Positions 1-32,000 of a stretch of 32,000 nt of DNA are shown piece after piece. Both the position numbers and the translations under genes were made by a program. The stretch comes from Candidatus Saccharimonadota bacterium (GTDB taxonomy: Bacteria; Patescibacteriota; Saccharimonadia; Saccharimonadales; UBA4665): contig OY970322.1 in the NCBI GenBank assembly GCA_963716945.1, positions 240,001 to 272,000 of the forward strand, written 5' to 3'. Below the pieces are notes generated by a model. That model made no database searches. It was not told the origin of the DNA and saw nothing but the letters and a program-made list of their open reading frames with translations. The stretch's first letter is position 1; each line of letters starts with the position of its first letter.

Positions 1-1
1 T

Positions 2-184
2 GCCGCCCAGAGCCTTCTGGACAGAGGCGTACGGGGCGAAAATATCACCCGTTCGGCTATTGATACTTTTTCCCACCCCGACTACTTTTCTTTCGTAGAA
101 CATGCTGCCAGCGGAGGGGCTGTTCCCGATGGCCGCAATGGTTTTATAGCCGTATTGAGACAACAAGAAGTGCAGCCGGCGTGA
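2..184 (+). CDS. 3' end of a truncated upstream ORF, product unknown (strand assignment unresolved)
   Basis: The frame is open from the window edge to TGA at 182-184. That stop overlaps the GTG of the next ORF in a GTGA junction, which is typical of operon coupling. However, the exactly antisense frame is also open from 280 to the left edge (candidate ATG at 103-101, minus strand), and by my hand count it has the higher third-position GC. Either strand could be the real gene. It is absent from the ORF track because it is truncated. Confidence 0.25.
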   Translation, partial: AAQSLLDRGVRGENITRSAIDTFSHPDYFSFVEHAASGGAVPDGRNGFIAVLRQQEVQPA

Positions 185-1122
185 GTAATTCGGAAACGGC
201 AATCGCCGCGCCAACGTTTTACGGACAGCACCAGGAACAACTACGCAGGCTGTTTGAAATAACCGGTCTGCCCGAAGAAGTCAGCGCGGACTTGCCGATG
301 GCCGTAGAGGCCACCCAGCCCTGGGTACGGGGCGATCACTCCCGGCCCGAGCATAGGTTCAGGTTCAAAGACCCGGAATCGGCCGAGCTGCACGATATCT
401 ACGGCGACTTGGGCTTGCGTGACGCCCATGACCTGCCAGCCGGCACCTACCAGCACGCCATCTTGCTCGGGGGTGTCCACCGGGGTAACAACCGGCGCCT
501 GGGGTTTATGAACCAAGTGTTAACGAGCGGCACCGTCATCGTCGAGGATATTACCCTTCTCGGCGGTGAACGCCGGGTTTACCCGGAAGTCGAAATCGAG
601 GACATAGAGAACAACCTGCACGCCCTTAGAAACGTCGATGAGCCCTGGCTCGACCGCCTGAGAAACAGCAAGGTCGAGTCGTGGTGGGAAACGGACCTGT
701 TGCGGCTCGCTGCCACCGTCCGGCTTGGACGGCTGTCCGTTGCCGGGCGTGAATACGAGCCGTTAAACTCCCGCTACCGGCCTCATCGCCAAACCTTCAC
801 TTGGCGCAAACTGCCGTTGGCCATCATGCATACCCTGGCGGTTGCCCGGCAGGGAGAACCGCGGCATACCACCGAGGCCTGCGTGCGCGACTGGCTGGAC
901 ACCATGCTGCCGGCCGATAATGCACGCGTGGCGTTCTTCGGTGCCAACCCGCACCTTACACGAATGGGCAGGTCCGCCCAAGCCGTTTTGCGGGCCCAAG
1001 GCAGGCCGGACATCGATCTGGTCGTTGCCGGCCCGGCGTCGGTCGAGGGGCTGGGCCATGGCCATTATTTGGGCGAGGTCGCCCGCCAATTGTACGAGGA
1101 TAAACGTTTGCTAGAGGCGTGA
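181..1122 (+). CDS. hypothetical protein, 313 aa (weak YdcF/SanA DUF218-like motif order)
   Basis: Long ORF with a GTG start in a GTGA overlap and codon usage like its neighbours. The motif order HAILLGG..NNRRLGF..ITLLGGER, then HTTEAC, then VAFFGANPHLTRMGRSA resembles DUF218. This is pattern recognition only; no search was run. Confidence 0.6.
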   Translation: MSNSETAIAAPTFYGQHQEQLRRLFEITGLPEEVSADLPMAVEATQPWVRGDHSRPEHRFRFKDPESAELHDIYGDLGLRDAHDLPAGTYQHAILLGGVHRGNNRRLGFMNQVLTSGTVIVEDITLLGGERRVYPEVEIEDIENNLHALRNVDEPWLDRLRNSKVESWWETDLLRLAATVRLGRLSVAGREYEPLNSRYRPHRQTFTWRKLPLAIMHTLAVARQGEPRHTTEACVRDWLDTMLPADNARVAFFGANPHLTRMGRSAQAVLRAQGRPDIDLVVAGPASVEGLGHGHYLGEVARQLYEDKRLLEA

Positions 1123-1920
1123 TTTGGTCTGTCCCGTGGCCCGGGCATTAAGAGGCAGCTTCTCATAGCCCGGCAAAAGTTTCTGCCCCCGTTCAAGCAG
1201 TTTGAACAATTCTTTGAAAGAATCGGCTATTTGCTGACTTTCAATCAATAGGCCCAAGGCCTCCTGGCCATACGAAATTATGTACAGCTTATTATCGAAG
1301 GCTCCCCATTCGACAGGCGTGGTGTAGTCGGTTTCCTTGAGCCAAGTACGCTTGAGCAGCACTAACGGGTCTTTCTGGCGGTAGTCCTTTGGAGCTGCCG
1401 GCACGTCGGCAGTCAGGGCCCGCCGGCTGACATTTTTGTTGGGGGCCAGCATCCGGAGGTTGTGCATGGTAGGGAAGCCGTAAAAATCTATGCCCGACTT
1501 GGTGTTAACGTAAACGACCTCCTCTTTGGACTTGGCAATGGCCTCGAAAATCTGCCGGATTTCCGACTCGCCCTGGAAGTAGCGGATCCCCGGCTGCTCA
1601 TGCGTCTTGTAAAACTTCTGGATCAGCTGCTGTGATTCGGTTTCCAGGGCCGCCCCAGAAGCTTCTCTGGCAGCATGCTGTTCACGGGCTAGCTCCATCA
1701 GGCGTGACGGGTTGGCCGCCCGGTAGTGCAGTTTTTTATCTTTGTCGAAGCGCTCGGCCAGTTTGTACGCCACCAAATTATCGAGAATCTTATAGCAGTT
1801 TGTGCGGGTTTCGTGGACGTAACGGGCTAATTCGGCCGGTTTCCAGTCCTTCTTTTCCAGCAGCGCGGCGTAGCATTTTGACTCTTTGGCCGTAAGTCCG
1901 GCAGCTGTTAAATCAATCAT
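1111..1920 (-). CDS. TrmB-family (sugar-sensing type) transcriptional regulator
   Basis: The N-terminus LTAKESKCYAALLEKKDWKPAELARYVHETRTNCYKILDNLVAYKLAERFDKDKKLHYRAANPSRL matches the TrmB winged-HTH pattern (L..E.KvY.aLL..g..ta.ela...g..r..vY..L..L...Glv......k..Y.a..P). It is followed by a C-terminal effector-type domain. Its 3' end overlaps the convergent ORF by 12 nt. Confidence 0.8.
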   Translation of the reverse strand: MIDLTAAGLTAKESKCYAALLEKKDWKPAELARYVHETRTNCYKILDNLVAYKLAERFDKDKKLHYRAANPSRLMELAREQHAAREASGAALETESQQLIQKFYKTHEQPGIRYFQGESEIRQIFEAIAKSKEEVVYVNTKSGIDFYGFPTMHNLRMLAPNKNVSRRALTADVPAAPKDYRQKDPLVLLKRTWLKETDYTTPVEWGAFDNKLYIISYGQEALGLLIESQQIADSFKELFKLLERGQKLLPGYEKLPLNARATGQTKSRL

Positions 1921-1926
1921 CTATCA

Positions 1927-1935
1927 AGCTTAACA
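1927..1935 (-). promoter_or_regulatory. extended -10 (TGtTAAGCT) 6 nt upstream of the trmB-like ATG; leaderless geometry
   Basis: The minus strand reads TGTTAAGCT-tgatag-ATG(1920). There is no purine-rich SD. Confidence 0.45.
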
Positions 1936-2005
1936 CAGTTTAGTCTTTTTGTGAATTAAAAATATACAAAAAAGCCATATCATCTATAAATTAACGTATT
2001 ATTAA

Positions 2006-2033
2006 GTCAAATATTATTGACATAAATAGTCAA
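2006..2033. promoter_or_regulatory. operator-like inverted repeats GTCAA-6-TTGAC-7-GTCAA overlapping the -35 and spacer of the 2079 promoter
   Basis: GTCAA lies at 2006-2010, TTGAC at 2017-2021 and GTCAA at 2029-2033. There is also a duplicated TATTATT. All of this lies in a very AT-rich 158-nt divergent spacer. Confidence 0.4.
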
Positions 2034-2045
2034 GAGCATTATAAT
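2017..2045 (+). promoter_or_regulatory. perfect sigma70-type consensus promoter TTGACA-17-TATAAT
   Basis: TTGACA is at 2017-2022, followed by a 17-nt spacer and TATAAT at 2040-2045. AAGGAG (2062-2067) lies 11 nt before the ATG at 2079. Confidence 0.7.
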
Positions 2046-2078
2046 AAACCGTTCAGTAAGCAAGGAGCGAGTGATTCG

Positions 2079-3056
2079 ATGAGCGAGCTACAGGTAGTCA
2101 GATTCGATAATTTTAGGGTTGGGGTTGATTCCGTGCATGGAATCGGCGCCGTGCCGGATCCCGATACCGCTAAATCCGGTCCGGGTGTCGCTGAGGATAT
2201 AAAGACGGCTTTCGGCTATGAAGGCGATGACCTTGGCGGCCTGATCGGCCATGTCGCTCCGCACCGGGAATTGCAGCTCAATATCGATTTCGCCAAAGCC
2301 ACGCTCTCCGATCCGGCCGTCCAGGCCCGCTTAGGCCAGGAGGGCAGAACGGCTGCCGAGATTGCCCGGAGCTGGAGCGAGAGGTCGGGCCTGCAGACAG
2401 AAGTCTTCAGGCCGTTCATGAGCCCGGCCGACGGACCGGTTGAGAGGTTTGAGGCTGCCGAAATACCTGAACGCGTGCCCAACTGGCTGGAGCGGATGGG
2501 CGACACGGCCATCAAGCTGGGCAGGCAATACCCGATTGGCATACTGGCGCTGGCCTCATCGGACCGCGAAATCGGTCCTGACGAGAAGCCCGGCGTAGCC
2601 GAAGGCACCCCCTCCGAAAGCTACATGGAACAAACTTTGCTGCCGAGGCTTGAAGCGGGTAGAACGCGGGAAGAGGCCGAGGCCGGTGACGATAGCGGCC
2701 GCCCCGTCTTCGGCAGTGTCGAGATGATTAAAACCGGCGAAAAGGCCGGCGACGCGGTCATGGCCGGAGCCGCCGCAGCGCTGGCCGAGCGGGGAATAGA
2801 CCTGGCGACCGCCAAAATAGTCGTCTTCTCGGTCGCCGGCAACTGGATGCAAACCGGGGTCCAAGCTCGGCAGGGTTTGCAAACCGTTTATCCTGATTTT
2901 GACAGGGACCCGGCCGACCGGCAGCTATGGGTCAAGAGCGATACTTTTCCGATAGGCCTGACCGGCGACGAACCCAAAACCACTCACCAAAACCCGTTTA
3001 GCGCCATCGGCAATGTCCTGAGGGGCATTAAGCTGCTTGACGAAGTGCGCGGCTAG
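2079..3056 (+). CDS. hypothetical protein, 325 aa, no recognisable family
   Basis: Long ORF with a strong SD and a consensus promoter. It is acidic and has no TM segments. I recognised no motif. Its stop shares CTAG with the convergent ATPase stop. Confidence 0.7.
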   Translation: MSELQVVRFDNFRVGVDSVHGIGAVPDPDTAKSGPGVAEDIKTAFGYEGDDLGGLIGHVAPHRELQLNIDFAKATLSDPAVQARLGQEGRTAAEIARSWSERSGLQTEVFRPFMSPADGPVERFEAAEIPERVPNWLERMGDTAIKLGRQYPIGILALASSDREIGPDEKPGVAEGTPSESYMEQTLLPRLEAGRTREEAEAGDDSGRPVFGSVEMIKTGEKAGDAVMAGAAAALAERGIDLATAKIVVFSVAGNWMQTGVQARQGLQTVYPDFDRDPADRQLWVKSDTFPIGLTGDEPKTTHQNPFSAIGNVLRGIKLLDEVRG

Positions 3057-5824
3057 CTGGCGGCCCGGCTCTGGACACTGCGGGGTCGCCGCTGCAGCAG
3101 CCTGAAGACCATGTACAGGCCGGCGCAGCCTAGGGCGGTCAGCCAGTCGGCGGCGTTGAGCGGCCCGGCGCTGAAGTAGGGTTGGACCCAGGGGTTATAG
3201 ATTATATTGCCGATCAGCAGGAAGGACAGGGCGAAGGCGACGAGTAACTTTTTGTTGCTCCATAAGTAGCTCGTGAAGAATTTTTCGTGGGCGCCGGAAC
3301 GTTCGAACATCAGGTAGACGTAGAGGCAAAGCACCAGGGTCAGGTAGGTCAGGGTCGTCGCCTGGTGGTAAAGCGGCTGGGCGGTGTCGAAATAGCGCGG
3401 ACTGATATGGTGCCGGGCGAAGAAGAACAGGAAGTTCTCGTAGCTCAGGGCGGCTGCCAAAGCACCGAAGCCGACGAAGCCGCCGATGGCCGCCCGGCTA
3501 ATGATGTGGTCGTCCAGGTCGCGCGGCCGCTCGTGCATGAGTTTGCCCTGGGCCGAGTCCCAGCCGAGGGCGGTTATCGGCAGGATTTGGGCGACGACGT
3601 CGATCGCCAGGATCTGGATAGGGGCTATGGCCGGGGCGATATGGAAGACGACCAGGGCGGCCAAGCCGGCCAGGACGGTGAACAATTCGCCGGCGTTGTC
3701 GGTCAGGGCGCAGCGGGCGGCCTTCTTGATGTTCTGGAAAGTCAGCCGGCCCTGTTCAATGGCGTCCACCAGCGTGTCGAAGCTGTCATCCAGCAGTACG
3801 ATATCGGCGGCGTCCTTGGCGACGTCGGTACCGGTGCGGCCCATGGCGACGCCGATATCGGCCCGTTTCAGGGCGGGGGCATCGTTGATGCCGTCGCCGG
3901 TCACGGCTACGACGTGGCCGCTTTGTTTGACAAGTTCAACGATCCGCAGCTTGTCCTCGGGTGCGACGCGTGAGAAAACCGCGCCGCCATGGCCCACCAA
4001 TTGCATGATTTGGCTGTCAGCCAGCTTGTCCAGTTCGTCGCCGAGGATAATCGTGATGTCATCGGCCAGGCCGGCTTTGCGGGCGATGGCTTTGGCGGTG
4101 GTCGGGTAGTCGCCGGTGATAATCGAGACTTTGACGTGGGCGGCATGGGCGGCGCGCATGGCGGCCGGCACGGCTTCGCGCAGCGGGTCGACCATGCTGA
4201 CCATGCCGAGGAAAGTGAAGTCCTGCTCGACCTCTTCCATATTCGGTTTCTTGAGGTCGGTTTTGGCCGGCAGGACGCGGTAGCCGAAAGCCAGGTTGCG
4301 CATGGCGGAGTGGGCCTGCCGCTCGTTGTAGTCATTGAAAAACTTTCGGTCGGCAGTTGTCAGTTTGCGGATGTGGCCGTGGTCCCAGATATTGCGGCTG
4401 CGGCTTAGGACGCTTTCGGGGGCGCCTTTGACGAACACGACTACCTGCTTGCCGTCGCGCCGGACCGAGCTCATCAGCTTGCGCGCCGAGTCGAACTGGA
4501 ACTCCTTGATCTCCGGCTTGTCGGCTTCCTGGGCGGCGATGTCGATGCCGGCTTTGCGCGCTAAGGTAATCAGCGCGCCTTCGGTCGGATCGCCGACGAC
4601 GTACCAGGTCAGGTGTTCGTTGTCGGGCGGATCGACCTTGGCGTTACTGGCCAGGGCCGCCGTCACGAAAAAGAGTTCCAGCCCGGCCAGCGTCTTATCG
4701 CTTAATTTTTCGCCGTGTTCGGTGACTATCTGGCCGTTAGCTTCGTAACCGGTGCCGGTGACACGGTAATGCTTGCGGCCGATTAACAGCTGCTCGACGG
4801 TCATTTCGTTCTTGGTCAGGGTGCCCGTTTTGTCAGTCAGGATGAAGTTTGTCGCGCCGAGCGTCTCGACGGCCGATAACTTTTTGACCAGGGCCCGGGC
4901 TTTGGCCAGCCGGGCGGCGGTTTGGGCCAGGGTGATGTTGACTTCGGCTACCAGGCCGTTGGGTATCATAGCCGCGCCGATACCGATGCCGAACAGGATG
5001 GCGGCATGCAGGCCCAGGTCGGCCTTAAAGGCAATGACGGCCAGGATAAGCGCGACCAGCACGGTGCCCTGGGCCAGCCGGGCGGCCAGGTTGTTCATTT
5101 CCTTCTGGAGCGGGGAGGCTTCGCTGCGGGTGGTCTGGCTGAGGCCGGCGATTCGTCCCAGCTCGCTGCGCATGCCGGTGCCGATGACCACGCCGTGACC
5201 GGTGCCGGTCGCCACGGTCGTGCCCATGAACAATAGGTTGTGCCGGTTGCCGAGCGGCACGTCGGCGCTGATGGCATGGACGAACTTGCGGCTGGGGTTG
5301 CTTTCGCCGGTCAGGGCGAAGTCGTTAGTGCTCAGCTCGGCCTCGTCGAGGACCCGCACATCGGCCGGTACGCTGTCGCCCTCTTCTATATATATGACGT
5401 CGCCGGGCACCAGTTCGGTCGAATCTATCTCCTCGACCAAGCTGCCGCGCAGGACCTTGGCTTGCGGTACCAGCAGTTGTTCCAGGCTCTTCATCAGCGT
5501 TTCGGCCTTGTGTTCCTGGAAGAAACCGACGAAAGCGTTCATGGCGGCAATAGCGATCAGGATGGTCGCCGTTTTGCCATCCTTGAGGTAAAGCGAAAAG
5601 GCGGCGCTGGTCAGCAGCATGATTACCAGCAGGTTTTTGAATTGGCGGAAGAAGGTTATGACGGCCGGCTCGTGTTTCGACCTTTCCAGGACGTTGCCGC
5701 CCAGCTGCCTCAAACGTTCGCCGGCCTCTTTGGCCGACAGGCCCTCGCGCCTGGAGTGCAGCTGTTCGAGAACTTCGTCGGCACTCAAGCGGTAATAGTT
5801 GAGTCGTTTGTGTTCCGGGTTCAT
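3053..5824 (-). CDS. cation-transporting P-type ATPase (P2 type, ion specificity uncertain)
   Basis: Motifs TGES, DKTGTLT, SIITGD and TGDGINDAPALKRADIGVAMG are present, with about 10 TM segments. The TM4 motif reads IPNGL instead of IPEGL. Confidence 0.95.
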   Translation of the reverse strand: MNPEHKRLNYYRLSADEVLEQLHSRREGLSAKEAGERLRQLGGNVLERSKHEPAVITFFRQFKNLLVIMLLTSAAFSLYLKDGKTATILIAIAAMNAFVGFFQEHKAETLMKSLEQLLVPQAKVLRGSLVEEIDSTELVPGDVIYIEEGDSVPADVRVLDEAELSTNDFALTGESNPSRKFVHAISADVPLGNRHNLLFMGTTVATGTGHGVVIGTGMRSELGRIAGLSQTTRSEASPLQKEMNNLAARLAQGTVLVALILAVIAFKADLGLHAAILFGIGIGAAMIPNGLVAEVNITLAQTAARLAKARALVKKLSAVETLGATNFILTDKTGTLTKNEMTVEQLLIGRKHYRVTGTGYEANGQIVTEHGEKLSDKTLAGLELFFVTAALASNAKVDPPDNEHLTWYVVGDPTEGALITLARKAGIDIAAQEADKPEIKEFQFDSARKLMSSVRRDGKQVVVFVKGAPESVLSRSRNIWDHGHIRKLTTADRKFFNDYNERQAHSAMRNLAFGYRVLPAKTDLKKPNMEEVEQDFTFLGMVSMVDPLREAVPAAMRAAHAAHVKVSIITGDYPTTAKAIARKAGLADDITIILGDELDKLADSQIMQLVGHGGAVFSRVAPEDKLRIVELVKQSGHVVAVTGDGINDAPALKRADIGVAMGRTGTDVAKDAADIVLLDDSFDTLVDAIEQGRLTFQNIKKAARCALTDNAGELFTVLAGLAALVVFHIAPAIAPIQILAIDVVAQILPITALGWDSAQGKLMHERPRDLDDHIISRAAIGGFVGFGALAAALSYENFLFFFARHHISPRYFDTAQPLYHQATTLTYLTLVLCLYVYLMFERSGAHEKFFTSYLWSNKKLLVAFALSFLLIGNIIYNPWVQPYFSAGPLNAADWLTALGCAGLYMVFRLLQRRPRSVQSRAAS

Positions 5825-5876
5825 GCTTATGCTTCATTATATATACATCCGGTTAGTTTGCCGCCGGCCGGTGCTT

Positions 5877-5882
5877 TACAAT
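5877..5882 (+). promoter_or_regulatory. -10 box TACAAT 6 nt upstream of the ATG at 5889 (leaderless geometry)
   Basis: The sequence reads TACAAT-tagtct-ATG. There is no SD. Confidence 0.45.
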
Positions 5883-5888
5883 TAGTCT

Positions 5889-6404
5889 ATGGCTGACAAA
5901 ACGCAGCTGCGGCAGCAGCTTAGGCAGGCCCGTTTATCATTAAGCGACGGCGAACGCGTCCTCAAGAGCCGGGCAATCGTCGAATGCCTGGCCGGGCTGA
6001 CTGACTGGTCGGCCGTCAAGGCTCTGAACTATTTCGAGCCGATGCACAACCTGCTCGAAGTCGATATCCGCGACTTCATAACCGGACTGGAGGACAATTA
6101 TCCAGATATGAAGCTGTCGATGCCGAAGCTGATCGGCGGCAAGTGGGAGGTAGTATCGGTGCGGGGCGGACGGCCGCCCGGCCGGTTTGACGTCATTATC
6201 GTGCCGATGCTGGGGTTTGACCCGGCCAGCCTGCACCGGATCGGTTACGGCGGCGGTTATTATGATAAATTCCTGGCGGACCAGCCGCAGGCCAGGAAAA
6301 TCGGCGTCTGTTTCGAATCCGGCAAACTCGCGGACCTTCCGGCCGATGCCCATGACGTTGCCCTGGACAGCATAGTCACGGAGCTGGCGGTTTATACGAA
6401 GTAG
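5889..6404 (+). CDS. 5-formyltetrahydrofolate cyclo-ligase family protein
   Basis: FDVIIVPMLGFDPASLHRIGYGGGYYDKFL matches the family signature (vPgvaFD..G.RlGyGgGyYDrfL). The 171-aa size is typical. Confidence 0.85.
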   Translation: MADKTQLRQQLRQARLSLSDGERVLKSRAIVECLAGLTDWSAVKALNYFEPMHNLLEVDIRDFITGLEDNYPDMKLSMPKLIGGKWEVVSVRGGRPPGRFDVIIVPMLGFDPASLHRIGYGGGYYDKFLADQPQARKIGVCFESGKLADLPADAHDVALDSIVTELAVYTK

Positions 6405-6474
6405 AGAGAGCGCTTAATTACTGCCGGCGGCGCTTGCTGTAAAATTAAGAATGTAAATTTTTCAGGAGCAGTTT

Positions 6475-6732
6475 ATGCCGCCGCGTTTTGAAGGTCCCGG
6501 TGATAGCGCGCCCGAAGTTTCGGGTCCCGATCTTGAAGCCGGCGAGCTGCCCGGCCCGATGACGGAAGATGAGCTGGCCAGGTCGGCGGCCCTGCGGCAA
6601 CGCCGGGAAGTCACTCAGGTCAGGTTGAATGATTTGTTCGGCAGGCTGCATGCCGAGCCCGAGCCGGGCATTGATTGCATCGACGTGCCGACCGGCGGCA
6701 GCCGGCTGCCTTATCGCCTTTATATGAACTAA
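6475..6732 (+). CDS. small hypothetical protein, 85 aa, Pro/Glu-rich
   Basis: AGGAG (6464-6468) lies 6 nt before the ATG. Codon usage is like its neighbours. No homology was recognised. The competing minus ORF 6620-7318 is antisense to polA. Confidence 0.45.
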   Translation: MPPRFEGPGDSAPEVSGPDLEAGELPGPMTEDELARSAALRQRREVTQVRLNDLFGRLHAEPEPGIDCIDVPTGGSRLPYRLYMN

Positions 6733-6768
6733 ACCTTATCCGCTTATGCGGCCTTGAGGTACTTAGCG

Positions 6769-6774
6769 TATAGT
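6769..6774 (+). promoter_or_regulatory. -10 box TATAGT 7 nt upstream of the polA ATG (leaderless geometry)
   Basis: The sequence reads TATAGT-tagaggt-ATG(6782). Confidence 0.4.
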
Positions 6775-6781
6775 TAGAGGT

Positions 6782-9427
6782 ATGTCGGAGCGCAAGAAAC
6801 TGGCTATCATTGATGGCAAAAGCGTTTTTTACCGCGGCTACTACGCGATGCCCAACTTGAGCAGCCGGGACGGCACGCCGACCGGCGGCGTTTTCGGCTT
6901 CGCGACCATGGCGCTGGAAGTCATCCGCCGGCTGAAGCCGGATTACGTGGCGGTCGCCTGGGACAAGCCCAAAACCAATATCCGCAAGCGGCTGGAACTT
7001 TATCCCGAATACAAGGCCGGGCGCAAACCGGCACCGGCCGATTTTTATACGCAGGTGCCGATATTGCACGAATTGCTGGATGCTTTTGGCTGGCCGCTTT
7101 ACGAGATGGACGACTACGAAGCCGACGACATTATGGGTGCGCTGGCTGTCCAGGCCAGCCGCAAAGACATTGAGACCATGCTTATCACCTCTGATATGGA
7201 CATGCTCCAACTGGTTAATGACAAGGTCCACGTTTATGCGCTCAAAACCGGGCTGTCCAACATAGAATTGTATTCGCCCAAAAGTTTCGAGGCCAAGTAT
7301 GGTATCCATGTCGATCAATTTCTCGACCTCAAATCCATCAAAGGCGATTCCTCGGACAATATACCCGGCGTTCCGGGCATCGGCGAGAAGGGCGCGCTGG
7401 AGCTTTTGAAAACCTACAAGACGCTCGACGGCGTCTACGACAACCTGGCTCTGATCAAAGAAACCACCCGCAAAAAACTGGAGGCCGGCAAGGACCTGGC
7501 CTACCTCAGCAAGGAGTTAGCCCGCATCTGGACCGATGCGCCGATCAAACTTGACCTCAAACAGGTCGACGGCAGCAAAGTCAGGCCGGAAAAAGTCCTG
7601 GAACTGCTGCAAAAACTGGAGTTCCGCAGCCTGGTCCGCCAACTTCCCGACATCATGCAGGTGGCCATTACCAACCACCAGTCGTCAACCGGCAAAAGTC
7701 CGCTTCACGCCGGCAAGAATGTGCTCATCGACAGCAACAAAAAAGCCGCCGACCTGAGCCTGGGCGACTCCAAGTATTTCTATATCCATACCCGGTCGGC
7801 AGGCAAGCACGGCCGCAAGCCCGAGGTGCTGATTATGAGCCTCAACGGCAAAGACGCCTATACGCTCGACCTGGGCAAGCTGGAGCGTGATGCGCTTGCC
7901 AAGGAGTTCCGCGACGTCAGGCCGCTGGTCGGTTACGATATCAAGTCGACCCTCGAACTGCTGATGGAAATCGGGGTTAATGAACTGCCGCCGATTGGCC
8001 ACGACGTCTTGATCGGCGCGTTCTTGCTTAATAGCCTGCGGCGGGAGCAGAGCTTGACCGAGCTGGCCGAGGCCGAGCTCGGCTATGACGGTTCACCCTT
8101 CGAAGACCTGGACGCTGAAGAAGTCATGACCCGGGCACCGGAAATCATCGCCGTCATCAAAGCCCTGCACGAAAGCCAGGCCGCCGAACTCAAGAAGCTG
8201 CCCAAATTGGCCAAGCTGGCCGCCAGCATCGAGTGGCCGCTGATGCCGGTCTTGGCCCGCATGGAACGGGCCGGTATCGAGCTGGATACCGGATACCTGG
8301 CCCGGTTCGCCGACGAGATCAATGACCTGATTTCCGACTACGAACAGCAGATTTACGGCCATGCCGACCAGGAATTCAACATCGCTTCGCCGGCCCAGCT
8401 GTCCGAAATCCTGTTTGATAAGCTCAAACTGCCCACCAACACCATCAAGAAGGGCCGGACCGGCTACAGCACGGCCGCCCGCGAACTCGACAAGCTGCGC
8501 GGCACCCACCCGATCATCGACCTCATCACCCAATACCGCGAAGTTGCCAAGCTCAAGAACACCTACGTCGATACTTTGCCTCAGCTGGTCGATGAAAACT
8601 CGCGCGTCCACACGACTTTCAACCTGACCGTCGCCCAGACGGGCCGCCTGTCCAGCGTCGACCCCAACCTGCAGAACATACCGGTCCGGACCGAACTCGG
8701 CCGTCGTATCCGGACGGCTTTCGTGGCCGGCGCCGGCAAGAAACTGGTCAGCGCCGACTATTCGCAGTTTGAGCTCCGTCTGGCCGCCTGCCTGGCCGGC
8801 GACCAGAACCTGATCGAGATGTTCAACCGCGATGCCGACGTCCATACCATGACTGCGGCCCAGGTCTACGGCCGTGAACCGGAAGATGTCACCAAACAGA
8901 TGCGTTACGCCGCCAAGGCCGTTAATTTCGGCATTATGTACGGGCAGGGGCCGCACGCTCTGAGCCAGAGCACCGGCATGGATTTCGCGGCCGCCAAGAC
9001 CTTCATCGAGCGTTATTTTGAAATCCGCCCCAAGCTGAAGGAATTCATCGAGCAAACCCGCGCCAAGGCCCAAGAGCAGGGCTACGTCGAAGACATTTTC
9101 GGCCGCCGCCGGCCGACCCCGGACGTCAAGTCGTCGAACTTCGCCGTCCGCGAGGCCGCTTACCGCGCGGCCGTCAACATGCCGCTGCAGGGCAGTGCCG
9201 CCGACATCATGAAACTGGCTATGATCGCCGCCGACAAGCGGCTGCGCGAACAGCATAACGACTGCAATATGCTGCTTCAAATTCACGACTCCATCCTGGT
9301 AGAGTGCCCGGCCGAAGTCGCCGAAAATGTCGCCCGCCTCCTCAAAGAAACCATGGAAACGGTCTATAAGCTGCCGGCCAAGCTGACCGTCGACACCTCT
9401 ATCGGCCGCAATTGGGGCGAACTCTAG
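6782..9427 (+). CDS. polA: DNA polymerase I
   Basis: An N-terminal 5' nuclease domain is followed by the polymerase motifs: A (DYSQFELRLAA), B (RYAAKAVNFGIMYG) and C (LLQIHDSILVE). The middle 3'-5' exonuclease-like domain lacks the Exo I acidic residues. Confidence 0.97.
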   Translation: MSERKKLAIIDGKSVFYRGYYAMPNLSSRDGTPTGGVFGFATMALEVIRRLKPDYVAVAWDKPKTNIRKRLELYPEYKAGRKPAPADFYTQVPILHELLDAFGWPLYEMDDYEADDIMGALAVQASRKDIETMLITSDMDMLQLVNDKVHVYALKTGLSNIELYSPKSFEAKYGIHVDQFLDLKSIKGDSSDNIPGVPGIGEKGALELLKTYKTLDGVYDNLALIKETTRKKLEAGKDLAYLSKELARIWTDAPIKLDLKQVDGSKVRPEKVLELLQKLEFRSLVRQLPDIMQVAITNHQSSTGKSPLHAGKNVLIDSNKKAADLSLGDSKYFYIHTRSAGKHGRKPEVLIMSLNGKDAYTLDLGKLERDALAKEFRDVRPLVGYDIKSTLELLMEIGVNELPPIGHDVLIGAFLLNSLRREQSLTELAEAELGYDGSPFEDLDAEEVMTRAPEIIAVIKALHESQAAELKKLPKLAKLAASIEWPLMPVLARMERAGIELDTGYLARFADEINDLISDYEQQIYGHADQEFNIASPAQLSEILFDKLKLPTNTIKKGRTGYSTAARELDKLRGTHPIIDLITQYREVAKLKNTYVDTLPQLVDENSRVHTTFNLTVAQTGRLSSVDPNLQNIPVRTELGRRIRTAFVAGAGKKLVSADYSQFELRLAACLAGDQNLIEMFNRDADVHTMTAAQVYGREPEDVTKQMRYAAKAVNFGIMYGQGPHALSQSTGMDFAAAKTFIERYFEIRPKLKEFIEQTRAKAQEQGYVEDIFGRRRPTPDVKSSNFAVREAAYRAAVNMPLQGSAADIMKLAMIAADKRLREQHNDCNMLLQIHDSILVECPAEVAENVARLLKETMETVYKLPAKLTVDTSIGRNWGEL

Positions 9428-9430
9428 CCC

Positions 9431-9874
9431 TTATTTGGCTTCCGGGTCTTTGCGGCGGCGGCGCGGCCTGGCGGTTATACGTTTGTTGCCGGCCAGCATC
9501 AGCCGGAAAGCCAGGACAATGATCCAGATGCATAGCAGCAGATCAATCAGGCTGGTTGCCAGGCCGAGGGCGTCGGTGTGGTGCTTGGCGTTGAACAGGG
9601 CAATCAGGGCGATAAAGGCCTCGCCGACAATCAATAACTGTGCCAAGCGGCGGCTGCGCCGTTCCTGGGCGGTGTAGCCGAGTATCCAGACGGCGCCGAA
9701 CCACAGTGCCGTCAAGATGAAGAAAATCAGCGACACAATAAGGTTGCTGCCGCAGTTGCTGCCGTCATGACGGCAAGTAGACACGACCGAATCGACGCCG
9801 TTGGCGATGCCCAGAAAACTCAAGGTGATGAACTGGATAAGAGTAGCTACGCCCGTTTGGTAAGTCAGCTTCAT
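9431..9874 (-). CDS. hypothetical integral membrane protein (about 4 TM), basic C-terminus
   Basis: Four hydrophobic stretches and an RPRRRRKDPEAK tail. No family was recognised. Confidence 0.7.
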   Translation of the reverse strand: MKLTYQTGVATLIQFITLSFLGIANGVDSVVSTCRHDGSNCGSNLIVSLIFFILTALWFGAVWILGYTAQERRSRRLAQLLIVGEAFIALIALFNAKHHTDALGLATSLIDLLLCIWIIVLAFRLMLAGNKRITARPRRRRKDPEAK

Positions 9875-9882
9875 GCCTATTC

Positions 9883-9888
9883 ATTATA
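9883..9888 (-). promoter_or_regulatory. -10 box TATAAT 8 nt upstream of the ATG at 9874
   Basis: The minus strand reads TATAAT-gaataggc-ATG. There is no SD. Confidence 0.4.
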
Positions 9889-9997
9889 GTATGCGAAGCG
9901 TAAGCGCAAAGCGGAATTATTCCGGACCAGCGGCCGCCTGCCGCCCCTTGGCTTTTCGTGCCAGAAAGTTGAAAAAAACACACAATAGTGTTAGTAT

Positions 9998-10579
9998 ATG
10001 GCCATTATGGTAGGTTCGGGTACGCGCTACTTCATAGCTTTCTTCGTAGCCCTGGGGCTTCTGTTCCTGGTCATCTTCCTGTTGTTTCACAGCGGGACGC
10101 AAAAGCCAAAGGCGCCGACCGCCCGCTCCCTGGTCAGCTACGCTACCACTGACGCCCAGGTCAGCATGAGCATAGACGGTCCGGTCAATGCCGACCAGAA
10201 CCACCAGCAGGTCCTGGTTACCGTCAGTAACCAGGACGTTACCTTCGAACAATTACAGGGCTATGACGGCAATGTCGTCTATTCCCAGAGTTTCGCCAAC
10301 ACCGAGAACGCTTACGCCGCCTTCTTGCAGTCCCTGGCCCACGCCGGCTTCACGCTTGGCAATAACAGCCCGACCGCCAAAGACGAGCGCGGTTACTGTC
10401 CGCTTGGCGAGCGTTATGTTTTCCAGCTGCAGCAGGATAGCCAGACCCTGGAGCGCTATTGGACGACCAGCTGCGGCGGCAAGCTCAGGACTTATCAGGG
10501 CCTCCAGAGCCTGACAATCGAACTATTCCAAAACCAGGTGCCGAACTACAGGGGCCTGACCAAGACGGTTTTGTTTTAG
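9998..10579 (+). CDS. hypothetical N-terminally membrane-anchored or secreted protein, 193 aa
   Basis: It has an N-terminal TM or signal-like segment (YFIAFFVALGLLFLVIFLLF) and two Cys in the C-terminal part. The start could instead be the ATG at 10007, because TTGAAA(9969)-17-TAGTAT(9992-9997) abuts the first ATG. Confidence 0.7.
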   Translation: MAIMVGSGTRYFIAFFVALGLLFLVIFLLFHSGTQKPKAPTARSLVSYATTDAQVSMSIDGPVNADQNHQQVLVTVSNQDVTFEQLQGYDGNVVYSQSFANTENAYAAFLQSLAHAGFTLGNNSPTAKDERGYCPLGERYVFQLQQDSQTLERYWTTSCGGKLRTYQGLQSLTIELFQNQVPNYRGLTKTVLF

Positions 10580-10595
10580 GACCGGTCTCCCGGTG

Positions 10596-10601
10596 TAAAA
10601 T
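10596..10601 (+). promoter_or_regulatory. -10 box TAAAAT 6 nt upstream of the ATG at 10608 (leaderless geometry)
   Basis: The sequence reads TAAAAT-agagct-ATG. There is no SD. Confidence 0.45.
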
Positions 10602-10607
10602 AGAGCT

Positions 10608-11177
10608 ATGATCAAGGCCGTAATTTTTGACTGCTTCGGCGTCCTGTCGACGGAGGGCTGGCTATCGTTCAAGGCGGAATACTTTGGGCATGACCAACAG
10701 CTGCTTGACCGGGCCAGTCATATAATCTGGCAGGCCAACGGGGGGCTAATCAGCTATGACGACTTTATCCGAAGTATAGCCGGCCTAGCGGGTATAACAC
10801 CTGTGATGGCAGCTAAGGCAATAGGTCGTAACGTACCCGACGAAGAGCTTTTCGCGTATCTCAAGGAGCTCAAGGATCGCTATAAGTTAGGTCTTTTGAG
10901 TAACGTGGCCTCGGGCCAGCTTCACACCATATTCTCGAAAGACCAGATAGACTTGTTTGACGCGGTCGTTTTATCTTTCGAGAACGGTTTTATCAAGCCT
11001 CAGGCCGAAGCTTACCAAAATGCCGCCGAACGGATGGGCGTAGATATTAGCGAATGTGTGTTTGTAGACGATCAAGAACGAAACACTACCGGTGCCATTG
11101 AATCCGGAATGAAAGCTATCTTGTACAAAGACCCCGCCCAGCTGAGGCGTGAACTCGGGCCGCTGCTGAAGGACTAG
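10608..11177 (+). CDS. HAD-superfamily hydrolase (subfamily IA-like)
   Basis: Motif I is VIFDCFGVL and motif IV is VFVDDQERN. The residue at D+2 is Phe, not Asp, so it may not be a classical phosphatase. Confidence 0.85.
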   Translation: MIKAVIFDCFGVLSTEGWLSFKAEYFGHDQQLLDRASHIIWQANGGLISYDDFIRSIAGLAGITPVMAAKAIGRNVPDEELFAYLKELKDRYKLGLLSNVASGQLHTIFSKDQIDLFDAVVLSFENGFIKPQAEAYQNAAERMGVDISECVFVDDQERNTTGAIESGMKAILYKDPAQLRRELGPLLKD

Positions 11178-11410
11178 CCGATCCGGAAAGTCAGCCGCTT
11201 GTCGATCTGGCAGCGGCGCTTAATCTCCGGGCCGCGCAGCCTGAGGGTATTGGCCAGCGCCGCGCTCGAAACGGTCACCACGATGTCGCGCTCGCGTACC
11301 TGCACGCCGACCGCCAGCTGGAATTCGTCTTGGACGTACTTCTTGATGCTTTTCATCTCCGGCGGTTCGTCGAAATCCTTGCGGCTTAAGATACTGCTTA
11401 GGCTGTCCAT
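11174..11410 (-). CDS. DUF721/DciA-like small protein
   Basis: The C-terminal half RDIVVTVSSAALANTLRLRGPEIKRRC...KRLTFRIG fits the DUF721 pattern (L.v.v.ssawa.eL......l......i..i.f.vg). I chose the ATG at 11410 as start because TATAAT (11418-11423, minus) lies 7 nt upstream of it. The in-frame ATGs at 11419 and 11506 are alternatives; 11506 would overlap fpg. Confidence 0.5.
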   Translation of the reverse strand: MDSLSSILSRKDFDEPPEMKSIKKYVQDEFQLAVGVQVRERDIVVTVSSAALANTLRLRGPEIKRRCQIDKRLTFRIG

Positions 11411-11425
11411 ATCCTCCATTATACT

Positions 11426-11434
11426 TGCTACAAT
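11426..11434 (+). promoter_or_regulatory. extended -10 TGcTACAAT 6 nt upstream of the fpg ATG (leaderless geometry)
   Basis: The sequence reads TGCTACAAT-agttga-ATG(11441). Confidence 0.5.
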
Positions 11435-11440
11435 AGTTGA

Positions 11441-12322
11441 ATGCCGGAATTGCCAGAGGTTGAGACTGTTCGCGTTGGTTTGGCCCGTTTGCTGCCGGGA
11501 CGGCAAGTTGCTGCCGCCGAAGCCGACTGGGCCAAATCCTTTCCCAACGCGCCGGCCGACGTTAAGGAATTCCTAATCGGGGCCGAAGTCCTGGCGGTCA
11601 AGCGCCGTGCCAAGGTCCTGATTATCGAGTTGTCGACCAAGTACTCTCTGGTAATCCATCTCAAAATGACCGGCCAGCTGGTTTTCCGGGGGCAAGACGA
11701 GCAGTTCGGCGCCGGCCACCCCAACCATTCGCTGGTCGGCCGCCTGCCGGACAAATCGACGCGGGTGACACTGTCCTTCAAAGACGGCAGCCGTCTGTTC
11801 TTCAATGACCAGCGCAAATTCGGCTGGATGCGCCTGATTCCGACCCTGGAAGTCATGAACCTCGACTTTTTCAAAAAAGTCGGGCCCGAGCCGCTGAGCG
11901 CCGATTTCACCAAGCAAATCATGCGCGACCGGCTGATGCGGCGCAAGAATTCCAACGTCAAGGCGGCCCTGCTTGACCAGACGATGGTGGCCGGCGTCGG
12001 CAATATTTATGCCGACGAGTCTCTGTGGGGGGCCAAAATCCACCCGGCGACGCTGGTCAGGGGGCTGGCCGCGCGCCAGTTTTACAATCTGTATGACGAG
12101 CTGATTTTCGTGCTGAAGCTGGCGATTGAGAAGGGCGGCTCGACGGACAAGAATTACGTCAACGCCGAAGGCAAAAGCGGCAGCTACCTGACCTTTGCCC
12201 GGGTTTTCCGGCGCGAGGGCCAGGCCTGTCCGCGCTGCGGCACCACCATCATAAAAACCCGCGTCGCCGGCCGCGGCACCCACCTCTGTCCGCGCTGCCA
12301 GAAACTTAAACCAGTTTCCTGA
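11441..12322 (+). CDS. mutM: formamidopyrimidine-DNA glycosylase
   Basis: It has the canonical N-terminus MPELPEVETV and a C-terminal zinc finger CPRCGTTIIKTRVAGRGTHLCPRCQ. Confidence 0.95.
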   Translation: MPELPEVETVRVGLARLLPGRQVAAAEADWAKSFPNAPADVKEFLIGAEVLAVKRRAKVLIIELSTKYSLVIHLKMTGQLVFRGQDEQFGAGHPNHSLVGRLPDKSTRVTLSFKDGSRLFFNDQRKFGWMRLIPTLEVMNLDFFKKVGPEPLSADFTKQIMRDRLMRRKNSNVKAALLDQTMVAGVGNIYADESLWGAKIHPATLVRGLAARQFYNLYDELIFVLKLAIEKGGSTDKNYVNAEGKSGSYLTFARVFRREGQACPRCGTTIIKTRVAGRGTHLCPRCQKLKPVS

Positions 12323-14513
12323 GCAGGGCGGTAACGTCTTTGGAAGCGGGCAGGCGGTAGCGGGCCAGGGTCCGGCCGCGCCCGATCTTGACGCTGTAGG
12401 CCGAGGCGGGCAAAACCCTGAACAGGTCTTCGTCAGTCACGTCGTCGCCAATCGCCAGTATGAAATCATAATTCTTCTCCAGCCAGCGGCGGGCGACCGC
12501 GCCTTTGCTGACTTTGGGGTTCTTGATTTCCAGGACTTTGTTGCCTTGCATCAGTTCCAGGCCGTACTTCTTGAGCACCGGCTTGAGTACCCGCTTGATA
12601 ATCACGGCGTATTTCTGGGCGTGGTAAGCCGAGGCCGCGCGGTAATGCCAGACCAGCGAGTGGGGCTTGACTTCGACCCTGGCCCCAGGTGTCAGGGCGG
12701 CGTACTTCTCCAGAACTGGCTGGAGCAGCTGTTTCCACTCGGTATCGACTTTTTCGACGGTTTGCCAGGTTTTGCGCCCGGCCGGCCTGACACCGGCGCC
12801 GTGTTCGGATACCAGGTTGATCGGCAGGTCGTCGAACCATTGGTGCAGATCGGCCGTGCTGCGGCCGCTGATTAACACGACGTCGTTGGCCTTGTCGGCG
12901 CTTAGCGTTTCGAGCAGCTGGAGCAGGCTCTTGGGCGGCCGGGCATTCTTGTAATCTTCGGTAAAGGGTACCAGGCTGCCGTCATAATCCAGCAGTAGCA
13001 GGTGCTTTTTGGAATGCTGCCAGTCGTGCAGCAAACGTATTTCGGGCCGCCCTTTGAGCGATTGGACAATCAGTTTAGTGCCGGGTACCGGCTGCTGCAT
13101 GGTCGCGATGAAGCCCTGGGCCCATTCCTGCACCGTGTTGGTGGATAGCTGTTGCTGCATGTGGCGCAGGCGGCGGCGCAGTTCGCGGCCGCGCATTTGC
13201 AGGGCTTGTTCGAGAGCGCCGACCAGTGCTTCGGGCTGCTTGGGGTTAACCAGAATGGCATCCTGGAGCTCCTCGGCCGCCCCGGCGGTTTCGCTAAGTA
13301 TCAAGACGCCGCTTTTGTGCTTGCTGGCGACAAACTCCTTGGCAGCCAGGTTCATCCCGTCGCGCAGCGGTGCGATAAACGCCACGTCGGCAATCTGGAA
13401 CAGCGCCGTCACTTCTTCGAAAGGCTGCACCACGTTCATATAATCGATCGGCTGCCATCTGGGCGAGCCGTACTTGGTGTTAATCTCGCCGACCAGCGCC
13501 GACAGCCGTTTGGATAGCTTCTGGTAAGCCGGCACGTCGGTCCGCGAAGGGGCGGCCACCAGGCTGAAAACTACTTTGCCGCGCAGCTTTTTGTTACGCT
13601 CCAGCAGGGTGGCGTAGGCTTTTAGCCGCTCGACCAGGCCTTTTGTCGGGTCCAGCCGGTCGACGGCTACGATGACCCTCAGGCCGCCGTAACGGCGGCG
13701 GTAACGGCGGACGGCCGCTTTGACGGACTTGGATTTAGTAGCCGCGGCGTACCTCTCATAATCGATACCCATCGGGAAATCGGCCACCCGGACGAACCGG
13801 TCGCCGACCATCGGCTCCTTGTCGTTCGCCAGTTCGATGCCGATATCGCGGCAGTTCTCCAAGAAATTGGCCACGTAACCGGGCGTATGGAAGCCGACCA
13901 CGTCGGCCCCCAGCATACCGTTCAACAATTTTTTGCGTTCCGGCAGTTTGGCCAGCGTTTTGGCATCGGGGAAGGTGGTATGCAGGAAGAAGCCGGTAAT
14001 GATGTCGGCCCGCTCGGCCCGCAGCAACTCCGGTACCAGCAATAGCTGGTAATCATGTACCCAGACGCGGAAACCGGTTTCCGCCAGGTTAAGCGTAGCC
14101 TGCGCGTATTGCTCATTGACGCTCCGGTAGGCCCGCCACCAGCGCTGCCGGGTGGCGGTATCGACAGGCGTGGATTTTGCCAGGTTGTGGAACAGGGGCC
14201 ACAGGACGCCGTTGCTGTAGCCGCTGTAGAAGTCGTCAATCTGCCGCTGGCTGAGAAAAATCGGGTAACAGTTGCGTTTCTCCAGCTCTTCGACGATAGC
14301 TTGCCGGTCGCCGTCGCTCAAGTCGTCGCTGGCAATGCCGGGCCAGCCGATCCAGCGGTTTTTAGGGTCGTCGGCGTAGGCGGCCAGGCCCGTGGCGATA
14401 CCGCCGATGCTAGCGCGGAAAACTAATTTGCCGTCCTCTTTCTTGACGCTAACGGGCAAACGGTTGGAAACAATAATTACCTGTGACATATAGGGGTGTA
14501 ACACTTGTAGCAT
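12306..14513 (-). CDS. otsAB: bifunctional trehalose-6-phosphate synthase (GT20) / trehalose-6-phosphate phosphatase fusion
   Basis: The N-terminus IIVSNRLPVSV..GGIATGL and the rest of the GT20 fold are followed by the HAD motif LLLDYDGSLVPF and AIGDDVTDEDLF. Alternative start at the ATG at 14489 (MSQVIIVSNRLP). Confidence 0.93.
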   Translation of the reverse strand: MLQVLHPYMSQVIIVSNRLPVSVKKEDGKLVFRASIGGIATGLAAYADDPKNRWIGWPGIASDDLSDGDRQAIVEELEKRNCYPIFLSQRQIDDFYSGYSNGVLWPLFHNLAKSTPVDTATRQRWWRAYRSVNEQYAQATLNLAETGFRVWVHDYQLLLVPELLRAERADIITGFFLHTTFPDAKTLAKLPERKKLLNGMLGADVVGFHTPGYVANFLENCRDIGIELANDKEPMVGDRFVRVADFPMGIDYERYAAATKSKSVKAAVRRYRRRYGGLRVIVAVDRLDPTKGLVERLKAYATLLERNKKLRGKVVFSLVAAPSRTDVPAYQKLSKRLSALVGEINTKYGSPRWQPIDYMNVVQPFEEVTALFQIADVAFIAPLRDGMNLAAKEFVASKHKSGVLILSETAGAAEELQDAILVNPKQPEALVGALEQALQMRGRELRRRLRHMQQQLSTNTVQEWAQGFIATMQQPVPGTKLIVQSLKGRPEIRLLHDWQHSKKHLLLLDYDGSLVPFTEDYKNARPPKSLLQLLETLSADKANDVVLISGRSTADLHQWFDDLPINLVSEHGAGVRPAGRKTWQTVEKVDTEWKQLLQPVLEKYAALTPGARVEVKPHSLVWHYRAASAYHAQKYAVIIKRVLKPVLKKYGLELMQGNKVLEIKNPKVSKGAVARRWLEKNYDFILAIGDDVTDEDLFRVLPASAYSVKIGRGRTLARYRLPASKDVTALLRKLV

Positions 14514-14540
14514 AGCAGATCGCGCCGCCCGGCACTGTGT

Positions 14541-14555
14541 CTATTGTTACAATAG
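14541..14555. promoter_or_regulatory. perfect 7-1-7 palindrome CTATTGT-T-ACAATAG containing the holA extended -10 (TGtTACAAT, 14545-14553)
   Basis: The plus strand reads TGTTACAAT-agctgc-ATG(14560). The minus strand reads TGTAACAAT towards otsAB. Confidence 0.5.
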
Positions 14556-14559
14556 CTGC

Positions 14560-15483
14560 ATGATTGTTACGCTGTCGGGAGAAAACAGTTTCGGTTTGGG
14601 CGCCGAATTACGGCGTCTGACCGATGATTTCGTGCGCGATAACGGCGATTTGGCGCTGGAACGCCTCGACGGCCAGGAAGCCGGCTTCGACCAGGTACGT
14701 GAAGCCTTGGCCGGCCTGCCGTTCCTGGCGGCCCGCAAGCTGGTAGTCCTGCGTACCCCGGGCGCCAATAAGCAGTTCGCCGAGAAAGCCGAACAGCTGC
14801 TAGCCGAACTTCCGGAAACCACCGATGTTATTATCGTCGAGCCCAAGCTTGATAGGCGTCTCGGCTACTATAAGTTTCTGAAGCAAAAAACCGACTTCCG
14901 CGACTTTCCCGAACTCGACCGGAACGGCCTGGTCCGCTGGCTGGTCGAAACCGCCAAAGCCGGCGGCGCCGCCCTGAACCTGGCTGACGCCAGCTACCTG
15001 GTCGAGCGGACAGGCCTGAGCCAGCAGTCACTGGCCGGCGAACTCGAAAAACTCATGCTTTATGATAAGCGCATCAGCCGCCAAACGATAGATTTACTGA
15101 CCGAGCCGACACCCCAGAGCACCGTTTTCCAGCTGCTGGAAGCGGCTTTCGCCGGCCGTGCCAAAACCGCCCTCCAACTATATGCCGAACAGCGCGCCCA
15201 AAAGGTCGAACCGCCGCAAATCATCGCCATGCTGGTCTGGCAGCTCCACGCCCTGGCGGTTGTGAAAACCGCCGGCAGCCGTTCGGCCGAGGAGATTGCC
15301 GCCGAGGCCAAGCTGAACCCGTTCGTGGTCCGCAAAACCCAGTCGATTGCCCGCAGCCTTAGCTTGCCCGAACTCAAAAAACTGATTGCCGACCTCCTAA
15401 AAATCGATGTCGGCACGAAACGCACGTCAATCGACCCGGACGAGGCGCTGCAGCACTACCTGCTTAAGCTCGGGCGGGCTTGA
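14560..15483 (+). CDS. holA: DNA polymerase III subunit delta
   Basis: The size is right. The N-terminal clamp-loader pattern (GENSFGLGAEL...LAGLPFLAARKLVVLRTP) is present. Convergent adjacency to rpsT is conserved in many bacteria. Confidence 0.85.
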   Translation: MIVTLSGENSFGLGAELRRLTDDFVRDNGDLALERLDGQEAGFDQVREALAGLPFLAARKLVVLRTPGANKQFAEKAEQLLAELPETTDVIIVEPKLDRRLGYYKFLKQKTDFRDFPELDRNGLVRWLVETAKAGGAALNLADASYLVERTGLSQQSLAGELEKLMLYDKRISRQTIDLLTEPTPQSTVFQLLEAAFAGRAKTALQLYAEQRAQKVEPPQIIAMLVWQLHALAVVKTAGSRSAEEIAAEAKLNPFVVRKTQSIARSLSLPELKKLIADLLKIDVGTKRTSIDPDEALQHYLLKLGRA

Positions 15484-15819
15484 TTACTTCTTCTTGGCGG
15501 GCGCTTTTTTGGCGGCGGGCTTCTTGGCGGCGGGCTTTTTGGCCGGGGCGGCTTTCTTGACGGCTTTGGTAGGCTTGACGCCGGCGGCCTTGGCCTTGGC
15601 GGCGGCCCGTTTCTTGAGGCGGGCGGCTTTGTTCTTGTGGACGACGCCTTTCTTGACGGCTTTGTCGAGGGCGCTTTGGGCGCTGCTCTGGGCTTTGGAC
15701 GACGGGCCGGCGTTGAAGAGCTTCAGGGCGCTTCTCAGACTGCGCTTGGTTTTGCTGTTGCGGACGGCCGCTTTTTGAGAGGTGCGGACACGTTTTTTAG
15801 CTGATTTGATGATTGGCAT
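15484..15819 (-). CDS. rpsT: 30S ribosomal protein S20 with Lys/Ala/Pro-rich C-terminal extension
   Basis: MPIIKSAKKRVRTSQKAAVRNSKTKRSLRSALK is classic S20. The tail is AAPAKKPAAKKPAAKKAPAKKK. The SD AAGGA lies 5 nt before the ATG. Confidence 0.95.
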   Translation of the reverse strand: MPIIKSAKKRVRTSQKAAVRNSKTKRSLRSALKLFNAGPSSKAQSSAQSALDKAVKKGVVHKNKAARLKKRAAAKAKAAGVKPTKAVKKAAPAKKPAAKKPAAKKAPAKKK

Positions 15820-15923
15820 GCGTTTCCTTAGGATTAATGCTTTTAATTTATAGCTTGGCAGTGACTATAACAGATAACAACCCGCCTTGTAAAGCCATGC
15901 CACCCCGACCGCTAAAAAACTGA

Positions 15924-15952
15924 TGGACAAGGATAAGCTTTTATGGTAGACT
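15924..15952 (+). promoter_or_regulatory. candidate promoter TGGACA-17-TAGACT for the DHH-like gene
   Basis: The hexamers are at 15924-15929 and 15947-15952, giving a leader of about 40 nt. Confidence 0.35.
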
Positions 15953-15998
15953 CCAAGATGAACGTAACCTAAAACAAAAAATCTCGGAAAAACAGCTT

Positions 15999-17594
15999 AT
16001 GGACAGCGCCAAACAACAGCTTATCGACAAGCTCAAGACGGCCAATAACGTGTTGGTGACCGTTAGCCGCGACCCTTCGGTCGACCAGCTGGCGGCTTGT
16101 CTCGGCCTGACGCTGCTGCTGAACAAGCAGGGCAAACACGCCGCCGCCGTTTTCAGTGGCCAGGTGCCGTCGACCCTGGAATTCCTGAAGCCCGAAGAAA
16201 CTCTCGAGAAAAACACTGATTCGCTGCGCGATTTCATCATCGCCCTGGACCGCGCCAAAGCCGACAAGCTGCGCTACAAGGTCGAAGATAATGTCGTCCG
16301 GATCTTTATAACCCCTTACAAGACGTCTATCAGCCAAGACGACTTGGAATTCAGCGAAGGCGACTTCAATGTTGACCTGGTTATTGCCCTTGGCGTCCAT
16401 AAGCAGGAAGACCTGGACGAGGCGATTGTCGCCCACGGCCGGATTTTGCATGACGCCACCGTCGCCAGCATCAATACCACTCCGGACAACGGCTTGGGGA
16501 CTATCAACTGGTATGACGCCGACGCCAGCAGCCTCAGCGAACTGATAACCGAGCTGACCAAAGTCATGGGCGACAATCTGCTCGATAACCAAATCGCGAC
16601 CGCCTTGCTGACCGGTATCGTCTCCGAAACGGACCGTTTCAGCAACGACAAGACCAGCTCGCAGACGATGAGTGCCAGTGCCGCCCTGATGGCCGCCGGG
16701 GCCGACCAGCAGCTGGTCGCCAGCAAGCTGGAAGAAACCGGCTTCCCGCTGTCTGCCCAAGCCGGAACTATTAACGGGGCCGACGGCTCCGCCCAGGACG
16801 ACGGGACGCTCAAGATCAGCCATGACGCCGACGAAGCGCCGGCCGCCCAGCCCCCGGTTCCGGATAACATCCCCGAAGCTCCCAGCTTGGAAATGCCGAA
16901 GTTTGAAGGTGACGGCGGCAATGCCATGCCGGCGCTGCCCTCCGAATCACCGGCCCCGGTCCCGCCGCCGACCGGTTTCGCCCAGGGCCCGAGGATGATA
17001 ACCGAGCCGCCGACAATGGGCGGCCGCTTGACGGCCAATACTACCGAAGAAGGCCTTGACCCGACAACCGACCCCATGAGTTTGCCGCGCGAAGAAGCGC
17101 CGCAGCTGCTCGACCACAAGAATGACACTTCGGCCGACATGTCGCCGCCCGGCCAGTCACCGGCGCCCGCGCCTTTCACGCCGCCATCACCGCTATCGGG
17201 CCAGCCTGCGCCGGCTTTCACCCCGCCGCCGGCCTGGACCCCGCCGGCCCCAACCGGTCCGGCAGCGGCTCCGCCGAGCACCGGCTCTAACGATGATGGC
17301 CGCACCTTGACCGAACTGGAAGAATCTGTCGACAGCCCGCACATCAAGACCGAGAGCGTCGACGAAGCCCGGGACGAAGTCAAGCAAGCCCTTGATTACA
17401 GCGAACCGGCTTCTTCCGAGCCGATCCAGGGCCTGGGCGCCCAGCAAATAGGCGGCGACCTGCACCCGGCGGGCGACGCCGGTACATCATCCGATGACAC
17501 TGACTCGCAGCAGGCTTCCGACCCGACCGCCCCGCCGCCGGTTCCGCCGCCGATTCCGTTCCAGTTCGGCAACCCCTCGCCGCCCCAGACCTGA
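15999..17594 (+). CDS. degenerate DHH-family (NrnA-like) domain protein with long Pro/Ala-rich C-terminal tail
   Basis: It aligns by eye to NrnA motifs: VLVTVSRDPSVDQLAACLGL (I), DLVIALGVHKQ (II), ASINTTPDN (III, DHH replaced by NTT) and ALLTGIVSETDRF (IV). There is no DHHA1 GGGH domain. About 270 aa of low-complexity P/A/S sequence follows. It occupies the nrnA position upstream of truB. Confidence 0.75.
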   Translation: MDSAKQQLIDKLKTANNVLVTVSRDPSVDQLAACLGLTLLLNKQGKHAAAVFSGQVPSTLEFLKPEETLEKNTDSLRDFIIALDRAKADKLRYKVEDNVVRIFITPYKTSISQDDLEFSEGDFNVDLVIALGVHKQEDLDEAIVAHGRILHDATVASINTTPDNGLGTINWYDADASSLSELITELTKVMGDNLLDNQIATALLTGIVSETDRFSNDKTSSQTMSASAALMAAGADQQLVASKLEETGFPLSAQAGTINGADGSAQDDGTLKISHDADEAPAAQPPVPDNIPEAPSLEMPKFEGDGGNAMPALPSESPAPVPPPTGFAQGPRMITEPPTMGGRLTANTTEEGLDPTTDPMSLPREEAPQLLDHKNDTSADMSPPGQSPAPAPFTPPSPLSGQPAPAFTPPPAWTPPAPTGPAAAPPSTGSNDDGRTLTELEESVDSPHIKTESVDEARDEVKQALDYSEPASSEPIQGLGAQQIGGDLHPAGDAGTSSDDTDSQQASDPTAPPPVPPPIPFQFGNPSPPQT

Positions 17595-17607
17595 AATCCG
17601 CTTGGGT

Positions 17608-17613
17608 TACACT
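17608..17613 (+). promoter_or_regulatory. -10-like TACACT 8 nt upstream of the truB ATG
   Basis: The sequence reads TACACT-aatacctg-ATG(17622). There is no SD. Co-transcription with the upstream gene is also possible. Confidence 0.35.
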
Positions 17614-17621
17614 AATACCTG

Positions 17622-18314
17622 ATGCAAGGCCTTTTATTAGTTGATAAGCCGCCGGATTGGACCAGCTTCGACGCCGTTAATTACGTGCGCCGGGTAGTCG
17701 CTGAAGCCGAAGGCAAGAAGCCCAGACAGGTCAAGGTCGGCCACACCGGCACGCTGGACCCCTTCGCGACGGGGCTGCTGGTCTTACTGGTCGGCAAAGA
17801 CTACACCCGCCGGGCCGCGGAATTGTCCAAGCTCGACAAAACCTACGAAGTGACCATGAAACTCGGTGAAACCAGCACGACCGGCGACCCGGAAGGTGAG
17901 ATTTCTGCCGTTTCGGCCAAGATTCCGACAAAAGCCGAAGTTCAAGCGGCTTTGGCAGGTTTCGAGGGCGAGATTCAGCAGGTGCCGCCGGCCTACTCGG
18001 CTATCAAAATTGACGGCCGCCGGGCCTACCAGCTGGCCCGCGCCGGCCAAGAAGTCGTCATCCAGCCGCGCAAGATCAAGATTAACAGCTTAAAACTGAC
18101 GGCTTATGACTATCCAGAAGTTAAGTTTACTGCCGACGTCGCTTCGGGCACCTACATCCGCACCCTGGCCGAGGACATCGGCCAAGCCGTCCGGACCGGT
18201 GCCTACACGACGGCTCTTCGCCGCACCCGCGTAGGTGATTATCAAGTCGCGGGGGCCGCCGCACCCAAATCGCTTAGCTCAAGCAATATCCTTCCAAGCC
18301 TGAAGACTTTATAA
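17622..18314 (+). CDS. truB: tRNA pseudouridine(55) synthase
   Basis: GLLLVDKPPDWTSFD and the catalytic motif VGHTGTLDPFATGLLVLLVG are present. Confidence 0.95.
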   Translation: MQGLLLVDKPPDWTSFDAVNYVRRVVAEAEGKKPRQVKVGHTGTLDPFATGLLVLLVGKDYTRRAAELSKLDKTYEVTMKLGETSTTGDPEGEISAVSAKIPTKAEVQAALAGFEGEIQQVPPAYSAIKIDGRRAYQLARAGQEVVIQPRKIKINSLKLTAYDYPEVKFTADVASGTYIRTLAEDIGQAVRTGAYTTALRRTRVGDYQVAGAAAPKSLSSSNILPSLKTL

Positions 18315-18328
18315 TTAAGTTAAATATT

Positions 18329-18610
18329 ATGAGTACGCCCGAAGGCAATATGACGCAGGCTGAGCGCTCAATCGGAGCCGGTATCGGTATGTTGATGATG
18401 GCCGGCGTCATTGCGTACCAGGGGGCGGAAGTCCCGCAGTACCGGCTCACGGCCTATATTTTCGTGCCGGCTTGGGTAGGCTTGGCTGCAGTAAACTTCA
18501 GGCACGCCGCGACGATAGTCCAGCGGGAGCAGGCACAGCGGCTGCCGTTTGACGACGTACCGGCGCTCGGCGTCGTCGAGCTGGAGAAGCAAATCGGTTT
18601 GGCGGCCTGA
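18329..18610 (+). CDS. small hypothetical membrane protein (2 TM), 93 aa
   Basis: Two hydrophobic helices and codon usage like its neighbours. No homology was recognised. Alternative start at the ATG at 18350, preceded by GAAGG. Confidence 0.45.
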   Translation: MSTPEGNMTQAERSIGAGIGMLMMAGVIAYQGAEVPQYRLTAYIFVPAWVGLAAVNFRHAATIVQREQAQRLPFDDVPALGVVELEKQIGLAA

Positions 18611-18632
18611 GCACATTTCCGTCCCGATGGGC

Positions 18633-18661
18633 TTGCTTTCGGGGTTCGTATCTGATAAAAT
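18633..18661 (+). promoter_or_regulatory. promoter TTGCTT-17-TAAAAT, -10 ends 8 nt before the rpsO ATG (leaderless geometry)
   Basis: The hexamers are at 18633-18638 and 18656-18661. The ATG is at 18670. Confidence 0.5.
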
Positions 18662-18669
18662 GCGTGTAC

Positions 18670-18936
18670 ATGATTGCAAACGAGAAAAAGTCCGCGGCCA
18701 TTAAGAGCACGCAGGCGCATAAGAATGACACCGGCAGCCCGGCCGTGCAGGTCTCGGTTCTGACCGAACGGATCAAGGAGCTGACCGAGCACCTGAAAGT
18801 TAACAAGCACGACTACATGGCCCGCCGCGGCTTGCTGCAGATGGTCGGCAAACGCCGCCGCCTGCTCCGTTACATCGCCTCCCATGACAGCCAGGCCTAT
18901 CTCGATTTGATCAAACAGCTCGGCATCCGCCGCTAA
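18670..18936 (+). CDS. rpsO: 30S ribosomal protein S15
   Basis: HKNDTGSPAVQVSVLTERIKELTEHLKVNKHDYMARRGLLQMVGKRRRLLRYI...LGIRR is classic S15. I prefer the ATG at 18670 over the track's GTG at 18664 because it gives the usual 88 aa. Confidence 0.95.
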   Translation: MIANEKKSAAIKSTQAHKNDTGSPAVQVSVLTERIKELTEHLKVNKHDYMARRGLLQMVGKRRRLLRYIASHDSQAYLDLIKQLGIRR

Positions 18937-18953
18937 GTGCCCAGACCGGGGTG

Positions 18954-18969
18954 CCTCGAAGTATCGAGG
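18954..18969 (+). terminator. short stem-loop CCTCGA-agta-TCGAGG just after rpsO (possible terminator or processing hairpin; no T-run)
   Basis: A perfect 6-bp stem with a 4-nt loop starts 18 nt after the rpsO stop. There is no U-tract, so it is weak as an intrinsic terminator. Confidence 0.25.
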
Positions 18970-19041
18970 ATCCAAGCTTGTGCACATTAAATGACCCGGA
19001 AGTTTATTTATTCGCCAGAGCAGCAGATATATAGCGCCCTA

Positions 19042-19070
19042 TTAGCAGCACAAGGGGAGAGCCGTATATT
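19042..19070 (+). promoter_or_regulatory. candidate pnp promoter TTAGCA-17-TATATT
   Basis: The hexamers are at 19042-19047 and 19065-19070. The leader is about 36 nt, with AAAGG before the ATG at 19113. Confidence 0.35.
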
Positions 19071-19112
19071 TGAACTCTGTCGAGTAAGCCTCCGGGCAGA
19101 AAGGTACGCCAT

Positions 19113-21242
19113 ATGGGACAAACCAATCCTTTAGGCAAAGATATTATCAAAGTCGAGACCGAACTGTGCGGCCGGACACTAAGCCTGGAGGTCGGCCGGG
19201 TCGGTTTCCGGACTTCGGCTTCGGTTATCGCCCGCTACGGCGACACGGTGGTGCTGGGCACGGCTATGGTCGGTTCGCAGCCGATCAGCCTGGATTACTT
19301 CCCGCTGAGCATTGATTACGAAGAGAAAATGTACGCCGCCGGCAAGGTCAGCGGTTCCAGGTTCATTAAGCGCGAGGGGCGGCCGAGCGATGATGCCATT
19401 CTCATCGGCCGGCTGATTGACCGTCCGATCCGGCCGCTGTGGCCCAAGGGCTACCGGCACGAGGCCCAGGGCGTGGCTACCGTGCTTAGCATGGACCCCG
19501 CTTTCCGCCCCGACGTAGTGGCGATGATCGCTATGAGCGCGGCTTTCATGCTTAGCGGCGCGCCGTTTGACGGCCCGGTAGCCGGGTTGAGAGTCGGGCT
19601 GGCCGACGGCAAGATTACGGCCTTCGCTTCGCCCGAACAACTGGAGACCGGCGGGCTTGACCTGGTGGTGGCCGGAACCAAAGACGGCGTAATGATGGTC
19701 GAAGCCGGTGCCAGCGAAGTGACCGAGGCCCAAGTGGCCGAGGCTATCGCTTTCGCCTTCGAGGCCATGCAGCCGGCTATCGCTTTGCAGCAGGAGCTGG
19801 TCGAGAAGGTCGGCGTGACCAAACAGGAATACACCTTGAGCCTGCCCGATGAGTCGATCCAGGCGGCCGTCGACAAGTGGCTGGAAGGCAAACTCGGCGA
19901 AGACCTGCGCAAGCCTTACCCGGAACGCAACGTCATGGTCCAGAATTTGCGTGACGAAATGCACGCCGAATTCGCCGAGCAGCTCGGCGACGACCACGCG
20001 GCGCTCAAGGACAATTACGACGAGGCCTTCCAGATGGCCCTGCACAAAGACGTGCGCAAGGGTATAGTCGAAGATGACGCCCGGCCTGACGGCCGCAAAT
20101 TGACCGAGGTCCGGCCGCTCAGCAGCGAGATCGGCTTATTGCCGCGGGCCCATGGCTCGAGTATCTTTACGCGCGGCCTGACGCAGGCCTTTAATATCGT
20201 GACTTTGGCGCCCCTGAGCTTCGTCCAGCTGGTCGACACCATGGAGCGCGAGGGCGAACGGCGCTACCTCCACCACTACAACGCGCCCGGCTACACGGTC
20301 GGTGAAGTCCGGCGCCTCGGCAGTCCAGGCCGCCGCGAGATCGGCCACGGCTACCTGGCGGAGAGGGCCCTGACGGCCGTCTTGCCCGACGAAACCGAGT
20401 TCCCGTACATGATCCGTTCGGTTACCGAAATCATGTCCCAGAACGGCTCGACCAGCATGGCCGCGACCTGCAGCAGCTGCCTGGCGCTGCTCGACGCCGG
20501 CGTGCCGCTCAAAGACATGGTCAGCGGCATTGCCATGGGCCTGATGGTCGATGGTGATAAGTTCTATATCCTTAGCGACATCGCCGATGCCGAGGACTTC
20601 GCCGGTGACATGGACTTCAAGGTCGCCGGTACGCCCAAAGGTATCACGGCCTTGCAGATGGACATGAAAGTCCACGGTTTGCCGGTCGAGGTCCTGCAAA
20701 AGGCACTGGAGCAGGGCAAGGACGGCCGGGCCCACATCCTGGAGCACATGAAGACCACAATTGCCGAGCCGAAAGCCATGAGTCCTTACGCCCCGCGCGT
20801 CGAGTCGATCCAGATCAACCCGGACAAGATCCGCGAGGTCATCGGCAAGGGCGGCGAGACCATCCAGAAGATCACCGGCGAGACCGGCGCCGACGTCGAC
20901 ATCAAGGACGACGGCACGATCATGATCGCCAGCCCGGACAAGAAGTCGATTGACGCCGCCCGCCAGTGGATCGAATCGATTGTCGCCGAACCGGAAATCG
21001 GCAAGATTTACTATGACGTGCCGGTAGTTACGGTCATGGACTTCGGTGCTTTCGTCCAGATCATGCCCGGCAAAGACGGCTTGGTCCACGTCAGCGAACT
21101 GTCCGAAGAACGGGTCAACAAGCCCAGCGACGTCGTCAAAGAAGGCGACAAAGTCACCGTTAAACTGGTCGCCATCGACGACCGCGGCCGCCTCCAGCTG
21201 AGCATGAAGGCCGCTGCCCGCGAACTCAAAGACAAGAAGTAG
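19113..21242 (+). CDS. pnp: polyribonucleotide nucleotidyltransferase (PNPase)
   Basis: Two RNase PH-like domains are followed by a KH domain (IREVIGKGGETIQKITGETG) and an S1 domain (MDFGAFVQIMPGKDGLVHVSEL). Confidence 0.97.
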   Translation: MGQTNPLGKDIIKVETELCGRTLSLEVGRVGFRTSASVIARYGDTVVLGTAMVGSQPISLDYFPLSIDYEEKMYAAGKVSGSRFIKREGRPSDDAILIGRLIDRPIRPLWPKGYRHEAQGVATVLSMDPAFRPDVVAMIAMSAAFMLSGAPFDGPVAGLRVGLADGKITAFASPEQLETGGLDLVVAGTKDGVMMVEAGASEVTEAQVAEAIAFAFEAMQPAIALQQELVEKVGVTKQEYTLSLPDESIQAAVDKWLEGKLGEDLRKPYPERNVMVQNLRDEMHAEFAEQLGDDHAALKDNYDEAFQMALHKDVRKGIVEDDARPDGRKLTEVRPLSSEIGLLPRAHGSSIFTRGLTQAFNIVTLAPLSFVQLVDTMEREGERRYLHHYNAPGYTVGEVRRLGSPGRREIGHGYLAERALTAVLPDETEFPYMIRSVTEIMSQNGSTSMAATCSSCLALLDAGVPLKDMVSGIAMGLMVDGDKFYILSDIADAEDFAGDMDFKVAGTPKGITALQMDMKVHGLPVEVLQKALEQGKDGRAHILEHMKTTIAEPKAMSPYAPRVESIQINPDKIREVIGKGGETIQKITGETGADVDIKDDGTIMIASPDKKSIDAARQWIESIVAEPEIGKIYYDVPVVTVMDFGAFVQIMPGKDGLVHVSELSEERVNKPSDVVKEGDKVTVKLVAIDDRGRLQLSMKAAARELKDKK

Positions 21243-21244
21243 GT

Positions 21245-21469
21245 ATGATTAAGCAGCTCGACAAATGGCACCAGCGCAAAACCGGCTTACTGGTTTTCTG
21301 TTTGGCCGAGCTGCTGGTTGCCTATGGTTTCGCCAGCCTGGCGATTGACCGCGGCAACCTCTGGTACTACTTGCTGACGCTGGTCTTCCTGGTCGGCGCC
21401 TTGCAAAATTTCTTCAAACTAATCGGGAAACTGATAAAGGGCAGCCATGGCAGACGCAAAACAAGCTGA
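21245..21469 (+). CDS. small hypothetical membrane protein (2 TM), 74 aa
   Basis: It starts 2 nt after the pnp stop and has two hydrophobic helices. Its 3' end overlaps the udg start by 23 nt. Confidence 0.5.
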   Translation: MIKQLDKWHQRKTGLLVFCLAELLVAYGFASLAIDRGNLWYYLLTLVFLVGALQNFFKLIGKLIKGSHGRRKTS

Positions 21470-22022
21470 ACTCGACGCCATCAAACAGAAAATCATCAAG
21501 GATAAGGTAACGCCCGAACTGGCGGCCGGCGCGACGCAGCTGGTCTTCGGCGACGGCAATCCTGAAGCCGAAATAGTTTTTATCGGCGAAGCGCCGGGCA
21601 AGAACGAGGACTTGCAAGGCATTCCGTTCGTCGGCGCGGCCGGTAAGTTCCTTAACGAAATGCTGGCGATGATCGGCCTCAAACGGTCGGACATTTACAT
21701 CACCAACATCGTTAAGTACCGGCCGCCGGACAACCGCGACCCTTATCCGGAAGAGAAATCGGCCTTTATGCCTTATCTGGAGTCCCAACTAGAGGTAATT
21801 CAGCCTAAGCTGACGGTGACGCTTGGCCGCCACAGCTTGAATTGCTTCTTGCCGGACCTCAGTATCAGCCAGGTGCACGGGCAGCCCAAACGCTACAAGG
21901 GCAGGGTTTACTTGCCTCTGTTCCATCCGGCCGCGGCGCTGTATAACGGCGCCATGCGCCAGACCCTGATTGACGACTTCGCGCTGATACCGGCCATTAT
22001 CGAGAAAATTAAATCATCTTAG
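21447..22022 (+). CDS. udg: uracil-DNA glycosylase, family 4-like (no Fe-S cysteines)
   Basis: LVFGDGNPEAEIVFIGEAPGKNEDLQGIPFVGAAGKFLNEML and HPAAALYN are family-4 motifs. The four Cys ligands usual in family 4 are absent. Confidence 0.9.
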   Translation: MADAKQAELDAIKQKIIKDKVTPELAAGATQLVFGDGNPEAEIVFIGEAPGKNEDLQGIPFVGAAGKFLNEMLAMIGLKRSDIYITNIVKYRPPDNRDPYPEEKSAFMPYLESQLEVIQPKLTVTLGRHSLNCFLPDLSISQVHGQPKRYKGRVYLPLFHPAAALYNGAMRQTLIDDFALIPAIIEKIKSS

Positions 22023-22044
22023 CAAATTCTTAAGAAAGGAATCT

Positions 22045-24186
22045 ATGCAACCAAACAACAAACCTAACCGGCCCCCGAAAAATAATTCGGGGCCCAAGCA
22101 ACAAGGCCCCCCGCGCCGCGGCTCCGGCCGCCAGGCGGGCCAAGGCGGCAAGGCGCCCAGGAAATCCCAAGGGCAGGCCATAACTACCAGCCTGACGACT
22201 TCGCGCGGCCAGGCCGTGCGCGCCCAGCGGCGTTCGCAAGCCGACGCCCAGCGCATCGCCAACCAGTACGTGGCGGCCGCCGACAGCGGCGACAAGCCGG
22301 CCCGCGCCAATCTCATTGACGACCGGCCGCGGTTGAAGATCATCGGTCTCGGCGGCATGGACGGCGGCGGCTCCAAGAACATGATCCTCGTCGAATATAT
22401 GAACGACGCGGTCATCCTGGACTGCGGCAACGACCTCGGCGTCGACTTGCCGGGTATCAACTACGGCATTGCCGACACGGCTTACCTGGAACAGATCAAG
22501 CCCAAGCTGCGGGCTTACATCATAACCCACGGCCACCTTGACCACATCGGCGGCTTGCCGCACATCGTGCCGAAATTCCCGGCACCGATTTACGGCAGCA
22601 AATTCACCATCGGCCGGGTCGAGGAAATCTTCGAAAACTTCGGTTTGCCGATGCCCGACGGCTTCGAACTCAAGACCGTGACGATGAACGAAAACACCCA
22701 CGAACGCCTCAAGATCGGCGAATTCTTCGTCGAGCTGGTCCGGGTGACGCACTCCATACCCGGCAGTACGGTCATCGTGCTCGATACGCCGGTCGGACGG
22801 ATCATTAACACCGGTGATTTCCGGTTTGATCCGAATCCGCTGGACCATGAGCGCAGCGACATCGAGCGGCTGACCGAACTCGGCAACGAGGGTGTCCTGG
22901 CGCTGCTCAGCGAGAGCACCACGACCGAACGGCCCGGCCGCACGCCGAGCGAATCGACGATCGAGCAGAGCTTCAAGGACATTATGGATAACGCCCCCGG
23001 CCGGATCTTCGTCGGCCTGTTCTCGACTAACATGAACCGTGTCCAGATGATCATCAACGCCGCCGTCCACCACAACAAAAAAGTCGCCATGGACGGCCGC
23101 AGCATGGTCAGCACGCTGGAAATGGCCGTCCGCCACGGTTTCGTCCGGATTCCCAAAGGTACTTTCGTGCCGATTGCTTCGGCCGCTACCATGAAAGACC
23201 AGGACCTGGTCGTCGTTTGTACCGGCTCCCAGGGCGAGCCCAGCTCGGCCCTGCAGCGGATGAGCAACGGCGAGCACCGCCACGTCAAGCTCAAGGAGCA
23301 GGACACGGTCATCCTGTCCAGCACGCCGATTCCGTATTCCGGCAATGACGCCAAAATCCGCACTATGGTCGACGAACTGCTCAAGAAGGGCGTCCACGTT
23401 TTCCGCCACGAAACCCGCGAAGTCGACGGTATCGGCCCGCTGCACGTTTCCGGCCACGCTTCGCGCGAGGAGTACGCCGATATGATTAACTTGACCAAAC
23501 CAAAGTTCTTCATCCCGATCTACGGCGACTTCACGGCCAAACGCTACCATGTCGACATTGCCGTCGAACAGGGCATCCCGCGGGCCAACACCCTCAATGT
23601 CGGCAACGGCCAGGTCATCTCGCTGACCCCTGACAAGATGGAAGTCGTCGGCGAAGTGCCGTTCGGCACCATCCTGGTCGACCAGACCGGCGCCCTGGTC
23701 AGCAATGTCGTCGTCAAGGACCGCGTCCTGCTGAGCGAAGAAGGCCTGGTGGCCGTCGTGCTGACCATCGACAAGAAATCCGGCAGCTTGCTAACCAGCC
23801 CCGATATCATTAGCCGCGGCTTCATATATATGCGTGACAACGAGGAGATCATGAACGGCCTGCGCGTCGAGCTCAAGCGGGCCGTCCAGCAGCGCTTCAA
23901 GCGCGTCGACCTCGACCGCTTCAAGGTCGAGCTCAAAGAACACATTACGCATTACCTGTTCGAGCACACCCAGCGCAGCCCGATCGTCATCCCGGTCGTC
24001 AACATCGTCACGGGCGGGGGCGGAGCAGGCAAGCAGCCGCAAAACCAGGCTGCCAACGCCGCTAAGGGCGGCCCGAACCAGCCCCAGCCAAAAGAGAAAA
24101 CCCCTGAAGAGATAGCTGCCGAACAGCAGAAACGCTTCCAGGAAATGCGCGCCCGCCTCCTGACCCAAGACCCGCGCGTCGACTAG
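22045..24186 (+). CDS. rnj: ribonuclease J with basic low-complexity N-terminal extension
   Basis: The metallo-beta-lactamase motif ITHGHLDHIGGLP is present, with beta-CASP and C-terminal domains. The conserved core begins near LKIIGLGG, after an extension of about 95 aa. The SD AAAGGA precedes the ATG. Confidence 0.95.
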   Translation: MQPNNKPNRPPKNNSGPKQQGPPRRGSGRQAGQGGKAPRKSQGQAITTSLTTSRGQAVRAQRRSQADAQRIANQYVAAADSGDKPARANLIDDRPRLKIIGLGGMDGGGSKNMILVEYMNDAVILDCGNDLGVDLPGINYGIADTAYLEQIKPKLRAYIITHGHLDHIGGLPHIVPKFPAPIYGSKFTIGRVEEIFENFGLPMPDGFELKTVTMNENTHERLKIGEFFVELVRVTHSIPGSTVIVLDTPVGRIINTGDFRFDPNPLDHERSDIERLTELGNEGVLALLSESTTTERPGRTPSESTIEQSFKDIMDNAPGRIFVGLFSTNMNRVQMIINAAVHHNKKVAMDGRSMVSTLEMAVRHGFVRIPKGTFVPIASAATMKDQDLVVVCTGSQGEPSSALQRMSNGEHRHVKLKEQDTVILSSTPIPYSGNDAKIRTMVDELLKKGVHVFRHETREVDGIGPLHVSGHASREEYADMINLTKPKFFIPIYGDFTAKRYHVDIAVEQGIPRANTLNVGNGQVISLTPDKMEVVGEVPFGTILVDQTGALVSNVVVKDRVLLSEEGLVAVVLTIDKKSGSLLTSPDIISRGFIYMRDNEEIMNGLRVELKRAVQQRFKRVDLDRFKVELKEHITHYLFEHTQRSPIVIPVVNIVTGGGGAGKQPQNQAANAAKGGPNQPQPKEKTPEEIAAEQQKRFQEMRARLLTQDPRVD

Positions 24187-24210
24187 AGGTCCGGCCCAAG
24201 CAACCGCAAA

Positions 24211-24239
24211 TTGACAAAGGTTGTAATTTTTGCTATAAT
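24211..24239 (+). promoter_or_regulatory. perfect consensus promoter TTGACA-17-TATAAT upstream of ftsK
   Basis: TTGACA is at 24211-24216 and TATAAT at 24234-24239. A second TATAAT at 24274-24279 lies 13 nt before the ATG at 24293. Confidence 0.65.
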
Positions 24240-24292
24240 AACCGTATGACTGTATTACCGATGGTTTAAACGGTATAATAAATACAAGCGTT

Positions 24293-26515
24293 ATGGCTAA
24301 AAAGAAAAAACGAACAGCTAAGAAAAAGACCAAAGCCGCGGCTCCGCTCGAGCGGTCGCCGTTCTGGGCGTATGCCGGTGCCATCGTCCTGATGCTGGCG
24401 GCTATCTTCCTCTTCATCGGCGGTTTCGGCACCGGCGGTCCGTTGCCGGTCGACCTGTTCAACGCGGCTTACTGGACGCTGGGCTGGGCGGCCTACCTGA
24501 CGCCGGTGGCTCTTATATACTGGGGCGTTTATAAGTTTATGACCGAGGACCGCCGGATTCCGCTGAGCAAGCTGGTCGGCATGCTGTGCGTCCTGGTTTT
24601 CGCGAGCGCCTGGGCCCACGTGGCTTTCGTATCAAAAGACCGGGCTGGTAATTGGACCGGCGGCCACGGCGGCATGGTCGGCAAGGGCCTCGGCGGCGCC
24701 GTGCTGAGCATCTTGGACAAAATACCGGCTTCGCTGCTGTTCTTCGTTTTCACGGTGTTGGCGGTGTTCTTTGCGTTCGGCATTTCGCCAAAAGTCCTGC
24801 TCAAGCTCGCCGATTTATTCAACCGGCCGGAGCGCGAGGCTGACGATAACGACCTGGCGGCCCTGAAGGCCAGGGCGGCCGAGCAGCCCGGCTTCCAGCT
24901 TAACGAGGGCGTGCCGGTCGTCCACCACAGCCCCGGCGAGCCGGCCCGGCTGTCGACGCTCAAGAACACGGCCCAGAAACTGGCCGGCAACGAAAGCCAC
25001 GAGGCCTTGACGACGGCCAGCGACCCGAACTGGCAATTCCCGAGCATTGATTTGCTCAACCAGAAACAGGACAAGGCCGATGCCGGCGACGTCAACAACA
25101 ACGCCCAGATTATCCATGACACCTTCGAGAACTTCAATATCGAAGTCGAGATGGAAGGCGCCAATATCGGGCCGCGCGTAACCCAGTACACGCTGAAGCC
25201 GCCGACAGGGGTGAAACTGACCAAGATCACGGCCCTGGAGAACAACCTGGCGCTCGACCTGGCCGCCCACTCCATCCGCATGGAAGCCCCGATTCCCGGC
25301 AAGCGGGCCGTCGGCATCGAGGTGCCGAACGTCAAGTCGGCGACCGTCCGGGTCAGTTCGATCCTGCTGTCGCGCGAGTGGCAGGAGCAGAAAAGCGCGC
25401 TGGAATTCGCCATCGGCAAAGATATTTCCGGTACGCCGATCGTCGCCGACCTGGACCAAAATGCCGCACATCCTGGTCGCCGGCCAGACCGGTTCCGGCA
25501 AGTCGGTCATGATTAATACGATCCTGACCAGCTTGCTGTACCGCAATTCGCCAGCCGACCTCAAACTGATCCTGGTTGACCCGAAGCAGGTCGAACTGAA
25601 GCCTTATGATGAAATTCCGCACCTGCTGACCCCGGTCATCACCGAGCCCGAGAAATGTATCAGCGCCCTCAAGTGGGCGGTCGCCGAAATGGAACGCCGC
25701 TACCGCGCCCTGGCCGAGGTCAACAAGCGCAACATCGCCGACTATAACAGCCTCAAAAAAGAAGAGGGCATGCCTTATATAGTTATCGTCATCGACGAGC
25801 TGGCCGACCTGATGATGATGGCCGCCCGTGACGTCGAGGCTTTGATTGTCCGCATCGCCCAAAAGGCGCGGGCCGTCGGCATCCACTTGGTGCTGGCCAC
25901 CCAGCGGCCCTCCGTCGATGTTATCACCGGTCTGATTAAGGCTAACGTGCCGGCCCGGATCGCCTTTACAGACGACGTCGCAGGTCGACAGCCGGACGAT
26001 TATCGACCAGGTCGGCGCCGAGAAACTGCTGGGGCAGGGCGACATGCTGCTGACCACCGCTGACGTGCCTAAGCCGCGAGCGTATCCAAGGCGCGCTGAT
26101 CGGTGACGACGAGACCAGCAAGGTAACCGATTTTATCCGGATGCAGCGGCCGCCGCAATACGACGACGAAGTCGTTTCGCAACCCGTCCAGCTTAACGGC
26201 AAGGGCGGCATAGTCGCTGACTACGGCGGCCAGGACGCCGACGACGACATGTGGCGCGACGCCGTGAAGGTTGTCATTGACAACCGCAAAGCCAGCACCA
26301 GCCTGTTGCAGCGGCGTTTGCGCATCGGTTACGGCCGGGCCGCCCGCCTGATCGAAACCATGGAAGAGCAGGGTATCGTCGGGGCTGCCGACGGCTCGCG
26401 GCCGCGCGAGGTCCTGGTTAATTCGGTTGACGATGTCTTCGGCGGCCGCGGGGCCGCGCGAAGCCGACGCCGCACTCGACGAAAACTTCCCCGACGACTA
26501 AGGCCGCCCCTTTAA
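24293..26515 (+). pseudogene. ftsK: DNA translocase FtsK/SpoIIIE interrupted by three +1 frameshifts (pseudogene, split gene or assembly error)
   Basis: Track ORFs 24293-25516, 25461-26063 and 26141-26515, plus an unlisted piece at 25969-26106, together spell a complete FtsK. The order is TM segments, then [13 protein letters not shown] | [16 protein letters not shown] (Walker A), [10 protein letters not shown] (Walker B), [25 protein letters not shown] | [31 protein letters not shown] | [11 protein letters not shown], and finally the gamma domain LLQRRLRIGYGRAARLIETMEEQGIV. The frame changes at about 25454-25458, 25968 and 26077-26080. Confidence 0.85.
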
Positions 26516-26555
26516 CAGATTGACATGACCAATTATTTATGCGAACGTTGACATT

Positions 26556-27107
26556 ATGCCAGACCCTGAAAGCACCTCAAACCGCGAAGCCACCCAGCAG
26601 GAAATAGACTATTTGGCCGGCTTGCTGCAGAAGCGGTTTTCATTCCCCCCTAAATATGACGCCGACACGCCGTCAGTCTATATTCATCCGGTATCCAATA
26701 ACCTGACACCGGAACAAATAGACTCGGGCGAGCACGCGCCTACCATAGGCAAATTGGATGACGGCGGCCCCGAACACTTAGTGGCGCCTTCGGGCGACCC
26801 GATGGTACTGCGGGCCGTGCGAGGTGTCGTCTTGCCGGAGAGGGGCTCCCTCAGTGACACGAAACTGCTCCGCTACACCATTTTGTATCCGGGCAGCGAC
26901 ACCTCCGCCCACCTTATAGGGGCCGACGGTACGATAGTGCCGCCGCGGAGCGACAGGCGTTTCCTGGTTGATATTTATGACGATGGGCGGCCCTCGGAGG
27001 CGTGGTCCGGCCTCTCCAGCCATGACCACAAGCGTGCTACGTCACAGGATATAGCGGACCTTTACGGCGATATTGAGCTAGCCAGAGAAGTTCCACAGGC
27101 CGCTTGA
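26556..27107 (+). CDS. hypothetical protein, 183 aa, no recognisable family
   Basis: ORF with neighbour-like codon usage. It has no SD and no TM segment. No motif was recognised. Confidence 0.6.
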   Translation: MPDPESTSNREATQQEIDYLAGLLQKRFSFPPKYDADTPSVYIHPVSNNLTPEQIDSGEHAPTIGKLDDGGPEHLVAPSGDPMVLRAVRGVVLPERGSLSDTKLLRYTILYPGSDTSAHLIGADGTIVPPRSDRRFLVDIYDDGRPSEAWSGLSSHDHKRATSQDIADLYGDIELAREVPQAA

Positions 27108-27110
27108 TTA

Positions 27111-27139
27111 TTGACCGACAGGGGTAACTAAGCTATACT
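27111..27139 (+). promoter_or_regulatory. promoter TTGACC-17-TATACT for the rpsF operon
   Basis: The hexamers are at 27111-27116 and 27134-27139. The predicted leader is about 83 nt. Confidence 0.55.
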
Positions 27140-27157
27140 AGCCGTTACTATCAACTT

Positions 27158-27187
27158 CAGCTCGCGGCCGCTAGTGCGCGCGGGCTG
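27158..27187 (+). promoter_or_regulatory. GC-rich hairpin in the rpsF 5' leader (candidate S6:S18 autoregulatory structure)
   Basis: CAGCTCGCG (27158-27166) pairs with CGCGGGCTG (27179-27187), giving 9 bp including one G-U, with a 12-nt loop. It ends 24 nt upstream of the SD GGAAGGAG. Confidence 0.4.
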
Positions 27188-27228
27188 TCTCCGTCAAGCG
27201 GCGGAGTAACCGAAGGAAGGAGCAAGGT

Positions 27229-27624
27229 TTGAATCAGTACGAAATCGCCGTGCTTTACCACCCCGATCTGGAAGTCGACCTGACCAAGGCCGAGGACCGG
27301 GTTAAAAAAATTATCGCCGACAACGGCGGTAAAGTGGTGAGTGCCGACAACTGGGGCAAGCGCAAGCTGGCCTACAAGATCAAGGGCAATGAACATGCCG
27401 TGTACGTTTTTTACACCGTGGAGCTGCCCGGCGAAGGCGTCCAAAAGACCGAGGCTACGCTGAACATCACCGACGAGGTAATCCGTTTCCTGATTACCCG
27501 GCCGGACCTCAAAGCCCTGGCTAAGGCCGAGGCCGCCAAAGCCGAAAAAGCCGAGCAGGCCGCCAAGCGCGGCGACCGCGGCGGCGACAGCCAAGACGAC
27601 GACAAAGAAAAAGACGAAGACTAA
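27229..27624 (+). CDS. rpsF: 30S ribosomal protein S6 with acidic C-terminal tail
   Basis: The start is TTG, preceded by a strong SD. YEIAVLYHPDL...WGKRKLAYKIKG..AVYVFY is classic S6. Confidence 0.95.
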   Translation: MNQYEIAVLYHPDLEVDLTKAEDRVKKIIADNGGKVVSADNWGKRKLAYKIKGNEHAVYVFYTVELPGEGVQKTEATLNITDEVIRFLITRPDLKALAKAEAAKAEKAEQAAKRGDRGGDSQDDDKEKDED

Positions 27625-27651
27625 CCCGGCTGGCTGAGCCCGAGTTCGCAC

Positions 27652-27669
27652 ATTAAACAATTGTTAAAT
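27652..27669. promoter_or_regulatory. AT-rich 18-bp near-perfect palindrome ATTAAACAATTGTTAAAT (core AACAATTGTT perfect)
   Basis: 16 of 18 positions are symmetric. It lies 28 nt after the rpsF stop and upstream of the candidate ssb promoter. Confidence 0.35.
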
Positions 27670-27694
27670 CCAGTGATTTTGGACGCCCCTAAAC

Positions 27695-27723
27695 TTGACG
27701 CCCGATTTCGGCGGCGCTAGTGT
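27695..27723 (+). promoter_or_regulatory. candidate ssb promoter TTGACG-17-TAGTGT
   Basis: The hexamers are at 27695-27700 and 27718-27723. Confidence 0.3.
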
Positions 27724-27740
27724 AGGTGTACAACTAAGCG

Positions 27741-27752
27741 AGACATATGTCT
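27741..27752. promoter_or_regulatory. perfect 12-bp palindrome AGACATATGTCT immediately upstream of the ssb SD (operator candidate)
   Basis: The sequence is self-complementary. It ends 3 nt before AAGGAGG (27756-27762) and 17 nt before the ATG at 27770. Confidence 0.4.
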
Positions 27753-27769
27753 TATAAGGAGGAACCACT

Positions 27770-28270
27770 ATGGCACGAAGCCTAAACCAAGTAACACTAA
27801 TGGGCAACCTGACCCGCGACCCGGAACTGCGCCAGACGCCGACCGGACAGAACGTAACCAGCTTCAGCCTGGCCCTCAACCGCGCTTACAAGGATGCTAG
27901 CGGCGAGTGGCAGGAAGTTACCGATTACATCGACATCGTCTGCTGGGGTCCGCTGGCCGAGAGGGTAGCCCAATACCTGAGCAAAGGCCGGCGCTGCCTG
28001 GTCCAGGGCCGCCTGCAATCCCGTTCCTGGGAACAGGACGGCCAGAAACGCAGCAAAGTCGAAGTCCTGGCCAACGACGTGACCTTCCTGGACAGCCGCG
28101 GCGGCGGCGACAGCGACGGCGGCGGCGCACCGGTCCCGTCCTCCGGCGAACCTTCGGGCGGCAGCCAGGCCGATGACAAGCCCAAACCGTCCAAAAAGCC
28201 CAAAAAAGACGATGTCGTCATCGAGGACATCGGCGACGAGCCGATCAACCTGGACGACATCCCGTTCTAA
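27770..28270 (+). CDS. ssb: single-stranded DNA-binding protein
   Basis: An OB fold (NQVTLMGNLTRDPELRQTPTG) is followed by a Gly-rich linker and the canonical acidic tip DDIPF. Confidence 0.95.
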   Translation: MARSLNQVTLMGNLTRDPELRQTPTGQNVTSFSLALNRAYKDASGEWQEVTDYIDIVCWGPLAERVAQYLSKGRRCLVQGRLQSRSWEQDGQKRSKVEVLANDVTFLDSRGGGDSDGGGAPVPSSGEPSGGSQADDKPKPSKKPKKDDVVIEDIGDEPINLDDIPF

Positions 28271-28286
28271 GTAAATAAGGAGCAAT

Positions 28287-28490
28287 ATGGCAAAGATTTT
28301 TAAGCACCGTACCGACGTAGCCTATTTCGACTACAAGGACTTCAAAACCCTGCAGCGTTATGTCAACGTCTACGGCCAGATAGAAACCCGCAAGAAGACC
28401 GGTTTGACCGAGAGCCAGCAACGCCGTTTGAGCACCGCTATCAAGCGGGCCCGGCACATCGCTTTGCTGCCGTTCGTCGCCACCAACTAA
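28287..28490 (+). CDS. rpsR: 30S ribosomal protein S18
   Basis: YFDYKDFKTLQRYVNVYGQIETRKKTGLTESQQRRLSTAIKRARHIALLPF is classic S18. The SD AAGGAG precedes the start. Confidence 0.95.
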   Translation: MAKIFKHRTDVAYFDYKDFKTLQRYVNVYGQIETRKKTGLTESQQRRLSTAIKRARHIALLPFVATN

Positions 28491-28505
28491 GCGGGGGTTT
28501 AGCTT

Positions 28506-29072
28506 ATGGCATTGAGCATTACCGATCTTAAGAAGGGCACGCTCTTCCAGTGGGAGGGCGAACCTTTCAAAGTGGTTGATTACAGCCAAAAAGTCATGGG
28601 CCGCGGCGGCTCGATCGTCAACGTGCGGATCAAGAGCCTGCTGGACGGCAAGGTGCTGGAGAAGACTTTCAAAGGCAATGAACAACTGGACGGCGCCGAC
28701 GTAACGACGCAGTCCGTGCAGTATTTGTACAATGACGGTTCGACTTTTTTCTTCATGAATGAAGAGAGCTTCGAGCAGTTCGAAGTGCCGGCCGACCTGG
28801 TGGGCGACGGCGCGGGCTACATTAAGGAAGGCGACCGCGTCCAGCTGCAGTTTTTCGGTAGCCGGCCTATCAACGTCGAGCTGCCCAAAAACGTGCCTCT
28901 CAAAGTCACCTACACCGAAGACGCCGTCAAAGGCGATACCAGCTCGTCAATCACCAAAAACGCTACCTTGGAGACCGGCATCACGATCAAAGTCCCGGCT
29001 TTCATCAAGCAAGGCGACGTTATTTCGGTCGACACCGCCACCGGCGCTTACCGCGAACGCGTCAAGGACTAG
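28506..29072 (+). CDS. efp: elongation factor P (Arg at the modified-loop tip)
   Basis: The three-domain EF-P pattern is present. The loop reads KVMGRGGSIVNVRIK, where E. coli has KPGKGQAFARVKLR. Confidence 0.95.
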   Translation: MALSITDLKKGTLFQWEGEPFKVVDYSQKVMGRGGSIVNVRIKSLLDGKVLEKTFKGNEQLDGADVTTQSVQYLYNDGSTFFFMNEESFEQFEVPADLVGDGAGYIKEGDRVQLQFFGSRPINVELPKNVPLKVTYTEDAVKGDTSSSITKNATLETGITIKVPAFIKQGDVISVDTATGAYRERVKD

Positions 29073-29074
29073 CC

Positions 29075-29797
29075 GTGGCAGCAAAAACCCGTCTGGACCG
29101 GGCCCTGGTAGCAAAGGGCCTGGTCAGCACGCGCAGCCAGGCGGAGAGTTACATCAAGCTCGGACAAGTGAACGTTGACGGCAATACTGTCACCAAGCCG
29201 GGGTTACTGGTTGCCGGGACGGCCCGTATCGACTTGACCGCCGAGGAGCAGTATGTCAGCCGGGCGGCCTTGAAACTGGCTTCGATAGCGGCGGCCTTGG
29301 GACTGGATTTCCGGGATAAGACGGTGCTTGACGTCGGCAGCAGCACCGGCGGTTTCACCGATTATGCCCTCCGGCACGGCGCCCGCAAGGTCATCGCCGT
29401 CGAAGTCGGCACGGGCCAACTTCACCCCAGCTTGCAAGGTAACCCGAGGATCGAGCTACACGAAAAAACCGATATCCGCGACTTCAAAACCGATGCTACG
29501 ATTGATCTGGTGCTGGCCGACGTGTCGTTTATCAGTCTCAGGCAGGTTTTGCCGCCGGTGGCCAGGCTTTGCTCCCGGCAAACCGAAATTGCCGTGATGG
29601 TCAAACCGCAGTTCGAGGCCGGGCACGGCAACCTCAAGCACAAAGGCGTTATCAAGAACGACCGGCTAAGACGCGATATTCTCAAGGATTTTGAAGCTTG
29701 GGCTCAGGGACATTTCGTAATCGGGGCCAAGGCCGATTCGGCCGTCCAGGGGGCCAAGGGCAACCGCGAGCGTTTTTACCTCTTACGCAAAGCATAA
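29075..29797 (+). CDS. tlyA: TlyA-family rRNA 2'-O-methyltransferase
   Basis: GTG start. An S4 domain (RLDRALVAKGLVSTRSQAESYIKLGQVNVDG) is followed by the FtsJ SAM motif VLDVGSSTGGFTDYAL and DVSFISL. Confidence 0.9.
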   Translation: MAAKTRLDRALVAKGLVSTRSQAESYIKLGQVNVDGNTVTKPGLLVAGTARIDLTAEEQYVSRAALKLASIAAALGLDFRDKTVLDVGSSTGGFTDYALRHGARKVIAVEVGTGQLHPSLQGNPRIELHEKTDIRDFKTDATIDLVLADVSFISLRQVLPPVARLCSRQTEIAVMVKPQFEAGHGNLKHKGVIKNDRLRRDILKDFEAWAQGHFVIGAKADSAVQGAKGNRERFYLLRKA

Positions 29798-29803
29798 GCA
29801 GGG

Positions 29804-29812
29804 TGCTACACT
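29804..29812 (+). promoter_or_regulatory. extended -10 TGcTACACT 7 nt upstream of the ATG at 29820 (leaderless geometry)
   Basis: The sequence reads TGCTACACT-tacggat-ATG. There is no SD. Confidence 0.5.
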
Positions 29813-29819
29813 TACGGAT

Positions 29820-30476
29820 ATGTATTTTGCTTCGCGGGTTCAAGCCGGACGGATGCTAGCCGCCCAGCTGACCAAAAAGTACCGTTACGAAAACTGTGCC
29901 GTGCTGGCCTTGGGCGACGGCGGTGTCATGGTCGGTGCCCAAATTGCCGTCGAGCTCCATTGTATCCTGACGATGTTGGCCAGCGCCGAAATCCTGCTGC
30001 CGCGCGAGCCGCAGGCCATCGCCGGTATTACGGCCGGCGGCACGCTGGCCTACAACCACGCTTATTCTGACGGCGAAATCGACGAAATGGTCGGTGAGAA
30101 CTACGGCTTTATCGAGCAGGAAAAACTATCGCAAATGCATAACCTGAACCAGCTGGTCGGCAGCGGCGGCACCATCAATAAGGATTTGCTGCGCGGCCAT
30201 AACGTTATCATCGTCGCCGACGGCCTCAAAACCGGCTTCATGATCGACCTGGCGGCCGAGTTCCTGAAACCGATTGCGACCGAGAAACTGATCGTGGCCG
30301 TGCCGTTTGCCAGCGTGCCGGCCGTCGACCGGATGCACGTTTTGGCGGACGACCTGTACTGCCTGGACGTTATTCAAGACTACATTGACACCGACCACTA
30401 TTACGACGTCCAGGACGTGCCGGACCACGAAACCGTCCTCAAAACCATCGAGAACATCGTCCTCAAGTGGAAGTAG
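29820..30476 (+). CDS. phosphoribosyltransferase-fold protein (putative PRTase family)
   Basis: The N-terminus F.SRVQAGRMLA..L and the PRPP-loop-like VIIVADGLKTGFM fit the family. The usual VDDG reads VADG. Confidence 0.75.
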   Translation: MYFASRVQAGRMLAAQLTKKYRYENCAVLALGDGGVMVGAQIAVELHCILTMLASAEILLPREPQAIAGITAGGTLAYNHAYSDGEIDEMVGENYGFIEQEKLSQMHNLNQLVGSGGTINKDLLRGHNVIIVADGLKTGFMIDLAAEFLKPIATEKLIVAVPFASVPAVDRMHVLADDLYCLDVIQDYIDTDHYYDVQDVPDHETVLKTIENIVLKWK

Positions 30477-30494
30477 CCTGGCCGGTTCCAATAA

Positions 30495-31148
30495 TTAGCT
30501 GAGGTATTTGCTCAAGGCGTCAACGTCTTTGAGCAGCGTGAAGGACTGCTTGTTCTCGAGCAGGCCCTTGCGCTCCAGGGCCGACAGCTCGCGGCTGGTC
30601 GTTTCGCGGGTGGCGTTGACCGAACTGGCGATGTCCTGGTGGCGCAGGGGGACTTCGATCAGTAAGCCCTCGTCGGTTTGTTTGCCGAACCGCTGGCTCA
30701 TCGTCAGCAGGAAAGAGATGATCCTCTCCCTGACGGTGCGGTACTCAAGCGTCAGTATGCGTTCGCCGTGGAGGCGGTACATCTCCAGCGTCATGTCGAG
30801 CAAGGGGATCAGAACATCGGGGTGGTCTTTGATCAGGTCGAGGAAGCTCTTGCGGCTGATTTGCCAGGTCGTCGTCGGCGACAGGGCCTGGTAAATAATC
30901 CCGTGTTCGCGGCCGCTGAGGCCCCAGATAAGCGGGAAAATCTCGTCCTGTTTGCGGATGATCAGCAGGTTCTCTTCGTTGTACTTGGTGATGTCGTAGG
31001 CTTTGACCAGGCCTTGGTAAATATAAAAAACCCCTGGCGGGGTCTCGCCCGGACGGATTACGAAATCGCCTTTTCGGAAAGTTTGCTTGACGCCGTGCAC
31101 CCTGAAAAATTCCACGAATTCCGCCGTCTGTTTCAGCGTGGCAAGCAT
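30495..31148 (-). CDS. Crp/Fnr-family transcriptional regulator (no Fnr-type Cys cluster)
   Basis: A cNMP-binding-like beta-roll (FRKGDFVIRPGETPPGVFYIYQGLVKAY) is followed by the C-terminal HTH DIASSVNATRETTSRELSALERKGLL. Confidence 0.9.
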   Translation of the reverse strand: MLATLKQTAEFVEFFRVHGVKQTFRKGDFVIRPGETPPGVFYIYQGLVKAYDITKYNEENLLIIRKQDEIFPLIWGLSGREHGIIYQALSPTTTWQISRKSFLDLIKDHPDVLIPLLDMTLEMYRLHGERILTLEYRTVRERIISFLLTMSQRFGKQTDEGLLIEVPLRHQDIASSVNATRETTSRELSALERKGLLENKQSFTLLKDVDALSKYLS

Positions 31149-31154
31149 AGCGCT

Positions 31155-31183
31155 ATTATGTTACAGCCTGTCGCTGATGTCAA
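31155..31183 (-). promoter_or_regulatory. promoter TTGACA-17-CATAAT, -10 ends 6 nt before the crp-like ATG (leaderless geometry)
   Basis: The minus strand reads TTGACA (31183-31178), a 17-nt spacer, CATAAT (31160-31155), agcgct, then ATG(31148). Confidence 0.6.
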
Positions 31184-31192
31184 TTTTTAGTT

Positions 31193-31214
31193 CCGGTATA
31201 GCCGGAATAGCCGG
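31193..31214. repeat. short tandem repeat (CCGGWATAG)x2 + CCGG
   Basis: CCGGTATAG CCGGAATAG CCGG has a 9-bp period. It lies between the crp promoter and the CRP-like site. Confidence 0.5.
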
Positions 31215-31224
31215 CACGACAGAA

Positions 31225-31240
31225 TGTGAGGAAAATCGCA
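31225..31240. promoter_or_regulatory. CRP-type binding-site candidate TGTGA-N6-TCGCA
   Basis: It matches the TGTGA-N6-TCACA consensus at 9 of 10 positions. It lies in the intergenic region next to a Crp-family gene whose recognition helix keeps the RE...R pattern (RETTSR). Confidence 0.45.
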
Positions 31241-31325
31241 AAACATTGGTAAGTATTCTTACTCGCCGATTAACGGCGCCGGCCTATGATGAAATCAGTG
31301 GGAGGTCCGAAAAGGAGGCATCACC

Positions 31326-32000
31326 ATGGTAAGCGCAACATTGATAGAAGAACAACTGAAACAAATAGGCTTTAACCACCACGGTTGGGGTAGAACTGAA
31401 GTCAAGGAACTCCAGAACATTATCATGCCCGACGAGGTAATCGAAGAGTGCGTCAACGGCATCTACGAGGGCGGTTTCGCCTTGCTGCTGGCCACCGACC
31501 TGAGGGTCCTGCTGGTCGACAAGAAACCGCTGAACTACCTGACCGTCGAGGACCTGCGTTTCGACATGATTAACGAAATCGATTACAGCCACCGGCTGAT
31601 CGGAGCCCACATCAGGATTTCGGCCGGGGAAACCAGCTTGGAGTTTAATAGCGTTAACCAGGCCCGCCTGCGCAAGCTGATCGGGCACGTCCAGCACGCC
31701 ATGGCCCAGGCCAAGAAGAAGCAGTCGTACCACCAGGAGGGCCAAACCCAGCACCTGGAGAGAATTAACCAGCAGCTCCGGTCGTACCTGCTTAAGCAAT
31801 ATGAGCAGCAGCAGGAATTGCAGGACCGGTTGCACGAGGTCCAAACCGGCCGCCGCCCCAGCACCGAGCTCAGGCCGCCCACGGAGGTGATCAACCCCGA
31901 TCCGGAACTGGCCGACTACCTGTTTGCCCAGAGCTTGCTGGCCGACCACCAGGCCCGGACGCGGGCGGCCCAGCCGGCCTATGAGTTGCCGCCCGAAATC
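31326..32000 (+). CDS. bacterial PH-domain (YokE-like, bPH) protein with Gln-rich coiled C-terminal part; truncated by the window end
   Basis: This ORF is not in the track because it has no stop in the window. AAGGAGG (31312-31318) lies 7 nt before the ATG. WGRTEVKELQNIIMPDEVIEECVNGIYEGGFALLLATDLRVLLVDKKP fits the bacterial PH-domain pattern. The frame is open to position 32000. Confidence 0.7.
   Translation, partial: MVSATLIEEQLKQIGFNHHGWGRTEVKELQNIIMPDEVIEECVNGIYEGGFALLLATDLRVLLVDKKPLNYLTVEDLRFDMINEIDYSHRLIGAHIRISAGETSLEFNSVNQARLRKLIGHVQHAMAQAKKKQSYHQEGQTQHLERINQQLRSYLLKQYEQQQELQDRLHEVQTGRRPSTELRPPTEVINPDPELADYLFAQSLLADHQARTRAAQPAYELPPEI

Follow-up and report, generated by a model that had tools for sequence, protein, structure and literature searches.

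The window, that is, the whole stretch of 32,000 nucleotides that was analyzed, is a syntenic stretch of core genes from a Saccharimonadales (Candidatus Saccharibacteria, TM7) genome. Its genes include those for a P-type ATPase, polA, fpg, and otsAB, along with holA, rpsT, a DHH-family gene, truB, rpsO, pnp, UDG, rnj, ftsK, rpsF, ssb, rpsR, efp, and others. The ftsK gene starts at 24293, downstream of a promoter-like site that is a perfect match to the sigma-70-type consensus (Table 1). On the + strand, we found no site comparable to this promoter 5′ of the internal pieces, at 25461 or 26141. As deposited, ftsK has no single unbroken frame for the motor; four frame changes were observed, versus none in the relatives.

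When one base was deleted at each of sites 1, 2, and 3, the gene encoded a 739-residue protein in which the FtsK_4TM, FtsK_alpha, FtsK_SpoIIIE, and FtsK_gamma domains were all recovered in full by Pfam. In this repaired protein, the N-terminal 4TM membrane domain (PF13491, E = 2.4e-12) covered residues 59 to 166 and the C-terminal gamma (winged-helix) domain (PF09397, E = 2.5e-28) residues 648 to 708; the alpha domain (PF17854, E = 1.3e-29) and the RecA-like motor (PF01580, E = 1.2e-63) were obtained with the three bases deleted, as they require. The Walker A motif (GQTGSGKS) and the Walker B-like motif (VIVIDE) are the same as in the relatives, where they are invariant. The repaired protein was 94% identical to P0001, an intact Saccharimonadales FtsK of 734 residues, and aligned with the Pseudomonas aeruginosa FtsK (2IUT) with an E value of 4.7e-127. 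It therefore has the same full architecture as the FtsK/SpoIIIE translocases (P. aeruginosa 2IUT/2IUU and Escherichia coli FtsK 2IUS), from which the deposited gene differs in that its frame is broken four times.

Table 1 Features of the ftsK locus, with positions numbered from the first nucleotide of the window.
Feature	Positions	Strand	Frame (mod 3)	Basis
Promoter-like site 5′ of ftsK: TTGACA, 17-nt spacer, TATAAT, TG ahead of the -10 hexamer	24211–24239	+		12/12 consensus positions
Whole ftsK after repair, ~734–739 aa: 4TM, linker, alpha, RecA-like motor, gamma	24293–26501	+		Pfam, P0001 and 2IUT matches
Piece 1: 4TM, linker, alpha, start of motor, ends ...IVADL	24293–25454	+	2	tblastn, translation
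Site 1: GACC versus single codon GCC (Ala) or GAC (Asp) in relatives; one extra base	25454–25457	+		DNA alignment
Piece 2: Walker A, Walker B (VIVIDE), ends ...VPARIAF	25457–25967	+	0	tblastn, translation
Site 2: ACAG versus single codon ACN (Thr) or AAR (Lys) in relatives; one extra base	25968–25971	+		DNA alignment
Piece 3: 37 aa, ends ...DVPKP, without usable start codon	25970–26078	+	1	tblastn, translation
Site 3: CGAG versus single codon CGG, CGA, or AGG (Arg) or AAG (Lys) in relatives; one extra base	26077–26080	+		DNA alignment
Piece 4: linker and gamma (winged-helix) domain, ends ...DDVFGG	26081–26455	+	2	Pfam, tblastn, translation
Site 4 zone: frame change in length-variable, GC-rich C-terminal tail	26441–26462	+		DNA alignments
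Acidic C-terminus EADAALDENFPDD, 13 residues, and stop codon 26499–26501	26459–26501	+	0	relatives' termini

Reading frames of ftsK in the window and in its relatives

Three-frame translation and the list of open reading frames revealed that the frame of ftsK runs in the order 2>0>1>2>0 (mod 3) along the gene. With the FtsK of the relative L004 as the tblastn query, the match was split into frames 2, 3, 1, and 2 along the window: residues 18 to 388 mapped to positions 24344 to 25453 in frame 2, and residues 390 to 559 matched piece 2 with 96.5% protein identity. DNA alignment with three intact relatives (L001, L003, and L004) placed single-base insertions that are present only in the window at 25455, 25969, 26079, and 26458, while all coding indels outside these four sites were multiples of three, both in this alignment and against the DNA of two further relatives, L086 and L087. 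The three +1 events that together restore the frame, as described in an earlier note on this DNA, were thus confirmed by translation, by the open reading frames, and by the DNA alignments. No start codon in piece 3 would open a reading frame of at least 40 residues, and the + strand list of open reading frames contains none in its frame. In piece 4, the first ATG lies at 26141, and a start there would lose about 20 conserved residues.

For the fourth event, which the earlier note had raised as a possible +1 shift near the tail, the frame change itself proved real, but it can be read with either sign: as +1 against L001, L003, L004, and L015 and as -2 against L086 and L087, the relatives with tails most like that of the window. 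The C-terminal end of the relatives (...GGGAAGSEADAALDENFPDD) fits the frame-0 tail of the window and not the Arg-rich frame-2 tail, and the frame-0 tail (Table 1) agrees with the termini of the proteins P0007, P0008, and P0015 and with the DNA of L086, L087, and L015. Judged by these termini, the acidic tail is the authentic C-terminus of ftsK, as the note had allowed.

At each of the first three sites, the window has four bases where the relatives have one codon. Site 1 lies nine codons 5′ of Walker A. Among 85 relatives, the codons at this place included GCC (22), GAC (14), GCT (13), and GAT (10), and the 8 closest relatives divide evenly at the second codon position (C:A = 4:4). At site 2, the relatives have ACN in 72 cases (ACC 23, ACT 21, ACG 16, ACA 12) and AAR in 12 (AAG 6, AAA 6), again with an even division at the second codon position in the 8 closest (A:C = 4:4); a Lys or Thr, as in the relatives, is therefore more probable here than the Gln proposed earlier for the restored protein. 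The codons at site 3 are AAG (50) and AAA (13) in 63 relatives and of the Arg type in 17, among them CGG (7), AGG (3), CGT (3), and CGA (2), and both the second (G/A) and the third (G/A) codon positions are polymorphic among close relatives. Either base of each doublet at sites 1 to 3 may be the extra one.

The relatives show that the frame changes are restricted to this one record, as ftsK was unbroken in 88 of the 88 relatives' loci examined. For 85 of these loci (80 GTDB species representatives with the protein recovered and the 5 closest metagenome contigs), ftsK gave one tblastn HSP in one frame in each case. The remaining loci are L086 and L087, aligned as DNA above, and L088, whose protein is identical to that of L087. 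A search of 5.8 billion proteins with the out-of-frame peptides of the window returned none sharing even three 5-mers, and neither version of a 40-nt pattern across site 2, one including and one lacking the extra base, occurred in the genome or metagenome contig collections. Exact look-ups of RNase J and of a 200-residue middle piece of FtsK likewise gave no match in these searches, and a 22-mer just 5′ of site 1 matched only two distant FtsK genes (32–37% amino acid identity), by chance. Since the closest sequence found is about 84% identical in DNA, it is too distant for phasing strains. In a check for a mosaic or chimeric origin, the order of the nearest relatives changed by piece, with L001 nearest for the N-terminal part and L004 for piece 2; at 80–87% identity and with third positions saturated, we did not read this as a signal either way. 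In L086, the apparently missing S15 gene and the shortened FtsK N-terminus were considered as nanopore homopolymer errors, and this was rejected: they are gene-calling differences, and the genes are intact.

Within the window, the disruption is specific to ftsK. Each of 20 syntenic L004 proteins gave a single, full-length, single-frame HSP against the window, FtsK alone being split, and the Pfam domain coverage of the long genes in the 1–14.5 kb region was complete, in agreement with the earlier statement that none of the other long genes of the window is interrupted. Four random events would fall inside a single 1004-nt span, out of about 30 kb, with a chance of about 1.5e-4. A repeat-mediated misassembly was rejected, as the window has no repeat involving ftsK. 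Over the aligned ~13 kb (18650–31841), the DNA identity to L004 was highest in the ftsK motor (0.85–0.87, compared with about 0.70–0.83 elsewhere), with one RNase J window at a comparable 0.857. The conservation peak in ftsK is modest, and parts of RNase J and PNPase of similar conservation carry no shifts.

Allele doublets and selective constraint

Spontaneous indels in bacteria are biased toward deletions and centered on homopolymers. Sites 1 to 3 are all insertions, and none of the three lies inside a homopolymer; the frame is kept through the poly-A-rich 5′ end of ftsK (24299–24311). Nanopore consensus errors are typically indels in homopolymers (PMC9262707). The insertions at sites 1 to 3 thus resemble neither spontaneous indels nor the classical nanopore consensus error.

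Comparison with the relatives revealed instead that each of these insertions falls on a polymorphic position and that the doublet holds both of the common alleles (GCC/GAC at site 1, AAG/ACG at site 2, and CGG/CGA at site 3), the polymorphism having been measured across related species rather than within the sample. Sites 1 and 2 fall at second codon positions, and a second allele reaches a frequency of at least 10% at just 17% of such positions in this region. As a null, we simulated every possible single-base insertion over codons 376 to 713 and scored each by the frequency in the relatives of the inserted base as the alternative to its neighbor. For the three sites, the p value of the minimum score was 1e-2 to 3e-5 and that of the summed score 3e-3 to 1e-5, the range being set by the relatives used (83, the 18 closest, or the 8 closest) and by whether homopolymer insertions were allowed in the null. 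The frame changes are statistically non-random. Against the 83 diverged relatives, about 65–72% of non-homopolymer insertions agree with some allele; since many third-position insertions are allele-like by chance, most of the weight of the signature comes from allele frequency and from sites 1 and 2. We know of no mutational process that would predict insertions at polymorphic sites spelling both alleles. Site 4 shows no clear fit to the doublet pattern.

Decay of the gene was assessed from the residues and codon positions that differ from the relatives. Downstream of the first shift, 131 of the 131 columns that are invariant in 83 non-redundant relatives were kept by the repaired window protein. 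Together with the complete Pfam domains, this count supports the earlier claim that deleting one base at each of three sites restores a conserved motor. In every piece, the differences from the three closest relatives were mainly at the third positions of codons read in the repaired frame; against L001, the numbers at first, second, and third positions were 14/3/61 for piece 2, 0/0/10 for piece 3, and 6/3/51 for piece 4. Because all 131 invariant residues are kept and the divergence is dominated by third positions, the sequence of ftsK gives no sign of decay. A pseudogene just a few mutations old would also pass these tests of constraint. In bacterial mutation spectra, base substitutions outnumber indels by about 10:1, so four neutral indels per kb should have brought with them several replacements at invariant residues. 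The shifts are either just a handful of mutations old or else not real.

Origin of the frame changes

Judging from the sequence comparisons, an artefact of some kind quite likely lies behind the shifts, and the organism's own ftsK is probably intact. The reading we favor, and consider probable, is that the frame changes are a consensus or polishing error arising from mixed strains in a metagenome-assembled genome and do not belong to the gene of the organism. Reads of at least two co-occurring Saccharimonadales strains would pile onto ftsK, the most conserved DNA of the neighborhood, and at single-base differences between the strains, the consensus or polishing step would retain both alleles next to each other (GCC/GAC becoming GACC, AAG/ACG becoming ACAG, and CGG/CGA becoming CGAG). 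Each retained allele doublet would then be a +1 insertion, and the true gene would be a normal, single, intact ftsK transcribed from the consensus promoter upstream. A model in which both alleles are retained predicts insertions only, an absence of other errors, and a conserved stretch as the likely place of cross-mapping. Indels, including frameshifting ones, are known to persist in long-read consensus sequences and assemblies (PMC9262707), and haploid polishers do not model polymorphism (PMC7483855). We infer that mixed-strain reads and a haploid consensus step may together be the source of the insertions; a literature search returned no paper documenting a failure mode in which both alleles are retained. 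Consensus indels and population heterogeneity had both been listed as options in the earlier note, and it is their combination that we favor.

The features that suggest strain mixing also bear on an artefact without it, in which random errors would have accumulated in a low-coverage or gap-filled stretch with no tie to strain polymorphism. Such a low-quality patch would account for errors that are grouped within about 1 kb when the rest of the 32 kb is clean, and frameshifting indels do survive in long-read assemblies (PMC9262707). However, it should have produced substitutions and deletions as well, and the invariant columns show no aberrant residue; the clear events are all insertions with none in a homopolymer, even though the gene has a poly-A-rich 5′ end that stays in frame; and random errors are unlikely to insert just those bases that are common alleles. 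We therefore consider a generic patch of poor sequence quite unlikely.

A genuine and very recent inactivation, which would make ftsK a newly formed pseudogene either across this episymbiont lineage or in one of its subpopulations, has the deposited, frameshifted sequence in its favor. After a first killing frameshift, later indels would be neutral, which could explain their clustering in one gene, and Saccharibacteria genomes are reduced, with gene loss occurring among them. The gene also resembles the young pseudogenes of reduced or host-associated genomes in having several frameshifts in one gene with intact neighbors. Real pseudogenes, however, also carry substitutions, are biased toward deletions, and have indels associated with homopolymers, and ftsK in the window has none of these features. 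Four indels are set here against no substitution at 131 invariant residues, where several replacements would be expected; the clear events, all insertions outside homopolymers, run opposite to the known mutation spectrum; and they fall on polymorphic sites with both alleles spelled. The relatives' loci are intact in 88 of 88 cases, the part of the motor that lies between the first two sites has 96.5% protein identity to L004, and the consensus promoter is undamaged. Pseudogenization, which the earlier note had listed, hence stays among the explanations with no positive support from the invariant residues or from the third-position-dominated divergence, and we regard it as unlikely.

A further possibility is that the interruptions are functional, with the pieces translated separately or a ribosomal +1 shift at each site yielding full-length FtsK. 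The three shifts add up to 3 nt and bring the gamma domain back into the original frame, piece 2 opens at an ATG (the Met of KMPH), and reading a 0-frame codon followed by a one-base skip would give, at each site, a residue that occurs in relatives (GAC-C-AAA for Asp, ACA-G-ACG for Thr, and CGA-G-CGT for Arg). The Met of KMPH, which the earlier note had taken as a hint of a split gene, is a conserved residue inside the protein, found in 83 of 85 relatives. Piece 3 lacks a start codon, and a split would divide the RecA-like domain in three and lose the ~20 residues that precede Met 26141. Nor do the internal pieces have promoter-like sites ahead of them. Ribosome-binding sites are uninformative on a split gene, since the authentic start at 24293 also lacks a Shine-Dalgarno (SD) sequence. 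The note had further held that shifts shared by close relatives, with selection on each piece, would favor a split gene; the split is unique to this record, with the shifts found in 0 of the 88 relatives' loci examined, and the split-gene option was not supported.

Programmed +1 frameshifting, as in prfB (RF2), is similar in that a single additional nucleotide separates the two in-frame halves of a conserved protein. In prfB, relatives share the shift, which takes place where a conserved slippery-stop site (CUU UGA C) is preceded by an SD-like element. In contrast, ftsK has three to four unrelated contexts, no stop at the site, and a shift that occurs in no relative. The contexts of the first three sites (CTG GAC C AAA, TTT ACA G ACG, and CCG CGA G CGT) have no motif in common and no stop, and inspection by eye of the sites and their upstream sequences revealed no common slippery motif, obviously slow codon, or GGAGG-like, SD-like stimulator. 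The doublet signature also fits an artefact better. We accordingly rate functional interruptions of either kind as very improbable. That the insertions are physically real and that FtsK would still function, by site-specific +1 frameshifting or base skipping or as a motor assembled from fragments, appears hardly credible.

We return to the reading that mixed strains gave rise to the frame changes. Proovframe is a tool aimed at consensus frameshift errors. The ftsK record is like the frameshift errors of long-read genome and metagenome assemblies, in which single-base consensus indels fragment an otherwise normal gene (PMC9262707). It differs from the classical form of that error, in which homopolymer lengths are wrong genome-wide, in that the ftsK events are outside homopolymers, in one gene, and at strain-polymorphic positions. 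The biological weight of the shifts would then be very small, as the ftsK of the organism is most probably ordinary and intact. From the record, an annotation pipeline would probably give three to four fragments or a pseudogene, and such calls could yield a false "gene loss" of a core division and segregation gene in a CPR lineage; the ftsK of this record should not be counted as lost. If the insertions were real, a freshly inactivated or shift-decoded ftsK would be notable in a Saccharibacterium. The allele-doublet signature, namely an extra base that matches the relatives' alternative allele, lies outside homopolymers, and is clustered with others of its kind in the most conserved DNA, may serve as a reference-free flag of strain-mixture consensus errors in metagenome-assembled genomes.

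The region between ftsK and rpsF

Between ftsK and rpsF lies a 183-aa ORF without a family assignment (see the table). The closest relative, locus L001, carries a 186-aa ORF at the equivalent position (2344-2904), and the ORF is absent from the intact relatives L003 and L004, in which rpsF comes immediately after ftsK. Across the 183-aa ORF region, the DNA identity of the window versus L004 falls to ~0.03-0.11. The ORF looks like a lineage-specific insertion.

Promoter and other reading frames

The sigma-70 consensus promoter upstream of ftsK lies 54 nt from the start of the gene, and that start lacks a Shine-Dalgarno-like sequence. The long antisense ORFs overlapping rnj and ftsK are probably not genes but the usual stop-poor antisense frames of coding DNA of roughly 60% GC. 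Elsewhere, three ORFs of 193-325 aa had no Pfam family at a cut-off of E <= 1e-5.

Features of the window discussed in this part
Feature	Position	Strand	Length	Remark
ORF without Pfam family	181-1122	+
ORF without Pfam family	2079-3056	+
5-FTHF cyclo-ligase homologue	5889-6404		171 aa	best Pfam match covers only the profile's C-terminal third
ORF without Pfam family	9998-10579	+
Antisense ORFs over rnj and ftsK	22030-23550, 24529-25419, 25353-26057, others	-	up to 506 aa
Sigma-70 consensus promoter	24211-24239	+		perfect match (12/12), extended -10 TG
ORF between ftsK and rpsF	26556-27107	+	183 aa

Annotation of related records

In the relative L086 (9946-12160), an internal TTG serves as the start codon of the deposited FtsK product, the 719-aa protein P0007, and the MAKKKK N-terminus lies upstream of it, in frame; rpsO is likewise present in the DNA of L086, though uncalled in the deposited annotation. 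Both discrepancies stem from gene calling and not from frameshifts.

Several public MAG records, among them the loci L019, L055, and L082 and the intact protein P0001, have an FtsK that shares 75-94% identity with the Saccharimonadales protein of the window but are labeled Candidatus Sulfotelmatobacter, Limnocylindria, Bacillota, or Dormibacteraeota; these records look like mis-binned or mislabeled Saccharimonadales contigs.
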